A stretch of DNA of 64,000 bases from Deltaproteobacteria bacterium (lineage in GTDB: Bacteria > Myxococcota > Myxococcia > Myxococcales > 40CM-4-68-19): positions 6,226-70,225 of the forward strand of contig JAYWBT010000114.1 in assembly GCA_043781235.1 (NCBI GenBank), read 5' to 3'. The notes under the pieces were generated by a model. That model was not told the DNA's origin. It made no database searches and saw nothing but the letters and a program-made list of their open reading frames with translations. Position numbers and translations under genes: made by a program. Position 1 is the stretch's first letter, and the number at the start of each line of letters is the position of its first letter. Shown here in pieces: positions 1 to 64,000 of the stretch.

Positions 1-195
1 GCACGCGCGGGCCGCGCGCTCGATCTGTGCGCGGTGGGGCTCGGCCACCACCACGTGCACCGGACCGAGCCCGGCCTCGCGCAGCGCCGCGCACGCTGCC
101 GCGAGGAAGGTGCGGCCGTCGCGGTGCTGCAGCAGCGCCTTGGGCGCGCCCATGCGCGACGAGGCCCCGGCGGCGAGGATGGCGGCGGGCAGCAT
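1..195 (-). CDS. MobA/MocA-like nucleotidyltransferase (NTP_transf_3 family), 5' fragment; the gene runs off the window start
   Basis: My own reverse-strand translation from ATG 195..193 gives MLPAAILAAGASSRMGAPKALLQHRDGRTFLAAACAALREAGLGPVHVVVAEPH. The AILAAGxSxRMGxxKxLL N-terminus is the signature of MobA/MocA-type transferases. It is absent from the ORF track because it has no stop in the window. Confidence 0.55.
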   Translation of the reverse strand, partial: MLPAAILAAGASSRMGAPKALLQHRDGRTFLAAACAALREAGLGPVHVVVAEPHRAQIERAARAC

Positions 196-205
196 GAAGT
201 GAAGT

Positions 206-1909
206 CTAGCGCAGCAGCGCGGCGGATGCGCCGTCCGGCGTGCCCGTGCGGGACGCGCCCGGACCCGGATGGGAGGCGGCTGCCGGAAGCGCTCGCGCAG
301 CGGCTGCTGCGGCCGCGCGCACGGCAGGGTCGGGATCGCGCGCAGCCGCGCGGGCGAGCGCGGCGGCGGCGAGCGGCAGGTGCGCCTGCGCGAGCTCCCG
401 GGCGGCGGCGCGGCGTTCCTCGGCCAGCGCGGCGGTGGCCGGTGGGCGACCGCACGAGATGGTGGCGGCCCGCTCGCCCTCCTCTGCCTTTCGCTGCAGC
501 GCGGCGGCATCGGCGCTCGCCTCGTCGGAATGCAGCAGCGCGGAGGCAGCCTCGGCGGCGCGGGAGGCGGCGCACAGCTCCTGTGCGGCCCCTGCGTCGC
601 CGCCGCGCGCTCCGTTAAGATGCGCGTCGGCGAGCGCCTTCGCCTGCGCGCGCAGCGCCTGCGCCGCCAGCACCGGCTCGCCGAGCTCCTTCTCGAGCTG
701 TGCCGCAAGCCAAAGCGCGACGGTGCAGTGCGCGTCGATCCCCGCCGCCGCGCGCGCCGCCGCCAGCGCCTCCCGCTCGCGGCCCAGCGCCTTCTCCAGC
801 ACCGCCACTTCCGCGAGCTGCGGGGCCGCCTGCGCGCGCGGCTTGAGCACCAGCAGCGCACGCTCCGCCCGAAGCGCGGCTTCGGGGCGCGGCAGCCCGC
901 CTAGGAGCAGCTCGACGGCGTCGAGCGCTGCGAGCGAAACGTGCGCGCGCGGCGAGGCCATCTCCGCCAACAGGCGCGGGAGCCGCTCGCCGTCCAGCGC
1001 GTCGGCCCACGCGCGCAACGCCGCCGCGCGCTCGGGGCCAGTCTCGGGCAGCGCGTCGAGAGTGGCACGCGGCAGGTAGAGCCGGTGCGCGGCGGACTCG
1101 AGCGCCGTCGCGCGCCGCGGGTCCCGCCGGAGCTCCAGCAGATCCTGCGCCGCTTTTCCCGCATACGGACCGCCGCGGCGGGCGAGCTGCGCCAGCCGGC
1201 CTTCGTCGAGCAGCGCCGCGGCCCGCTGGTACATCAGCCGGTCCACCGCCGCGTCTTTGAGAATCCGAAGCCGCGCCTCGTCCTCGAGAACCAGCGCCTC
1301 GTCGACGTCGGCACGGGCGAGGCGCGCGTCGGCCTCGCGGCGGTGCGCGCCGTCCGGATGCTCGGCGAGGTAAGCGCGCAGCGCTTCTGGATCGCCCGCC
1401 GCGCGGTACTCCGCCTCATCGAGCGCCTGCAGGCAGCGCTCGCGGCTGGCGGCCGAAGCATGCTGTGCGAGCCATTCCTGAAGGACCAGAACGCTGCCGT
1501 CGCGCAGCGCCGCCTCGAGCCGGACCGACGAGAGCTCTGCCCAGGCCGCCTGCGCGTGCGGGCCCGACGGCTCGTCGGCGAGGAAGCCCGCCAGGGCGGT
1601 CTCCGATCCATCGCGCTCCGCCCCGCTCCAGCGCAGGCCCTCGAGCAGCGTACGCACCTCGGGCGCCTGGTGGCTGTCGGGGAACTCCTCGAGGAAACGG
1701 CGGTAGGCGAAGATGCTGTGCGCCGCGCGCGCGGCGCCGTATTGCGCCTGCTCCAGCTTTTCGCGCGCCTCGCGCGCGCGCGGTCCCTTGGGGTGCAGCG
1801 CCAGCTCGCGGCGGTAGAAGTCGCTCGCGCCTGGAGCGTCGGCCCGCGGCAGCGGCGCGGCGCAGGCACAGAGAAGAAGGATGAGGAGCGCGGCTTTCCC
1901 GGCTTTCAT
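206..1909 (-). CDS. Ala/Arg/Glu-rich helical-repeat (TPR/YbgF-like) lipoprotein, function unknown
   Basis: ORF 206..1927. I prefer the internal ATG at 1909, which gives MKAGKAALLILLLCACAAP (signal peptide with a lipobox-like Cys). The frame is GC3-rich. Repeated helical motifs are visible by eye, but no catalytic motif. Confidence 0.6.
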   Translation of the reverse strand: MKAGKAALLILLLCACAAPLPRADAPGASDFYRRELALHPKGPRAREAREKLEQAQYGAARAAHSIFAYRRFLEEFPDSHQAPEVRTLLEGLRWSGAERDGSETALAGFLADEPSGPHAQAAWAELSSVRLEAALRDGSVLVLQEWLAQHASAASRERCLQALDEAEYRAAGDPEALRAYLAEHPDGAHRREADARLARADVDEALVLEDEARLRILKDAAVDRLMYQRAAALLDEGRLAQLARRGGPYAGKAAQDLLELRRDPRRATALESAAHRLYLPRATLDALPETGPERAAALRAWADALDGERLPRLLAEMASPRAHVSLAALDAVELLLGGLPRPEAALRAERALLVLKPRAQAAPQLAEVAVLEKALGREREALAAARAAAGIDAHCTVALWLAAQLEKELGEPVLAAQALRAQAKALADAHLNGARGGDAGAAQELCAASRAAEAASALLHSDEASADAAALQRKAEEGERAATISCGRPPATAALAEERRAAARELAQAHLPLAAAALARAAARDPDPAVRAAAAAAARALPAAASHPGPGASRTGTPDGASAALLR

Positions 1910-1968
1910 GGTCCGAAAATCTACCATGCGCTTGCGCAGCGACCGCCTCGCGCGTTACCACCCGCGCC

Positions 1969-2655
1969 GTGGATTTTCCTCTCGCGGTGGTGTGCGACTT
2001 CGATGGCACCGCCACGCTGCTCGACATCGGCGACGAGATCAGCCGGCGCTTCGGCGGCGCGGCGCATTGGGCGGACGTGAGCGCGCGCTTCCACGGCGGC
2101 GAGCTCGACACGCGCGGCGTCATCGAGGCCATCTACACCCACGTCGTCGCGCCGGAGGAAGAGGTGCGCGCCTTCGCCGTCTCGGAGGCGCGGCTGCGGC
2201 CCGGCTTCGCCGCGCTGGTGGCGGCTTGCCGGGATCGAGGCGCGCCGTTCGTGCTCGCGTCGGGCGGGCTGCGGCAGTACATCGACGCCGTGCTCGAGGC
2301 GAACTTGCCGCCAGACCTGCGCGCGCACGTGCGGGTGATGGCGAACGAGGGCAGCTTCTCCGCGGAGGGCCTGCGCGTTGACTTCCCCGGCGACGAGGAG
2401 TCGCGTGCCGCCGGCTGCGCCGTGTGCGGATCGTGCAAGCGGGTCGCGGTGGCGCTGGTGCGGCGCGAGGGCGCACGCTACGTCATCGGCGTCGGGGACG
2501 GCTTCGCCGATCGCTGCCTGGCGCAGTTCTCCGACCGCATGTTCGCGCGCGAGGGCAGCTTCCTTGCGCGCTACTGCGCCGAGCACGGCCTCCCGCACAC
2601 GCCCTTCACCACGCTCGACTGCGCGGCCGAAGCGGTGCGCTCCTTCGTCCCGTAG
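1969..2655 (+). CDS. HAD-IB family phosphatase (MtnX / phosphoserine-phosphatase-like)
   Basis: N-terminal VVCDFDGTAT (HAD motif I, DxDxT) and VGDGFAD (motif III). The 228-aa size and layout are typical of the MtnX-like subfamily. Confidence 0.75.
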   Translation: MDFPLAVVCDFDGTATLLDIGDEISRRFGGAAHWADVSARFHGGELDTRGVIEAIYTHVVAPEEEVRAFAVSEARLRPGFAALVAACRDRGAPFVLASGGLRQYIDAVLEANLPPDLRAHVRVMANEGSFSAEGLRVDFPGDEESRAAGCAVCGSCKRVAVALVRREGARYVIGVGDGFADRCLAQFSDRMFAREGSFLARYCAEHGLPHTPFTTLDCAAEAVRSFVP

Positions 2656-2762
2656 GCTCGCTCGGAGCGGAGCGATGATTCGGCTCGCAGGGGTCCCGAA
2701 ATGGTCGGCACAGATCGTGCTCAGCCCATTTCCGCCGCATCTCGCGGTCCGGAAATGGGACC

Positions 2763-3812
2763 ATGCTGCTCCTGCTCACGCTGCTGCTCGCCCAGGCTGC
2801 GCCTGCCACCAAAGCTCCGCCCGACGTCTCCGTCGACGCCGCCGCGCCCACGCGCGATCCGATCGCCCTGCACGAGCCTGATCTGGCTGCTCCCGATCAC
2901 GCTCCGGGTGAGGTGAAAACGAACGATGCCGTCGCCAGGTCCGAGAGCGATGCAGTCGACGAGTCCGATCACGACCCGGTAAGTCTCGAGCACGATCCGG
3001 GCGCCGGACTCGAGCACGATCCGGGCGCCGGACCGGAGCGCGATCCGTCCGAGCCGGAAGAGCACGAGGACGACGAGCCGCGCTCGCTGGACACCTCGCT
3101 CGAGAGCGCCGCGGGTCGCATGGGAGAGCGGCATGTCGAGCTGGTGGCGCGGGCGCGCAGCGGCGAGGTCACCCTCGTGGTGGGCGCCGAGACGCTCGCG
3201 AGCGACCGCGCGCCCGAGCGCCGCGCGGTCATCCTCGGCTTTGAGCTCGCTCGCGGCGACCTCTCGTGGGAGGGCGAGCTGCGCACTGCCCCGCAGGCCG
3301 CGGGGCTCGCGCGGCTGGTCGCGCGGCTCGGCATGCATGGAGACTTCGCGGGCCTCTCGCTGCTCGGGCGCGACGAGACGCTGCACGGAACGCGGCTGCG
3401 CGCGGCAGGGCTCGCGCTCGATCTCGACCGGCCGCTCGACTCCGGGTGGCGCCTCGCGCTCTCGGCCTCGGCGTGGGCCACGGACCTCAGCGCTCCGCCG
3501 CAGGTGGGCGGCGGGCGACGCTCGCGCGATCCTTGGAGCGCCTTCGGCGCCGCCACGCTCGACTGGGCACAGCGGTGGGAGCTGTCCCTGTCGGCAAAGC
3601 ACACGCTCGGCCCGCTGTCGATCGCGGCCAGTCTCGGCGTCGCGCAGCCCGCCCAGGACGGCGCGTATGCGGCGCGCGCATCACTCGGGCTCGAGACGCA
3701 GTTGGGGCCGGCGCGGCTCGCGCTTTCGGTCGCGCTCGCGCACCTGTGGCCGGCGGACCTCTGGCTCGCCGACGCGATGCTCGGCATCAGCTGGCACGTC
3801 GGCGACGACTGA
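2763..3812 (+). CDS. Secreted acidic protein with an Asp/Glu/His-rich linker and a beta-rich C-terminal half, unknown function
   Basis: ATG 2763 is the only in-frame start (upstream in-frame stop at 2676). The N-terminus MLLLLTLLLAQAAPA is hydrophobic. The frame is GC3-rich and contains the LEHDPGAG tandem repeat. No family recognised. Confidence 0.55.
   Translation: MLLLLTLLLAQAAPATKAPPDVSVDAAAPTRDPIALHEPDLAAPDHAPGEVKTNDAVARSESDAVDESDHDPVSLEHDPGAGLEHDPGAGPERDPSEPEEHEDDEPRSLDTSLESAAGRMGERHVELVARARSGEVTLVVGAETLASDRAPERRAVILGFELARGDLSWEGELRTAPQAAGLARLVARLGMHGDFAGLSLLGRDETLHGTRLRAAGLALDLDRPLDSGWRLALSASAWATDLSAPPQVGGGRRSRDPWSAFGAATLDWAQRWELSLSAKHTLGPLSIAASLGVAQPAQDGAYAARASLGLETQLGPARLALSVALAHLWPADLWLADAMLGISWHVGDD
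2985..3032 (+). repeat. Perfect 2 x 24-nt tandem duplication (ctcgagcacgatccgggcgccgga) inside the CDS, plus a degenerate third unit
   Basis: Read directly: 2985..3008 is identical to 3009..3032. The repeat encodes LEHDPGAG twice. Confidence 0.95.
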
Positions 3813-3919
3813 CGATTGCAGAAAGCCAGAGCAGACCACCCAGCTCTGCGGGCGCACCCGACGTCCAGCGATCGGACGCCTGGCGATCGCGGCGTCGTCA
3901 CACAAAGTTACCGAACCCG

Positions 3920-4141
3920 TTACGCAGCCTGGCCAAACGCCTCGAGCGCGAGCATCGCCAGCGCGCGGTTGAGGAGTTGCAGGCGGCGTCGGGCCGAGGC
4001 GATGGCGGCGCGGGCGCGCGGCGAGTCGTCATGGTACCGCTGCATGGTGTCCCTGAGGATTTCGTAAGCGACCTGCACCCGGCCGATCAGCTGGATCCGG
4101 TTGAGACGCGCCTGCCCACCATTCCGCTGTGAACGCTCCAT
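3920..4141 (-). CDS. Small helical Arg-rich protein (73 aa), unknown function
   Basis: GGAGG lies 5 nt upstream of ATG 4141, and the frame is GC3-biased. It sits directly downstream of the sigma-54 activator gene and has a candidate sigma-54 promoter upstream. Confidence 0.55.
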   Translation of the reverse strand: MERSQRNGGQARLNRIQLIGRVQVAYEILRDTMQRYHDDSPRARAAIASARRRLQLLNRALAMLALEAFGQAA

Positions 4142-4189
4142 GAAGGCCTCCGTGCGCCAATTCCGGTTGGCGCCGATGCCTCTCTTTGA

Positions 4190-4205
4190 TGCATGGGGCC
4201 GGCCA
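4190..4205 (-). promoter_or_regulatory. Candidate sigma-54 (-24/-12) promoter TGGCCG-N5-ATGCA
   Basis: The minus strand reads TGGCCGgccccATGCA, with the invariant GG and GC at the correct GG-N10-GC spacing (consensus TGGCAC-N5-TTGCA). It lies about 50 nt upstream of ATG 4141 and next to an NtrC-type activator gene. Confidence 0.35.
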
Positions 4206-4351
4206 AACCTTCATCCACAGCGCAAGGGGCTGGAATGATTGAATTCGAGATCGCCTGGCGCAACCGCACTAGCGCGCGATTCTATCGAACGTAGCCAATT
4301 CGACAGGAGCCGCTGTCAAAACTGCCGAAATGGTTTTCTCTAAACAGGAAG

Positions 4352-5755
<1,404 letters not shown>

Positions 5756-5862
5756 TCAAGACTCCCTTTCAGGCAACCGCGAGGGCGCGAAAACGCGAAG
5801 TTGGGCTGATTTGCCGAAAATAGACCATGCCGGCTTCGCGCCTTCGCGGTTGGTATTCTTTT

Positions 5863-7368
5863 TCACGCGAGAGGGACGGATTCGGCGGGGAAGCGGACGG
5901 TGAAGGCGGAGCCGCGGCCCAGCTCGCTCTCGACGTCGATGCGCCCCTTGAGCGCGCGCGCGATCTCCTTGCAGATGGCGAGGCCCAGCCCGGTGCCCTT
6001 TCCGTTCGGCTTGGTGGTGTAGAAGGGCTCGAAGATGTGTCGCTTCACCTCGGGAGCCATCCCCGACCCGGTGTCGGCCACGCGCAGCACCAGATCGGGC
6101 CCGTCGCGGTGCGCCTGCACCTCGAGCCGCCCGCCCTGCGGCATGGCGTCGATGGCGTTTGCGACCAGGTTGGTGAGCAGGTGCCGCACCAGGCCGGGGT
6201 CGGTCCGCACCGCGCCCGCGTCCACCTCGCGCGCCACCTGAATCTTCGCGCGCGCCTCGGTCCCCAGCGTCAGATCGAGCGCCTCGTCCACCAACGGCCC
6301 GAGCGGGACCTCCTCGGCCGTCGGGGTGAAGCCGCGCGTCTGATCGAGGAAGCGGCGGATGATCTGCGCCATCCGCTGCGCCTCGCGATTGACGATAGCC
6401 ACCTGCTCCTTTGCCGGCTCGGGCACATCCGCCCGCCGCGCGAGCAGCTGCAAATGGCCCGAGAGCGCGTTCAGCGGGTTGCCCAACTCGTGCGCGATGG
6501 TGCCGGCGAGCTGCCCCAGCGCGGCCAGCCGCTCTTTCGCGGTGAGATCGCGCCGCGCCGCCACCAGCAGCTCGTTGAGCTCCTCGAGCGTGCGGTTCTT
6601 GCGCGTCAGCTCAGCGGTGGCGTCCTCGATCTTGCGCGTCAGCTCGGCGTTGAAGCCGCGGATCTGCGCGAGCATGCGGTTGAACCCGCGCGCGAGATAG
6701 GCAAGCTCGTCGCCCCCCTCGGCCGGCCCCGGCGCGGCGACCGCCAGCTGCCCGCCCTCCACCGCGCGCATGGTGTCCTCCAGCGCCGAGACCCGGCGGA
6801 TGAGAATGCGGCCGAGCAGGATCCAGAAGGCGATGACGAGGAAGACGCTGGCGCCGAGCGCGACCTCGAGCAGCGCGCGCCGCTCGGCAGCCACCAGTCG
6901 CTGCGCCTCGCCGAGCGACGCGAGCAGCACCAGCCGCGCCCGACCGCCGCGCGCGTCGCTGAAAGGGGCGACCACGCGAACCACGCGGCCGGCGTCCGGA
7001 TCGTCCAGCACCTCGGCCGGCGTACGCGTCGCCGGTCCGCGCGTGCGGGTGAAATCGATTCCACTGGGAGTGAGACGCGCGACGGTGAACTCGGCGTCGA
7101 CTCCGAGCGACGCCGGCCGCGTCAGTTCGGCGCGCAAGAGTCCGCGGTGCATGCGCACCGTGGCAGCCAGCTCCTCGGAGAGCTGCTCGTCGTCGGAGCC
7201 GGCTTTCTTGAGCGCGACCGTGGTCGCGAAGGCGAGTTCGTCGGTGCGCTTGCGGATCTCGGTCTCGACCGACCCCTGCGCGATACGCAGGCCCAGCGCG
7301 GTGGCGACGAGCAGCGTGCCCGCGAGCACCGCGGTGAAAAGCGCGACGAGCTGCAGCCGCAGCGACAC
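5863..7368 (-). CDS. Sensor histidine kinase (TM/periplasmic region, HAMP, HisKA, HATPase_c)
   Basis: H-box AHELGNPLNAL, N-box LTNLVANAIDAM, G1 DTGSGM and G2 GTGLGLAI are all present. A HAMP-like segment precedes the H-box. Confidence 0.9.
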   Translation of the reverse strand: MSLRLQLVALFTAVLAGTLLVATALGLRIAQGSVETEIRKRTDELAFATTVALKKAGSDDEQLSEELAATVRMHRGLLRAELTRPASLGVDAEFTVARLTPSGIDFTRTRGPATRTPAEVLDDPDAGRVVRVVAPFSDARGGRARLVLLASLGEAQRLVAAERRALLEVALGASVFLVIAFWILLGRILIRRVSALEDTMRAVEGGQLAVAAPGPAEGGDELAYLARGFNRMLAQIRGFNAELTRKIEDATAELTRKNRTLEELNELLVAARRDLTAKERLAALGQLAGTIAHELGNPLNALSGHLQLLARRADVPEPAKEQVAIVNREAQRMAQIIRRFLDQTRGFTPTAEEVPLGPLVDEALDLTLGTEARAKIQVAREVDAGAVRTDPGLVRHLLTNLVANAIDAMPQGGRLEVQAHRDGPDLVLRVADTGSGMAPEVKRHIFEPFYTTKPNGKGTGLGLAICKEIARALKGRIDVESELGRGSAFTVRFPAESVPLA

Positions 7369-7370
7369 TT

Positions 7371-7553
7371 TTACGAGGGCGGCAGCTGCTTTTTCACGGC
7401 GGTCGCCGGCTCCTCATCGACCGCGGTGAGCCCCTTCTTGAAGCCGCGGATCGCCTCGCCCAGGCTCGAGCCGAGCTGGGGCAGCTTCGACGGACCGAAG
7501 AAGAGCAGCGCCAGCACCAGGATGACCAGGATCTCGCCGAAACCAAGCCTCAT
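7371..7553 (-). CDS. tatA: Twin-arginine translocase subunit TatA/E
   Basis: MRLGFGEILVILVLALLFFGPSKLPQLGSSLGEAIRGFKKG is the canonical TatA layout (TM helix, FGxxKLP hinge, amphipathic helix). GGAGG lies 8 nt upstream. Its stop is 2 nt from the kinase start. Confidence 0.9.
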   Translation of the reverse strand: MRLGFGEILVILVLALLFFGPSKLPQLGSSLGEAIRGFKKGLTAVDEEPATAVKKQLPPS

Positions 7554-7662
7554 GATGACGCCTCCGAGAGTGGGTGCATACAGGGAACCGAGGGGGATCG
7601 CAAAGGTGAATCTTGCCGCAGTCGCGACGCGGGCTCGCTTGCAACGGCTTTGGGCGCGACGC

Positions 7663-7702
7663 TGAAAAGAAAGCGGCGGGGATCCGGATGAATCCCCGCC
7701 GC
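7663..7702 (-). terminator. Rho-independent terminator (11-bp perfect GC stem, 8-nt loop, U-tract)
   Basis: Plus-strand gcggcggggat (7673..7683) pairs with atccccgccgc (7692..7702). On the minus strand the hairpin is followed by TTTCTTTTC. Confidence 0.8.
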
Positions 7703-7724
7703 CCGACGTGCGTGCGTCGATCGC

Positions 7725-7784
7725 CTACGCCCGGAGAGCGGCGAGGGCGATGGCACACGCGAGACGTCTGGTTGCGTCCGACAT
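7725..7784 (-). CDS. Candidate 19-codon sORF MSDATRRLACAIALAALRA (leader-peptide or type I toxin-like)
   Basis: The mRNA carries GAAAGGAGGUGAU (plus strand 7788..7800 = ATCACCTCCTTTC, identical to the 16S 3' tail). The AGGAGG core is 7 nt from the ATG. A TAG stop and then a terminator follow 22 nt downstream. No homology evidence is available. Confidence 0.3.
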   Translation of the reverse strand: MSDATRRLACAIALAALRA

Positions 7785-7916
7785 GCCATCACCTCCTTTC
7801 GCCAACTCCCGAAGCCTAACCGCTGCGTCGGGCCCGCGCCAGATCGGCGAGGAGGTGTCGCCGGTTTCGGCGACGCTCCTCAGGCGGTCGCCAACTGGAG
7901 AACGCGCGGAGGGCGT

Positions 7917-10130
7917 CTACGGCGAGACGGAAACCTGCAGCGCCGTGAAGGCGGCGAGGTTGGTCCCGATCTGGTCGAGCCCCACGGGCCCGCCGAAGGT
8001 CTCGAGCTGCTCGGCGGTCACCGCGGTGGTCAGCTTCAGGCTGAGCAGCCGGGCGGTCGGGCCGGCGGTCTTGCCGTCGGCGCCGGGCGCGTCGGCGAAG
8101 GGATCGGTCAGGCCGATCGAACTCACTGAGGGATCGGGCAAGGTAATCGGACCGCCCGCTGCCGCCGTGGGGCTGATCCATATGTTCCAGGCGAGCCGCG
8201 CGTTGTTCTCCAACTCGAAGCGGTAGATCTGCGCGCGCGTGTCGGCCGGCGTGCCCACGTCCAGCTGCCGCCCCGTCTTTTTGATGGTGACGGAGACGGT
8301 AGACGGCAAACTGAGGTAGGGCTCGGGAAAGGGCACGTCCACGGCGGCAGCGGGCGGCGCGACGTAGTCGATCTTGTCCATCGTCTTGATCAGGCCGCTC
8401 ACTGCCACGCGCGTAGTCGAGCCCGGCGAAAGACCGCCGAAGTTGAGCGCGAGCAGCGCCACGCCATACTTGCTGCCCTCGGCGCCATTGTTCGGCGGCG
8501 CCATCTTGAAAGGCAGGACGCTGGTCGCGCACGCGGTCGGGCCGCCGCTCGGGTCGCAGGTGGGATCGAGCACCTTGGCCGTGTTGGCCTTGTTCGAGTC
8601 CTTCGCCGAGAGGCCCGCGGTCAGGCCGAGCGGCAGGAAGCCCACCGGATAGTCCATCGCGCCAGCGACCACCAGCGCGCCGTCCAGGTACTTGCCGTCG
8701 AGCTTGGGAAGGTCGGGCGACTTGGCCTGCACCCGCAGGCGCAGCGGCGTGTTCAGCGGGATGGCAACCGGCGCGAACGTGCCGGGACCTCCCGCGGCCG
8801 GCGGCGTCGCCTGCACATCCACGAGCGCGCCCGCCTGCAGCTTGCTGAAGAGGGGCAGCAGCTGCGGCAGGAGGCCGCCGATGTCGGGCGCGCCACCGCT
8901 GCCGCCGGACAGCACCGGCCCGAGCGCGGTGACCACCGAGGTGAGGTTCACGTTGCCGCCCAGGCCCCAGATGGCGCGCTTGCCCGGGTCGGTGAAGACC
9001 CGGTAGTCCTGCGTGTTGAAGAGGTTCGAGCCGACGCCCAGCACCAGGCCGTAGGGCAGGTTCTTGTTGAAGGTGCTGCCGCCGAGCGAGATGCTCACCG
9101 GGTGCGAGGTGCCGAGCAGAGTGTCGACCGAAAGATCGAGCAGGCTGTTGGGGATGCTGCTGCCGAAGAAAGCAAGGTGCACGGCCTCGCCCTGGGCCGC
9201 GAGCGGTGAGAAGTCGCCTTCCGGCGGGCAGACGGCGTCGTTGGCGCCGGCGCGCTGATCACACATGTGACCGGTGAAGCCGCTGCGCTTGCTGGCGGCG
9301 AGGTACGGCGTCAACGGAGCGAGGATGTCCGTCGCGGTCGTCTGGATAAACGACGTGTAGCCGTAGCCCGCCGCGAATACGTGCACGTCTTGTGAGCCCG
9401 TCTGGCCCGCGAAGCTCACCACGCCGTCGGCGCCGGTCACGCACGACGCAGGAGTCGCATTCGGGCAGGCCGCCGAAAAGGTGAGCAGCACCTTCGCGCC
9501 CATCACCGGCACCTTGCTGTCGATGTTGATGACGGTGATGCGGAGCGCGCCCGGCGCCTGCGCTCCGTAGGAGTGGACCGTGGCGGCCGGGCAGGTCGCG
9601 GTGCCGCCAGTGACGCTGGCGCCGACGACGATATCGCCAGCCCCGGTGCCGGTGAGGAGGCCCGTCTGATCGATGGTTCCGGGGCCCGAGGTGACCGACC
9701 AGGTGAACTTGTCCCAGTGCACTGCGCGACCCCCCGAGTCCTGCGCCAGCCCCTTGAGTTGTACGGTCGGGTTGGTCGCGCCGGCGCGGACCTCGGCGGG
9801 GTTCGGCGCGACGTCGCAGTGGGCGATCTGGGTCGCGTCGGGCGAGGTGGAGCACTTGCCGTTCAGGCACGACTGGCCGCTCGCGCACTGCGAATCGCTG
9901 CCGCAAGCGGGCAAGAGACAAATGCCTTCCTCACAGACCTGGGGGGTGCTGCAGTCCGAGGTCTGGTGGCAGTTGGGAACGCACTGCGAGCTCAGGCAGA
10001 CCTGCCCGCTCGCGCAGTCCGCGCGCGTGGCGCAGGCGGGGCCCGCGTCGGGCGGTGTGACGGTGGTGCTGCCCTTGCCGCAGGCACCAAGCATCAAGAC
10101 CGCGCAGGCCGTCACGAAACGATGGAGCAT
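7917..10130 (-). CDS. Large lipoprotein with myxo-type Cys-rich repeats, a Big_2-like Ig domain and a CarboxypepD_reg-like domain
   Basis: ORF 7917..10367. I start it at ATG 10130 (GGAAGGGGAA RBS), which gives MLHRFVTACAVLMLGACGKG (lipobox). It has three CxxxxDCxxGxxCxxxxC repeats and an Ig-like segment (VAPNPAEVRAGAT...VGASVTGGTA). Confidence 0.75.
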   Translation of the reverse strand: MLHRFVTACAVLMLGACGKGSTTVTPPDAGPACATRADCASGQVCLSSQCVPNCHQTSDCSTPQVCEEGICLLPACGSDSQCASGQSCLNGKCSTSPDATQIAHCDVAPNPAEVRAGATNPTVQLKGLAQDSGGRAVHWDKFTWSVTSGPGTIDQTGLLTGTGAGDIVVGASVTGGTATCPAATVHSYGAQAPGALRITVINIDSKVPVMGAKVLLTFSAACPNATPASCVTGADGVVSFAGQTGSQDVHVFAAGYGYTSFIQTTATDILAPLTPYLAASKRSGFTGHMCDQRAGANDAVCPPEGDFSPLAAQGEAVHLAFFGSSIPNSLLDLSVDTLLGTSHPVSISLGGSTFNKNLPYGLVLGVGSNLFNTQDYRVFTDPGKRAIWGLGGNVNLTSVVTALGPVLSGGSGGAPDIGGLLPQLLPLFSKLQAGALVDVQATPPAAGGPGTFAPVAIPLNTPLRLRVQAKSPDLPKLDGKYLDGALVVAGAMDYPVGFLPLGLTAGLSAKDSNKANTAKVLDPTCDPSGGPTACATSVLPFKMAPPNNGAEGSKYGVALLALNFGGLSPGSTTRVAVSGLIKTMDKIDYVAPPAAAVDVPFPEPYLSLPSTVSVTIKKTGRQLDVGTPADTRAQIYRFELENNARLAWNIWISPTAAAGGPITLPDPSVSSIGLTDPFADAPGADGKTAGPTARLLSLKLTTAVTAEQLETFGGPVGLDQIGTNLAAFTALQVSVSP

Positions 10131-10361
10131 CCGGGGTTCCCCTTCCAGCTGAAAAGTCCAGAAGCGATACGTGGAGCCCGCCCGAAAAAGTCGGCGCAGG
10201 GTGATGAACGTAGCGCCGTGTGTCAAGTCGCGGCGCGCCAGGCAGGCGGGGGCTTCTCCCGCGGAAGAAGACTCTCGCGCAGGAGCGCCGACCACGCATC
10301 GGACATTCAGCGGGCGGTGCATTTTCGCGCGCCGATCCGTCGATTCCGCTACCATCGATTC

Positions 10362-11816
10362 GTGCATGGCTTCGCGCTCGCGCTGCTCCTGGCTACCGCC
10401 GAGCTCCCTTCGCAGGCCCAGCTAGAAGCGGCGGTGCAGGAAGCCATCGCCGGCTCGTGCCCGCGGCGGTCGGTCGCTTTCGATCGAGACTTGACCGCGG
10501 CGGCGCGCGCGTTCTCCACCGCGGCCAAGGTCGGGCTCACCGACGTGACCGGGAGCGCCCTCTCCTTTTACGCGTCGCTGGAGTCGAGCGAGCCGGCGCC
10601 CATCGCCGGCGTCGCCACCGTGTCGCCGCCCTCGCAGGCTGACCGCGCGGTGGGCGAGCTCTTTCCCAAGGCGTGCCGCTTCAACCGCATCGGCGTGGCG
10701 GCGGCGGTGCTGGCGAGCGGCGAGGCGGTGGTGGCGGCCCTCACGGCGCAGCATGCGTCGGACCTTGCGCCCATCCCGGGGCACGTCGCGTCGGGCGACT
10801 CCGTCGAGGTGAGCGGCCGTCTCGCGACCGGGCTCACGAAGCCGCGGCTCTTCGTCACCCGGCCCGGCGGCGAGGTCGAGGAGCTGAAGCTCGCGACGGC
10901 CGGCGACCGCTTCTCCGGCCGTGTCACCCTGCGCCCCGACGGCGAGCACTCCGTCGAGGTGCTCGGCAACGGTCCGGGCGGACCCCAGGTGCTGGCCGTG
11001 CGACGGGTATTCGCCGGTGTCGAACGGCCCGCGCGCCCGCCCGCGCTGCGAGCCCCAGGCACCGGCCTTGCCGCGGTGGAGACCGAAATCGACCGACTCC
11101 GCTCCGCGCGGGGTCTGCCGCACCTCCAGCGCGACGCCGAGCTCGACGCGGTGGCGGAAGGCCATAGCCGCGAAATGGCGCGCACGCGAACCTTTGCGCA
11201 TGTGCTTGCAAGCGATGGCAGCCTGTCAGACCGGCTGCGTAAGTCCGGCTACGCCTATCAATCGGCCGGAGAGAACATCGGCCTTTCCGACGACGCCGTC
11301 ACCGCGCACCAGGCGGTGGCCGGATCGCCCGCGCACCTCGCGAATCTCCTCGATCCGCGGCATCGCCGGCTGGGACTGGGCACGGCGCGCGGCGTCTCGC
11401 CCGACGGCGCGCAGGCCGTCTACCTCACCGAGGTGCTCGCGGCGCCCGTGGTCGGGTCGGCGGACCCCGCGAGCGAGGCGCTCGGCCTGATCGCGCAGGA
11501 GCGCGCCCGCCGGAGGTTGCCGCCGCTCGCGCGCAGTGCAGACCTGGACGCGGTGGCGCGCCGCGCGATCGCGCAGGTCGCGCTGTCAGACTCGCTCAAG
11601 CTGCCCGCGGAGGTCACCGCCGCCGCGCTCGACATCGATCCGACTCTCAAGAGCGTGGTGGGCGAACTCTTCGTGGGCAGCGCGCCCGACGAGACGAAGA
11701 CCTCGAGCAACCTGGGGGACCCGCGATGGACGCGCGTCGGCCTGGGAGCCATTTATGCCAGTTCGAAGGCCTACGGACCCGGCCGGCTCTGGGTGCTGGT
11801 CCTCTACGCCAACTAA
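10362..11816 (+). CDS. Secreted CAP/SCP (YkwD-like) domain protein
   Basis: The C-terminal half contains GHSREMARTRTFAHV...SGYAYQSAGENIG...AHQAVAGSPAHLANLLDPRHRRLGLG, typical of CAP/SCP domains. I chose GTG 10362 (VHGFALALLLATAELPSQAQ, signal-like). The 747-aa ORF upstream part is antisense to the lipoprotein gene. Confidence 0.7.
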   Translation: MHGFALALLLATAELPSQAQLEAAVQEAIAGSCPRRSVAFDRDLTAAARAFSTAAKVGLTDVTGSALSFYASLESSEPAPIAGVATVSPPSQADRAVGELFPKACRFNRIGVAAAVLASGEAVVAALTAQHASDLAPIPGHVASGDSVEVSGRLATGLTKPRLFVTRPGGEVEELKLATAGDRFSGRVTLRPDGEHSVEVLGNGPGGPQVLAVRRVFAGVERPARPPALRAPGTGLAAVETEIDRLRSARGLPHLQRDAELDAVAEGHSREMARTRTFAHVLASDGSLSDRLRKSGYAYQSAGENIGLSDDAVTAHQAVAGSPAHLANLLDPRHRRLGLGTARGVSPDGAQAVYLTEVLAAPVVGSADPASEALGLIAQERARRRLPPLARSADLDAVARRAIAQVALSDSLKLPAEVTAAALDIDPTLKSVVGELFVGSAPDETKTSSNLGDPRWTRVGLGAIYASSKAYGPGRLWVLVLYAN

Positions 11817-11823
11817 GCCGCTC

Positions 11824-12069
11824 CTAGGCGGACCTCCGCTGCGTCGCGAAGGCCTCGATCGAATGCTCAGGAGAGCCATCGGTGACCGTGTAATTCGGGC
11901 AGCGCACGCAGGTAAAGCTATTCCAGCCCCGCTTGACCGCGTCGTTCAGGCACTCGTCGTACGAAGTGCAGAAAAGGTTGCGGTGCGCCTCGACGGACAT
12001 CTTCCGATTGCCCTCGAGGCTGATCGGCGTCGTCATCTCAGTCGGGAACGGCTTCGCCATGACAGCCAT
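11824..12069 (-). CDS. Small conserved-looking Cys4 protein (81 aa), possible metal/Fe-S binding
   Basis: GGAGG lies 10 nt upstream of ATG 12069. GC content is locally lower. The Cys pattern is C-x5-C-x13-C-x2-C (FCTSYDECLNDAVKRGWNSFTCVRCP). No family recognised. Confidence 0.55.
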   Translation of the reverse strand: MAVMAKPFPTEMTTPISLEGNRKMSVEAHRNLFCTSYDECLNDAVKRGWNSFTCVRCPNYTVTDGSPEHSIEAFATQRRSA

Positions 12070-12155
12070 GCGGATGAAACCTCCTGAAGGCGGGGGCATA
12101 TAACAGAACGCGTCAACCGGCGCCACTCGACCGGCCGCGGCGCGGCAATGTCAGC

Positions 12156-14345
12156 ATGGGCCGGCAGAACGGCAAGGTTCCCAGGAGCAAGGTGAAATTG
12201 ACGATCCGATCGACCTTGGTCGCGATGGCGCTGCTCTTCGACCAGCGGACAGCGGGCGCCGCGCAGTTTTCCTGGGAAGACGCTGGCGCCCTGCTCGCCG
12301 ACGCGAACCCGGATGCTGCGGCCGCGGCGGCGCGGCCCTGCGCGACTGAGGACGCACGCTGCACGCTGATCCTGGCTCGCTCCCTCTGCGCTGGCGGTCG
12401 CTTCGACGAAGCGGCGGAGGTGTTGGAGCCTTGGCTGGGCAAGCTTGGCCCGCTCGAGCCGTACGCGCTCGGGCTGCTGGGTGAGGCGAGGCTAATGGCT
12501 GCACACCCGCACCAGGCGCTCGAACCGTTGCGGGCGGCAGTGCGGCTGGATGCGCAGGGGTCCGCCGGCACGCATGCCGCCGCATTGCTCGCCCAGGCAT
12601 TGCTGGCCGACCACGACCTTCCGGCGGCGGCGCAGCAGGCGCTCCACGCGGCCGGGCTTGCGGGCCAGCCTCCGGAGGAGAAGGCGCGGCTGGCGCGGCT
12701 CCACGCCACGGCGGTCCTCGAGCAGGCGCGGGCCGATCCTACGCTGCGGCGCGAAGCGGCGCTGGCGCTGCGGTCGCTCTGGCTGCTGCACCCCGAGCTC
12801 CCCGAGGCGCAGGCGGCGCGCGACGAGGAGCTGGCGCTGGGCGTCGAGCTTCCTCCGCCCACCGGCCACGATTTGCTCCTGCGTGCTTCGCGCCTGCTTT
12901 CGGCGGGGCGGCCCAGTGCCGCCACCGCGCAATCCGAAGCGGCGACCGCCGCGCTGACCGGAGAGGACGCGGCCGAGGCGCAGCTTCTCCACGCCCGGGC
13001 GCTCGCGGCGGACGGGCGCCGCAACGACGCGGGGCCCTCACTGCTCGGCGCGGTCAAAGGTGCGCCCCATGTGGCCGCGCAGGCGTCGATGCTGCTGGCC
13101 CGCGACCGCGCCCGGCACGGCCGCGATCCCGAAGCGATCCGCATCGCCGACGAGCTCGCCCGCCGGTTCCCCGCGGCACCGGAGGCCGAGGAGGCCGCGC
13201 TCTTCGCGGCGCGGCTGGAGCTCGACGCCGGCCACAAGCCTTCGGCCCGCGCGCGGCTGGCGAGGCTGGCTGCGAAGCGCATCGGCCAGAACGCCGCGGC
13301 CGCGCGCTGGAGCCTCGCCTGGCTCTCGTATCAGGACCGGCTGCCCGACGCCGTCGAGCGGTTCGCCGAGTTCGCGGCCAGCGCCCAGAGCGACGAGGAG
13401 CGCGCCCAAGGCGCCTACTGGCAAGCGCGCGCGGGCAAGCCGCAGCTCGCCGCGCAGCTGTTTCGGCGCGCGGCGGCGCTGGACCCGCTGGGCTGGTACG
13501 GCTTGCTCGCGCGCGATCGGCTCGGCCAGTCGGGCGCGAGTCCGGCACCCTTTCCGCCCCCGCCGCTCCCAGCGCGCACGACCCCGCTCCCGCCCCGCCT
13601 CGCCCTCGCCGACGAGCTGGCGCGCATGGGCTTTCTGCTGGACGCCGCCGCGGAGGCGGACCGCTTCCTCCAGGAGCGCGGCGACGCGACGGAGGCGCTG
13701 CCCGTCTACGAGCGGGCGCGCCGCTTCGATCGATCGATGGCGCTGGGCGATGCTCTCCTCGGCGCCCGCAGCAAGCTGCCGCGGCTCGACGCGCTCACTC
13801 CGCGGCTGCGCGTGGCGCTCGCCGCCGCCTACCCGGCCGCCTTCCCGCGCGAAGTGGCCGCCAGCACGCGGCGGACCGGCATCGATCCGTATCTTCTGCT
13901 TGCCGTGATGCGCCGCGAAAGTTTGTTCAAGGCCGACGCGCGGAGCGCAGCGGGCGCCGTCGGACTGATGCAGCTGCTGCCGGCGACCGCGCGGCGTGCG
14001 GCCCTCGTGCTCGGGCGCCCGCCGCTGCGCGACGAGGACCTCACCGTTCCCGCGACCGCCATCGACCTCGGCGCCTGGTACCTCGCCGAATTGCTGGGCC
14101 GCTTCGGCGACGCGCCGCTCGCCGCCGCCGCCTACAACGCCGGCCCGCGCGTCGCGGCGCCTTGGGCCGACAAGGGCGCGGGCGAGCCGATCGATCAATG
14201 GGTCGAGGAGCTCCCGTACCGCGAGACGCGCAAGTACATCAAGGTCATCGTCGGTGCCTGGAGCGCCTACCGCATCCTCGCGGGAGGCTCGCCGCCGCGG
14301 CTCTTGGCCACGGTGCCGCCGCTGAAAGCGGGCGCGGCCTTCTAG
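12156..14345 (+). CDS. Soluble lytic murein transglycosylase (Slt70-like: superhelical N-domain + SLT domain)
   Basis: The SLT catalytic region LLLAVMRRESLFKADARSAAGAVGLMQLLPATARR and AAAYNAGP is present, after a long Ala-rich helical N-terminal region. The start is uncertain (ATG 12156 or GTG 12192). Confidence 0.85.
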   Translation: MGRQNGKVPRSKVKLTIRSTLVAMALLFDQRTAGAAQFSWEDAGALLADANPDAAAAAARPCATEDARCTLILARSLCAGGRFDEAAEVLEPWLGKLGPLEPYALGLLGEARLMAAHPHQALEPLRAAVRLDAQGSAGTHAAALLAQALLADHDLPAAAQQALHAAGLAGQPPEEKARLARLHATAVLEQARADPTLRREAALALRSLWLLHPELPEAQAARDEELALGVELPPPTGHDLLLRASRLLSAGRPSAATAQSEAATAALTGEDAAEAQLLHARALAADGRRNDAGPSLLGAVKGAPHVAAQASMLLARDRARHGRDPEAIRIADELARRFPAAPEAEEAALFAARLELDAGHKPSARARLARLAAKRIGQNAAAARWSLAWLSYQDRLPDAVERFAEFAASAQSDEERAQGAYWQARAGKPQLAAQLFRRAAALDPLGWYGLLARDRLGQSGASPAPFPPPPLPARTTPLPPRLALADELARMGFLLDAAAEADRFLQERGDATEALPVYERARRFDRSMALGDALLGARSKLPRLDALTPRLRVALAAAYPAAFPREVAASTRRTGIDPYLLLAVMRRESLFKADARSAAGAVGLMQLLPATARRAALVLGRPPLRDEDLTVPATAIDLGAWYLAELLGRFGDAPLAAAAYNAGPRVAAPWADKGAGEPIDQWVEELPYRETRKYIKVIVGAWSAYRILAGGSPPRLLATVPPLKAGAAF

Positions 14346-14355
14346 CTTCCGATGG

Positions 14356-15552
14356 CTAGAGCAGCTCGCCTTGCTGCGGCGAGGGCGGCTTCGAGGGCGG
14401 CGCCCTGAGCACCTCGAGGATCTCGGCGCCGTATTGCTCGATGCGGAACGGGTCCATTCCCTCGACCGCGCCGAGCGCCGGAAGGCTGTCCGGCGCGATG
14501 CGCGCAACCGCCATCAGCACCGCGTTGGGCGCGATCACCTGCACCTCGACCTTGCGCGCCTCCGCGCGCGCCTTGCGCCACGCGCGCAGCCGCTCGAAGC
14601 GCTCCTCCACCTCGGGCGGAGGCGCGCCGGGCCCGCCCTTCCTCCAGCGCCCGTTCGGCGCGCCCGCGGTCTTGGGCTTCGCCAGCGGCTCGGCCGCGAG
14701 CCCGTTCTTCACCGCCTCGAGCACGCCCTCGACCACGCGCTTCAAGCTACCGGCGGAAACCCCAGGCACGCGCGCCAGCTCCTCCTCCGTCTTCGGCAGC
14801 CGCCGCGCCACCTCCGAGAGGAACAGGTCGGAGAGCACCTTGAACGGGGGCCGGTTCACCTCGCGCGCGCGGCGATCGCGCAGCAGGAACAGCTCCCGCA
14901 GCACCGCCCGGCCGCGGCCGTCGAGCGTGCGCGCCGCCTTCATCCGCTGCCACGCTTCTGGATCGAACTCGCGAACCCGCGGCTCCTTCGCAACCAGGCG
15001 CGCGAACTCCGCCTGCGCCTCGCGCTCGAGTCCGCGCTCGGCGAGCTTGCCGGCGATCCGGTCGCGCAGCGGCAGGAGGAACTGCACGTCAGCGAAGGCG
15101 TACTCGATCTGCTGAGGCGAGAGCGGCCGCTTGCCCCAGTCGCTCTTCTGCTCGTCGATGGTGGCCTTGATGCCCAGCTCGTCCTCGAGCAGGTTGTGCA
15201 GCCCCACCCGCTCGATGCCGAGCACCTTGGCCGCGGCGTGGGTGTCGAAGATGCGGCCGAAGAGGAGGCCGTAGTCGCGCTTCATGCAGAGCACGTCGTA
15301 CTCGGCGGCGTGGAGGATGATCTCGCGCGAGGGATCAGCGAGCAGCGGCACCAGCGGCTTGAGATCGACGGCGATCAGGTCGACGACCCAGTCAACCCCG
15401 GCCGTCGCCACCTGCACCAGGCACACCTTTTCGAAATAGGCGTGGAAGCCGTTCGACTCGGTGTCGAGGCCGATTCGCTCTTCCTTCTGCACCGTTTCGA
15501 CGAGCTGGGCGAGCTGCGCTCCGTCCGTGATGAGCTGGCGTCCGCGTTCCAT
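14356..15552 (-). CDS. rnd: Ribonuclease D (DEDD 3'-5' exonuclease + HRDC)
   Basis: LDTESNGFHAYFEKVCLVQVAT (Exo I) and the YAFADVQFLLPL motif are present, followed by an HRDC-like segment after residue ~210. Confidence 0.88.
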   Translation of the reverse strand: MERGRQLITDGAQLAQLVETVQKEERIGLDTESNGFHAYFEKVCLVQVATAGVDWVVDLIAVDLKPLVPLLADPSREIILHAAEYDVLCMKRDYGLLFGRIFDTHAAAKVLGIERVGLHNLLEDELGIKATIDEQKSDWGKRPLSPQQIEYAFADVQFLLPLRDRIAGKLAERGLEREAQAEFARLVAKEPRVREFDPEAWQRMKAARTLDGRGRAVLRELFLLRDRRAREVNRPPFKVLSDLFLSEVARRLPKTEEELARVPGVSAGSLKRVVEGVLEAVKNGLAAEPLAKPKTAGAPNGRWRKGGPGAPPPEVEERFERLRAWRKARAEARKVEVQVIAPNAVLMAVARIAPDSLPALGAVEGMDPFRIEQYGAEILEVLRAPPSKPPSPQQGELL

Positions 15553-15567
15553 GAGCGGAGCGCTTTA

Positions 15568-16887
15568 TCACGCGCGCTCTTCGATCTCCTGCAACAAAGG
15601 GCGGAACTTGCCGCGCGCTTTGAGCAAGCGGAGATCCTGCGCCAGCCCGGCGGCCGCCCGGTAGAAGAGCAGCGCCTCGGCCGGCGGCTTGATCGACAGC
15701 GCGAGGCGCGGCTCGCTCTGGAAGAGCCTTCGCGCCGCCACCACCATGGCGTCCGACCCGAAGTCGTAGTCGTCGGTGAGCGACGGCTTCTCGACCAGGT
15801 CGGCCAGGCGGTCGCAGAAGGCGTACGCCTCCTCTTCGTCGTCGCCGAGGAAGCGGAAGCCCGCAGCCGCGAGCGACGGCCCTACCTCGGGGCGCGGCGA
15901 GCCGTTCGCGAGCGCATGGAGGAAACCGCGATAGACCGAGGCGAAATTCTCCGAGAGTCGCTTGGTGGCGCCGAAGTCGAGCACGCCCAGCCGGCCGTCG
16001 GGCAGCACCAGGAAGTTGCCGGGGTGCGGATCGGCGTGGATCAGCCGCTCGGTAAAGAACGGCCCCCAGATGGCGAACACCAGCAGGCGCGCGATGCGGA
16101 ACCGCTCGGGAGCGCCGGCATCCGACTCGATGGCGTCGAGCAGCGACGGGCCGCGCAACCGCTCGAGGCAAAGCACGCGCCTCCCGCTGAGCTCCTCGAT
16201 CACCTGCGGGACCACCAGCTCCGGATAGTGGCGCGCCGCGTGCGCGTAGTCGCGTGCCTGCCGAGCCTCCTCGCGGTAGTCGAGCTCGCGCAGGAGCGAG
16301 GCACGCAGCTCGTCGTAATAGGGGCGGCCGTCGAGGGTCTCGCCGGTGAGCGCGAAGCCCTTCACCAGGATGGACGCGTTGGCGAGGTCGCTCTCGAGCG
16401 CCTTGTCCACGCCGGGGTACTGCACCTTCACCACTACGTCGCGCCCGGTGCCCCTAAGGCCCGCCTTCAGCCGCGCGCCGTGCACCTGCCCGAGCGACGC
16501 GGCGGCGAGCGGCTCGCGATCGAAGCTCTCGAACAGCTCGTCAGGATGCTTGCCCAGCTCCTCGCGAACCACCTGCGCAACGGCCTCGAAGGGCATTCGC
16601 TGCGGCGCCTGCGAGAGGAGCTTGGCGACGATCGATCGCGCCTCGGGTGGGAGCGCGTCGGGGTCCATCGCCAGCGCCTGGCCGAGTTTGAGCGCGGCGC
16701 CCTTGAGCTCGCCGAGCGTCCCGAGGATGCGCTCCGCCGCCTTGCGCAGGTCCGGCTCGGAGTCGCCGGCTGCAAGCTTGCGCCGAGCCTGCGCCGCCAG
16801 AAGATCTCCGGTGGTGCGCGCGGTCAGGTAGGCGAGGCGGCCCATCCTGCGCAGCCGCCCCGATTTCACGTGCTCGTCGTCGCTCAC
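15568..16887 (-). CDS. ABC1/UbiB (AarF) family atypical kinase
   Basis: PLAAASLGQVHGARLK...DVVVKVQYPGV, HADPHPGNFLV and LDFGA motifs are present. The start is set at GTG 16887; the longer 559-aa ORF N-terminus is Arg/Ser/Pro junk overlapping the next gene. Confidence 0.85.
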   Translation of the reverse strand: MSDDEHVKSGRLRRMGRLAYLTARTTGDLLAAQARRKLAAGDSEPDLRKAAERILGTLGELKGAALKLGQALAMDPDALPPEARSIVAKLLSQAPQRMPFEAVAQVVREELGKHPDELFESFDREPLAAASLGQVHGARLKAGLRGTGRDVVVKVQYPGVDKALESDLANASILVKGFALTGETLDGRPYYDELRASLLRELDYREEARQARDYAHAARHYPELVVPQVIEELSGRRVLCLERLRGPSLLDAIESDAGAPERFRIARLLVFAIWGPFFTERLIHADPHPGNFLVLPDGRLGVLDFGATKRLSENFASVYRGFLHALANGSPRPEVGPSLAAAGFRFLGDDEEEAYAFCDRLADLVEKPSLTDDYDFGSDAMVVAARRLFQSEPRLALSIKPPAEALLFYRAAAGLAQDLRLLKARGKFRPLLQEIEERA

Positions 16888-16978
16888 GCGCTCACCATAA
16901 CCAGCGAGCGTTTTGGCGGCGACCACGCCGGCACGTGGCTGGGGGCGCGAGGGATACCGCGCGGAGGGAGCCCTCCGC

Positions 16979-18282
16979 TCAATAGAGATACCGGAGCATG
17001 GCGGAGAAGTTATAGAGCATCCCGCCCCAGCTGGCGCTGCCGGTCGGGTCGGCCGCCTGCTTCCGGTCGCTGCGCTCGTTGGCGAAGATGAGCTGGCCGC
17101 CGAGATCGAAGGTGACCGGATCGGTGAAGACCCGCAGCGGATCGACGAGGCGGAACGACAGCCCCGCCGAGACCGCCTCGGTGAAGTTGTCGAGGTAGTT
17201 GGTGGTGCCATTCTGATCCGGCGTGACCGGCGGCCGCACCCACGCACCCGCGCGCAGCGTGATCACCTCGTTCGCCGTGTACTCGATGCCGAGGTGCGGC
17301 TCGAGGATATCCGAGAAGCCCGGGTGCGCGTCCTGCGAGCCGAAGCCGAGCAGCGAATCGAGCCCCAGCCCCGCCAGCACCGTCCCGCTCGGCGTCACCT
17401 TGACCGAGACCTGGTCGTTGGGCGACTTGCTCCAGCGCAGGTAGTCCACCTGCACGGCGATCAGCAGCCGGTTGGTCGGCTTGATGCTGAGGCCGGCGCT
17501 GAAGACGTCGGGCCAGTACTGCGCGAGGCCCTGCACCTCGAGCTTGAGCGCGCCGATGTCGCCGAGATCGATGTTGGTCGGCTGCGTGTAGTAGAGCCGC
17601 GATTCGCGCGCCACGAGAGCCCCAGTTTGATGCTGTCGTTGGGCTCGATCAGGATGCCTGCGGTTGGCGTGGGCACGGTGTTGAGAGCGACGGTGATGTC
17701 GCGCGCCTTGAAAGTGCGCGAGGCGACGTCGAGCTTGAAGTCGACGTTGCCGATTTGCTCGGCAGTGACCTGCACCCCGGCGCCGATGGAGAGGCCGTTG
17801 ATGATGCGGATGCCGATGGCGCCGTTGAGCGCGAAGCGCTGCGCCTTGCTCTGGTACATGTAGAACTGCGGGTGCGACTGGTCGACGGTCTGCACGCGGA
17901 TGAGCGAGCCCAGCGGGTGGCCTCCGCCGATGCCGAGAACCACGCGATCCTTGAGCAGCGATCCGCCGAGCGGGAAGATGATGCCGAGCTCGAAGCGCGG
18001 CGAGCTCGGCACCAGCTGGCTCGAGGGCGCGGAAGCCGAGGTCTTCGCCCGGTCGATGTGCAGCTGCGAGACGGTGTCGGCGAAGCCGATGCCGAACTCC
18101 GCCTTGGTGTGCCCGATCAGGCCCGCAGGGTTGTAGAAGCTGCCCGCCAGATCGTCGGCGACGCCGGTCATGGCCTCGCCCATGCCGATGGCGCGCGGCG
18201 TGTAACCGAACAGCTCGAAGGGGTTGGCGCGGGCAGCGGTGGCGGTGAGCAGAACAGCGAGCGTGGCGCAGAGCCGCTTCAT
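16979..18282 (-). pseudogene. FadL/OmpP1-like outer-membrane beta-barrel, disrupted by a 1-nt frameshift near 17604..17612 (or a sequencing error)
   Basis: The N-terminal half is in ORF 17461..18315 (MKRLCATLAVLLTATAARANPFELFGY...GMGEAMTGVADDLAGSFYNPAGL, good until ...IKLGLSWR). The C-terminal half is in ORF 16979..17614 (ARESRLYYTQPT... ending in the aromatic MLRYLY). The span of 1304 nt is not a multiple of 3. The break sits in a gcgcgcg run. Confidence 0.7.
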
Positions 18283-19982
18283 TTGGACGTTCCGGGAGGC
18301 TGGGGCGGCGTGCACTGGTAGAGGAGATCCTGGAGGAGGCTGAAGATTTCGGTGACGAGGTGCCGGTCGATCAGCACCTCGACCGCGGGGACGAGCTTCT
18401 GCGCCTCGCTGGCGGTGAGCGCCTGCCGGGCCAGCGCGGCGACGGCGTCGCGCACCTCGTGCGGCTCGGTGGGGTCGTCGCTGCCCTTGATGCCCTCGAC
18501 CACCAGCCGGATGGTGCGCGCGGTCTGGCCCGTCGAGTCGAGCGTGACGAGCTTGTTGAGCGCGCCCACCAGAGTGGAGAGGTCGATGCCGCCGCTCGTC
18601 TCCGGCAGCGAGATCAGGTCGTAGGCTGCGCCGAGCAGCTCGTCGTCATCCTTGTTGCAGTTGACCGGGTCGGCGCAGCGCACCGCGGCGCTGCCGGCGC
18701 AAGCGATGACTTTCTGCAGCGGCGGCAAGATGGCGGGAGCGGGGGTCGACGCCGAGAGGTAATTCCACCGGCACGTTCCATCGACGATGCCCGCGCCTGT
18801 GCTGGCGGGGCCGCCGCTCGCAGCCGACGTGCACGTCACCGAGCCTTGGTAAAGGTTGCCGCCGTTCACGACCCGCGCGTTCATCGCGTATCTGGCGAAC
18901 CCTGCCCAAGCCGGCGATCCGAGCAGCCAGGCGGTGTTGCCGACCACCGCGTGGACCTCGGCCTTGAAGGTCTGCGGGAAGCTGCCGTTGTCGATCTGAT
19001 CGAGCACCGGCTGGAGGGTGGTGAGCGCGTCGTTGCCGCTCATCGCGGCCAGCAGCGACGGCGTCAGCGCATGAACCAGCACGATCACGCTCTGACGGCC
19101 GTTGGCCGAGCCGCCACCCTGCGAGAAGGTGCGGAGGAACTCTTTGGTGGTCGGGTCGGCGAGCAGCGTCTGGATCGCCGCGAGCTGCTGCTGCGCGAGC
19201 GCGGGCGAGAGAGAGCCGAGCAGGTTGTCGAGCAGCGACCAGCCCGCGGCTGGATCGCAGACGCCGGGGTCCGCGCCCGCGATGCGGCCGATGCCGGTGA
19301 TGAGATCGTAGTGCGGCGCGGTGAACGGAGGCTTGCCCTGGAGGTAGTCGAGCAGCGCGACCGTTACCCGGTGTACGTTCGGATCGTCGAGCAGCTTCTG
19401 CCCGCCGTTTTGCTGCAGCAGCACGTCGAGCGCGCGACGCAGCTCGCAGATGCGGTTGCGCTTCTCGGGCGGCAGGTTGGCCGCGCCTGTGGCCGAGAGG
19501 CAGCCGGGCGTCCCCACCGAGCCGGGCTCGGGCGGGTTGGTGGCTGGGTTTGCGATGGTGGCGAGGCCTCCGAAGGTAAAGCCCAGGATGTTGGCGAGCG
19601 GGCTGTACTCGGCGGTGCACGGGCACGCCCCGTTGATGCAGCTGCCGATCTGGCACTGATCGTCGCTCGCGCACGCGGCTGGCGTGACCTGGCACACCGG
19701 GGTGCCCAGGTCCTTGACCACCGACCGCACTCCCGCCAGCGCGGCGTCGCTGTTGTCCAGCAGCTTGAAGAAGTTCGGCATCACCGCGCGCGGCTGGCAC
19801 GCGCTCGGAACCACCGGCGGCGGCTCGGGAGCGTCGGTGCCTTCGCCGCCGCAGATGGGGCCAGAGACGGCGCTGCCGTTGGCCTTCATCGACTTGCAGT
19901 CGGAGCAGCTCGCGAGCGAGGTGCAGACGGCCGCCGCGGCGAGCGCCGCCAGCAATTTCTGGAATGACCCGATGGCGGGCAT
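18279..19982 (-). CDS. Cys-containing lipoprotein (567 aa), unknown function, translationally coupled to the FadL-like gene
   Basis: Signal plus lipobox (AAVCTSLASCSD) and one myxo Cys-rich repeat (CASDDQCQIGSCINGAC). Its stop TGA overlaps the downstream ATG (ATGA at 18279..18282). Confidence 0.7.
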   Translation of the reverse strand: MPAIGSFQKLLAALAAAAVCTSLASCSDCKSMKANGSAVSGPICGGEGTDAPEPPPVVPSACQPRAVMPNFFKLLDNSDAALAGVRSVVKDLGTPVCQVTPAACASDDQCQIGSCINGACPCTAEYSPLANILGFTFGGLATIANPATNPPEPGSVGTPGCLSATGAANLPPEKRNRICELRRALDVLLQQNGGQKLLDDPNVHRVTVALLDYLQGKPPFTAPHYDLITGIGRIAGADPGVCDPAAGWSLLDNLLGSLSPALAQQQLAAIQTLLADPTTKEFLRTFSQGGGSANGRQSVIVLVHALTPSLLAAMSGNDALTTLQPVLDQIDNGSFPQTFKAEVHAVVGNTAWLLGSPAWAGFARYAMNARVVNGGNLYQGSVTCTSAASGGPASTGAGIVDGTCRWNYLSASTPAPAILPPLQKVIACAGSAAVRCADPVNCNKDDDELLGAAYDLISLPETSGGIDLSTLVGALNKLVTLDSTGQTARTIRLVVEGIKGSDDPTEPHEVRDAVAALARQALTASEAQKLVPAVEVLIDRHLVTEIFSLLQDLLYQCTPPQPPGTSK

Positions 19983-20033
19983 CCTACCGGCCGTCGCCGC
20001 CTGCTGAAATCGGACAATTGGCGCCGCGGGCCC

Positions 20034-20930
20034 GTGCTATGGAAACCCCCGCCCATGACCGAACGACGTCTCGGCGCCGGCAGCGCCATCCTCGCCTACG
20101 GCGCGCTGCTCTTCGGTTTCATCGTCATCGGCGTCCCGGTTCAGCAACAGAACATCGTCGTCGGGCTCTGGGTGACCGAGGTGCTCGCCATCGCGCTGCC
20201 GGCGGTCGCGGTGATCTGGTGGGCGGGGTTGAGGCTCGGGCCTTATCTGGGCCTGCGCGCGCCGACCGCGGGGCAGCTCCTGATCGCGACCGTGGTTGCG
20301 GCGCTCAACCAGCCCATCGTGTCGCTGCTCACCTTCCTCGCGCACGAAGGGCTGCCGGCGAAGCTGGTTGCCGACTTCGACGCCAAGCAGCGGATGCTCG
20401 ACGGCGTCTTCGCCGGGCAAGCCACGCCGATGCTGATCACCGTCGCCATCGCCGCACCGCTCGGCGAGGAGCTCTTCTTCCGCGGCTTCGCGCTGCCCGC
20501 GCTCCAGCGCAGCTTTGGAGCAGTGTTGGCCGTGCTGGTGTCGGGCGCTTTGTTCTCCGCGCTGCACCTCGATCCGGTCGGCTTCGTGGGCCTGCTGGAG
20601 ATCGGCATGATGCTCGCGCTCCTGCGCCTCTGGTCCGGCTCGCTCTGGCCCGCGGTGATGGCCCACGCGGTCAACAACGGGATCGCCGGTGGTGCGTTCA
20701 TGCTCGGCTACGAGGATCCTGATACCCCGCCGCCTCGCTGGGCGCTCCTGCTCGGCGCCGCGCTGCTGGTCGCGGGGATCGTGCTGGCGGTGCGCCTGCT
20801 GCGGCGGCGAAACGAACCGCCTTCGGTCGAGGAAGCGGCGACGGGCCGCAAGCCGTGGGCCTGGGCGCTCTTTGCGGTGTGGGCCGTCGCGGTGGTGCTG
20901 GGAGCGATCCGGCTCCTGCAGCGCCATTAG
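20034..20930 (+). CDS. CPBP family intramembrane glutamic endopeptidase (CAAX protease-like)
   Basis: Motif 1 GEELFFRG, motif 2 FSALH and motif 3 AHAVNN are present in a polytopic membrane protein. The start may be ATG 20055. Confidence 0.85.
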   Translation: MLWKPPPMTERRLGAGSAILAYGALLFGFIVIGVPVQQQNIVVGLWVTEVLAIALPAVAVIWWAGLRLGPYLGLRAPTAGQLLIATVVAALNQPIVSLLTFLAHEGLPAKLVADFDAKQRMLDGVFAGQATPMLITVAIAAPLGEELFFRGFALPALQRSFGAVLAVLVSGALFSALHLDPVGFVGLLEIGMMLALLRLWSGSLWPAVMAHAVNNGIAGGAFMLGYEDPDTPPPRWALLLGAALLVAGIVLAVRLLRRRNEPPSVEEAATGRKPWAWALFAVWAVAVVLGAIRLLQRH

Positions 20931-21142
20931 AGCTTCTTGACCTTCGTGACCTGGAGCTGCGGCCCCGCCATGGCAATGCCGAAGCCTTCGTCAAGGCTGC
21001 CCTCCACCTCGACGCGCGCGCCCTGCGCCGCCTTGAGCTCCGCCGCGGCGCCGAGCAGCGTGTAGCGGCGGCCGTCGTCGGCCACCAACTGGTAGGTCCC
21101 GCCCTCGAGGTCGCGCCGCTCGACTTTGCCGGTGAGCTTCAT
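20927..21142 (-). CDS. Small beta-rich protein (71 aa), unknown function
   Basis: MKLTGKVERRDLEGGTYQLVADDGRRYTLLG...RVEVEGSLDEG. Its ATG overlaps the S8 stop (ATGA 21139..21142), and the frame is GC3-rich. Confidence 0.6.
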   Translation of the reverse strand: MKLTGKVERRDLEGGTYQLVADDGRRYTLLGAAAELKAAQGARVEVEGSLDEGFGIAMAGPQLQVTKVKKL

Positions 21143-22944
21143 CGCAAGGACTCCCGTGACATAAGTCCGCGCCCCGCCGACCAGGCGACGACCGCCGAGA
21201 TCCCGAGGAAGGCCGGGGTCAGCAGCGACGGCAGCCACGGCAGCGTCACCGATCGCCAGAGCGCGGCTTGCAGCAAGAGGCCGGCCCAGCCAAACGCGAG
21301 CCCCGCCGCGAAGGCCCCGAAGACGTTGCCGATGGGCTTTCTCCCCAGCCGCGCCGGCAGCGCGAAGAAGAGCGGCAAGAGCGGGCTCCAGCCGGCGTAC
21401 GCCGCCGCGGTGGCGAGCGCTGAGGTCCCGGGCAAGCCGAGCCAGTGCGCCGCCGCGCCGGCCGGCGGCAGCGCCAGGAACGAGAGCGCGTGGATGCGCG
21501 CGAGCCCGAGCGGCGCCAGCATGGTGAGCGCCCCGGCGCCGAGCGCGAGGCCGCCCCAGAAAGGAACGCCCGGCGCTTCGGACCGCGCCAGCTGCGACAT
21601 CCGGCGCGCGTGCTTGAGCGCAATGATCGCCCCGAGCAGCGCGAAGGCGAAGCGGAAGGCGCCCCACCACACCGTCGCGTCGCGCACGGCGGCGGCCGCG
21701 TCGAGCAGCCCCGCGCCGTACTTCTCCGGGTCGCGCTCCTGCGGCGCGCGCGCGTTGCCCGTGATCAAGCGCTCCACCGCGTCCGGGTTGGTCACGCCCA
21801 GGGACTCGAGCAGCGCGGCCGCCCCCGCCACATGCGGCGTCGCCATGCTGGTGCCCTGGAACCAGCGGTAGGCGCTCTCGCTGGTCGAGCCTTCGGCGAG
21901 CGTCTCCTGCAGCACGCCGCCCTCCTCGCCCTGCGACTTGTCGCCGCCCGGCGCCGCGATGGCGACCTCTGGACCGAACGAGGTGTACGGCGCCGGCTTC
22001 GCCGTGGGCCCCACCGCGCTGACCGCGAAGGCGCCCGGATACGCGGCCGGGAACGACACGCCGCGCCCGCCGGAGTTGCCCGCGGCGCAGACCACCACCG
22101 CGCCCTTGCGCCGCGCGTAGGCGACCGCGCGCTCCATGTCGATGGAGCGGCCGCCGCCGCCGAGCGAAAGGTTGAGCACGCGCGCGCCGTGATCGACCGC
22201 GAAGCGAATGCCATCGGCGATGCCCGCGGAGGTGCCGCCGCCGAAGGCGCTCAGGACCTTGACCGGCATCAGCCGCGAGAGCGGCGCCATGCCGGCGACG
22301 CCCTTCCCGTTGCCGGTGCTCTGCGCGATGGTCCCGGCGACGTGCGTGCCGTGGCCGTGATCGTCGCGCGCGTCAGCCGAGTGGGTGACGAAGTTGTAGC
22401 CGGCCACGATGCGGCTCGCGTCGAGATCGTCCACCGGGTAGATGCCGGTGTCGATGACCGCGACGGTCACGCCCTCCCCGCGCGTCGCGTCCCACGCCGC
22501 GGGCGCTCCCGCCGCCTGCAGATGCCACTGCTTCGCGAAGTCGGGATCGTCCGGGAGCCAGAGCGCCTCGACCCGCGTGACGGGCTCGGCGAAGATCAGG
22601 TCCGCGCTCTTGCGCAGCTCAGCGAGGTCGCCCTCTTCGGCCTGCGGATCGACGCGCAGCTCGATGCGCTCGTCGGTCTCCCAAATGCTCTCGTCGATGG
22701 ACTCATCATCGACGATAGCGCCGAGCCGCGACGCGATCGCACGGTGCGCCGGCGCGCTCCCGCGCCACTCGACGTCGATCAGGCCCGGCACGGCGTCGGC
22801 GGTGACCTGCGCCACCGGCAGCGGACCGCGGGCACAGCCGGCGAGGCCCGAGAGCAGCACCGCGAGCGGCGCCCAGGCTACGACGGCGGCGACCGCCATC
22901 CGCTCGCCGAGCGCCCGCCGCGCCGAAAGAGTGCCTGCCGTCAT
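21139..22944 (-). CDS. S8 (subtilisin) family serine peptidase lipoprotein with a C-terminal polytopic membrane domain
   Basis: The catalytic triad contexts are VAVIDTGIY (D), HGTHVAGTIA (H) and GTSMATPHVAGAAALL (S). The start ATG 22944 (AAGGGGA RBS) gives the signal/lipobox LLSGLAGC. The last ~190 aa contain about 5-6 hydrophobic helices. Confidence 0.88.
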   Translation of the reverse strand: MTAGTLSARRALGERMAVAAVVAWAPLAVLLSGLAGCARGPLPVAQVTADAVPGLIDVEWRGSAPAHRAIASRLGAIVDDESIDESIWETDERIELRVDPQAEEGDLAELRKSADLIFAEPVTRVEALWLPDDPDFAKQWHLQAAGAPAAWDATRGEGVTVAVIDTGIYPVDDLDASRIVAGYNFVTHSADARDDHGHGTHVAGTIAQSTGNGKGVAGMAPLSRLMPVKVLSAFGGGTSAGIADGIRFAVDHGARVLNLSLGGGGRSIDMERAVAYARRKGAVVVCAAGNSGGRGVSFPAAYPGAFAVSAVGPTAKPAPYTSFGPEVAIAAPGGDKSQGEEGGVLQETLAEGSTSESAYRWFQGTSMATPHVAGAAALLESLGVTNPDAVERLITGNARAPQERDPEKYGAGLLDAAAAVRDATVWWGAFRFAFALLGAIIALKHARRMSQLARSEAPGVPFWGGLALGAGALTMLAPLGLARIHALSFLALPPAGAAAHWLGLPGTSALATAAAYAGWSPLLPLFFALPARLGRKPIGNVFGAFAAGLAFGWAGLLLQAALWRSVTLPWLPSLLTPAFLGISAVVAWSAGRGLMSRESLR

Positions 22945-23076
22945 GCGGTCCCCTTGGCTGTCACGAAGCATAGCGCCATCCCCTGACATACGCGACGCGA
23001 GGGCGCGTATTGCAGAGGGAACGCGCGCCACGGCGGTCCGATCTGAATGTGGCCGCGCACCCGGCATCGCGCGCTG

Positions 23077-23161
23077 ATTGCGGTGCGCGCCGCAAGGGAA
23101 TGGCGGTGCGGCGGGGCGGACCAATCCGGTGCGGCGCAGGCTGACTAATCCCGGTGCGGCG
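23077..23161. repeat. Phased direct-repeat array AAT-N1-3-CGGTGCGGCG (3 copies exactly 24 bp apart, plus 1 degenerate copy)
   Basis: Read directly: AATGGCGGTGCGGCG at 23099, AATCCGGTGCGGCG at 23123, AATCCCGGTGCGGCG at 23147, and the degenerate ATTGCGGTGCGCGC at 23077. The array lies 130-220 nt upstream of the S8 start. Confidence 0.7.
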
Positions 23162-23927
23162 GCGCGATCGAGTCGAGGTCCAGCTCGAGCGGCGCGCCGT
23201 CCCCCAGGTCGAGGTCCAGCTCGCGCACGGGAGCCGCCGCCACCTCCTCCTCCTCGCTGGGGGCCGGCGCCGCCGCCTCGGGCGGGGCGCCGCGCAGCCA
23301 CGCCGCGCACAGCTTGCCGAGCTCGGTGAGGCCGCGGCGGAACGAAGCGTCGGAGTGCGGGATCACCTCCAGCGTTCCCTCCGGACTGAGCTGCAGGAGC
23401 GCGCGATCGCCAAGCGGGTCGTGGTGCGCGCACACCACCAGCGCTGGCTTGTCGAGCGTGCGCAGCGCCGAGAAATCGGCGAGCGTGGTCGGCGGCGCGA
23501 CCAGGATGATCCGCGAGATGCGCGCGTCGTTCGCAGCCGCGAGCACCACCGCCGCGCCAAAGGAAACTCCGACGGCGCAGACCGAAGCGGTCCCCCGGGT
23601 GGCGCGCAGCTGGTCGGCCGCCGCGAAGAGATCGGCCAGCTCGTCGTCGAGCGCCAGGATCCGCATCGAGCCGGGCCCGTGCCTCGTCCGCCCCTGCGAA
23701 GCGCCCACGCCGCGATAGTCGAAGCGCAGCGTCGCGTGCCCCGCGCGCGTCAGCGCCCACGCCAGCTCTGCGATCACCGGCGCGGTCATGCTGCCCCCCA
23801 GCGCTGGATGCGGAGAGGCGAGCAGGCAGGGCGGGTCAGCGTCGCCGCGGTGGTAGAGCGCATCGAGCGAGAGCTCACCGCTGTTCACCGTCACCGCGCG
23901 CTCGAGGTACTGCCCCGCCAGCACCAT
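23145..23927 (-). CDS. Alpha/beta hydrolase fold protein with an acidic C-terminal tail
   Basis: MVLAGQYLERAVTV...HPALGGSM...FDYRGVGASQG...CAVGVSFGAAV (nucleophile-elbow-like GxSxG). Its ATG 23927 shares 1 nt with the rlmI stop (TGATG). Confidence 0.7.
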   Translation of the reverse strand: MVLAGQYLERAVTVNSGELSLDALYHRGDADPPCLLASPHPALGGSMTAPVIAELAWALTRAGHATLRFDYRGVGASQGRTRHGPGSMRILALDDELADLFAAADQLRATRGTASVCAVGVSFGAAVVLAAANDARISRIILVAPPTTLADFSALRTLDKPALVVCAHHDPLGDRALLQLSPEGTLEVIPHSDASFRRGLTELGKLCAAWLRGAPPEAAAPAPSEEEEVAAAPVRELDLDLGDGAPLELDLDSIAPPHRD

Positions 23928-25129
23928 CAGTCGCCCCGGCGGAAGACGAAGAACTTGAGGTAGCGCCCCTCCGGAAAGGCCATCTGCATCGGGTGGTCCG
24001 CCGGCTGGCGGCGCTCCTCCAGCAGCTGCAAATCGGCGTGCGTCTTGCCCGCCGCCTCGCGGACCGCGCCGAGGAACTCCTCCGGCGAGACGCGCGCCGA
24101 GCACGACGCGGTGGCGAGGATGCCGCCCGGCGCGAGCACGTTGAGCGCCGCGCGGTGCAGCGACGCGTAGCCGTCGATGGCCGCCGGCACCGCCTTCTGC
24201 GTCTTGGCATAAGCGGGCGGGTCGAGGACGATGAGGTCGAAGCGCGTCTTCTCCTCCTTGCGCGCCGAGAGCCACTCGAGCACATCGGACACGACGAAGC
24301 CGTGCTTTGCCGGGTCGAGGCCATTGAGCTCGAAGTTGCGACGCGCGAGCGCGAGCGCCGAGGCGTCACGGTCGATCGAGATCACCTCGCGCGCGCCGCC
24401 GAGCGCCGCCTGCACCGAGAAGCCGCCGGTGTACGAGAAGCAGTTGACCGCCCGGCCGCGCCCGCGCGCGTACTTCCGCAGGGCCAGCCGGTTGTCGCGC
24501 TGATCGAGGAAGAAGCCCGTCTTCTGTCCGCGCCGCACATCGACGGCGATCGGCACGCCGTTCTCCTTCACCACGATCGGATCGGGCGGCTCCTTGCCCC
24601 AGAGCAGCTGTCCCTTCGACGGCCGATCGTCGTCGTCTCCATCCTCGGAAGCGGACTCCTGGTCCCGTCCGTAGATGCCGTCGAGCGCGATCTCGCCGCG
24701 CAGCGCATCGAGGATGAACGAGCGGTGCGGCGCGAGGCCCGCGCTGTAGAGCTTGAGCACCGCGAAGCGGCCGTAGAGATCGATCACCACGCCCGGCAGC
24801 CAGTCGCCTTCGCCGTGCACCAGGCGGACGCAGTCGGTGTCGCCGTCGAAGGGCACGTAGGCGCGGCGCAGCGCGATGGCCTTGGCGATGCGCCGCCGCC
24901 AGAAGTTCGCCCCGATGGCGTCCGCCGGGTCGCGCGTGAGCACGCGGACGGCGATGGCGCTGTGCGGATCGTAGTAGCCGCGCGCGACGAACTTGCCGCG
25001 CTCGACCACGTCCACGATCTCGCCCGCCCCGAGCTTCTCCGGCGGCTTCTCGATGGCGCGCGAGTACACCCACGGGTGTCCGCCGCGCAGGTGCCGCGCC
25101 AGATCTTTCTGCAGCTCCAGCTTGACCAC
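23927..25129 (-). CDS. rlmI: 23S rRNA m5C methyltransferase RlmI-like (PUA + class I SAM MTase)
   Basis: MVKLELQKDLARHLRGGHPWVYSRAIEK (PUA-like N-terminus), GFFLDQRDNR, VNCFSYTGGFSV and DPPAYAK motifs are present. Confidence 0.85.
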   Translation of the reverse strand: MVKLELQKDLARHLRGGHPWVYSRAIEKPPEKLGAGEIVDVVERGKFVARGYYDPHSAIAVRVLTRDPADAIGANFWRRRIAKAIALRRAYVPFDGDTDCVRLVHGEGDWLPGVVIDLYGRFAVLKLYSAGLAPHRSFILDALRGEIALDGIYGRDQESASEDGDDDDRPSKGQLLWGKEPPDPIVVKENGVPIAVDVRRGQKTGFFLDQRDNRLALRKYARGRGRAVNCFSYTGGFSVQAALGGAREVISIDRDASALALARRNFELNGLDPAKHGFVVSDVLEWLSARKEEKTRFDLIVLDPPAYAKTQKAVPAAIDGYASLHRAALNVLAPGGILATASCSARVSPEEFLGAVREAAGKTHADLQLLEERRQPADHPMQMAFPEGRYLKFFVFRRGD

Positions 25130-25224
25130 GCTTGCTCCCGCCCCCCGGCCTGCCTGGCAGGCCGACAGCCTGTAGCCGACCTACCGTGTCTATCACCGGA
25201 CGCAACCACACACTGGAGGAAGTC

Positions 25225-25827
25225 GTGACCAAAATCTTCGCAGGAATTGCAGCAGCGCTGCTCCTCGCGCCCCTCGCGGCCAAGGCCGACAGCGAGTTCT
25301 CCGTGGTGCTCGAAGGCGGCGCCACCCACTACAACCAGGGCCTCTCGAGCGGCACCGACACCGGCGGCGCCTACGGCGCGCGCCTCGGCATCATGCCGAC
25401 GCCCATCGTGGGCGTGGAGATCGGCTACCTCGGCTCCCAGAACAACGTCAGCCAGTCGTTCAACTCCGGCCACAACGTCGGCACGCTGCGCACCAACGGC
25501 GGCTACGCCGACCTGCGCGTCAACGTGCTCCCGGGCGTGGTCACGCCGTACGTCTTCGGCGGGTACGGTCTGACCCACTTCGACGCCCCCGGCGACTCGA
25601 CCAGCTTCAACGCGCTGACCAGCACCACCACTTCGACCATCCCCTTCGGCGGTGGCGTCGAGGCGAACGTGGGCGCGTTCAAGATCGGCGGCCGCTTCCA
25701 GTACAACTACCTCTTCAACCACATCTACACGGGCACCAGCGGCAATGGTGGCAGCGTGAGCGTGGACAAGGGCGGCAACGCGGACTTCTACGCGGTCACC
25801 CTCGACCTCGGCGCCAGCTTCCGCTAG
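25225..25827 (+). CDS. Small outer-membrane beta-barrel protein (OmpW/opacity-type porin family)
   Basis: GGAGGA lies 5 nt upstream of GTG 25225. There is a signal peptide (IAAALLLAPLAAKA), an alternating beta pattern, and a C-terminal LDLGASFR. Confidence 0.7.
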   Translation: MTKIFAGIAAALLLAPLAAKADSEFSVVLEGGATHYNQGLSSGTDTGGAYGARLGIMPTPIVGVEIGYLGSQNNVSQSFNSGHNVGTLRTNGGYADLRVNVLPGVVTPYVFGGYGLTHFDAPGDSTSFNALTSTTTSTIPFGGGVEANVGAFKIGGRFQYNYLFNHIYTGTSGNGGSVSVDKGGNADFYAVTLDLGASFR

Positions 25828-25852
25828 AGGCTGACTGCGCCGTTCGACCCGC

Positions 25853-25891
25853 GGGAGCCTGGAGCGCGCTGCTCCGGGCTCCCCTTTTTTT
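25853..25891 (+). terminator. Rho-independent terminator (13-bp stem with one G-U, 5-nt loop, T7 tract)
   Basis: gggagcctggagc / gcgct / gctccgggctccc is followed by cTTTTTTT, 26 nt after the stop of the barrel gene. Confidence 0.85.
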
Positions 25892-25927
25892 GGTCGCAGA
25901 AGGTCAGCAGGCGAAGGACCAGGGGCG

Positions 25928-27241
25928 TCACGGAGATCGCGGCGCGCGCCAGTCGCCGCGCTCGCCCAAGCCCCGCGCGAAGTTCCCGATCACGAGTCCC
26001 TTGTGCGCCGCCTTCAGGCGCCGGAACAACTCGCGCATCCCGAGCGGCCGCCCGCCGGCGCCGTGCCGCTGCGCGAGGGGCAGGTACTGCTCGGGATCGA
26101 TGGCGAGGCTGCGCACCTGCACCTGATCGACGCCGGCTGCGCCCACCAGCTCGCAGAGCTTGTCGGCCTCGCCCTCGCTGTCCACCACGCCCGGAAAGGT
26201 GAGCAGGTTGAGCGCGGTGTAGAGGCCGCGCCGCTTCGCCAGATGGATCGACTCCTCGACGTCCTTCCAGCCGTACTTCACCGGCTGGTAGTACGCCTCG
26301 TAGAGCGGCGCGTGCGCGCTGTTCAAGCTGATGCGGCAGGCATCGAGGCCCGCGTCGATGAGCAGCCCGAGGTTCTCGGGGAGCGAGCCGTTGGTGTTGA
26401 TGTTGATCGAGCCGCGCCGGGTCGCCGCGCGCATCTTGCGGATGGCGTCGGCGATCACCTGCGCGCGCGTGAGCGGCTCGCCTTCGCAGCCCTGGCCGAA
26501 CGACATCATGGTGCGGCCCGACGCGCTCGAAAGATGCGGGATGCCGAGCGCGGCCATCAGCTCGGCCTCGGGCGCGTCGCTCATGCGCTCGTGCGACGAT
26601 GGCGGGCCGCCCTCGGGCTGCTCCGAGATGCAGCCGATGCACCGCGCGTTGCAGCCCACGCTGGCGGGGATGGCCCCCTCGTCGCGACGGTAGAAAGTGT
26701 TCTGCGCGGTGAAGCAGCGCCATTCGAGTGCGCAGCGCGCGATCTGCTTCAACAGGTGGTTGTGTGGCTCGCGCGCGAGGCGCTCTTCGACGAGCTTCGC
26801 CAGCTCCGTCGTCGAGTGCGTCGCCGGATCCCAGTGCGTCCTCGCGTCGGTGTGGAGCGCCCAGGCGACGTGCCCCTGCAGGCGGTCGTCCCAGGCCGCC
26901 GCTGTGTAGGCCCACTGCGGCAGCACGGGCGCAATCGCGCTGCGGCGATACGCAGGCAGGGCCGTCCGCGTCCAGCCCGGAGGCAGCACCGCCGCGACCG
27001 CTGTGGGCTTGAAGCTCTTAGGCCCGAGCTTCATCTCCTTGAGCTCAACGATGGCGCCGGTGCGCGGATCGAGCCCCAGCGGCCGACGCCCGGGCAGCGA
27101 GACGAGCTGAGCGAACGACGGCAGCGGCTCGGGCAGCTCGGAGGGCAGCGCGGCGCCGTCGCCCTCGCGCACCAGCGCGAGCAGCTCCGGGTGCTCGAAC
27201 ACCCGTCCGCCTTCATCGGCAAAGAGAAGCTGGTGGCTCAT
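25928..27241 (-). CDS. Radical SAM protein with a ~190-aa N-terminal domain of unknown function
   Basis: The CNARCIGC cluster motif (CX3CX2C) is in the middle of the protein, followed by GQGCEGEPL and a TIM-barrel-like remainder. The subfamily was not recognised. Confidence 0.8.
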   Translation of the reverse strand: MSHQLLFADEGGRVFEHPELLALVREGDGAALPSELPEPLPSFAQLVSLPGRRPLGLDPRTGAIVELKEMKLGPKSFKPTAVAAVLPPGWTRTALPAYRRSAIAPVLPQWAYTAAAWDDRLQGHVAWALHTDARTHWDPATHSTTELAKLVEERLAREPHNHLLKQIARCALEWRCFTAQNTFYRRDEGAIPASVGCNARCIGCISEQPEGGPPSSHERMSDAPEAELMAALGIPHLSSASGRTMMSFGQGCEGEPLTRAQVIADAIRKMRAATRRGSININTNGSLPENLGLLIDAGLDACRISLNSAHAPLYEAYYQPVKYGWKDVEESIHLAKRRGLYTALNLLTFPGVVDSEGEADKLCELVGAAGVDQVQVRSLAIDPEQYLPLAQRHGAGGRPLGMRELFRRLKAAHKGLVIGNFARGLGERGDWRAPRSP

Positions 27242-27247
27242 CGGGGC

Positions 27248-27275
27248 TTGACCATCGGGCGTTGCCTGTTATCTT
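27248..27275 (+). promoter_or_regulatory. Candidate sigma-70 promoter of ald (TTGACC-N16-TATCTT)
   Basis: Hexamers read directly. An AGGAG RBS follows before ATG 27312. Confidence 0.4.
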
Positions 27276-27311
27276 GCGCGCCCTTTTTCCACAACAGCGC
27301 AGGAGCGCGAA

Positions 27312-28436
27312 ATGATCATCGGCTGCCCCAAAGAGATCAAGACCCGTGAGTACCGCGTCGGCCTGGTTCCGGGCGGCGTTGCCACCCTGGTCGGCCACGG
27401 ACACACCGTCCTCCTGGAGAAGGGCGCGGGCATCGGCAGCGGCATCCCCGACGACCTCTACCTGGCGGCCGGCGCCCAGATCGTCGAGAAGGCGGCGGAG
27501 GTCTGGTCGAAGGCGCAGATGATCGTGAAGGTGAAGGAGCCCATCAAGCCCGAGTACGCGCTACTGCAGGAAGGGCAAACGATCTACACGTACTTCCACC
27601 TCGCGGCCGACAAGCCGCTCACCCAGGCGCTGCTCGACCGCAAGATCTCGGCGGTCGCTTACGAGACCATCCAAACCGACGACGGCCAACTCCCGCTGCT
27701 GAAGCCGATGAGCGAGGTGGCAGGCCGCATGGCGGTACAGGTCGGCGCGGTCTCGCTGCAGAAGGAACACGGGGGCAAGGGCATTCTGCTGCCCGGTGTG
27801 CCCGGCGTGCGCCGCGGCAAGGTGGTCATCCTCGGCGGCGGCGTGGTCGGCACCAATGCGGCCAAGGTCGCCTCCGGCATGGGCGCCGAGGTGGTCATCC
27901 TCGACATCTCGGTGAGCCGGCTCGCCGTGCTCGACGACATCTTCGGCTCGCGGCTGACCCCGCTCTACTCCGACAAGGCGAACATCGAGAAGCACGTCCG
28001 GGAGGCCGATCTGGTCATCGGCGGCGTGCTGATCCCCGGCGCCAAGGCCCCGCGGCTGGTCAGCGAGAAACTGATCAGCCAGATGAGCGAAGGTTCAGTC
28101 GTGGTCGACGTCGCGGTCGATCAGGGCGGCTGTATCGAGACCTGCAAGCCGACCACCCACGACAACCCGACGTATATCGTCCACGGCGTGGTCCACTACT
28201 GCGTCGCCAATATGCCCGGCGCGGTGGCGCAGACCTCGACCTTCGCGCTGAACAACGCCACCATCCAGTACGGCGTGAAACTCGCGGACCTGGGCGTGGT
28301 CGAGGCTGTCAAGCGCGACAAGGCACTGGCGCTGGGCGTGAATACCTACGCGGGCCACTGCACCTATAAGGCCGTGGCCGAGGCGCTGGAGCTGGAGTAC
28401 ACCCCGCTCGAGAAGGCCCTCACCGCGAGGCGCTAG
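27312..28436 (+). CDS. ald: Alanine dehydrogenase
   Basis: [23 protein letters not shown]... and the NAD-binding [14 protein letters not shown]. Full-length, typical Ald. Confidence 0.93.
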
Positions 28437-28590
28437 CAGCCTGTCGCCGATTTCTCCAAGGGAGCAGACCACCGGGCAGGCGCCCGAGCCCCCGGAATAC
28501 ATCTCAGGGTGCCCCGGTTTCCAAGCCGACCCGGGCAAGCTAGATTTGGACAGGGCTCGGGTGTGGCTGCAGTTTCACCTCCGACGCGGG

Positions 28591-29259
28591 ATGGGCATGC
28601 TCGACTTCAAGCACACCGACAGGACCCGGCGCGAGTTCGAGACGCTCTCGCTGGATCATCTGGATGCCCTGTACTCCGCCGGCCTGCGGCTGACGAAGAA
28701 CGATCGCGACGCCGAGGATCTCGTCCAGGACACGTTCCTGCGCGCGTTCCGTTTCTTCGACAAGTTCGAGCGCGGCACCAACATGAAGGCGTGGCTTTTC
28801 AAGATCCTGACCAACACCTTCATCAACAAGTACCGGCGCAAGGTGAAGGAGCGCTCGGTGGTGGAGGGCGCCGCCCGCGAGGCGACCAGCGAGAACTTCG
28901 TCACCCGCGAGCCCACCGAGAGCGCCGCCAACCCGGAGCAGTACTTCTTCGACAAGCTGCTCTCGGACGATGTCATCCGCAGCATCGACGCGCTGCCCAT
29001 CGACTTCCGGCTGGTGGTGATCCTCGCCGACCTCCAGGAGTTTTCCTACAAGGAGATCGCCGAGATCCTCGACTGCCCGGTCGGCACCGTGATGAGCCGG
29101 CTCTTCCGCGGCCGCAAGCTGCTGCAGAAAAACCTGCTCGGCTATGCCGTGGAGTCGGGCGTGGTCCACGGCAAGCAGGCGATGGAGCTCGGCTCGGAGG
29201 AGGAGCTCGCCGAGAACGTGCTGCAGTTCAAGCAGCGCCGCGCGTCGTCGGAGGAGTGA
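28591..29259 (+). CDS. ECF-type RNA polymerase sigma-70 factor
   Basis: Region 2 is DAEDLVQDTFLRAFRFFDKFERGTNMKAWLFKILTNTFINKYRR; region 4 is YKEIAEILDCPVGTVMSRLFRGRKLL. The start is uncertain (TTG 28546, ATG 28591 or 28597). Confidence 0.9.
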   Translation: MGMLDFKHTDRTRREFETLSLDHLDALYSAGLRLTKNDRDAEDLVQDTFLRAFRFFDKFERGTNMKAWLFKILTNTFINKYRRKVKERSVVEGAAREATSENFVTREPTESAANPEQYFFDKLLSDDVIRSIDALPIDFRLVVILADLQEFSYKEIAEILDCPVGTVMSRLFRGRKLLQKNLLGYAVESGVVHGKQAMELGSEEELAENVLQFKQRRASSEE

Positions 29260-29263
29260 GCCC

Positions 29264-30070
29264 ATGAGCCCGCTCGCCTGCCGGGATCTCGAAGAGTCCT
29301 TCCTCCACGCGTACGTCGATGGGGAGTTCTCCGCCGAGGAGTGCGCCGAGGTGAGGGCGCACCTCGAGGGCTGCCCAGCGTGCACGCACGTCGTGCGCAG
29401 CCAGCAGAGCTACAAGAGCTTGATGCGGCGCTCGGCCGTGCCCGCGACGCACGCCTTCCGCGACGAGGTGCGGGCGGCGCTGCTGGACGAGGAGCTGCCC
29501 GGCGCGGGGCGCTGGTCGCGCGCCTTCCGCGAGCCGCGGACCATCGGCGTGGCCGCCGCCGTCGCGGGCGCGGCGGTGTGGTTCCTCGCCGGCGGGCTGG
29601 CGCATCCCGTGTTCTCGAGCCTGTCGGGCGCCCGGCACTCGCCGCTGCTCGACGACAGCGTCGCGCTGCACGCGCGCCAGCTCCCGCTCGACTACGCCGC
29701 GTCCGACGTGGGGTCCGCGCAGCGCTGGCTCGAAGGCAAGCTCGACTTCGGCGTTCACCTGCCCCGCTTCCAGAGCGGACCGCAGCTGCAGGGTGTGCGC
29801 CTCTCCAGTCTGCACTCGCGCCAGGCCGCGGTGGTGACCTACCTGCTCCCCGACGGCGACGGCCGCCGCGTCTCGCTGCTGATCACCGACGACCCGGAGC
29901 CGACCTTGCCGGGCGTCGCCCGACACATCGCCAACCGCGAGGTGTGGCTGTCGAAGTCACGCGGCTTCAACGTCGCCTCGTGGCGCAACGACGAGATCGT
30001 CTATTCGTTGGTCTCGGACCTCGACGAACACGACGTGCTGGCGCTCGTCCAGGCCGCAGAGCTGCGCTGA
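29264..30070 (+). CDS. Anti-sigma factor (zf-HC2 N-domain, single TM, periplasmic domain)
   Basis: MSPLACRDLEESFLHAYVDGEFSAEECAEVRAHLEGCPACTHV contains the HxxxCxxC motif. The TM helix is TIGVAAAVAGAAVWFLAGGL. It begins 4 nt after the sigma stop. Confidence 0.85.
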   Translation: MSPLACRDLEESFLHAYVDGEFSAEECAEVRAHLEGCPACTHVVRSQQSYKSLMRRSAVPATHAFRDEVRAALLDEELPGAGRWSRAFREPRTIGVAAAVAGAAVWFLAGGLAHPVFSSLSGARHSPLLDDSVALHARQLPLDYAASDVGSAQRWLEGKLDFGVHLPRFQSGPQLQGVRLSSLHSRQAAVVTYLLPDGDGRRVSLLITDDPEPTLPGVARHIANREVWLSKSRGFNVASWRNDEIVYSLVSDLDEHDVLALVQAAELR

Positions 30071-30172
30071 CCGCGCAGCCGCTGAAGTCTCAAGAAACCC
30101 GGCTTCGTTTCGTTGACACTTCCTCCGGGTGGCCCCTAATCTTTTGACCTCCTCAAGCCCCGGGCGCTCCAG

Positions 30173-32050
30173 GTGACGAAGAGAATCCTCCTCATCGATT
30201 CCGACGAAGCATTCGCGCAGGGGCTCTCCTCGGCCATGAACGCGCGCGGCTTCGCCGCGACGATGGCGACCAACAGCGAGCAGGGCATGACGCTCGCCAG
30301 ACAGCAGAGCCCGGACCTGATCGTCGTCTGTGTCGAGGCGCAGCCGACCAACGGCTACATGCTCTGCACCCGGCTCAAGAAGGACGAGCAGCTCAAGGGC
30401 ATCCCGGTCATCCTCACCAGCGCCAACGCCACGCCCGACTCGTTCGAGAAACACAAGAAGCTCAAGACGCGCGCCGAGGAGTACCTGATCAAGCCGTTCG
30501 AGCCACAGGTGATGCTGGAGAAGGCCTCCGCCCTGCTCGGCGTGCAGCTGCCGCCCGAGGCCCCGGCGAGCCAGGACGAAGAGATCGTCTCCATCGAGGA
30601 CGAGCAGCTGGGACTCGGCGATCTGGTCTCCGGTGAGGACGAGCCCATCCACCTCAGCGAGCACGAGGTCGCAGAGGCGCACAGCGGCCTCGAGGACTCG
30701 GTGGTGGTCGAGGAGGTCGAGGACCTCACCGCCCAGCCGCCGGAGGACTCCGGCGAGGACGACCTGAAGATGTTCGATCAGGCGTTCGATTCGCTCGGCG
30801 GTCCCCCCACCGCGGCGTCGGGCCACACTGGCGAGACCGAGCGGTTCTCCGGCCTGCACGCCGTGCCCGAGCCGGAGCATTCCGCGGCGCACCCGCAGCA
30901 GGCATCCCGGGCTCCTTACCAGGAGGAGCAGGTCGAACAAGGGCCCACCGAGCTCACCGCGCCCGACGACGAGGCGGTGCTGCACGGGCTGCTGCACGAC
31001 GAGGCCGCGCCCGAGATCCACGACGAGAGCTCCGCGGCCACCTACGACGGCGATACGCAGGCGGCGCTCGAGGCCCGCGTCACCGAGCTGGAGACCCTGC
31101 TCGCCTCGGGGCTCGCCGAACTGGAGAACGCGAAGCGCAGCTCGGCCTCGGCGGGCGAGACGCTCAAGCTCAAGGAAGCGAAGAACCGGTCCGACAAGGA
31201 GGTGCTGCGTCTCAAGGAGGAGCTGTACGCCAAGGAGAAAGAACTGATCGACCTGCAGGAGCTGCAGACCTCGCTCGAAGGCCAGGCGCAGCAGCTCAAG
31301 GACGACTCGGTCAAGCGCGAGGCCGCAGCCAAGGCGCTGCAGCAGCGCGCCGACGCGCTCTCCGCCGCGGCGAAGAAGTTCGAGCGCGAGCTGGTCTCGG
31401 CGCGCGAGGAGCTCAAGCACGTCGCGGCGCTGAAGGGCAAGGCGGCCGACCTGGAGAAGGTGCAGACGGCGCACGATCAGCTGCAGAAGAAGCACGCCGA
31501 GGTCGAGGCCAACGCGGACAAGCACCAGGCGCGGGCGGGCGATCTCGAGACCGAGCTCGCGGGCGCGCGCGAGATGCACGGCGAGCAGCTCGAGGCGGCG
31601 CGGGCCGACGCAGACGAGGCGAAGAAGAGCCACGCCGCGGCGCAGGCTGAGGCGGAGGACGCAAAGAAGAGCCACGCCGCGACGCAGGCCGATCTGGCGA
31701 AGCACGTCGACGAGCTGCAGCAGGCCCGCGGTGAGCTGGAGACGTCGCAGCACGAGCTCGAGGGGCTGCGCGCCGAGATGGAGACCCTGCGCACCGACAA
31801 CACCGCCCTGACCGGAGAGAAGGACCTGCTCAGCCAGGAGCGCGAAGAGCTGCGCAAGCAGGTCGAGGAGGCGCAGGGACAGGCGGCGCAGAACGAGGAC
31901 CGCGCGGTCAAGGCGTACCAGAAGATCAAGAGCGACGAGAAGCTGCGCGAGAAGACGCGCAAAGCGCTGCAGATCGCCCTTCAGCTCCTCGAAGAGAACG
32001 TCACCGATCCCAACGCTTCCGCCGACCACGCGGAGAAGCAATCCGCCTAG
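30173..32050 (+). CDS. frzS: FrzS-like protein: N-terminal pseudo-receiver domain + long coiled coil
   Basis: The N-terminal ~120 aa align by eye to M. xanthus FrzS as I recall it (KRILLIDSDEAF..., PDLIVVCVEAQPTNGYMLCTRLKKDEQLKGIPVIL, KLKTRAEEYLIKPFEP). The remainder is Glu/Lys/Ala/Gln-rich heptad coiled coil. GTG start. Confidence 0.65.
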   Translation: MTKRILLIDSDEAFAQGLSSAMNARGFAATMATNSEQGMTLARQQSPDLIVVCVEAQPTNGYMLCTRLKKDEQLKGIPVILTSANATPDSFEKHKKLKTRAEEYLIKPFEPQVMLEKASALLGVQLPPEAPASQDEEIVSIEDEQLGLGDLVSGEDEPIHLSEHEVAEAHSGLEDSVVVEEVEDLTAQPPEDSGEDDLKMFDQAFDSLGGPPTAASGHTGETERFSGLHAVPEPEHSAAHPQQASRAPYQEEQVEQGPTELTAPDDEAVLHGLLHDEAAPEIHDESSAATYDGDTQAALEARVTELETLLASGLAELENAKRSSASAGETLKLKEAKNRSDKEVLRLKEELYAKEKELIDLQELQTSLEGQAQQLKDDSVKREAAAKALQQRADALSAAAKKFERELVSAREELKHVAALKGKAADLEKVQTAHDQLQKKHAEVEANADKHQARAGDLETELAGAREMHGEQLEAARADADEAKKSHAAAQAEAEDAKKSHAATQADLAKHVDELQQARGELETSQHELEGLRAEMETLRTDNTALTGEKDLLSQEREELRKQVEEAQGQAAQNEDRAVKAYQKIKSDEKLREKTRKALQIALQLLEENVTDPNASADHAEKQSA

Positions 32051-32151
32051 GAGCGTGTCGCCGAAGTTTCAGCCTGGGCGACGCGACGGCGCCGCCGCCA
32101 GCGCCCGGGGACGCGCGGCGGCGGCCCGGAAACGGCAACCGTTCTTTGTCT

Positions 32152-33306
32152 TCAGCCGTTGGCCTTCTTTTCGACCAGCTTCTTGGCGGCGGTGGCGAGG
32201 CCCTGCGGGATGTTCTTGTTCTTCGTCAGCGCCTTGACCTCGGCCGCGCGCAGCGAGGAGAGGAAGCGCATCGACACCGCGACCGGCACCTTGGGATTGT
32301 TGACCAGCCCGACGCGGATTTGATAATTTTTGGTTAACTGCCGATTGTTGTAGATGTGCGAAAGCACCTCGTTCGGCGCCGTGCGCGAGAGCGCCACCTT
32401 GGCGATCTCCCCCGCGGTGATGCGCGGGCTCTGGATGACCGCGAGCTGCACCAGCTTGTTGGGATCGCGCAGCAGAAGCGTGCGTATCTCGCGGTTGCCC
32501 TTCTTGTTCGCCCACTCCACCTTCTTGGCCACCGTCAGCCGCATGATCTGCTGGGTGATCGAGAGGCGCTTCCCCTCCTGGCCCAGCTCCTCCAAATCGG
32601 GCTCGTCGCCGTGATCGGGCGCGGTCAGGCCCTGGGCCTCCAGCGCCGCCTCGGCCTCCGCCTGCATAAGCTCCTGCTGCGCCGCCGCCTCGATGGCCTT
32701 GGCCTCGTCCTCCGCCGCGCCGCCCAGGATGCGCCGCCGCGCCGCCTTGAACGCCGGCAGGTCCTCGAGCACCAGGCCCGAGCGCACGCAGAAGTCGGTC
32801 ACGCTGTCGATGGTGGATGCCTTCACGGCGGGGTTCATCACCAGCGAGCGCACGATGTCGGCGTGCCGCAGGATGCGCAGCTGGTTGCCGGCGACGATCT
32901 CGGCGATGCGCTCGTTGGCCCGCTGCGCGATGTGCGCGATGATCTCGTCGGGCGCGGCGCCGTTGAGCACGATCATCTCGATGTACTCGTCCTTCGGCGC
33001 GAGAAGCTGCGCGTAGAACTCGAGGACTGGACCGTCCATGGTCTCGTCGCGCAGCGCGACCGCGAGGATGCGATCGGGCAGCCCCGCCGCGCTCTTCGCC
33101 GCCGTCTCGCGCACGCTGGCGTCGGCGTCGAAGGTCAGCATGAAGAGGGAGGTGGTCATCTCCCTCGGTCCCATCGGGACCAGCGCCTTGGCGCCCATCA
33201 TCCGCAGCGGGACGGGCGCCTTGGGGTCGACGTGCTTCTGGAAGTTGACCGGGAGGACCGTGAGCGGCAGCGGGCAGACCACGGGCGCGGGTGATGCTTC
33301 GCTCAT
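32152..33306 (-). CDS. HEAT/ARM-like repeat protein, unknown function
   Basis: Helical repeats with a recurring ...N.(K/R)LV..A.....P.....E....A..... pattern. The C-terminus reads NNRQLTKNYQIRVGLVNNPKVPVAVSMRFL. The frame is GC3-rich. Confidence 0.6.
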   Translation of the reverse strand: MSEASPAPVVCPLPLTVLPVNFQKHVDPKAPVPLRMMGAKALVPMGPREMTTSLFMLTFDADASVRETAAKSAAGLPDRILAVALRDETMDGPVLEFYAQLLAPKDEYIEMIVLNGAAPDEIIAHIAQRANERIAEIVAGNQLRILRHADIVRSLVMNPAVKASTIDSVTDFCVRSGLVLEDLPAFKAARRRILGGAAEDEAKAIEAAAQQELMQAEAEAALEAQGLTAPDHGDEPDLEELGQEGKRLSITQQIMRLTVAKKVEWANKKGNREIRTLLLRDPNKLVQLAVIQSPRITAGEIAKVALSRTAPNEVLSHIYNNRQLTKNYQIRVGLVNNPKVPVAVSMRFLSSLRAAEVKALTKNKNIPQGLATAAKKLVEKKANG

Positions 33307-33333
33307 TGCGCGAGTGTACCTGAGAAGCGCCGC

Positions 33334-34002
33334 CTAGGAGGGAAACCCCGAGGGCCCCCATCGCTTGCGCGTGAGCCGCCAGGTCAGCTTCCCGATCCAT
33401 CTGTTGAGGATGAACTCGCGCGGCAGCCATGGAATGGGCGGCTCGCGGCGCAGTCCCAGCGCGACGAACTCGATGCCAACGCGCGGGTCGTCGGGCGCCA
33501 GCTCCTGCGCCTTGCGCAGCGCCCGGACCGCCTGCTCCTTGTTGCGCGTCTGCACCAGAGCCCTGGCCAGATTGACCAGCACCTCGGTGGTGGGCGGGCC
33601 GCGCCGCGCGGCCTCCTCGCAGAAGCGGATGCCGCGCTGCCGATCGCGCTCGACCAGCACCAGCGTGAGCCCGAAGTTCGCCAGCACCCGCGTGTCGTTG
33701 GGGTTGCGCCGGTAGGCCTTCTCGAAGAAGACATGCGCGCCCTTGGGGTCCGCCTCGAGCAGCGCGCGTCCCTCGTCGAGCAGGCGATCGATCTCGGGCT
33801 TGAGGATCACCGCGCTCGCCTGCGGCAGGTTCGGCGCGGTGGCCACTGGCAGCCGCTTGGCCTTCTCGGGCGGCGGCTGCCGCTCGGCCACGCGCAGCGA
33901 CGCGCGCAGCTGATCGAGCTCGGCCCCGGAGGCGCCGCGCGGGAGCTCGGGGTCCTTGGAACCCTGCGGGCCCTTGGGGGCATTTGGATCCGGGTCGCTC
34001 AT
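33334..34002 (-). CDS. TPR-repeat protein
   Basis: [14 protein letters not shown]... is followed by TPR-like helices ([58 protein letters not shown]). Its ATG overlaps the coaX stop (ATGA 33999..34002). Confidence 0.7.
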
Positions 34003-34769
34003 TGGTTTCGCTGCCAGATGATGCGCAAGCCGTCGAGAGTGAGCTGATCGTCCACCAACTCGATCTGCTTCGAAATATTGCCGATCAAGGGTGCCAGCCC
34101 GCCGGTCGCGACCACCTTCACCGGGAAACCCAGCTCCTCCTTCATGCGCGCGCAGAGGCCATCCACCAGGCCGACGTAGCCGTAGACGAGGCCGCTCTGC
34201 ATCGAGGCGACCGTGTTGCGACCCACCACGCGCTCGGGCCGATCGAAGGCGACGCGCGGCAGCTTCGAGGCGCGGTGGAAGAGCGCCTCCATCGAGATGG
34301 CGATGCCGGGGCAGATGGCGCCGCCCAGGTACTCGCCCTTCGGCGTCACCGCGTCGAACGTGGTGGCGGTGCCGAAGTCCACGATGATGAGCCCCTGCGG
34401 CCACTTCTCGTACGCGGCCACCGCGTTGACGATGCGGTCGGCACCGACCTCGCGCGGGTTGTCGTAGAGCACCGGCATGCCGGTCTTCACGCCGGGGCCG
34501 ACGAAGAGCGGCTTCTTCCCGAAGAACCGCTTGCTCATCTGCTCCAGCGGAAACACCATCGGCGGCACCACGCTGGAGACGATCACGTGGTGCACGTCTT
34601 TGATCGAGAGGCCGGCGAAGTCGAAGAGCGCCTTGATCTGCAGCCCGTACTCGTCGCCGGTGCGGTCCTTCTCCGTCTGCACGCGGAACGAATCGCGCAG
34701 CGCGCCGCCGTCGTCGAAGAGCCCGAGCACCGTATTGCTGTTGCCGACGTCGATGGCGAGGAGCATCAC
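33999..34769 (-). CDS. coaX: Type III pantothenate kinase
   Basis: [17 protein letters not shown]..., the DFGTATTFD motif, and 256 aa. Confidence 0.92.
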
Positions 34770-34837
34770 GCGCGAGTATCGAGACGCTGGCGACCGCGCG
34801 TCAATCTTTCAGGCGCGCAGCTTATCCCACAGCGCGC

Positions 34838-35863
34838 TCAAAGGACCTGGCAGTGCTCGACGTCGCCGGCCACCACGCGCACCAGCGCGCCGCCGTCCGT
34901 GCGCACCAGGAGCGCGCCGTCCTCGGCCAGATCGACGGCTTCTCCCTCGAGCACAGCGCCCGCCTGCGCGGTGTCCACGCGCACGCGACGGCCGAGCGTG
35001 CTCGACAGGGCGCGCCAGCGCTCGCGCACCGGCGCGAAGCCTTCGGTCTCGTGCAGCACCAGCCACTCCTCGAGGTGCTCGAGCACGCGCGCGCACGCGA
35101 GCGGCCGCGCCACGCTCGAGCCGCCGCGCTCCATCCGCAGGCTGGTGGCGGCCAGCCCCTCGGGAAAGTCGCCCGCCTGGCTCGAGACGTTGAGCCCGAC
35201 TCCAAGGATGGCGTAGCGCACGCGATCGGGATCTGCGCGGAGCTCGGTGAGCAGGCCTGCGATCTTGCGGCCGCCGCATTCGATATCGTTGGGCCACTTG
35301 ATGCGCGCGTCCTCTGCGCCCAGCTCGCGCGCGGCCTCGCACACCGCCACGGCGGCGACGAGCGTGATCTCGGGCGCGTGCGCGGGGGCCATGGAGGGCC
35401 GCAGGATGACCGAGAAAGTGAGCGCGCTGCCTTTGGGCGCGACCCAGCTGCGGCCGCGCCGTCCGCGCCCGTGCGTCTGCAGGTCGGCGATGACCACCTC
35501 GCCGTGCTCGGCGTCGGCGTGGTCGGCGAGCCGGTGCGCCTCGTCGTTGGTGGACGCGACCTCGGCGAAGGAGTGGATGCGGCGGCCCAGATCGTTGGTG
35601 GAGAGGAGCGGGGCGATCTCCGCCTCGGAGATGCCGTCGGGCAGCGCGCCCAGCCGGTAGCCGCGGCCGCCGCTCGAATCGATCACGTAGCCGCGCGTGC
35701 GCAGCGAGTCGATGCGCTTGAGCAGTTCCGCGCGCGGCACGTCGAGCTTGTCGCAGAGCACCTGGCCGGCGACGAAGTCGTCGTCGGACTCCATCAGGAG
35801 CCCGAGCACGATGGCGTCCTGGTTGACGTCGGTCCAGTGGCTGCCCGGCGCGGGGCGAGGCAC
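34838..35863 (-). CDS. birA: Bifunctional biotin-[acetyl-CoA-carboxylase] ligase / repressor BirA
   Basis: The N-terminal wHTH is AIVLGLLMESDDDFVAGQVLCDKLDVPRAELLKRIDSLRTRGYVI, and the GRGRRGRSW biotin-binding loop is present. The start is uncertain (GTG 35863, or TTG 35878 overlapping the nadC stop). Confidence 0.88.
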   Translation of the reverse strand: MPRPAPGSHWTDVNQDAIVLGLLMESDDDFVAGQVLCDKLDVPRAELLKRIDSLRTRGYVIDSSGGRGYRLGALPDGISEAEIAPLLSTNDLGRRIHSFAEVASTNDEAHRLADHADAEHGEVVIADLQTHGRGRRGRSWVAPKGSALTFSVILRPSMAPAHAPEITLVAAVAVCEAARELGAEDARIKWPNDIECGGRKIAGLLTELRADPDRVRYAILGVGLNVSSQAGDFPEGLAATSLRMERGGSSVARPLACARVLEHLEEWLVLHETEGFAPVRERWRALSSTLGRRVRVDTAQAGAVLEGEAVDLAEDGALLVRTDGGALVRVVAGDVEHCQVL

Positions 35864-35874
35864 CAGGCGCGGGC

Positions 35875-36732
35875 TCAAACGTTCGTCTCGATGAGCAGGC
35901 TGAGATCGACCGCGACGGCCGAATGCGTGAGGGCACCCACAGAGACGTAGTCTACTCCGCAGGCAGCGACGCGGGGGAGCCGGTCCAGCGTCATGCCGCC
36001 GCTCGCCTCGGTGGGGACGCGGCCGGCGACCTTTCGCACCGCCGCCGCGAGCTCCGCGTCGCCGAGGTTGTCGAGCAACAGCATCTGCGCGCCGGCCTCG
36101 AGCGCCTCCTCGATCTGCGCCGGCGTCGACACCTCGGCTTCGACCAGGAGCAGCGGCGAGGCGTGGGCCCGCGCGCCCCGCACCGCCTCGCCGATGCCGC
36201 CCGCTGCGGCCGCGTGGTTGTCCTTGACCAGGATGCCGTCGAACAGCGCGCCGCGATGGTTCGTGCCACCGCCCGCGCGCACCGCGGCCTTCTCCAGCTG
36301 GCGCAGACCCGGCGTGGTCTTGCGCGTATCGAGCAGGCGGGTCTTCGTTCCGCGGAGCGCGTCGGCGTACTGGCGGGTCTTGGTCGCGATGCCCGAGAGC
36401 CGCTGCAGGAAATTGAGCGCGGTGCGCTCGGCGGTCAGCAGCGCGCGCAAGGACCCGCGCACCCGCAGGACGCCGGCCCCCGGCTCGAGCGTCTCCCCCT
36501 CGACAGCGAGCGGCCACAACTCGCAGCCGGGGTCGAGCGCGCGGAAGACTCGCGCCGCCGCCGAGATGCCGGAGAGGACCAGCTTCTCCTTGACCACGAT
36601 GCGCGCCGTGCCGCGCGCGCCCTCGGCGACGCAGGCCTCGGCGGTGCGGTCGCCCGGGCCGACATCCTCCTCGAGGGCCAGGGCGATGAGGCGGCCGACA
36701 GCGTCGTCGGGCCGCCCCAGGTCGAGCGCCAC
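35875..36732 (-). CDS. nadC: Nicotinate-nucleotide pyrophosphorylase (quinolinate PRTase)
   Basis: Full-length NadC-like sequence (LLDTRKTTPGLR, KDNH, VEAEV, LLDN). The GTG start lies 2 nt after the valS stop. Confidence 0.92.
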   Translation of the reverse strand: MALDLGRPDDAVGRLIALALEEDVGPGDRTAEACVAEGARGTARIVVKEKLVLSGISAAARVFRALDPGCELWPLAVEGETLEPGAGVLRVRGSLRALLTAERTALNFLQRLSGIATKTRQYADALRGTKTRLLDTRKTTPGLRQLEKAAVRAGGGTNHRGALFDGILVKDNHAAAAGGIGEAVRGARAHASPLLLVEAEVSTPAQIEEALEAGAQMLLLDNLGDAELAAAVRKVAGRVPTEASGGMTLDRLPRVAACGVDYVSVGALTHSAVAVDLSLLIETNV

Positions 36733-36734
36733 GG

Positions 36735-39700
36735 CTACTTCTTGCCCTTGCGCGCGGCCGGCTTTTTGGCTTTTTTCGAGGCGCCCCGGGTTGCCTTGCC
36801 CGTCTTCTTCGCCGGCGCCTTCGCCTTCTTGCCGGCCTTCGCGCTGCCCTTGGTGGCGGGCTTCTTTGCGGCCGCCTTCGCCTTCGACGCCGCGTTCTTC
36901 GCCGCGTTCTTCGCCGCGGGCTTCGCCTTGCCGGCGGAGCGCTTTGCCGCCGCGGCCTTCGGCTTCGCGCTCGCCTTGGCGGCCGGCTTCTTCGCCACAG
37001 GTTTCGCCGCCGGCCTTGCTTGGGCCGCCTTCTTCGCCGGCGCAGGCTTCGCCGCGGCGCTCTGCGCCTTCGCTGCAGGCTTCGCCTTCGCCGCTGCGCT
37101 GCTCGCGGCCCTGGGTGCGGGCTTGCCCTGCGCGGCGGGCTTCGCTGCCGGCTCCTTGTCGACCTGGCCTCCGCCGGCGCCCGGCGCGCTCTCGCCTTCC
37201 TTCGCCATCACCGCGCGCGCGATCGACTTGACCTTGCTGATCGCCTTGGCCGCGAAGCCCGGCTCGCCGTCGCCTTCCGCCGCCTCGTGCGCGTTTTCGT
37301 TGCCCTCCTGCGTCTGCGCGGGCTCGGCCGGCTTGTGCTCCTGCCCGCTGGGCGCGTCGTGACCGCCCGGCTGGGCCCCGCCGCCCTGCCGCGGCGCGCC
37401 CTCATGGCCGGCAGGACCGCCGTGAGTGCCCATCTGATCGAGGCTGCGGTGGCCTTGATCGGTCCCGGCGATGCCTTGTCCGGGCTGCTTGTTCTCCGGG
37501 TTCTTGTCTTCCTGCATTCCACCCTCCGGGTTGCTGGTGACGCGCGCCAGATGGCGCGCAAGCTTTTCCCGCTTCGCTGTGAGCTCCTCCGCGCGGGCGC
37601 GGTCCTTCTCGACGACATCCTTCGGTGCGCGCTCGACGAACCCCTCGTTGCCGAGCCGTTTCTTGATTCCGGCCAACTCCGCTTCGAGCCGCGCCAGCTC
37701 CTTCTCGATCCGCGACCGCTCGGCGGCGAAGTCGATCAGGCCCGCGAGCGGCAGGTGGACCTCCACCTCGGGCTCGACGTGCACTGCGGCCTGCAGCGGC
37801 CGTGGCGCGCCGGGCTGGGTAAGCCGCACCGGCTGCGCGTTGGCGAGATGTCCGAACGCCTGCGCGTGCCTGTCCAGCAGCGCGCGCGCCCGCGCATCGC
37901 GCGGGATCAAAACGAGGGGCACCCGCATGTTGGGCGGCAGGTTCACCTCGCCGCGCACCGAGCGGGCGCCGTCGATGGCGCGCTCGACCAGATCCATCTC
38001 CGCCTCGGCCGCGGCGTCGATCAGCCTGGGGTTCGCTTCGGGGAATGGCGCGATCATGATCGACCGCGGGCTCCCGCGCTTTTTCGGCAGCCGCTGCCAG
38101 ATCTCCTCGGTGACGAAGGGCATGAACGGGTGCAGCAGCCGCAGCGCGCCCTCGAGCGCCCGCAGCAGCGACGCCACCGCGCCGGCCCGCGCTGCCGCGG
38201 CGTCCGGCCGGGCGGCGTCGCCGTAGAGCGCCGGCTTCGATAATTCGATCGCCCAGTCGCAGAGCTCGTTCCAGATGAATCGATAGATGTGATTCGCCGC
38301 GTCGCTCAACCGCAGCTCCTCGAGCGCTTCTCGAGTCGCGTCGGCGCAGCGCTGGTAGCGGCTCAGGATCCACCGGTCGTAAACGGAGACGGGTGGCGCC
38401 GGGCGGTCGGGGTCGTGGTCCGCGGCGTTCATCAGCACGAAGCGCGCCGCGTTCCAGATCTTGTTCGCAAACGATCGATAACCGCCGATGCGATCTTTCG
38501 ATAATTTGATGTCGCGCCCCTGCCCCGCCATGGCGGCGAGCGTGAAGCGCAGCGCATCGGCGCCGTAGGTTTTGGTGAGGTCGAGCGGGTCGATGACGTT
38601 GCCCCGCGTCTTCGACATCTTCTCGCCCTTCTCGTCGCGCACCATGGCGTGCAGGAAGACGGTCCGGAAGGGCACCTCGCCCATGAAGTGGAGGCCGAGC
38701 ATGGCCATCCGGGCGACCCAGAAGAAGAGGATGTCGAAGCCCGTCTCCATCACCGAGTTCGGGTAGAAGGTCTTCAAAGCCGCCGTCTGCTCAGGCCAGC
38801 CGAAGGTCGAGAACGGCCACAGTCCCGACGAGAACCAGGTGTCGAGCACATCGGGATCCTGCGTGAGCTTCTCGCTGCCGCACTCGGCGCACGCCGTCGG
38901 CGTCGCGCGAGCCACGGTGACGTGACCTTGCTCGCAGTACCAGGCCGGGATCTGGTGGCCCCACCACAGCTGGCGCGAGACGCACCAGTCGTGGATGTTG
39001 CGCATCCAGCGGAAGAACTCGTCGCGCCAGTTGGCGGGCACGAACTGGATACGTCCCGCCTCGGTCGCCTCGATCACCTTGGCAGCCAACGGCGCCGTCT
39101 TGACGAACCATTGCTTGCTCAAGAGCGGCTCGACCACGCTTCCGCAGCGCTGGCACTTGCCCAGCGCCAGTACATGCGGCTCGGTGCCGCGCTCGAGCCC
39201 CAGCCCGGCGAGCTTCGCCTTCAGCGCCGCTCGCACTTTGATGCGGTCCTGACCGGCGAACTCACCCGCGTTGGCGTTGAGCGTGCCGTCGGGGTTGAGG
39301 ATGTTGACGAGCGGCAGCCCGTGGCGTTTGCCGACCTCGAAGTCCTCGAAGCTGTGCGCGGGCGTGACCTTGACGGCGCCGGTGCCGAACTTCGGGTCGA
39401 CCAGCTCTGCGTCGGCGATGATCGGGAAGGTGCGATGCAAAAGCGGGTGCGTGACGAGCTTGCCGATCAGGTGCTGGTAGCGGGGATCGTCGGGGTGGAC
39501 GGCGATGGCCGTGTCGCCCAGCATCGTCTCCGGCCGCGTGGTGGCAACGACGATTTCGCCGTGCGCGTTGGCGAGCGGATAGGCGAACTTGTAGAGCTCG
39601 CCCTGCGAGCCCTCCTCGTGATCGACCTCGAGGTCGGAGAGCGCGGTGCCGTCCTTCACGCACCAGTTGATCAACCGCTCCGCGCGGTAGAGCAGGCCAT

Positions 39701-40253
39701 CCTCATACAGCCGGACGAAGGCCTCGCGCACCGCGCGCGACGACTGCTCGTCCATGGTGAAGCGCTCCCGCTGCCAGTCGAGCGAGGCGCCCAGCACGCG
39801 GTGTTGCAGCGCGATCCGGGAGCCCTGCTGTTCCTTCCACGCCCAGACGCGCTTGAGAAACTCCACGCGCCCGAGGTCGTAGCGCGACTTGCCCTCCTTC
39901 TTCTGCAGCTCGCGCTCGACCACCATCTGCGTAGCGATGCCGGCATGATCGATGCCCGGCAGCCAGCAGGCGTTGAAGCCGCTCATGCGCTTGAAACGGA
40001 TGAGCACGTCTTGCAAAGTTGCGGTGAGCGCGTGTCCGAGGTGCAGCGAGCCGGTCACGTTGGGCGGCGGCAGGACCATTGCGAACGGCGGCTTGTCGCT
40101 TTGATCCTCGGCGTGGAAGAGGCCCTGCTCTTCCCAGAAGCGCGCCCAGCGAGCTTCGACCTGGGCAGGCTCGTAGCCCTTGTCGAGCTCGGGCGCGGCT
40201 GCGGCCGGCCCTCCCCTCGTCACCACCGCCGCCGGAAAACCAAATTCGGTCAT
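36735..40253 (-). CDS. valS: Valine--tRNA ligase with a ~270-aa C-terminal extension ending in a Lys/Ala-rich histone-H1-like tail
   Basis: HIGH (PNVTGSLHLGHA), KMSKS (KMSKTRGN), the editing domain and the C-terminal coiled coil (...REKLARHLARVTS) are all present. About 270 extra residues follow (Gly/Gln/Glu-rich, then AKPAAKA/KKAA repeats). The start is ATG 40253 with an AGGGGA RBS. Confidence 0.95.
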   Translation of the reverse strand: MTEFGFPAAVVTRGGPAAAAPELDKGYEPAQVEARWARFWEEQGLFHAEDQSDKPPFAMVLPPPNVTGSLHLGHALTATLQDVLIRFKRMSGFNACWLPGIDHAGIATQMVVERELQKKEGKSRYDLGRVEFLKRVWAWKEQQGSRIALQHRVLGASLDWQRERFTMDEQSSRAVREAFVRLYEDGLLYRAERLINWCVKDGTALSDLEVDHEEGSQGELYKFAYPLANAHGEIVVATTRPETMLGDTAIAVHPDDPRYQHLIGKLVTHPLLHRTFPIIADAELVDPKFGTGAVKVTPAHSFEDFEVGKRHGLPLVNILNPDGTLNANAGEFAGQDRIKVRAALKAKLAGLGLERGTEPHVLALGKCQRCGSVVEPLLSKQWFVKTAPLAAKVIEATEAGRIQFVPANWRDEFFRWMRNIHDWCVSRQLWWGHQIPAWYCEQGHVTVARATPTACAECGSEKLTQDPDVLDTWFSSGLWPFSTFGWPEQTAALKTFYPNSVMETGFDILFFWVARMAMLGLHFMGEVPFRTVFLHAMVRDEKGEKMSKTRGNVIDPLDLTKTYGADALRFTLAAMAGQGRDIKLSKDRIGGYRSFANKIWNAARFVLMNAADHDPDRPAPPVSVYDRWILSRYQRCADATREALEELRLSDAANHIYRFIWNELCDWAIELSKPALYGDAARPDAAAARAGAVASLLRALEGALRLLHPFMPFVTEEIWQRLPKKRGSPRSIMIAPFPEANPRLIDAAAEAEMDLVERAIDGARSVRGEVNLPPNMRVPLVLIPRDARARALLDRHAQAFGHLANAQPVRLTQPGAPRPLQAAVHVEPEVEVHLPLAGLIDFAAERSRIEKELARLEAELAGIKKRLGNEGFVERAPKDVVEKDRARAEELTAKREKLARHLARVTSNPEGGMQEDKNPENKQPGQGIAGTDQGHRSLDQMGTHGGPAGHEGAPRQGGGAQPGGHDAPSGQEHKPAEPAQTQEGNENAHEAAEGDGEPGFAAKAISKVKSIARAVMAKEGESAPGAGGGQVDKEPAAKPAAQGKPAPRAASSAAAKAKPAAKAQSAAAKPAPAKKAAQARPAAKPVAKKPAAKASAKPKAAAAKRSAGKAKPAAKNAAKNAASKAKAAAKKPATKGSAKAGKKAKAPAKKTGKATRGASKKAKKPAARKGKK

Positions 40254-40271
40254 TTCCCCTACCAGCGAGCG

Positions 40272-40311
40272 CAAAAGCGCGCGGCGCGCCCCTCTTGGAA
40301 GCGCGCCGCGC
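40272..40311 (-). terminator. Probable intrinsic terminator after the RomR-like gene (11-bp GC stem, 11-nt loop, short U-tract)
   Basis: gcgcggcgcgc (40279..40289) pairs with gcgcgccgcgc (40301..40311). The minus strand continues GCTTTTGC. Confidence 0.45.
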
Positions 40312-40345
40312 TAGATACCATAATCGAAAAGCAAGTGCGCGCAGG

Positions 40346-41683
40346 TTACGCGCCGCGCTCCTTGATCAGCCGCTCCAGCTCTTCGCGAATGATGGTCTCC
40401 GCGAGTTCGGGGACCACCTCCCAGGCGATGCGCTCGATCACCTCGCGGCTCGCCTTGGAGAGCGCCTCGCGGAGCATCGCCTCGCCACCGTCGGGGCTTG
40501 GGGCGCGGGTCTTCGCGGCCGGCGGGACGACCGAGAGACTCGGCGCCAGCTTGGGCAAAGGCGGCGGCACCGCGCGCAGCGTATGCGGCGGAGCGGGCGT
40601 CTCTTCGACGAAGTCGTCCTCGTCCATCGAGATCTCGTCATCGAGATCTTCCACCGGCGGCGGCGCGGGCCTGGCAGCGGGAGGCGGGGCCGCGGGCCTG
40701 GCAGCGACGGGCGGAGGCGCGGACGGCCTCGGCGCGGGTGAGGGAGGTCTGACGGCAGCTGCGGGCACAGGAGCGCCGGCGGGCCGCGGAGGAGCGGCGG
40801 CGGGAGGCCGGGTCCCTGCAGGAGGAGGTGTCGACGGACGCGGCGTCCCCGGCGCAGGTGGAGGCGCCGACGGACGCGGCGCCCCCTGCGCAAAGGGCCG
40901 CGCACCGACAGGAGCGGGAGGCACTGAAGGACGCGGCGCGCCCGCAGGGCCTGGCGGCCTGGCTCCGGACGCCGCAGGAGCGCCGGGCCCAGCGACGGCG
41001 GGCCGCGCGGCCGGCGGCATCGAGGTTCTGGCGGGCGCGGGTGCCGGTGCGGGCTGGCGCGCGGCCGGAGGCGTGGAGACCGCGGGCCGGGGCGGGCCGC
41101 CGGCCAGCGCCCCGGGCGGGCGCGGCATCATCATGGTCCCACCGCTCGCGCCGGGCGCGGCGGCCGGGCGCGGCGCGGCCGGTGGCGGAGGCCTCGAGGC
41201 TGCGGGCGCCGGCGGCCTTGAGATCTGAGCCGGCAGCGGAGCCTGCGAGGACGCCGCCGGCACGGCCGGCCTGGGCGCTGCGGCCACTGGAGCGGGAGCC
41301 GGCGCCGGGACGGCCTTCGGATTCGCCAGGATCTGCTTCACCTGATCGACCAGCTTGGTGGAGTCGAACGGCTTGGGCATGTGCCCGTTCGCGCCCACCG
41401 CGATAGCCCTGGCGGGATCGATCGGGGTACCTCCGCCGAGCAGCAGCACCGGGATGTGCCTGAGCCCCGCGTCGGCGCGGATCCTCTCGCACAGCTCGTA
41501 GCCGCCGAGCCTCGGCATGCTGACGTCGGCGAGGATGAGATCGGGCTTCAGCTCCCGAGCCCGCGCCAGCGCATCCTCGCCGTTGTCGACCATCGTCAGC
41601 GAGACATCCTCGCGCGCGAAGGTCATGCTGACCGCCTGCTGAATAGTGACGGAGTCGTCGGCGAGGAGCAAGGACTTGGGCAT
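40346..41683 (-). CDS. romR: RomR-like response regulator: receiver + long Pro/Ala-rich linker + conserved acidic C-terminal helix
   Basis: The receiver has ADDS, LILADVSMP (phospho-Asp) and MPKPF. About 230 aa of PAPxP low complexity follow. The C-terminus is REVIERIAWEVVPELAETIIREELERLIKERGA. The architecture matches M. xanthus RomR, and a groEL neighbour is as I recall in M. xanthus. GGAGG RBS. Confidence 0.55.
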   Translation of the reverse strand: MPKSLLLADDSVTIQQAVSMTFAREDVSLTMVDNGEDALARARELKPDLILADVSMPRLGGYELCERIRADAGLRHIPVLLLGGGTPIDPARAIAVGANGHMPKPFDSTKLVDQVKQILANPKAVPAPAPAPVAAAPRPAVPAASSQAPLPAQISRPPAPAASRPPPPAAPRPAAAPGASGGTMMMPRPPGALAGGPPRPAVSTPPAARQPAPAPAPARTSMPPAARPAVAGPGAPAASGARPPGPAGAPRPSVPPAPVGARPFAQGAPRPSAPPPAPGTPRPSTPPPAGTRPPAAAPPRPAGAPVPAAAVRPPSPAPRPSAPPPVAARPAAPPPAARPAPPPVEDLDDEISMDEDDFVEETPAPPHTLRAVPPPLPKLAPSLSVVPPAAKTRAPSPDGGEAMLREALSKASREVIERIAWEVVPELAETIIREELERLIKERGA

Positions 41684-41847
41684 GCGAGAGCCGCCTCCTA
41701 TGAGCGGCCCAAGCTGTACAGGGTCAGTCAGGCAGAGGCAAGTTCCGGCGGCTCGCGATCCATCTCAAAGCCGCACCTAGGCCGCCGCCGCGCGTCCCCG
41801 AGCGCTGACGGCGGCACAGGCGCGTCGGCGAATACGCCGACAGGCTC

Positions 41848-43615
<1,768 letters not shown>

Positions 43616-43621
43616 GGGCGC

Positions 43622-44335
43622 TTGTTCTACCAAAGCGCCATGATCGCCTTCGTTTCAGCCTGCGCTGCCTCGCTAGCCCTCCTCGCCGCTGCCGGCGCTG
43701 CGCCCAACACCGGAAAGATCGCGGGGCGCATCACGCTCGCCGGTTTGGCTCCCAAGCTCGCCAACCTGCCGGTGACGAAGGACCTCAAGATCTGCGGCAC
43801 CAGCAAGCCGGAGGAGGCGCTTGAGGTCGGCAGCGGTGGCGGCCTGAAGAACATCGTCCTCTGGCTGCCTGAAGGACCGAAACCGGTGGTGCACGAGGTG
43901 GCGCGCAAGAAGTTGAAGCTCGACCAGCAGGCGTGCCAATTCGTGCCGCACGTGATCGCGGCGGAGGTGGGGTCCACGCTCGATATCGTCAACAGCGACG
44001 CGGTGCTGCACAACGTCCACGCCACCGAGAAGGAGGCCAAGGCGTTCAACTACGCGATGCCGATCAAGGGACAGGTGGTCCCGACCAAGCTCAAGACCGT
44101 GGGCACGCTCAAGCTCAAGTGCGACGTGCACCCGTGGATGCGCGCCACCGTGCACGTGCTGCCGACCAGCGCCTTCTCGGTCACCGGCGATGACGGCAGC
44201 TACCTGATCGACGGCGTTCCTCCGGGGCACTACAAGCTGCACCTCTGGAGCGAGCGGCTGGGCGAGCGCGACGTCGAGGTGGACGTCTCAGCCGGGCGGA
44301 CTACGCAACACGACGTCGCGCTCACGCCGCGCTGA
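43622..44335 (+). CDS. Secreted cupredoxin-like (type-1 Cu site) protein with a C-terminal CarboxypepD_reg-like domain
   Basis: The signal peptide is MIAFVSACAASLALLAAAGA. Putative Cu ligands are HNVH ... CDVHPWM (Cys-x2-His-x2-Met). The C-terminus is FSVTGDDGSYLIDGVPPGHYKLHLW. The start may be ATG 43640. Confidence 0.65.
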   Translation: MFYQSAMIAFVSACAASLALLAAAGAAPNTGKIAGRITLAGLAPKLANLPVTKDLKICGTSKPEEALEVGSGGGLKNIVLWLPEGPKPVVHEVARKKLKLDQQACQFVPHVIAAEVGSTLDIVNSDAVLHNVHATEKEAKAFNYAMPIKGQVVPTKLKTVGTLKLKCDVHPWMRATVHVLPTSAFSVTGDDGSYLIDGVPPGHYKLHLWSERLGERDVEVDVSAGRTTQHDVALTPR

Positions 44336-44742
44336 TGGCCGCCCAACTCGAGCCAAATTTTCTGGTCGCCTGGGTGCGCGCCGAGCTCGCGCAGAGCGGC
44401 GAGGAGCCGCTGATGGACGCGCTCGCGGCGCGCGCGCGGCAGGACGGACTCGACGAGGAAGAGGCGCAGCTCGATGTGGCCGGCCAGCTGGCGGAGCGGC
44501 GCGGGCTGCTCAACGCGCTGGAGACGGCCGCCGGCGATCTCTGGCTCGCCGAGGTGCGCGAGGCGCGCGGCTTGAGTGAACGGCTGGAGAAGGCGGGGCC
44601 CTCCTGCGTCGCCTTCCTGCGTGCCACGCCTGGCGCGGCGGCGCGGCTCGCTTCCCTGGCCGAAGCGCTACAGCGCGAGCCCGGCAAGACGGTCGCGGAG
44701 CTCACGGTTCTGGGCGGCACTCCCGGCTGCTCGACGCGGTAG
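44335..44742 (+). CDS. Hypothetical acidic helical protein (135 aa)
   Basis: The frame is GC3-rich, and its ATG overlaps the upstream stop (TGATG 44333..44337). No family recognised. Confidence 0.5.
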   Translation: MAAQLEPNFLVAWVRAELAQSGEEPLMDALAARARQDGLDEEEAQLDVAGQLAERRGLLNALETAAGDLWLAEVREARGLSERLEKAGPSCVAFLRATPGAAARLASLAEALQREPGKTVAELTVLGGTPGCSTR

Positions 44743-44752
44743 AGTGGGGCCC

Positions 44753-47407
44753 ATGCGCGAGCCGCAGCCGACCGCCCCGCCGACCGCCCTGCCGACCGCG
44801 ACCTCCGACAGCGGCGAGCCCTCGGCGCCGGCCCCGACACCCACCGGCGCGCTGCCCTCCTCGCCGGCTCAAACCACCACCGCGCCCGCCGAAGGCGCGC
44901 ATTCGTTCGTCGCCGTGCGCAGCTCGTACGGCCCGTTCGCGCGCTTCGTCCTGAACGCCCTCTTCCACCCGGTCGCCTTCCCGCCGGAGGCGGTCGAGCC
45001 GCTCCGCAAGCTCTCCGAGCGCGCCACGCTAGTCTACGTCCTGCGCTCGTCGGCGCTGTTGCACCTGCTCTTCTTCAACTGGACCTTCGCGCGGCTGGGC
45101 CTACCGCTCGCGCGCGCCGCAACCGGGCTCGGCTACCGCATCTTCTCTCCCTTCGCGCGCTGGTATTTGGGCGGATCGCAGGTGAAGGCGCCGGCGGGCG
45201 CGACTGAGCAGGTCATCAAAGCGGTGCGGCAGGGAGAGGCGGCGCTGGTCTTTTTGCGCATGCCGCGCACGCTGCCGTCGGCGATCGCGCAGATCGCCGA
45301 TCCTTTCCCCGCGCTGGTGGCGCTGCAGCGCGAGCAACCAGACAAGCCCATCGCGCTGGTGCCGCTGACCTTCCTCTGGCGCAAGCGGCCCCGCCAATTG
45401 CGCGGCGGCGTGCGCGACCTGCTCTTCGGCGATCCCGAGGAGCCCGGCGCCATCCGCTCGGCGATCGGCTTTTTGCTCAACCGCAAGAGCGCGTTCGTCA
45501 AGGTGGGCGAGCCGGTCGAGCTGCACGGCGTCAACGCCATGCAGCCCGGCGCCGAGCCCGCGAGAGTGGCGCGCCGCGTGCGCGGCTTCCTCCACCAGCA
45601 CCTCGCGCGCGAGACCCGCGTCGTCACCGGCCCGCCGCTCAAGCCGCCCGATCGCGTGATCGAGGAGACCCTGCGCGACCTGACGCTGCGGCGTACGCTT
45701 TTGGAGATCGCGCGCGAGCGTGGGCGCGCCGACGGCTCGGTCGAGCGCGAGGCGCGGCGCGACCTGCGCGAGATCGCCGCGCGCTACAGCCCGGTCGCCA
45801 TCGACTTCCTCAAGCGGCTGCTGCACGTCATCTTCAACCGCATCTACGACGGCATCGACGTGGACGAGGCCGGCATGCGGCGGCTGGTGGATGCGAGCGC
45901 GAAGGCGCCGCTCATCCTTTGTCCGTGCCACAAGAGCCACATCGACTACATGATCCTGTCGATGATCTGCGACGACTACGGCCTGCAGCCGCCGCACGTC
46001 GCCGCCGGCGACAACCTCAACTTCTTCCCGGTCGGGCGCCTGCTGCGCGCGGGCGGCGCGTTCTTCATCCGGCGCAGCTTCAAAGGCGACCGCGTCTACC
46101 AGGCCACCATGGCCGCCTACGTGAAGAAGCTCTTGCGCGATGGCTTCACCCAGGAGTTCTTCGTCGAGGGCGGACGCTCGCGCACCGGAAAGATGCTGCC
46201 GCCCAAGTTCGGCATGCTCGCGCTCGAGGTGGACGCGTGGCTGACCGGCGTGCGGCCCGACGTCTTCTTCGCGCCCATCTCCATCTCCTACGAGAAGATC
46301 GCCGAGGCGCGCAGCTACCAGCGCGAGCTGCTCGGCGGCGAGAAGCAGAAGGAGGACGCCAAGGCGCTCCTCTCCGCGACCAGCGTGCTGCGCAGCCGCT
46401 ACGGGCGAATCACCATCCGCGTGGATGAGCCGATTTCACTGGCGCAGCTCTTCCGCGAGCGCGGCGTGGACCCCAGGGCGGCCAGCGCAGAGGAGAAGCG
46501 CAAGCTGGTGCAGGCGCTCGGCCTGCGCATCGCCGCCGGCATCAACCGCGCCACGCCGCTGGCGCCGATGGGCCTCGTCTGCGCGGTGCTGCTCTCGCAC
46601 GACCGGCGGGCGCTGTCGGAGGACGATCTCCTCGACCGCGTCGAGTTCCTCCACACCGCCGCGCTCGACCTGGGCGCACACCCGACGCCGTGGAAGCGCG
46701 AGCTGGTCCTGCACGCCGTCGAGTCGCTCGCCGCGGACGGCTCGCTCAAGCGCCACGAGGCGGGAGGGGAGCGCTTCTACTCGGTCCCCGAGGAGCGGCG
46801 GTTCGCGCTCGACTACCACAAGAACTCGATCCTTCATTTCCTGGTGGCGGCGGCCATCCTCGCCGATGCGCTGCGATCGTTTCACGGCCAGCCCGCGCCG
46901 CTCAGCGAATTTTTGCGCCGCGCCAAGGATCTCTCGCGCCTCCTCAAGTACGAGTTCATCTACGAGCCGGGCCGCAGCTTCGAGGCCACCGTCGACGAGA
47001 CCTTCGCGCGGATGCTGCAGTGGGGCGTGGCCGAGAAGAAGGAGGACTTCATCCTGCCCACGCCCGCGGGCGTGCGAATGGTCCAGCTCCTGAGCGAGTT
47101 GCTGCGGCCCTTCGGCGAGGGCGTCTGGGCCGCGGTCGACTCGCTGTCGCTGCTGGAAACGCCGCTCGAGCCGAAGGAGTGGCTGCGGCAAGCGCTCGAC
47201 CGCGGCCGCGCGGCGTACCTCGCGGGCCGCATCCTGCGCAACGAGTCGCTCTCGAAGGCGACGCTCGAGAACGCGCTCGCCATGCTTCGCGACCGCGGGG
47301 TGCTTCTGCCGCAGACCGAGTCGAAGACGATCGAGCTTTCGCCCGACTTCCGCGAGCCGGAGCGACTGTCGGCGCTGGCCGACGAGGTCGATCTCTTCCT
47401 GCGCTAG
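44753..47407 (+). CDS. plsB: Glycerol-3-phosphate acyltransferase PlsB
   Basis: CPCHKSHIDYMILS (HX4D), FFIRRSFKG, FFVEGGRSRTGK and PISISYEKI blocks are present, about 880 aa. The start is ATG 44753; the ORF-track extension to 44576 overlaps the previous gene. Confidence 0.9.
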   Translation: MREPQPTAPPTALPTATSDSGEPSAPAPTPTGALPSSPAQTTTAPAEGAHSFVAVRSSYGPFARFVLNALFHPVAFPPEAVEPLRKLSERATLVYVLRSSALLHLLFFNWTFARLGLPLARAATGLGYRIFSPFARWYLGGSQVKAPAGATEQVIKAVRQGEAALVFLRMPRTLPSAIAQIADPFPALVALQREQPDKPIALVPLTFLWRKRPRQLRGGVRDLLFGDPEEPGAIRSAIGFLLNRKSAFVKVGEPVELHGVNAMQPGAEPARVARRVRGFLHQHLARETRVVTGPPLKPPDRVIEETLRDLTLRRTLLEIARERGRADGSVEREARRDLREIAARYSPVAIDFLKRLLHVIFNRIYDGIDVDEAGMRRLVDASAKAPLILCPCHKSHIDYMILSMICDDYGLQPPHVAAGDNLNFFPVGRLLRAGGAFFIRRSFKGDRVYQATMAAYVKKLLRDGFTQEFFVEGGRSRTGKMLPPKFGMLALEVDAWLTGVRPDVFFAPISISYEKIAEARSYQRELLGGEKQKEDAKALLSATSVLRSRYGRITIRVDEPISLAQLFRERGVDPRAASAEEKRKLVQALGLRIAAGINRATPLAPMGLVCAVLLSHDRRALSEDDLLDRVEFLHTAALDLGAHPTPWKRELVLHAVESLAADGSLKRHEAGGERFYSVPEERRFALDYHKNSILHFLVAAAILADALRSFHGQPAPLSEFLRRAKDLSRLLKYEFIYEPGRSFEATVDETFARMLQWGVAEKKEDFILPTPAGVRMVQLLSELLRPFGEGVWAAVDSLSLLETPLEPKEWLRQALDRGRAAYLAGRILRNESLSKATLENALAMLRDRGVLLPQTESKTIELSPDFREPERLSALADEVDLFLR

Positions 47408-47413
47408 TCGCGA

Positions 47414-47620
47414 TCAGGGATTGAGCGGAGCCTGCGCCCGATACGGCGGGTGCAGCCAGATCACCGAGACGGGCCCGAAGGCCGCGCGCGGATCGATCAC
47501 GCCATCGCCGACGCTCTCCCAGTATGATCTCTGCTGGTGCTGCTGCGGCGCGTTGGCCGTGACGGAAGCGCAGCCGCTGAGCGCGGCGAGAAGGATGGGC
47601 AGGGGGAGGAAGCGTCGCAT
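47414..47620 (-). CDS. Small lipoprotein (68 aa)
   Basis: MRRFLPLPILLAALSGCAS is a canonical lipobox. No family recognised. Confidence 0.55.
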   Translation of the reverse strand: MRRFLPLPILLAALSGCASVTANAPQQHQQRSYWESVGDGVIDPRAAFGPVSVIWLHPPYRAQAPLNP

Positions 47621-47749
47621 GGTCTTCTCCTTTGCGAGCATTCGGAGCTTAACACCGATGTCAACGCCTGGCCAGAGGCCGACGATCTGACTTGAACCAC
47701 CTTTCTGCCGGCACTAGGCTCCGCGCCCGTTCCTCACAAGGAGAGCACC

Positions 47750-48679
47750 ATGGAAGTTTCGGCGCGCGTCCGCGAGATCCTCAGCTGGTACCCCTCCGAT
47801 TCCCCGGGCGTGAAAACCAACCTCGCCCGGATGCTCAACCACGGGCGGCTCGCGGGCACCGGCAAGATGGTGATCCTGCCGGTCGATCAGGGCTTCGAGC
47901 ACGGCCCGGTGCGGTCGTTCCAGCCCAATCCATCGGGATATGATCCGGCCTATCACATCCAGCTCGCCATCGACGCGGGTTGCAATGCCTACGCGGCTCC
48001 GCTCGGCGCGCTCGAGGCGGTGGCGGGCAACTTCGCCGGCCAGATGCCGACGATCCTCAAGCTCAACAACAGCGACACGCTCTCGAAGGGCCACTCGCCC
48101 GAGTCGGCGATCACCGGATCGGTCAAGGACGCCGTGCGGCTCGGCTGCTCTGCCATCGGCTACACCATCTATCCCGGGTCAGCAGCGCGCAATCATATGT
48201 ACGAAGAGCTTCGCGAATTGATCGCCGAGGCGAAAGAGGCCGGCCTCGCGAGCGTGGTGTGGAGCTATCCGCGCGGCGAAGGCATTACCGACAAGGCCGG
48301 TGAAACTGCGGTAGACGTCGCGGGATATGCGGCCCATATCGCCTGCCAGTTGGGCGCGCACGTGGTTAAGGTAAAGCCGCCGGCCGAGGCGCTCTTCCAG
48401 CCCGAGAACAAGAAGGTCTTCGAGAAGTTCAACATCCCAATCAAGACCATGTCCGACCGCGTGCGACACGTGGTGCAGGCTTGCTTCGCCGGCAAGCGCA
48501 TCGTCATCTTCTCGGGCGGCGAGGCCAAGGGCTCCGACGAGATCCTGCAGGAGGTGCGCGGTTTGCGCGACGGCGGCGCCTTCGGCTCGATCATGGGCCG
48601 CAACTCTTTCCAGCGCCCGCACGACGAGGCGGTCAAGCTGCTGCGCGACGTAATGGATATCTTCGCCGGGAAGAATTAG
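47750..48679 (+). CDS. fbaB: Class I fructose-bisphosphate aldolase (DhnA/FbaB type)
   Basis: GRLAGTGKMVILPVDQGFEHGP and LKLNNSDTL resemble E. coli FbaB blocks. An AGGAG RBS and a candidate promoter TTGAAC-N17-TAGGCT (47692..47720) lie upstream. Confidence 0.85.
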   Translation: MEVSARVREILSWYPSDSPGVKTNLARMLNHGRLAGTGKMVILPVDQGFEHGPVRSFQPNPSGYDPAYHIQLAIDAGCNAYAAPLGALEAVAGNFAGQMPTILKLNNSDTLSKGHSPESAITGSVKDAVRLGCSAIGYTIYPGSAARNHMYEELRELIAEAKEAGLASVVWSYPRGEGITDKAGETAVDVAGYAAHIACQLGAHVVKVKPPAEALFQPENKKVFEKFNIPIKTMSDRVRHVVQACFAGKRIVIFSGGEAKGSDEILQEVRGLRDGGAFGSIMGRNSFQRPHDEAVKLLRDVMDIFAGKN

Positions 48680-48689
48680 GGCCCCCCGG

Positions 48690-48977
48690 CTAAGGCCCGG
48701 TCTCCGGCGAAGGCTCGCAGGTCTCGATGAGCACGTCCGCGTCGAGCGCGTGCATCGCGGCTAGCCAGAAATGCGGGAGATACATCGGCACTGTGCGAGC
48801 CAAGCGCGCGATACGGCGCCGCAACCCGGCGTCCTCCCCGGCGAGCGCATAGAGCGCCCGCCAGTCCTGCAGGGCTCCGCGGTCCAGGATCTGCGCCAGC
48901 ATCTCGTCGCTGCGCAGGTCGAATCGATCGCGATTCCAAAGGGCGCCCGAGCGCGCGAGCACGTCGAGGGGGTTCAC
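48690..48977 (-). CDS. Small protein (95 aa) coupled to the nucleotidyltransferase gene; candidate partner or antitoxin-like
   Basis: Its GTG 48977 overlaps the upstream TGA (GTGA). The sequence VNPLDVLARSGALWNRDRFDLRSDEMLAQILDRGALQDWRALYAL resembles, by my recollection only, a W/FWDvd...iI.RvL.rG...dw motif seen near NTase genes. Confidence 0.45.
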   Translation of the reverse strand: MNPLDVLARSGALWNRDRFDLRSDEMLAQILDRGALQDWRALYALAGEDAGLRRRIARLARTVPMYLPHFWLAAMHALDADVLIETCEPSPETGP

Positions 48978-49654
48978 TTGGCCTCTCCAAGCAGAGCCGC
49001 GGCGAGGCGCGCAGCGTGGGCGCGGCCGACGCCAGTCACATGCGACCAGTCGTTCCACGGCGCGGCGAGGGCCTTGTACGACGCCAGATCGACGGAGGCG
49101 CGATCGCCGGGACGCGCCGAAGCGAGCCGCTCAACAAGCTCTGCGCGGACGGATGCGCCGCTGGGCTGCACATAAAGGACGTCGAGCTCCCGCAGGGCTT
49201 GGGCTGCGCCGCCCTCGCCCAAGCGCTCGAGCAGGACGGCCGTGTCGAGGTAGTCGCGGACGGTATTGCGCGTGACCAGGAGCCACGCCTTGATGCGGGC
49301 CATCTCTTCAAGCGTAGGAACGCGCAGGCCGTCGATCACCTCAGTCTCCAACGGCCGATTCCGGCGCAGTTGCCGGACGCCGGTCTGGATACCGTCGAGC
49401 GTGCCGAGAATGAGGACCGGTCGCTGAAGGCGAGCGGTGCTCCAACCTGCTTCCGCTTCGAGCTTCGCCAGCACCGCGTCGAATTGTCCTCGGAGGTCCG
49501 CCACCACATGGTCACCGTCGAGGCTCTGCCGGTGGTGTGCGTGGAGGGCTGCTGCGGTGCCTCCGACCAGGACGGCACTGGGGAGGAGCGCCTGCAAGTG
49601 CCGCTCGGCGGCCAACAGGCGCTCCCAGTCCGGCAACTCGTCGAAAGTCTGCAC
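48974..49654 (-). CDS. Nucleotidyltransferase, AbiEii/DUF1814-like (putative type IV TA toxin family)
   Basis: LVGGTAAALHAHHRQSLDGDHV resembles the GGTAL...R.S.D.D pol-beta NTase motif of AbiEii. 226 aa. The assignment was made by eye only. Confidence 0.5.
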   Translation of the reverse strand: MQTFDELPDWERLLAAERHLQALLPSAVLVGGTAAALHAHHRQSLDGDHVVADLRGQFDAVLAKLEAEAGWSTARLQRPVLILGTLDGIQTGVRQLRRNRPLETEVIDGLRVPTLEEMARIKAWLLVTRNTVRDYLDTAVLLERLGEGGAAQALRELDVLYVQPSGASVRAELVERLASARPGDRASVDLASYKALAAPWNDWSHVTGVGRAHAARLAAALLGEAK

Positions 49655-49714
49655 GCCTCGATTCTAGCGCGGGCGCGCGAAGCGGGCTCGCGCTCAGATT
49701 CAACTGGCCGCGCG

Positions 49715-50503
49715 TCAGGGCGCGGTGCCGCCGTCGGGGAGGAGGTCTGGCTCCGGCGGCGGGCGGACCGCTTCCCACTGCGCGGCCGTGGCCGAGAGCG
49801 CAACCTCGACCTGCTCGCCCACGCCTGCCGTCAGCTCCTGCGTGCACGGCTCGGCGACGCAGTCGAGCACGGGCTTTGCGACCGAGCCTTCATATTGCAC
49901 TTCCGGGCGCACCAGCCCCGCGCGGCAGGTGCGGCCGTGCGGAAGCCAGAGGACCGCGCGACCGTCGAGCAGCCCAGCGCGCGACTCCCACGATTCGATT
50001 GGAGCTGCGGGCGACGGAGCCGGACAGACCGCGCGCACCGCCACCGCCGCGCGTGGCGAGCCGGCCGGCCGCACCACGCGGACGCTCAGCCGGCCCGGCC
50101 GCTCGATGGTCGCAAGCCAGGTCGCGGGGTGGCGCGAGACGACCGTGGCGATCCCGTGCGCCTGCCCGGCGTGGAACCGCTCGGGCGGCGTCACCTCGCA
50201 GCGCCACGCGCCCTTGGCGAGCCCGGGCCACTTCGCCTCGCCGAAGACGTCGCTCTGCCCGGCATAGGTGGTCGCGCCGTCGGGAGAGGTGCAGCGCACG
50301 CGCGCCCCCTTGATCGGCTCGTGGGTATCGTCCCGCACGTGCACCACCAGCGGGCCCGGCATCTGAAAAAGGATCACCATGATGGCGAGCACGCCCGAGA
50401 AGGTGATGATCACCACCGCCGCCTCGATCTTCGCGATCCAGCGCCCGCTCCAGAACCACGGCGTGAACTCCTGCGGGCGCTGCGGGACGCGCGAATTCCT
50501 CAA
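49715..50503 (-). CDS. Membrane-anchored protein with CarboxypepD_reg-like beta-sandwich repeats
   Basis: An N-terminal TM helix (AAVVIITFSGVLAIMVILF) is followed by VVHVRDDTHEPIKGARVRCTSPDGAT-type segments. Its TTG start overlaps the queD stop (TTGA). Confidence 0.55.
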   Translation of the reverse strand: MRNSRVPQRPQEFTPWFWSGRWIAKIEAAVVIITFSGVLAIMVILFQMPGPLVVHVRDDTHEPIKGARVRCTSPDGATTYAGQSDVFGEAKWPGLAKGAWRCEVTPPERFHAGQAHGIATVVSRHPATWLATIERPGRLSVRVVRPAGSPRAAVAVRAVCPAPSPAAPIESWESRAGLLDGRAVLWLPHGRTCRAGLVRPEVQYEGSVAKPVLDCVAEPCTQELTAGVGEQVEVALSATAAQWEAVRPPPEPDLLPDGGTAP

Positions 50504-50874
50504 GGCACGAACTCGGCTCGATTGTTATCGGTCTCGAAGACTTCGACCTTGCAGATACGCACGCGCGTGTCGTCGAATCGCGCCGCCAGCTTCTCGCAGA
50601 GGACGCGCGCCAGCTCTTCCGCGGTGGGGTTCAGCCCCCCTTCCGTGAACGGCGCCACCTCGTTGATGTTCTGGTGATCGAAGCACTCGCACGCCTCGAC
50701 CGCAGCCTTCTTGAGCGCAGCGAAATCGATGACGTAGCTGGTTCGATCAAGCTCGCGCGCCTCGGCGTGCACCAGCACGCGGTAGTTATGGCCGTGCATC
50801 TTCTCGCACTCGGTCTCGGAGAGCCGGACCTGGTGCGCCGCACAGAACCAGAGCTGCTTGGACACTCGATACAT
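50500..50874 (-). CDS. queD: 6-carboxy-5,6,7,8-tetrahydropterin synthase
   Basis: 124 aa, with AAHQ...CEKMHGHNY (Cx3HGH Zn/catalytic motif) and FDHQNIN. Confidence 0.88.
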   Translation of the reverse strand: MYRVSKQLWFCAAHQVRLSETECEKMHGHNYRVLVHAEARELDRTSYVIDFAALKKAAVEACECFDHQNINEVAPFTEGGLNPTAEELARVLCEKLAARFDDTRVRICKVEVFETDNNRAEFVP

Positions 50875-50914
50875 CGCAGCGGTTGGTAGCGCTCCGCGGC
50901 TGCGGCTGCAAGCT

Positions 50915-51598
50915 TTACGCGGCCTCGTCCATCTTGCGGAGAAAGCCCCAGCGCACCAGGATCTGTTTGCCGTTCATCTCCAGCAGGCCGCGCCGGGTGA
51001 AGTCGTTCAGCGCGCGCGACACCGTCTCGCGAGAGGTGCCAATCAAGCCGGCCATCTCCTGCTGCGTCGGCCGCTCCTTGATGAGCAGCCCGCCGTCCAC
51101 CGCTTCGCCCTGCGTCTGCGCGAGATCGCGGATGGTGCGCGCCACGCGGGCGTAGACGTCGAGCAGCGCGAGGTTGCCGATCACCTCGTCGGCGTGGCGC
51201 AGCCGGCCCGACATCTCGGCGAGGATGGCGAGCGCCGTCGAAGGGTGCGCCGTGAGGTGCGTCTGGAAGGCGTCGCGGTCAAGCCCGAGCAGCTGCGACT
51301 CCTCCACCGCGACCACGTTGGCCGAGCGCGGCTGGCGGTCGAGCAGCGACATCTCGCCGAAGAAGTCGCCACCGCGCAGGATGCTGAGGATGATCTCGCG
51401 GCCGGTCTCGCCGTAGAGCACCACCTTCACCTTGCCGGAGGCGATGATGAAGAGCGCGTCGCCGGGCTCCTCGTGGCTGACGATGACCGAACCCGCCTCG
51501 GCGGTGCGCTGCCAGACGCGCTTGCTCAGGTCGGCGAGCGTCTCGGCGGGCAGCTCCCGAAAGATCGAGACCTGCCGCAGCAGCGCGATTGTGTCCAC
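50915..51598 (-). CDS. Crp/Fnr family transcriptional regulator
   Basis: A cNMP-binding fold (FIIASGKVKVVL...GDFFGEMSLLD) and a C-terminal HTH (QQEMAGLIGTSRETVSRALNDF). I prefer the start at GTG 51598. Confidence 0.88.
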   Translation of the reverse strand: MDTIALLRQVSIFRELPAETLADLSKRVWQRTAEAGSVIVSHEEPGDALFIIASGKVKVVLYGETGREIILSILRGGDFFGEMSLLDRQPRSANVVAVEESQLLGLDRDAFQTHLTAHPSTALAILAEMSGRLRHADEVIGNLALLDVYARVARTIRDLAQTQGEAVDGGLLIKERPTQQEMAGLIGTSRETVSRALNDFTRRGLLEMNGKQILVRWGFLRKMDEAA

Positions 51599-51633
51599 GA
51601 GCACCCCCGCGCGCAGTCTCGCGCACGGCTCGC

Positions 51634-51662
51634 TTGACCGCAAGGGCGCGCGCGCCTATCAG
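51634..51662 (+). promoter_or_regulatory. Candidate sigma-70 promoter of thiS (TTGACC-N17-TATCAG), implying a near-leaderless transcript
   Basis: Hexamers read directly. The -10 element ends 8 nt before ATG 51671. Confidence 0.35.
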
Positions 51663-51670
51663 GTCACCCG

Positions 51671-51871
51671 ATGCGCGTGACGGTCAACGGTGCCGAGCAG
51701 GAGCTGCCCGATGGGCTGACCATCGGCGCGCTGCTCGACCACCTGGGAGTGCGGCGCGAGCGCGTGGCCGTCGAGCGCAACGGCGCGGTGGTGAAGCGGG
51801 CGCTCCACGGCAAAGAGCTTCTTTCGGCCGGCGATGTGCTCGAGATCGTTTCGTTTGTGGGAGGCGGATAA
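51671..51871 (+). CDS. thiS: Sulfur carrier protein ThiS
   Basis: 66 aa with a ubiquitin-like fold pattern, ending in VGGG (C-terminal Gly-Gly). It lies directly upstream of thiG. Confidence 0.9.
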
Positions 51872-51874
51872 AAC

Positions 51875-52657
51875 ATGGACGACCTGGTTCTCGGCGGACG
51901 GACCCTCAAGTCACGGCTCATCGTGGGCACCGGCAAATATCGCGATTTCCCCGGCATGAAGGCGGCGCTGCTCGCCTCGGGTGCGGACATGGTGACGGTC
52001 GCGGTGCGGCGGCTGGATCTCGCGGCGCGCGGCGAGGCGTCGCTCCTGCACTGGATCCCGGAGGGCATGACGCTCCTGCCCAACACCGCCGGCTGCTACA
52101 CCGCGGAGGACGCGGTGCGCACCTGCCGGCTCGCGCGCGAGCTGCAGCTCGGCGGGGAGAACCCCTTGGTGAAGCTCGAGGTGCTCTCCGATCCGAAGAC
52201 GCTGCTGCCCGACACCGAGGAGACCCTCAAGGCCGCGCGGCAGCTCATCAGCGAAGGCTTTCAAGTGCTGCCCTACACCAGCGATGATCCGGTGGCGGCG
52301 CGCAAGCTGGAGGAAGCGGGCTGCGCGGCGGTGATGCCGCTCGGCGCCCCCATAGGCAGCGGGCTCGGGCTGCGCAATCCGTACAATCTGATGATCATCC
52401 TCGAGCAGGCGAAGGTGCCGGTGATCGTCGACGCGGGCGTGGGGACCGCCAGCGACTGCGCCCTCTGCATGGAGCTGGGCGTCGCGGGCCTGCTGGTGAA
52501 CACCGCCATCAGCGGCGCGCGCGACCCGGTGGCGATGGCCACCGCGATGAAGCTCGCCACTGAGGCGGGACGGCTCGCGTTCCTCGCCGGCCGGATCCCG
52601 CGCAAGCTCTACGGGAGCGCCTCGAGCCCGATCGGCGGCGTCATCGGCAGCGCCTAG
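51875..52657 (+). CDS. thiG: Thiazole synthase ThiG
   Basis: Full-length ThiG-like sequence ([34 protein letters not shown]). Confidence 0.93.
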
Positions 52658-52764
52658 CACTGCAGGTCAGCTACGGCCAGGGCCGCAGGTCGGGAATCGC
52701 GTCCTCGCGGCAAGATGGGCGCATCGACCTCGTCGCCTGACAGGCTCGTGGTAGACGAAACTTC

Positions 52765-53352
52765 GTGGTGCGGATCTATCTGATTGTTGAAGTGGCGCAG
52801 CTTGCGGCGGCGCACGCGGCGCTCGCGGCGCTGCCGCGCGGGTCCGCGGCGATCCAGCTGCGCGACAAGCACGCTTCGGCGCGCGCGCTGCTCGAGGCGG
52901 CACACCGGCTGATCTCGTTCGCGCGGCCGCTCGGCGCGCCGGTGCTGATCAACGACCGCGCCGACGTGGCGCTTGCAGCCGGCGCTGACGGCGTGCACCT
53001 GCCCGCGAACAGCCTCTCGCCGCGCGACGCGCGCGCGCTGCTCGGGCCGCAGGCGCTGATCGGCTTCTCTTGCCACTCGGCCGACGACGCCGCGCGCGCC
53101 GAGGGCGCCAATTTCTGTGTCTTCGGTCCAGTCTTCCAGACGCCAGGAAAGGAGGCGCAGGGCCTCGCGGCGCTGTCGCGGGCCGCGCGCGCGACCGCGC
53201 TTCCTGTCCTCGCGCTTGGCGGCGTGGACGCGACCAACGCCACCGCCTGCATCGACGCGGGCGCGCGCGGTGCCGCCTGCATCCGCGCCGTGCTCGCAGC
53301 GCCCGATCCAGCGGCCGCCGCCATCGCGCTCTGGCAGGCGGTGAACGCGTGA
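52765..53352 (+). CDS. thiE: Thiamine-phosphate synthase ThiE
   Basis: IQLRDK, LINDRADVALAAGADGVHL, FGPVFQT and ALGG blocks are present. GTG start. Confidence 0.85.
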   Translation: MVRIYLIVEVAQLAAAHAALAALPRGSAAIQLRDKHASARALLEAAHRLISFARPLGAPVLINDRADVALAAGADGVHLPANSLSPRDARALLGPQALIGFSCHSADDAARAEGANFCVFGPVFQTPGKEAQGLAALSRAARATALPVLALGGVDATNATACIDAGARGAACIRAVLAAPDPAAAAIALWQAVNA

Positions 53353-54677
53353 GGGCCCCGGCGCTGCTGGCGGTCGTGCTTTGCGCCGCTGCCGCGCGCG
53401 CGGACGACTCGCGCTACCAGGACTTCCCGGTCGGCTCGCGCGCCACCGCGCTGGGCGGCTCCTTCGTCGCCTTGAGCGACGACCCCAGCGGCCTCTACTA
53501 CAACCCTGCCGGCATCTGCGACGCGCGCCGCATCAACGTGAACGTCTCCGCCAGCCTCTACGGCATCGAGCGGCAGAGCCAGGGCAAAATCGAGCTCGGC
53601 CGTGGGTCCTTCTCGCTCGCCACGCTCGACACGCTCAACGTCATCCCCGGCGAGGCGGGCCTGCTCAAGGGCGTGGGCAAGCTCGACGACCGCGGAACGC
53701 CCTTCGCGTACGGCTTCGACGTCACCGTGCCGGCGTTCCGATCGTACGGCTCGGACGCGACCACGCCCTTCGCGGTCCACACGCGGGTCAGCGACCGCAC
53801 CTTCGATCTGGGCGCGGGCGTCGGCGGGCGCGTCACCAACCAGCTCAACCTGGGGATCGCGTTCCATTACGTGCTGCGGCTCTTCGAGACCTCGGAGGAC
53901 GCGCTCTCGGTGCAGGGCAGCCCGGCGAATCCCGCGCTCGGCGTCTACCACGCGAACGCGTCGTTTCAGAACGCGAACCTGGTCGCGCTGCTCGGAGCGA
54001 AGTATCACCTGGGTGAGCAATGGGTCTTCGGGCTCTCGCTCGGCTGGCCCGGCATCCCGCTCTACTCGGCCGGCTCGGTGCACGTGCAGGACATCACCGC
54101 CGATCCATCCGGCCACACCTCGGCAACCCTCAGCGACACCACCAACGTGGACAGCCACACCACCGTGCCGGCGATGGCGCGCGCCGGCGCCGCCTGGATC
54201 GTGGCCCACCGCTGGACGCTGACCGGCCAGCTCACCGGCCACCTCGGGACCAGCTACGATCGCTTCAGCGTGGATCCCTCGATCGCGTCGCGGCTGCGCG
54301 TGCAGAACCACATCGAGCGGTCGCCGGTGGTCGATCTCAACCTCGGCGGCGAGTACCTGGTCAACTCCGATCTCTCGCTGGCGCTGGGCCTCTTCACCGA
54401 CCGCAGCGGCGCGCCCGACTTCCAGGTGAACGGCAACGGCGAGCTGGTGGCCCGCTCCAGCCGGCAGTCGCGCGTATCGCTCTACGGCGGCACGGCCACG
54501 GTGGGCCTGATCGGCATCCATGCCATCTCGCGGCTCGGCGTTTCGGTGGCTTACGGCGCGGGCGACGACGCGGTGCCGAACGATCCCACCGGTATCATCG
54601 ATGCGGAGACCTTCCGGCGCGTGAGGGTGCGGCAGCTGTTCCTCTACTTCTTCCTGGCCTCGACTTTTCGTTACTGA
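53349..54677 (+). CDS. FadL/OmpP1-like outer-membrane beta-barrel, translationally coupled to thiE
   Basis: Its GTG 53349 overlaps the thiE TGA (GTGA). The signal peptide is ALLAVVLCAAAARA. The N-terminal motif ALGGSFVALSDDPSGLYYNPAGI is shared with the barrel at 16979..18282. The C-terminal residues are FLASTFRY. Confidence 0.7.
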   Translation: MRAPALLAVVLCAAAARADDSRYQDFPVGSRATALGGSFVALSDDPSGLYYNPAGICDARRINVNVSASLYGIERQSQGKIELGRGSFSLATLDTLNVIPGEAGLLKGVGKLDDRGTPFAYGFDVTVPAFRSYGSDATTPFAVHTRVSDRTFDLGAGVGGRVTNQLNLGIAFHYVLRLFETSEDALSVQGSPANPALGVYHANASFQNANLVALLGAKYHLGEQWVFGLSLGWPGIPLYSAGSVHVQDITADPSGHTSATLSDTTNVDSHTTVPAMARAGAAWIVAHRWTLTGQLTGHLGTSYDRFSVDPSIASRLRVQNHIERSPVVDLNLGGEYLVNSDLSLALGLFTDRSGAPDFQVNGNGELVARSSRQSRVSLYGGTATVGLIGIHAISRLGVSVAYGAGDDAVPNDPTGIIDAETFRRVRVRQLFLYFFLASTFRY

Positions 54678-54693
54678 AAGTCGTTAGCGAAAA

Positions 54694-55497
54694 TTATCGA
54701 TTCGCGCCGACCTGCTCGAGGAAGGCGGCGGAGCGCAAGCGGTGGCCCAGGTGGTGCGCGACGAACTCTCCGAGCGGCCGCGCCGCCTGCGCCGCCGCGT
54801 CCTCGAACGCGCGCGCGTCGGCGGGCCGGCCCGAGCCGTCGGCGGACACCGGCGCGTCGGCGGCCGCAAGCCCGCCCCGCTGGAGCTGCTGGAGCGCGGC
54901 CCGCGCGGCGTGCGTGAGCAACAGCGCGGAGGGCTGCGCGCAGCGCGGGCAGACGATGCCGCCGGCGTCGGGGTCAAAGGCGGTGCGCCCGCTCGCGAGC
55001 GGATCGCCGCAGCGCGCGCAGGCCGAGAGCTCCGGCGCCAGCCCCGCGCACCGGAGCGCCCCGAGCTCGAAGGCGCGCAGTCGCGCCGAAGTGGCGCTCC
55101 CGCGCGAGAGCCGCGCGAGGAAGTCCAGCAGCAGCTCCAGGGTCGCATCGGCGGACTCGCCGGCGCGGGTCAGGTCGTGGGCGAGCTCGCAGGCGTAGCC
55201 GGCGTGAGCGATGCGCGACAGGTCTTCGCGCAATGCCGCGTGCGGCTCGACCACGCGCGCCTCGCGCAGCTGCGAGAGATCCTGGCCCGCGCGCTCGGCG
55301 AGCAGCACCTCGACCAGGTGGAACGGCTCGAGCGCGCCGCCGAACCGGCGCTGGCTGTTCCGCGCCCCGCGCGCGAACGCCGACACCCTCCCCTTGCCTC
55401 GCGCGAGCAGGTGCACCACCAGGTCCGAATCGCCATAGGCGATGGTCCGCAGCACCACCGCCTGCACCGCCTCCGCCCGCGTATCCACGCTGGCCAT
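54694..55497 (-). CDS. recO: DNA repair protein RecO
   Basis: An N-terminal OB fold (AVVLRTIAYGDSDLVVHLLARGKGRVSAFARGARNS) and a zinc motif (CARCG...CPRC). Confidence 0.88.
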   Translation of the reverse strand: MASVDTRAEAVQAVVLRTIAYGDSDLVVHLLARGKGRVSAFARGARNSQRRFGGALEPFHLVEVLLAERAGQDLSQLREARVVEPHAALREDLSRIAHAGYACELAHDLTRAGESADATLELLLDFLARLSRGSATSARLRAFELGALRCAGLAPELSACARCGDPLASGRTAFDPDAGGIVCPRCAQPSALLLTHAARAALQQLQRGGLAAADAPVSADGSGRPADARAFEDAAAQAARPLGEFVAHHLGHRLRSAAFLEQVGANR

Positions 55498-55507
55498 TCT
55501 AGCGGCT

Positions 55508-55885
55508 TTATCTTTTGAGCAGGAGGATGGTGCAGACGATCAGCGTCAGGGCGAGGATGGCCCAGACCAACGGCTCGCGAGGGAGGAAGAAGCGCTTTGG
55601 CCGCGCGGGATGGGCGGCGGGGCCGAGCTCTTCTTCGAGGCGCAGCGCCGTGTCCTCCGGGTCGAGCCCGATGGCCGCGGCGCACGCCCGCGCCACCAGC
55701 AGCGCGTGCGCGCGGTCCTGCAGCGCCGCGAAGTCGTCCGCCTCGAGCGCGGCAACGATGCGCTCCGGCAGCCGCGTCACCGTCGCGACCTCGGAGAGCT
55801 TCAGCCCGCGCAGCTCCCGGTTCCTTTTCAGCCACGCGCCGAAGGTGTTCAGGGCGTCCCCAGCTCCTTGAGGAGCCTCGCGCAC
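55508..55885 (-). CDS. RodZ-like HTH (HTH_25) membrane protein, short form
   Basis: FGAWLKRNRELRGLKLSEVATVTRLPERIVAALEADDF, plus a C-terminal TM helix LVWAILALTLIVCTILLL. The start is uncertain (GTG 55885 or ATG 55930). It lies downstream of a PilF/PilW-like TPR gene, as in the known pilW-rodZ synteny. Confidence 0.65.
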   Translation of the reverse strand: MREAPQGAGDALNTFGAWLKRNRELRGLKLSEVATVTRLPERIVAALEADDFAALQDRAHALLVARACAAAIGLDPEDTALRLEEELGPAAHPARPKRFFLPREPLVWAILALTLIVCTILLLKR

Positions 55886-57051
55886 TCCGCCGCCACCGGC
55901 TTGTCTCGATCGGTCCGGGCGACCGCGCACTGCCGGAGCTCCGCCTGCGCGTCCTGCGCGCGCGAGAGCCGCACCAGCAGCTTCCCGCTCTGCAGATGAG
56001 CGTCGGCCACCTCGGGGCAGGACTCGGCGTAGCGCCCGAAGGCGGCGCGCGCTTCCTCGAGCTGGTTCTGCTCGGCGTGGATGGTGCCGAGCTGCCGCCA
56101 GCCGATGCAGAACTTGGGCGCGATGGCGAGCGCGCCCTTGAGCTCGCGGATGCCCCGCTCGGCCGCCCCGTTCTTGTAGAGCGCCCAGCCCAGGTCGGTC
56201 TGCGCGATGACGCGGTCCTTGTAGAGGGGATCCGCCGCCGACTTCTCCAGCAGCGGGATCGCCTCGGCGAAGCGCCCGCGCGAAATGTAGAGCGCGCCCA
56301 GGTTGGTGCGCGCTTCGCTGAAGTCGGGCTTGAGCTGGAGCGCCTGCAGGAACTCCTTCTGCGCCTCGTCGGGCCGGCCGAAGGAGTACGCGTAGATGAG
56401 GCCGAGGCCGTTGTGCGTGTCGGGCAGCTCGGGATCGTTGTCGACGGCTTCGCGGTATTCCTTCAGCGCGCCCTGCGCGTCCCCGGCGTTGAGCAGGTTG
56501 GTGCCGAGGTCGTAGTGGATCTCGGCCGCCTTGGCGCGCTGCTCGGACGACATGCCGGTGCAGGCCGTGATCGAAATCGATAACGCAAATGCAAACGCGG
56601 CGAAGAGCCGCGCCACCGCGCTCATCGGGTCGCCAGGCTTCTGGCGCTCGACCGGCGGCGCCACCGCGCGCGCCTCCGCCGGGCGGAACGCAGGCAGCCG
56701 GTTCACCAGCTCCTTGCGGTGGCCGTCGTCCAGATTGGACCAGCCGGTCGAGTCCAGCATGAAGCCCATGCTCTCGGCGAAATCGAGCGCGCTCTCGATC
56801 CCGTGCGGCAGCTCGCTCTCGCTCTGCGGCGCCTCGAGCGCGTAGACCACGTTCTCGCCCGTCTGCGTGAGCGTCAGCGCCACCAGGACCTCGTAGCCAG
56901 CCGCGCCGGTCAGTCCGACGACGACCGCCTGCGCGGCCTGCGCGGTGCGGCCGGCGGGCTGCACCGAAGGCAGGTTGACGGACTCGTAGAGCGCGACGAT
57001 GCGATCGGGCTCGGGGGAAACATGGGTGCGCCGTGGATCTTCTCGCAGCAT
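55849..57051 (-). CDS. PilF/PilW/Tgl-like TPR lipoprotein carrying a ~150-aa N-terminal extension (internal lipobox)
   Basis: The C-terminal 250 aa consist of a lipoprotein signal (MSAVARLFAAFAFALSISITAC) plus 5-6 TPRs. There is no stop between this and an upstream GC3-rich 150-codon segment starting at ATG 57051, which overlaps the upstream stop (TGATG). Confidence 0.65.
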   Translation of the reverse strand: MLREDPRRTHVSPEPDRIVALYESVNLPSVQPAGRTAQAAQAVVVGLTGAAGYEVLVALTLTQTGENVVYALEAPQSESELPHGIESALDFAESMGFMLDSTGWSNLDDGHRKELVNRLPAFRPAEARAVAPPVERQKPGDPMSAVARLFAAFAFALSISITACTGMSSEQRAKAAEIHYDLGTNLLNAGDAQGALKEYREAVDNDPELPDTHNGLGLIYAYSFGRPDEAQKEFLQALQLKPDFSEARTNLGALYISRGRFAEAIPLLEKSAADPLYKDRVIAQTDLGWALYKNGAAERGIRELKGALAIAPKFCIGWRQLGTIHAEQNQLEEARAAFGRYAESCPEVADAHLQSGKLLVRLSRAQDAQAELRQCAVARTDRDKPVAAECARLLKELGTP

Positions 57052-57611
57052 CACCGCCCCTGGAGGGTGAACTCCTCGTTCACGTTGTCGGTCTCCGCCG
57101 CCGTGCGCTTGCACTCAAGCAGCGGGTTGTCGATCAGCACGTTGCTGCCGCCCGCCTCGCCCTCGCCGATGATCACCTTGAGGTAGGCGCCGGCCGACGC
57201 GCTCTTGCGCCCCGTCTCGACGTGCTTGGTGGCGGCGAAGAGGACCTTGTTCGGGCCCGGCACCAGGTACTTGGTGACCTCGAGGATGATCTGCTCCTCG
57301 CCGGCCTTCACCTTGCGAATCCACTTGGAGTTGATGAAGACGTCGAGATCGTACTGCGCCGCACCCGCCTCGGTCTGCTCGGTCACCAGCCAGTAGTGCT
57401 TGCTGATGGCGGTGGGCACCAGCGACGACTGCGCCACCGGGATCGACGGGGCCGCGGCCGGCGCCTCGACCTGGTAGCCGGGGCACTCGAGGTAGACGTC
57501 GCCCTTGTCGTCGATGCGGACAGTTTTGCACTTCTCGAAGCTTTGCCCGCGCAGGCCGTCGACGTTGACGCCGTTCAGGAAGACGGATGCGATCAGCAGA
57601 GGCAGCATCAT
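57051..57611 (-). CDS. Secreted protein (186 aa), unknown function
   Basis: Hydrophobic N-terminus MMLPLLIASVFLNG, somewhat lower GC, and a beta-rich pattern. No family recognised. Confidence 0.55.
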   Translation of the reverse strand: MMLPLLIASVFLNGVNVDGLRGQSFEKCKTVRIDDKGDVYLECPGYQVEAPAAAPSIPVAQSSLVPTAISKHYWLVTEQTEAGAAQYDLDVFINSKWIRKVKAGEEQIILEVTKYLVPGPNKVLFAATKHVETGRKSASAGAYLKVIIGEGEAGGSNVLIDNPLLECKRTAAETDNVNEEFTLQGR

Positions 57612-57639
57612 CGAAGCGTCGTCCGAAAGAGCAGTACGG

Positions 57640-58464
57640 TCAAGGTTTTCCGAAGCTGACCGCGGCGTAGGCGCTGTGCGCGTGGATGCTCTCGAAGCTC
57701 TCGGCCGCGACGGTCCAGCGGGTGAAGTTCTTGTCGGCCTTGAGCCGCGTGCCCGCTTCGCGCACCAGATCCTCGACGAAGCGGGGCCGCTCCCAGGCGC
57801 GCTCGGTGACGAACTTCTCGTCGGGGCGCTTGAGCAGCGAGTAGAGCTCGCACGAAGCGGAGTCCTCGACCAGCGCGATCAGGTCCTCGAGCCAGAAGAA
57901 CTTCCGGAACCAGACCCGCACCGAGATGAGCGAACGCTGGTTGTGCGCGCCGTGCTTGCTGATGGCCTTCGAGCAGGGACAGAGGCTGGTCACCGGCACC
58001 TCCACCGCCACCCAGAGATCCGAGGCGCCCTTCTCGAACACGCTCGCGCCGTAGGTACAGGAGTAGTCCACCAGGCCGACCGCCCGCGAGACCGGCGCCG
58101 CCTTCTCGATGAAGTAGGGAAACTTCACCTCCACGTGCGCGGCGCGGGCGTCGAGCTCGACGCGCAGCTCGCCCGCGAGCGCGCGAAACTTGCGGATGTC
58201 GATCTCGCCCCGGTGCCGGTTGAGCAGCTCGACGAAGCGGCTCATGTGCGCGCCCTTCCGCTTGTGCGGCAGCGAGACGCTCATGTCGATCTCGGCGATG
58301 GTGTGCTGCTGGCCGCGCGCCCGATCGAGCACGCAGATGGGGTAGCGCAGGCCCTTCACGCCCGCGCGGTCGAGCGCCATCTTGCGCTCGTCGCGCTCGG
58401 CGTGGACGTCGCGGAGCGGCGGCTCGTCGGTCCCGTCAGGGGCTCGGGCGAGGCTGCGCCTCAT
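57640..58464 (-). CDS. folE2: GTP cyclohydrolase FolE2/MptA (type IB)
   Basis: GVKGLRYPI, KGAHMSRF, and SLCPCSK...GAHNQRS motifs of the DUF198/FolE2 family are present. Confidence 0.88.
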   Translation of the reverse strand: MRRSLARAPDGTDEPPLRDVHAERDERKMALDRAGVKGLRYPICVLDRARGQQHTIAEIDMSVSLPHKRKGAHMSRFVELLNRHRGEIDIRKFRALAGELRVELDARAAHVEVKFPYFIEKAAPVSRAVGLVDYSCTYGASVFEKGASDLWVAVEVPVTSLCPCSKAISKHGAHNQRSLISVRVWFRKFFWLEDLIALVEDSASCELYSLLKRPDEKFVTERAWERPRFVEDLVREAGTRLKADKNFTRWTVAAESFESIHAHSAYAAVSFGKP

Positions 58465-59366
58465 CGCAGGTCCAGCTCGCCGCGCAGCACCGTGGTGGCG
58501 CGGCCACCGATCCAGGCGCGCACGTCGCCGGGCTGCGCCTCGGGACGCAGCTCGACCTCGACGCGGCCGGGCCGCGACATCTCGTCGCCTTGGGAAAACA
58601 CCAACCTGCGCGGCAGCTGCTCGGGCAGCAGGTCTTGCAGCAGAAGTCCGAGCTGGCCCGCCGCCATGCCAGTGACCGGATCCTCGAGGATCCCCTGCGC
58701 AGGGAAGAAGCAGCGCAGCGCCGCATCGATCCCCTTTGCCGGGCTGGCCACGAAGACGCAGAAGCCGAAGACACCGAGCGCCTTGCCGGCCTCGATCAGC
58801 GCGGGGCCGTCGGGGCGGATGCGCGCGAGCGCCTCGCGATCGCGCACCGCCAGCCAGAGGTTGCTCTCGGCGCTCACGCTCCTCCGCGGCGCGAGCGCAG
58901 GGTCGAGCACCTCGGGCACCAGACCCAGAGCCGCGAGCACGGTGGCGTCCACCGGCTGCGGCTCGAAGGCGCAGCGCGGGGTCTCGATCAGAATCCGCAG
59001 CCCGCCTTGCTCCTCGCGCGACAGCTCCGCGCGCAGCTTGCCCGCCTTGCAGGTGAAGGTTAGGTGCGTGGTCTTGCCCTGGTGCACCCGCAGGCGCTGC
59101 GCCTCCTCGACCATCACGTGCAGCGCGGCGAGCGTGGCGTGGCCGCAGAAGGCCACCTCCACGGTGGGCGTGAACCAGCGCAGGTGCAGCTGCGCGGTCG
59201 GCTCGCGCGCGGGAAGCGGGAAGGCGGTCTCGCTGTGCTTGAGCTCGGCGGCGATCCGCCGCATCTGGTCGGAGCCCAGGTCGGCGCCGTCGAGCACCAC
59301 GCCCGCGGCATTGCCAGCGAGCGGCTTCGAGCTAAACGAATCCACCACGTAGCAAGGCTTGCGCAT
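58461..59366 (-). CDS. PhzF-family isomerase-like protein
   Basis: MRKPCYVVDSFSSKPLAGNAAGVVL...IAAELKHSETAF (PhzF N-terminal signature with the catalytic Glu context). 301 aa. Confidence 0.82.
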   Translation of the reverse strand: MRKPCYVVDSFSSKPLAGNAAGVVLDGADLGSDQMRRIAAELKHSETAFPLPAREPTAQLHLRWFTPTVEVAFCGHATLAALHVMVEEAQRLRVHQGKTTHLTFTCKAGKLRAELSREEQGGLRILIETPRCAFEPQPVDATVLAALGLVPEVLDPALAPRRSVSAESNLWLAVRDREALARIRPDGPALIEAGKALGVFGFCVFVASPAKGIDAALRCFFPAQGILEDPVTGMAAGQLGLLLQDLLPEQLPRRLVFSQGDEMSRPGRVEVELRPEAQPGDVRAWIGGRATTVLRGELDLR

Positions 59367-59999
59367 CTACACTCCGCGCGCGGACGCGCCCCAGATGAGC
59401 TTGTGAAGCTGGAGCTGCAGCCGCGCCGGCTTGCCGCTGTCGAGCAGCCAGCGCGCGAGATCGCCGGGCTCGACCTGCCCCGACGACGGCGAGAAGAGCA
59501 CCGGCACCTTGGTCCAGAGCCCGAGCTCATCGATGACCCGCACCGCCCAGCGGAAGTCGGCCTCATCGCAGACGACCACTTTCAGCTCGTCGCCCGGCTG
59601 CAATTTCGATAATTCAGTCAAGTCCGTGTGCGGCTCGCGCGAGCCCGGGGTTTTCAAATCGACGATCTTGTGAACCCCGCGCGGGACGTGGGTCAGCGGG
59701 CGCTGGCCGTGCGTTTCGATAGAAACTTCGTAGCCGCGATCCAGCAGCTCCTGCGCCAGCTCAGGTAACTCTTTTTGCAAAAGCGGTTCCCCGCCGGTGA
59801 GGCAGACGAATTTCGCCGGGTGCTTCTGAACCTCAGCCAGGATCGCCTCGCGGCTCATCTGCTTGCCGCCGTAAAAGGCGTACTCGGTGTCGCAGTACTG
59901 ACAGCGCAGGTCGCAGCCGGTGAATCGCACGAACACGCAGGGCTTGCCCGCGTGGGTGGATTCGCCCTGGATGCTGAAGAAGATCTCGGTGACGCGCAC
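59367..59999 (-). CDS. queE: 7-carboxy-7-deazaguanine synthase (radical SAM)
   Basis: EIFFSIQGESTHAGKPCVFVRFTGCDLRCQYCDT (CX3CX2C with the QueE context). 210 aa. Confidence 0.9.
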   Translation of the reverse strand: MRVTEIFFSIQGESTHAGKPCVFVRFTGCDLRCQYCDTEYAFYGGKQMSREAILAEVQKHPAKFVCLTGGEPLLQKELPELAQELLDRGYEVSIETHGQRPLTHVPRGVHKIVDLKTPGSREPHTDLTELSKLQPGDELKVVVCDEADFRWAVRVIDELGLWTKVPVLFSPSSGQVEPGDLARWLLDSGKPARLQLQLHKLIWGASARGV

Positions 60000-60030
60000 G
60001 CGCGGGTTCTAGTCGCCCAGGCGCTCGACA

Positions 60031-61809
60031 TCAAGGCCACTGTGCGGAGAGCCAGCGCTCGCGAAGCGACTTCTGCGCCGGCGTCGCCTGCGGATCCGGC
60101 GCGAGCGTGACCGTGTCGCGCGGCGCGGCCGCGAGCTGGACCTGCGTCTCGAAGAGCTCGTCCATGCGGAACAGCGACAGCCGCACCGCCTGCGCGGGCG
60201 CGGCGCGGGCGAGGCGCTGCCTGAGCTCGCCGCGGAAGCCGTCTGCCGCGACGATCTCGTCGCCGGCCGCGACGCCTCCGAGCTGCGCCGGCGACCCCTC
60301 GATCACCGAGGCGACCTCGAGCACGCCGCTCTTCTCGCGCAGCTGCGCGCCCAGCCACGATCGCGGCTGCGCGGCAGGCGGCGTCAGCTCCTTCTCCACG
60401 CTGCCCTTGTCATCGGCGCCCTCCGCCGGCAGCAGCACGGCCTGCATCCCCACGCCCGAAAGCGCCGCCTCGAGCTCCAGCTCTTCGGTCGATCGGATGG
60501 CGCGCTCGAACCAGGCATGCAGGCTCGCGTCGCCGCCGAGCAGCTCGATGGCCGCGCGCTCGACGCCGCCTTCGGGAAGCCCCGGCGCCGTGCCGTGCTG
60601 CTCGAACAGCGCCTTGACCAGGTCGTCGAGTGAGCGCGTCCCTTCGCTGCGCCGCCGCAGCTCCAGGTCGAGCAGAAAGCCGACCACGCTGCCCTTGAGG
60701 TAGTAGCTGACGGTGGTGTTCGCGGTGCTCTCGTCGGGCCGGTAGTGCTTGATCCAGGCGTCGTACGAGGCCTGCGCGAGCGAAGTGCGCAGCCGGCCCG
60801 GCGTGCGGAGCAGCTGCGTCACCCGCTCGGCCCAGATCTCGAGGAAGCGCTGCGGAGTGATCAGCCCCGCGCGCCGCAGCGCCATCACTTCGTAGGTGCT
60901 GGTCAAACCCTCCATCGCCCAGAGCAGCCGCGTATGGTTCTCGCGGCCCCAGTCGTAAGGCGTGAACGCAGCGGGGCGCAGGCGCTTGACGTTCCAGAGG
61001 TGGAAGAACTCGTGCGCGACCAGGAGCAGGAAGTCCTCGTACGCCAGCCGCTGCACGAAGGAGAAGCGCGGCACCAGGAGCGCGCAGGAGCGGCGGTGCT
61101 CGAGGCCGCCCCGGCCGCGATCGTTGAGGTGCAGGATGAAGAGGTACGGGTCACCGTAGGGCAGGCCTCCGAAGATGGCCGCCTCGGCGTCGATTATTTT
61201 GACGATGTCGGGGACGACGCGGCGGGCGTCGAAGTCGCCGCGGCCCCAGACGACCAGCTCGTGCTCGACGCCGTGGGCCTGGAACCTGTGCGCGCTGTGC
61301 GAGCCCTCGGTGCCGAGCTCGAACGGGCTGTCGGCGAGCTCATCGTAGTCGTGCGCGCGGAAAGTCCCGCTCTCCCGCGGCAGCGCCACCCACGCGCGCC
61401 AGCCGGGCCGCAGCTCGAGGCGGACGGTGCACGGCTCGCCCTCGCGGCCGACCACGAAAGCGCAGGCGGCGCTCGGGTTCAGGAAGGCGTGCGTCGCGTC
61501 GACGTGATTGGTGCGGACGGTCAGCTCGAAGCAGTGCAGGCGGTAGCCGATGGTCACGCGCTCGGCGCCGCCGGTGGCGATCCGCCAGGTGCTCTTGTCG
61601 ATCTTCTCGACCAGGAGCGCGCGGCCCTGCGAATCCTGGGCGCCGAGGCCGTCGATGTGGCGCTGGTGCTCGCGCACCAGGTAGCTTCCGGGCGTCCACA
61701 CCGGCATGCGCACGTCGAGCTCGCGCTGGCCGCGGGCATCCACGGCGATCTCGACCTCGATCCGGCGAGCCTCGGGCTGGGGGATGCGGAGGATGTAGGA
61801 GGTGGACAT
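60031..61809 (-). CDS. M61 family glycyl aminopeptidase with a C-terminal PDZ domain
   Basis: The HEFFHLWN zinc motif and the PDZ segment LEVASVIEGSPAQLGGVAAGDEIVAADG are present. The size is typical of M61. Confidence 0.85.
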   Translation of the reverse strand: MSTSYILRIPQPEARRIEVEIAVDARGQRELDVRMPVWTPGSYLVREHQRHIDGLGAQDSQGRALLVEKIDKSTWRIATGGAERVTIGYRLHCFELTVRTNHVDATHAFLNPSAACAFVVGREGEPCTVRLELRPGWRAWVALPRESGTFRAHDYDELADSPFELGTEGSHSAHRFQAHGVEHELVVWGRGDFDARRVVPDIVKIIDAEAAIFGGLPYGDPYLFILHLNDRGRGGLEHRRSCALLVPRFSFVQRLAYEDFLLLVAHEFFHLWNVKRLRPAAFTPYDWGRENHTRLLWAMEGLTSTYEVMALRRAGLITPQRFLEIWAERVTQLLRTPGRLRTSLAQASYDAWIKHYRPDESTANTTVSYYLKGSVVGFLLDLELRRRSEGTRSLDDLVKALFEQHGTAPGLPEGGVERAAIELLGGDASLHAWFERAIRSTEELELEAALSGVGMQAVLLPAEGADDKGSVEKELTPPAAQPRSWLGAQLREKSGVLEVASVIEGSPAQLGGVAAGDEIVAADGFRGELRQRLARAAPAQAVRLSLFRMDELFETQVQLAAAPRDTVTLAPDPQATPAQKSLRERWLSAQWP

Positions 61810-61851
61810 GCGGCGGCGGACTCTATGCCAGCGCGCGATGCCGCGCCTCTA

Positions 61852-62523
61852 CTAGTTGACGCGCGCGAGCAGCACGTCACTCTGCGGGTCGCGGCCGCCA
61901 TTCTCCATGCGGACGAAGCGGCGGTACTCCTTCATCACGCGGCGCGGATACTCCCGCAGGCGATCGGGAAACTCGCCACCCGCGCGCTTGTACTCCTGCA
62001 CGCGCTTGGGCCCGGCGTTGTACGCCATCAAGGCCTCGTCGCGGCTGTGGAAGCGGCGCTCCAGCCAGCGGAAGTAGCGGACCGCGAGGCGAACGTCCAC
62101 GACCGGATCCTCGCCCGTCGCCGAGTCCTCGCCGCCGGCGTCCGGCTCGCGGGCCGAGATCCAGGCGAAGGTGCTGGGCTTGAGCTGCATCAGGCCGCTG
62201 GCTCCGCGCTCGCTGCTGGCGCTCATGCGGAAGCGGCTCTCCACCGCCACCAGCGCCAGAACAAAGAGCGGGTCGTAGCCGGCGCGCGCCGATTCGGTCA
62301 GCACCGCGTCGGCCAGCTTCTTGCGAAGGTCCGGATCCAGCGCCTTGCCGACCCGGGCCAGCAGGGCCTCGAGCTCCGGCTGGACCATGGTCCTGCGGGG
62401 AGAATCCTTCAGTTGCTCCGCCGGCTTGGGAACTGCGCGCGGAAGCAGGACCATCTCGGCGGCGGCGCCGGCGACGACCAAGGCCAGACAACACCCAAGT
62501 ATGGCGCGCCGCTGTATCCTCAT
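61852..62523 (-). CDS. Lytic transglycosylase (SLT domain) protein
   Basis: A signal peptide, then LALVAVESRFRMSASSERGASGLMQL and AYNAGP. An AAGGAGA RBS lies upstream. Confidence 0.85.
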   Translation of the reverse strand: MRIQRRAILGCCLALVVAGAAAEMVLLPRAVPKPAEQLKDSPRRTMVQPELEALLARVGKALDPDLRKKLADAVLTESARAGYDPLFVLALVAVESRFRMSASSERGASGLMQLKPSTFAWISAREPDAGGEDSATGEDPVVDVRLAVRYFRWLERRFHSRDEALMAYNAGPKRVQEYKRAGGEFPDRLREYPRRVMKEYRRFVRMENGGRDPQSDVLLARVN

Positions 62524-62659
62524 CCGGTGGATTTCTCCTTTTGAAGAAGACGCAGCGTCACGAGCGCAAGGCTAACAGCCCCCCCGGCGAGGGAACAAGT
62601 CCCCAACCGCCGGAGAGTCCGCCACAAACACCTACACGGTACCTGAGTGAACAGATGAG

Positions 62660-62938
62660 CTAGTTCACGCTCGAAGGTGGCGGCTGCACGCCCGACCCGG
62701 CCGCCTCTTCCTTGGCAAGCTCTGGATCTTTGGCCAATTCCTGCAGCTTCTGGCCCAAGCGGACGAGCTCCTTGCCGACCTGCGCGAGTTGGTCCTTGGA
62801 CGAGGCTTGCGCCTTCACCATCCGCAACTTCAGCTCCGCCTGCGCGCGGTCGCTCAGCGTCTCGAACAGCTTCTGGGTGGACTGGAATGCCTCATGTAAC
62901 TTCCCTTGGACTTCCTTCATTTGCTCATTCGTGAACAT
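62660..62938 (-). CDS. Small coiled-coil protein (92 aa), unknown function
   Basis: A strong RBS (AAAGGAGAG) lies 3 nt before ATG 62938. GC is lower. The sequence is heptad-like and Lys/Glu/Gln-rich. Confidence 0.6.
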   Translation of the reverse strand: MFTNEQMKEVQGKLHEAFQSTQKLFETLSDRAQAELKLRMVKAQASSKDQLAQVGKELVRLGQKLQELAKDPELAKEEAAGSGVQPPPSSVN

Positions 62939-62949
62939 TTTCTCTCCTT

Positions 62950-62978
62950 TTGTCTCGTTGCGTCGGGGCCGCTAGAAT
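62950..62978 (+). promoter_or_regulatory. Candidate sigma-70 promoter of ppk1 (TTGTCT-N17-TAGAAT)
   Basis: Hexamers read directly, about 80 nt upstream of ATG 63055. A divergent TTGACA-containing candidate sits on the opposite strand nearby. Confidence 0.4.
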
Positions 62979-63054
62979 CAATAACGCATCGCGTTGCGGT
63001 GTCAAGTCACGACGCTGGCAGGTCCGCGGGGCTGCGTGTAAAGTCCGGCGCACC

Positions 63055-64000
63055 ATGGACTCCGGCACGACCTCGGGCGGCTCCGCCCCAACGCCCTCTC
63101 CCGCATCGGGCACTCCGCTCGTCGCGACTGCGCCAGCGTCGCTCACGGTCGTCCCTCCTCCTGAGCCGCTCACCGCCGCCCTCCTGGGAGCGCCGTCCCT
63201 CGGCGACGCTAGCTGGTTCATCAACCGCGAGCTCTCCTGGCTGGCCTTCAACGAGCGCGTCCTGGAAGAGGCCAACGACCCGCAGGTCCCCGCGCTCGAG
63301 CGCCTCAAGTTCCTTGCCATCACCAGCTCGAACCTCGACGAGTTCTTCATGATCCGCGTCGCGGGCCTCAAGTCGCAGCTCTCCGGCCATGTGGAGGAGA
63401 GCGGGCCCGACGCCATGAGCCCCGGCGAGCAGCTCGCGGCCATCTCCGCGCGCTGCCACGAGATGGTGGCGCGCTGCTACCGCGCCCTGCTCGGCGACGT
63501 CCTCCCCAACCTCGATCGCGCCGGGGTCCGGCTCCTTCCCACCAGCCAGCTCTCGCCTGAAGGCGACCATTTCGTCGCCGACTACTTCGCGCGCGAGGTG
63601 TTCCCGGTGCTGACGCCGATCGCGCTTGATCCGGGCCATCCCTTCCCGCACCTCCGCAACAAGTCGCTGAACCTCGCGGTGCGGTTCGCGCCACCTGCAC
63701 CCGGCGCGCGGCTGCGCTATGGCGTGGTGCCCGTGCCCTCGGTGCTCCCGCGGCTGGTCGAGGTGCCGCTGCAGGGAAAGAAGTGCTACGTCCTCCTCGA
63801 GGACGTCATCGGCCGCTACGTGGCGCAGCTCTTCCCGGGCATGCCCATCGAGGGCTGCTGGGCCTTCCGCGTCACCCGCAACTGGGACCTGAGCATCGAC
63901 GAGGAGGAGGCCGAGGACCTGCTCGTCACCATCGAGCGCGAGGTCCGCAGGCGCGACCGAGGCAGCGCCGTCCGCCTGGAGATCTCTGCCTCCGCCGAGC
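63055..64000 (+). CDS. ppk1: Polyphosphate kinase 1, 5' part; continues beyond the window end
   Basis: My own translation from ATG 63055 gives ...SWFINRELSWLAFNERVLEEANDPQVPALERLKFLAITSSNLDEFFMIRVAGLK, the canonical PPK1 N-domain. It is not in the ORF track because it has no stop. Confidence 0.9.
   Translation, partial: MDSGTTSGGSAPTPSPASGTPLVATAPASLTVVPPPEPLTAALLGAPSLGDASWFINRELSWLAFNERVLEEANDPQVPALERLKFLAITSSNLDEFFMIRVAGLKSQLSGHVEESGPDAMSPGEQLAAISARCHEMVARCYRALLGDVLPNLDRAGVRLLPTSQLSPEGDHFVADYFAREVFPVLTPIALDPGHPFPHLRNKSLNLAVRFAPPAPGARLRYGVVPVPSVLPRLVEVPLQGKKCYVLLEDVIGRYVAQLFPGMPIEGCWAFRVTRNWDLSIDEEEAEDLLVTIEREVRRRDRGSAVRLEISASAE

Follow-up and report, generated by a model that had tools for sequence, protein, structure and literature searches.

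The locus lies in a 64,000-nt stretch of DNA, referred to here as the window, and reads on the minus strand, in order, a lipoprotein gene, a short cassette, tatA, a histidine kinase gene and the gene of a sigma-54-dependent response regulator. The stop codon of the lipoprotein gene is separated from tatA by a 363-nt gap, in which an earlier note on this DNA had described a 13-nt Shine-Dalgarno sequence (SD), a 19-codon ORF (sORF) and a hairpin followed by a T-tract. All of these elements, and the gap itself, were present in the window sequence, on the minus strand and where the note had located them. The cassette is a real, conserved and unannotated promoter-SD-miniORF-terminator unit. Its conserved parts are a promoter (-35 yTGGCG, -10 TAnnnT), GAAAGGAGGTGRT followed by the ATG, the sORF with its AGR-CGN codon pair, a stretch inside the sORF that pairs with the SD (the anti-SD stretch, or region 2) and the terminator. 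Two longer ORFs were rejected as artefacts: an 80-aa GTG ORF (7550..7792) that crosses the terminator and whose frame has stops in relatives, and a 26-aa TTG ORF (7725..7805) that is the sORF extended 5' across the SD.

Table 1. Genes and cassette features in transcription order, in window coordinates.
Feature	Position	Strand	Description or basis
Lipoprotein gene	10130..7917	(-)	Big_2-like, Cys-rich N-terminus
-35-like hexamer CTGGCG, cassette's own promoter	7837..7842	(-)	ungapped comparison of the upstream 60 nt in 13 copies
-10-like hexamer TAGGCT	7813..7818	(-)	TAnnnT in 13/13 copies
Shine-Dalgarno GAAAGGAGGTGAT, 13 nt	7800..7788	(-)	sequence; complement of the 16S tail
sORF MSDATRRLACAIALAALRA, 19 codons + TAG	7725..7784	(-)	ATG 7784; TAG 7727..7725
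Arg pair AGA-CGT	7764..7769	(-)	first codon AGR in 13/13; third position of the second codon free
Anti-SD stretch TGTGCCATCGCCCTCGCC, codons 10-15	7740..7757	(-)	consensus fold, pair counts, window fold, duplex energies
Small hairpin CGCC-N8-GGCG over codons 14-19	7728..7743	(-)	consensus fold
GGCG (overlaps stop codon) paired with CGTC just 5' of the terminator	7705..7725	(-)	92% of cells paired
Intrinsic terminator	7664..7704	(-)	15-pair stem 7704..7671; T-tract 7672..7664
Conserved block ATTCACCTTTGCGAT...GGTTCCCTGTATGCA (also read ATTCACCTTTGCGAT...GGTTCCCTGTAnnnA)	7575..7611	(-)	between terminator and tatA; outside the cassette
tatA (60 aa)	7371..7553	(-)	Pfam TatA_B_E 8e-16; ATG at 7553
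Histidine kinase	7368..5863	(-)	HAMP/HisKA/HATPase_c
Sigma-54 response regulator	5755..4352	(-)	Response_reg/Sigma54_activat/HTH_8

The sequence of the 16S 3' tail is established knowledge, and the window itself has no rRNA or tRNA genes. The exact SD 13-mer occurred once in the 128 kb made up by both strands of the window and was the only run of at least 11 bases complementary to the 16S tail on either strand. The hairpin GCGGCGGGGAT/ATCCCCGCCGC (7702..7673) starts 22 nt after the sORF stop, was extended by the scan to the full stem of the terminator and is followed by the T-tract TTTCTTTTC, 111 nt before the tatA ATG. RNA from 7804 to 7663 folded at -78.6 kcal/mol as compared to -58.4 +/- 4.1 for shuffled sequences (z = -4.9). 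The two Arg codons had also been called atypical, and codon counts agreed: in 38 high-GC3 ORFs of the window, with 1213 Arg codons between them, AGA accounted for 0.7% of those codons and CGT for 2.7%, and AGA and AGG together for less than 4%. A physiological logic connecting arginyl-tRNA to Tat is not obvious.

Related loci were retrieved through homologues of the lipoprotein, both from contigs of genomes and metagenomes and by looking up exact proteins; these homologues ranged from 82% down to 39% identity and all came from uncultured 'Myxococcales/Deltaproteobacteria' assemblies. The lipoprotein-tatA-kinase order was widely conserved among these relatives. The cassette was found in 13 distinct uncultured Myxococcota lineages (the window and 12 relatives), always between the lipoprotein gene and tatA, and was single-copy and co-oriented with tatA in every one. 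Conservation of the SD, the sORF and the hairpin, which the earlier note had made a check on its own proposal, was clear from these 12 further copies. Three copies were close to the window (L003, L012 and L040; lipoprotein 74-80% identical), two were intermediate (L041 and L042; 59-61%) and seven were distant (L008, L009, L010, L028, L044, L046 and L047; 39-46%); an identical intergenic region was present on two metagenome contigs. The whole cassette was present in the 12 relatives with long lipoprotein-tatA gaps of about 250-335 nt, and the short gaps of 6-144 nt (L004-L007, L013, L015-L017, L020, L025, L037, L043 and L051) were without it. Sampling through the kinase gene added three further lineages (four loci), from all of which the cassette was absent; L049, L050 and L052, found in this way, had neither the lipoprotein gene nor the cassette. 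Altogether about 15 related loci with an intact tatA-HK-RR operon lacked the cassette, which is thus of old origin, kept in some lineages and not in others, and not needed by the operon.

A covariance model of the cassette (R1) recovered the 13 known copies only when run against the window and 47 loci, with a terminator-like remnant in L007 (E = 0.09). The sequence pattern GAAAGGAGGTGRTGNNATGNNGGA-N7-AGRCG, with its spacer of 7 N, had no match in viral contigs. As all loci were found through neighboring genes, the linkage of the cassette to tatA is partly an ascertainment effect. Nucleotide identity to the window was 73-93% over the cassette, 23-69% over the spacer after the terminator and 53-82% at the third codon positions of tatA (49% in L042, where the comparison is misaligned). 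From these values selection is concluded to act at the nucleotide level.

The 60 nt upstream of the SD aligned without gaps in the 13 copies and carried yTGGCG or TTTGCG at a fixed distance. This -35 element was followed after 17-18 nt by TAnnnT, which ended 9 nt before GGCGAAAGG and was seen as TAGGCT, TACTCT, TACGCT, TAGCAT, TAAGCT, TATGGT, TAGTCT, TATGTT, TATTGT and TAGAGT. From this arrangement the transcription start is predicted near 7806, placing the SD almost at the 5' end of the transcript. A scan with the sigma-70 consensus called no promoter here, so the evidence for the cassette promoter is the comparison between copies. Downstream of it AAGGAGGTG was invariant and was followed by R, TG, two free bases and the ATG, which lies 7 nt after GGAGG. 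Variation in the SD was limited to A or G at one position, either of which would pair with U. The SD strand is a perfect match for the 16S tail and an imperfect one for its intramolecular partner (one bulge and two invariant G-U pairs), suggesting selection on ribosome binding.

The ATG and a stop codon were kept in all copies and frame 0 was the sole frame open in all of them. The ORF had 19 codons in 11 copies and 16 in L041 and L042, where a 9-nt in-frame deletion is the only indel of the ORF among the 13 copies. Twelve copies end in TAG and one in TAA; TGA, the commonest stop in the window, was not used. Frame 0 had 30% synonymous differences and a mean BLOSUM score of +1.0. In the other two frames synonymous differences came to 15% and 10%, the mean BLOSUM scores were negative and several copies had stops. 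Changes confined to the third position were seen at codons 3 (GAY/GAA), 6 (AGR), 7 (CGN), 16 (GCW) and 17 (CTN). Permutation of columns gave marginal support (p ~0.10 on the fraction of synonymous differences, p ~0.05 on BLOSUM scores). Translation is therefore supported mostly by the perfect SD with its 7-nt spacing to the ATG, and by an ORF whose length is fixed and whose deletion is in frame. The peptides follow the pattern M-[S/T/K]-[D/E]-[A/T]-x-R-R-[S/L/A]-(x3)-[I/T]-A-F-A-A-[L/V/A]-x-A, with conservation limited to M[ST][DE], RR and IAFAA[LAV]xA. Codon 6 was AGR in every copy and the CGN codon next to it wobbled freely.

The consensus fold of the RNA consisted of four contiguous helices: SD/anti-SD, CGCC-N8-GGCG, GGCG/CGUC and the terminator. 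Its pairs were formed in 98.8% of cells, as compared to 44-60% when the partners were slid against each other. In the first helix GGAGGUGAU pairs with CAUCGCCUU in codons 12-14; the anti-SD CATCGCCTTCGCC internal to the sORF thus pairs with the SD, and codons 10-15 together also cover the AUG. The SD hairpin, paired in 99% of cells, hardly varied; a single change from A-U to G-C was seen. Over the AUG the stem was rebuilt clade by clade, as GGCA/UGCC in the clade of the window, GGA/UCC in L041 and L042 and CAUG/CAUG in the distant copies, in which codon 10 is AUG. As predicted from these comparisons, sequestration of the SD and AUG by sORF codons 10-15 is the most conserved structural feature of the cassette. 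The CGCC-N8-GGCG stem never varied, so the comparison neither supports nor opposes this hairpin. Beyond the stop codon GGCGA and CGTCG were near-invariant, with a spacer of 3 to ~27 nt between them. The folds also indicated that the two ends of the cassette RNA, 5' and 3', may pair with each other. A pairing of an AGACG loop with the CGUCG upstream of the terminator was rejected, being 4 bp only and with an inconsistent extension. Rfam gave no match at the gathering threshold for the window and the 12 loci, and sub-threshold matches were terminator look-alikes that differed between copies.

The terminator hairpin had energies of -27 to -32 kcal/mol across copies and compensatory changes at three pairs in eight cells. 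The earlier note had proposed that CGCCGC in the sORF could pair with GCGGCG of the terminator 5' arm as an antiterminator. The complementarity was indeed present in every copy: the 3' part of the anti-SD stretch, CTCGCCGC (to 7738), can alternatively pair with the terminator 5' arm in a helix of 10-11 bp in which 90.8% of cells were paired. Duplex energies for the anti-SD stretch were -14 to -24.5 kcal/mol with the terminator arm and -23 to -35 kcal/mol with the SD. The centre of the arm, CGGCGGGG, was invariant in 12 of the 13 copies and the upper stem and base covaried, which fits a double pairing constraint. What the proposal lacked was covariation, as no compensatory change was seen in the antiterminator helix among the 13 copies; changes in the terminator 5' arm (L028, L008, L041 and L042) were matched by changes in the 3' arm and not in the sORF, with which a mismatch resulted. 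When ribosome footprints were masked, the helix between the anti-SD stretch and the terminator arm was part of the nascent-RNA MFE structure in about 7 of the 13 copies. At equilibrium the terminator formed in every masked state, so antitermination would need to be kinetic, as it is in the trp leader.

The copy in L008 bears on how tatA is transcribed. There the lipoprotein gene ends in a strong terminator of its own (-33 kcal/mol), followed by the cassette promoter and the cassette, and the tatA ATG lies 28 nt after the T-tract with no other promoter visible. With this layout tatA in L008 could hardly be transcribed except through the cassette terminator, making the cassette RNA the leader of tatA. 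In distant copies a terminator hairpin apart from that of the cassette lies between the end of the lipoprotein gene and the promoter of the cassette. In the clade of the window the block at 7611..7575, which is shared with relatives that have no cassette, looks like a promoter, so that tatA need not depend on read-through. The block would most simply be tatA's own promoter or a regulatory site. Reading it as a sigma-54 site was rejected; GG-N10-GC fits the window and several relatives and fails in L041, L042 and L013. Read-through and a promoter of its own may coexist for tatA. The earlier note had missed this block, as it had the cassette promoter and the sequestration of the SD and AUG.

In all 13 copies the ORF, which we infer to be translated, lies between a promoter and a terminator, co-oriented upstream of tatA, as in an attenuator. 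We tentatively favor, at somewhat less than even chances, that the cassette is a ribosome-dependent leader or attenuator for the tatA-histidine kinase-sigma-54 regulator operon; the leader-peptide attenuator of the earlier note thus stands as the best single reading, with an antiterminator that does not covary. The cassette would be transcribed as a short unit of ~140 nt (from near 7806 to near 7665 on the minus strand), placed 5' of the tatA operon as a leader that senses translation. When its promoter fires, the maximal SD and the AUG would emerge first. Codons 10-15 (CAUCGCCUUCGCC, which resembles the 16S anti-SD imperfectly) would follow some 40 nt further on and fold onto the SD and AUG, and this refolding is proposed to limit ribosome loading to a brief co-transcriptional window. 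The same stretch could alternatively pair with the terminator 5' arm GCGGCGGGG. With no ribosome, or with one that runs through to the UAG, the terminator would form and the transcript would end. A pioneer ribosome held early, most plausibly at the invariant rare AGR-CGN, would keep the SD occupied and leave codons 13-16 free to hold the terminator 5' arm, allowing RNA polymerase to continue into tatA. Of this scheme the parts, their conservation and their complementarities are shown by the comparisons above, and translation, ribosome pausing at AGR, a kinetic competition between the structures and the physiological signal are inferred.

The attenuator reading was weighed against several others. 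The main rival, that the ~140-nt RNA always terminates and works independently as the product of a small gene, as mRNA for a peptide of 16-19 residues, as a small RNA or as both, is possible but less likely. The SD hairpin would then limit translation, and adjacency to tatA would reflect inherited synteny or a link at the level of the peptide and not cis-regulation. The conserved promoter and very strong conserved terminator of the cassette would suit such a gene, as would the compact contiguous helices with their possible end pairing, the promoter-like block that tatA shares with cassette-less relatives and the repeated loss of the cassette from loci that kept the operon. The non-covarying antiterminator and the terminator that always forms at equilibrium point the same way. 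The L008 layout, with a terminator upstream of the cassette and a T-tract so near to the tatA ATG, speaks against it, as does the co-oriented position directly upstream of tatA in 13/13 copies. The invariant use of a rare AGR codon points to selection on decoding and not on the amino acid, and the middle of the peptide varies freely and can even be deleted; both count against this reading too. A structured non-coding RNA, with the SD and ORF as by-products of its helices and the ORF untranslated or its translation without function, appears unlikely. It would account for conservation that is mainly at the nucleotide level and reaches past the stop codon (GGCGA and CGTCG), for the marginal coding signal under permutation and for the burial of the SD and AUG in so stable a hairpin. 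It would leave unexplained why the 5' strand complements the 16S tail perfectly and its intramolecular partner imperfectly, and why the ATG spacing, the fixed stop, the in-frame indel and the sole open frame are kept, and no Rfam family matched.

Two readings tie the cassette to the Tat pathway. One is a Tat sensor, in which the released RR mini-peptide would mimic a signal peptide on TatBC/TatA or decoding of AGR-CGN would gate transcription of tatA and the two-component genes, and it is very improbable. The other, a minimal Tat signal peptide that monitors Tat as SecM does Sec or acts as a free effector on TatA assembly, is about as improbable. The RR is invariant and the cassette always lies beside tatA, and the signal-like look that the earlier note had pointed out holds for the n- and h-regions in the window's own clade. 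The h-region is not kept outside that clade: distant copies have polar or charged residues at positions 8-11 (SDMC, SSMR, SDLR and AGMN), and L041 and L042 lack these residues. GRAVY over the copies ranges from -0.19 to 0.76. S or T precedes RR in only 7 of the 13 copies and F-L-K is absent after it, so that of the features of a Tat signal (S/T-R-R-x-F-L-K, an h-region of ~12-20 residues and A-x-A) RR alone is conserved. The first Arg is moreover conserved as the codon AGR, beyond the amino acid, and what lies between the sORF and tatA is a terminator, not a structure for translational coupling. With only 16-19 residues, the chain stays inside the ribosomal exit tunnel until release, given the length of the tunnel, which makes co-translational monitoring of Tat physically implausible. 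The earlier note had also considered a hydrophobic sORF of the type I toxin kind. To such a peptide, made from an mRNA in which the SD is closed, we give very little credence. The Ibs-like length, the sequestered SD and 5' and 3' ends that may pair would be in keeping with it; however, with a longest conserved apolar run of 6 residues (IAFAAL) and 2-6 charged residues in each peptide the product is too weakly hydrophobic to span a membrane. No antisense promoter or antisense RNA gene was evident; the plus-strand sequence had nothing suggestive of an antisense RNA and the hairpin there has no T-tract. The 64-kb window and every related locus retrieved with a cassette had a single copy of it. 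The other alternative of the earlier note, a chance ORF before the terminator of the lipoprotein gene, gains something from the window, which has no second clear terminator behind the lipoprotein stop. Conservation of the SD, ATG, length, stop and promoter in 13 lineages and the separate upstream terminators in distant copies refute it, leaving it next to no probability.

No leader or attenuator of tatA came up in a literature search, and we know of no upstream-ORF or leader control of tat genes. A compact and easily mutated cassette would give an experimental handle on Tat regulation in Myxococcota, and it would exemplify a functional ORF of 16-19 codons missed by gene callers and Rfam in high-GC metagenome genomes. 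If it is only a small stand-alone gene, it would be a modest addition to catalogues of small proteins and sRNAs. If the Tat sensor were true, it would be the first case described of feedback on Tat through an upstream ORF, a counterpart to SecM in the Sec pathway; high interest would follow only from a Tat-specific signal.

Among known systems the type I toxins ibs/sib, hok/sok and aapA/isoA resemble the cassette in that the ORF is tiny, the SD closed and the terminator strong and in that the 5' and 3' ends may pair. Unlike them the cassette has a peptide with no membrane helix, no antisense partner was seen and it occurs as a single copy. SecM, MifM, VemP and newer arrest peptides resemble it in having an ORF with an export-type motif upstream of the gene of an export component. 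Those proteins have ~90-170 residues, begin with a targeting signal, carry an arrest motif at the C-terminus and act on translation of the downstream gene, whereas the cassette ORF has 16-19 codons and is separated from the tatA SD by a terminator and 28-111 nt, which places it outside this class. Two surveys of arrest peptides encoded ahead of protein-localisation genes make no mention of Tat (PMC7897499; bioRxiv 10.1101/2023.09.02.556018). The rnTrpL/peTrpL system of Sinorhizobium is likewise a terminated leader transcript of ~110-140 nt with a small ORF, and rnTrpL is an attenuator RNA that also acts in trans (PMC6614838). By analogy the cassette could be an attenuator, an sRNA and a source of peptide together, although it is unrelated to rnTrpL in sequence and context and no trans target is known for it.

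The enterobacterial leaders trpL, hisL, pheL and leuL likewise consist of a promoter, a short ORF (14-30 codons) and a co-oriented terminator upstream of the regulated genes, with tandem regulatory codons to which AGR-CGN would be the candidate counterpart. In these leaders too one segment can pair either upstream or with the terminator 5' arm, and leuL also makes use of a rare codon. The cassette differs from them in having only two candidate regulatory codons, downstream genes without a link to an amino-acid pathway, an antiterminator without covariation and apparently a second promoter for tatA. Its region 1 is moreover the SD and start codon and not a stretch internal to the ORF. In the translational attenuation leaders of ermC, cat and cmlA the leader ORF is likewise short, with 19 codons in ErmCL as well, an SD is sequestered by leader sequence and the position of the ribosome in the leader selects the hairpin. 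There the hidden SD is that of the downstream resistance gene and no terminator is involved, whereas in the cassette, which has no antibiotic-resistance context, it is the leader's own SD that is hidden and a terminator follows. The use of the leader's own maximal SD as the switchable strand is an unusual design and could make the cassette a 'one ribosome per transcript' device.

The gene neighbourhood around tatA was syntenic across the clade, extending over approximately 2700..12100 in the window and conserved in loci L001, L040-L047 and L049-L052. The order ran from a lytic transglycosylase (SLT) and an ORF of 80-82 aa, through a CAP/SCP-domain protein in the opposite orientation, to the lipoprotein, tatA, the histidine kinase and the sigma-54 response regulator. 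Syntenic loci of sufficient length went on with an ORF of 71-73 aa and a HAD hydrolase. In this clade tatA was part of a two-component operon and did not adjoin tatB/tatC. The promoter-like block 5' of tatA was kept in cassette-bearing and cassette-less relatives alike. This block had sigma-54-like GG-N10-GC spacing at most loci, the exceptions being L041, L042 and L013. The sigma-54 regulator, whose gene lies downstream, could act at this block.

Features flanking the cassette in the lipoprotein-tatA gap
Feature	Window position	Strand	Location
Block ATTCACCTTTGCGAT-N7-GGTTCCCTGTATGCA	7575..7611	minus	20-55 nt upstream of tatA
Hairpin GGCGAC-N12-GTCGCC, without T-tract	7858..7881	minus	~36 nt past lipoprotein stop

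Because the hairpin that follows the lipoprotein stop has no T-tract, the cassette terminator may also end the lipoprotein transcript in the clade of the window. A hairpin similar to the cassette terminator (GCGGCGGGATCC...GGATCCCGCCGC) was retained at 6214-6242 in the cassette-less relative L007 (E = 0.09 with R1, the covariance model of the cassette) and may be the remnant of a lost cassette.

Stop codon usage of the sORF was assessed in the alignment of 13 cassette copies (A3). The stop was TAG in 12 copies, TAA in the remaining one and TGA in none, and the commonest stop codon within the window was TGA. The G of the TAG stop also starts the conserved GGCG helix strand, so release-factor choice and RNA pairing are inseparable as causes of this usage.

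A similar layout was observed on the minus strand of an AT-rich phage contig (L048:3900-3993), consisting of AAAGGAGGTGATGTCATG and an ORF of 16 codons, with a hairpin and a T-run directly 3' of the ORF stop. Its sequence was unrelated to the cassette and we rejected it as a copy, considering it a chance pattern match.

Other lineages differed in what lies 3' of the lipoprotein gene. At L031:1400-5381 and in L019, tatA was replaced by AT-richer DNA that encoded a DnaB-like helicase and carried an ORF of 257 aa as well as an integrase-like fragment; this DNA looks like a mobile-element insertion. In L005, L016 and L037 the lipoprotein-tatA gap was 6-27 nt and only a Shine-Dalgarno was present between the lipoprotein stop and tatA; the two genes are probably co-transcribed there. 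This arrangement is the opposite of that in the window, where tatA is insulated from the lipoprotein gene.
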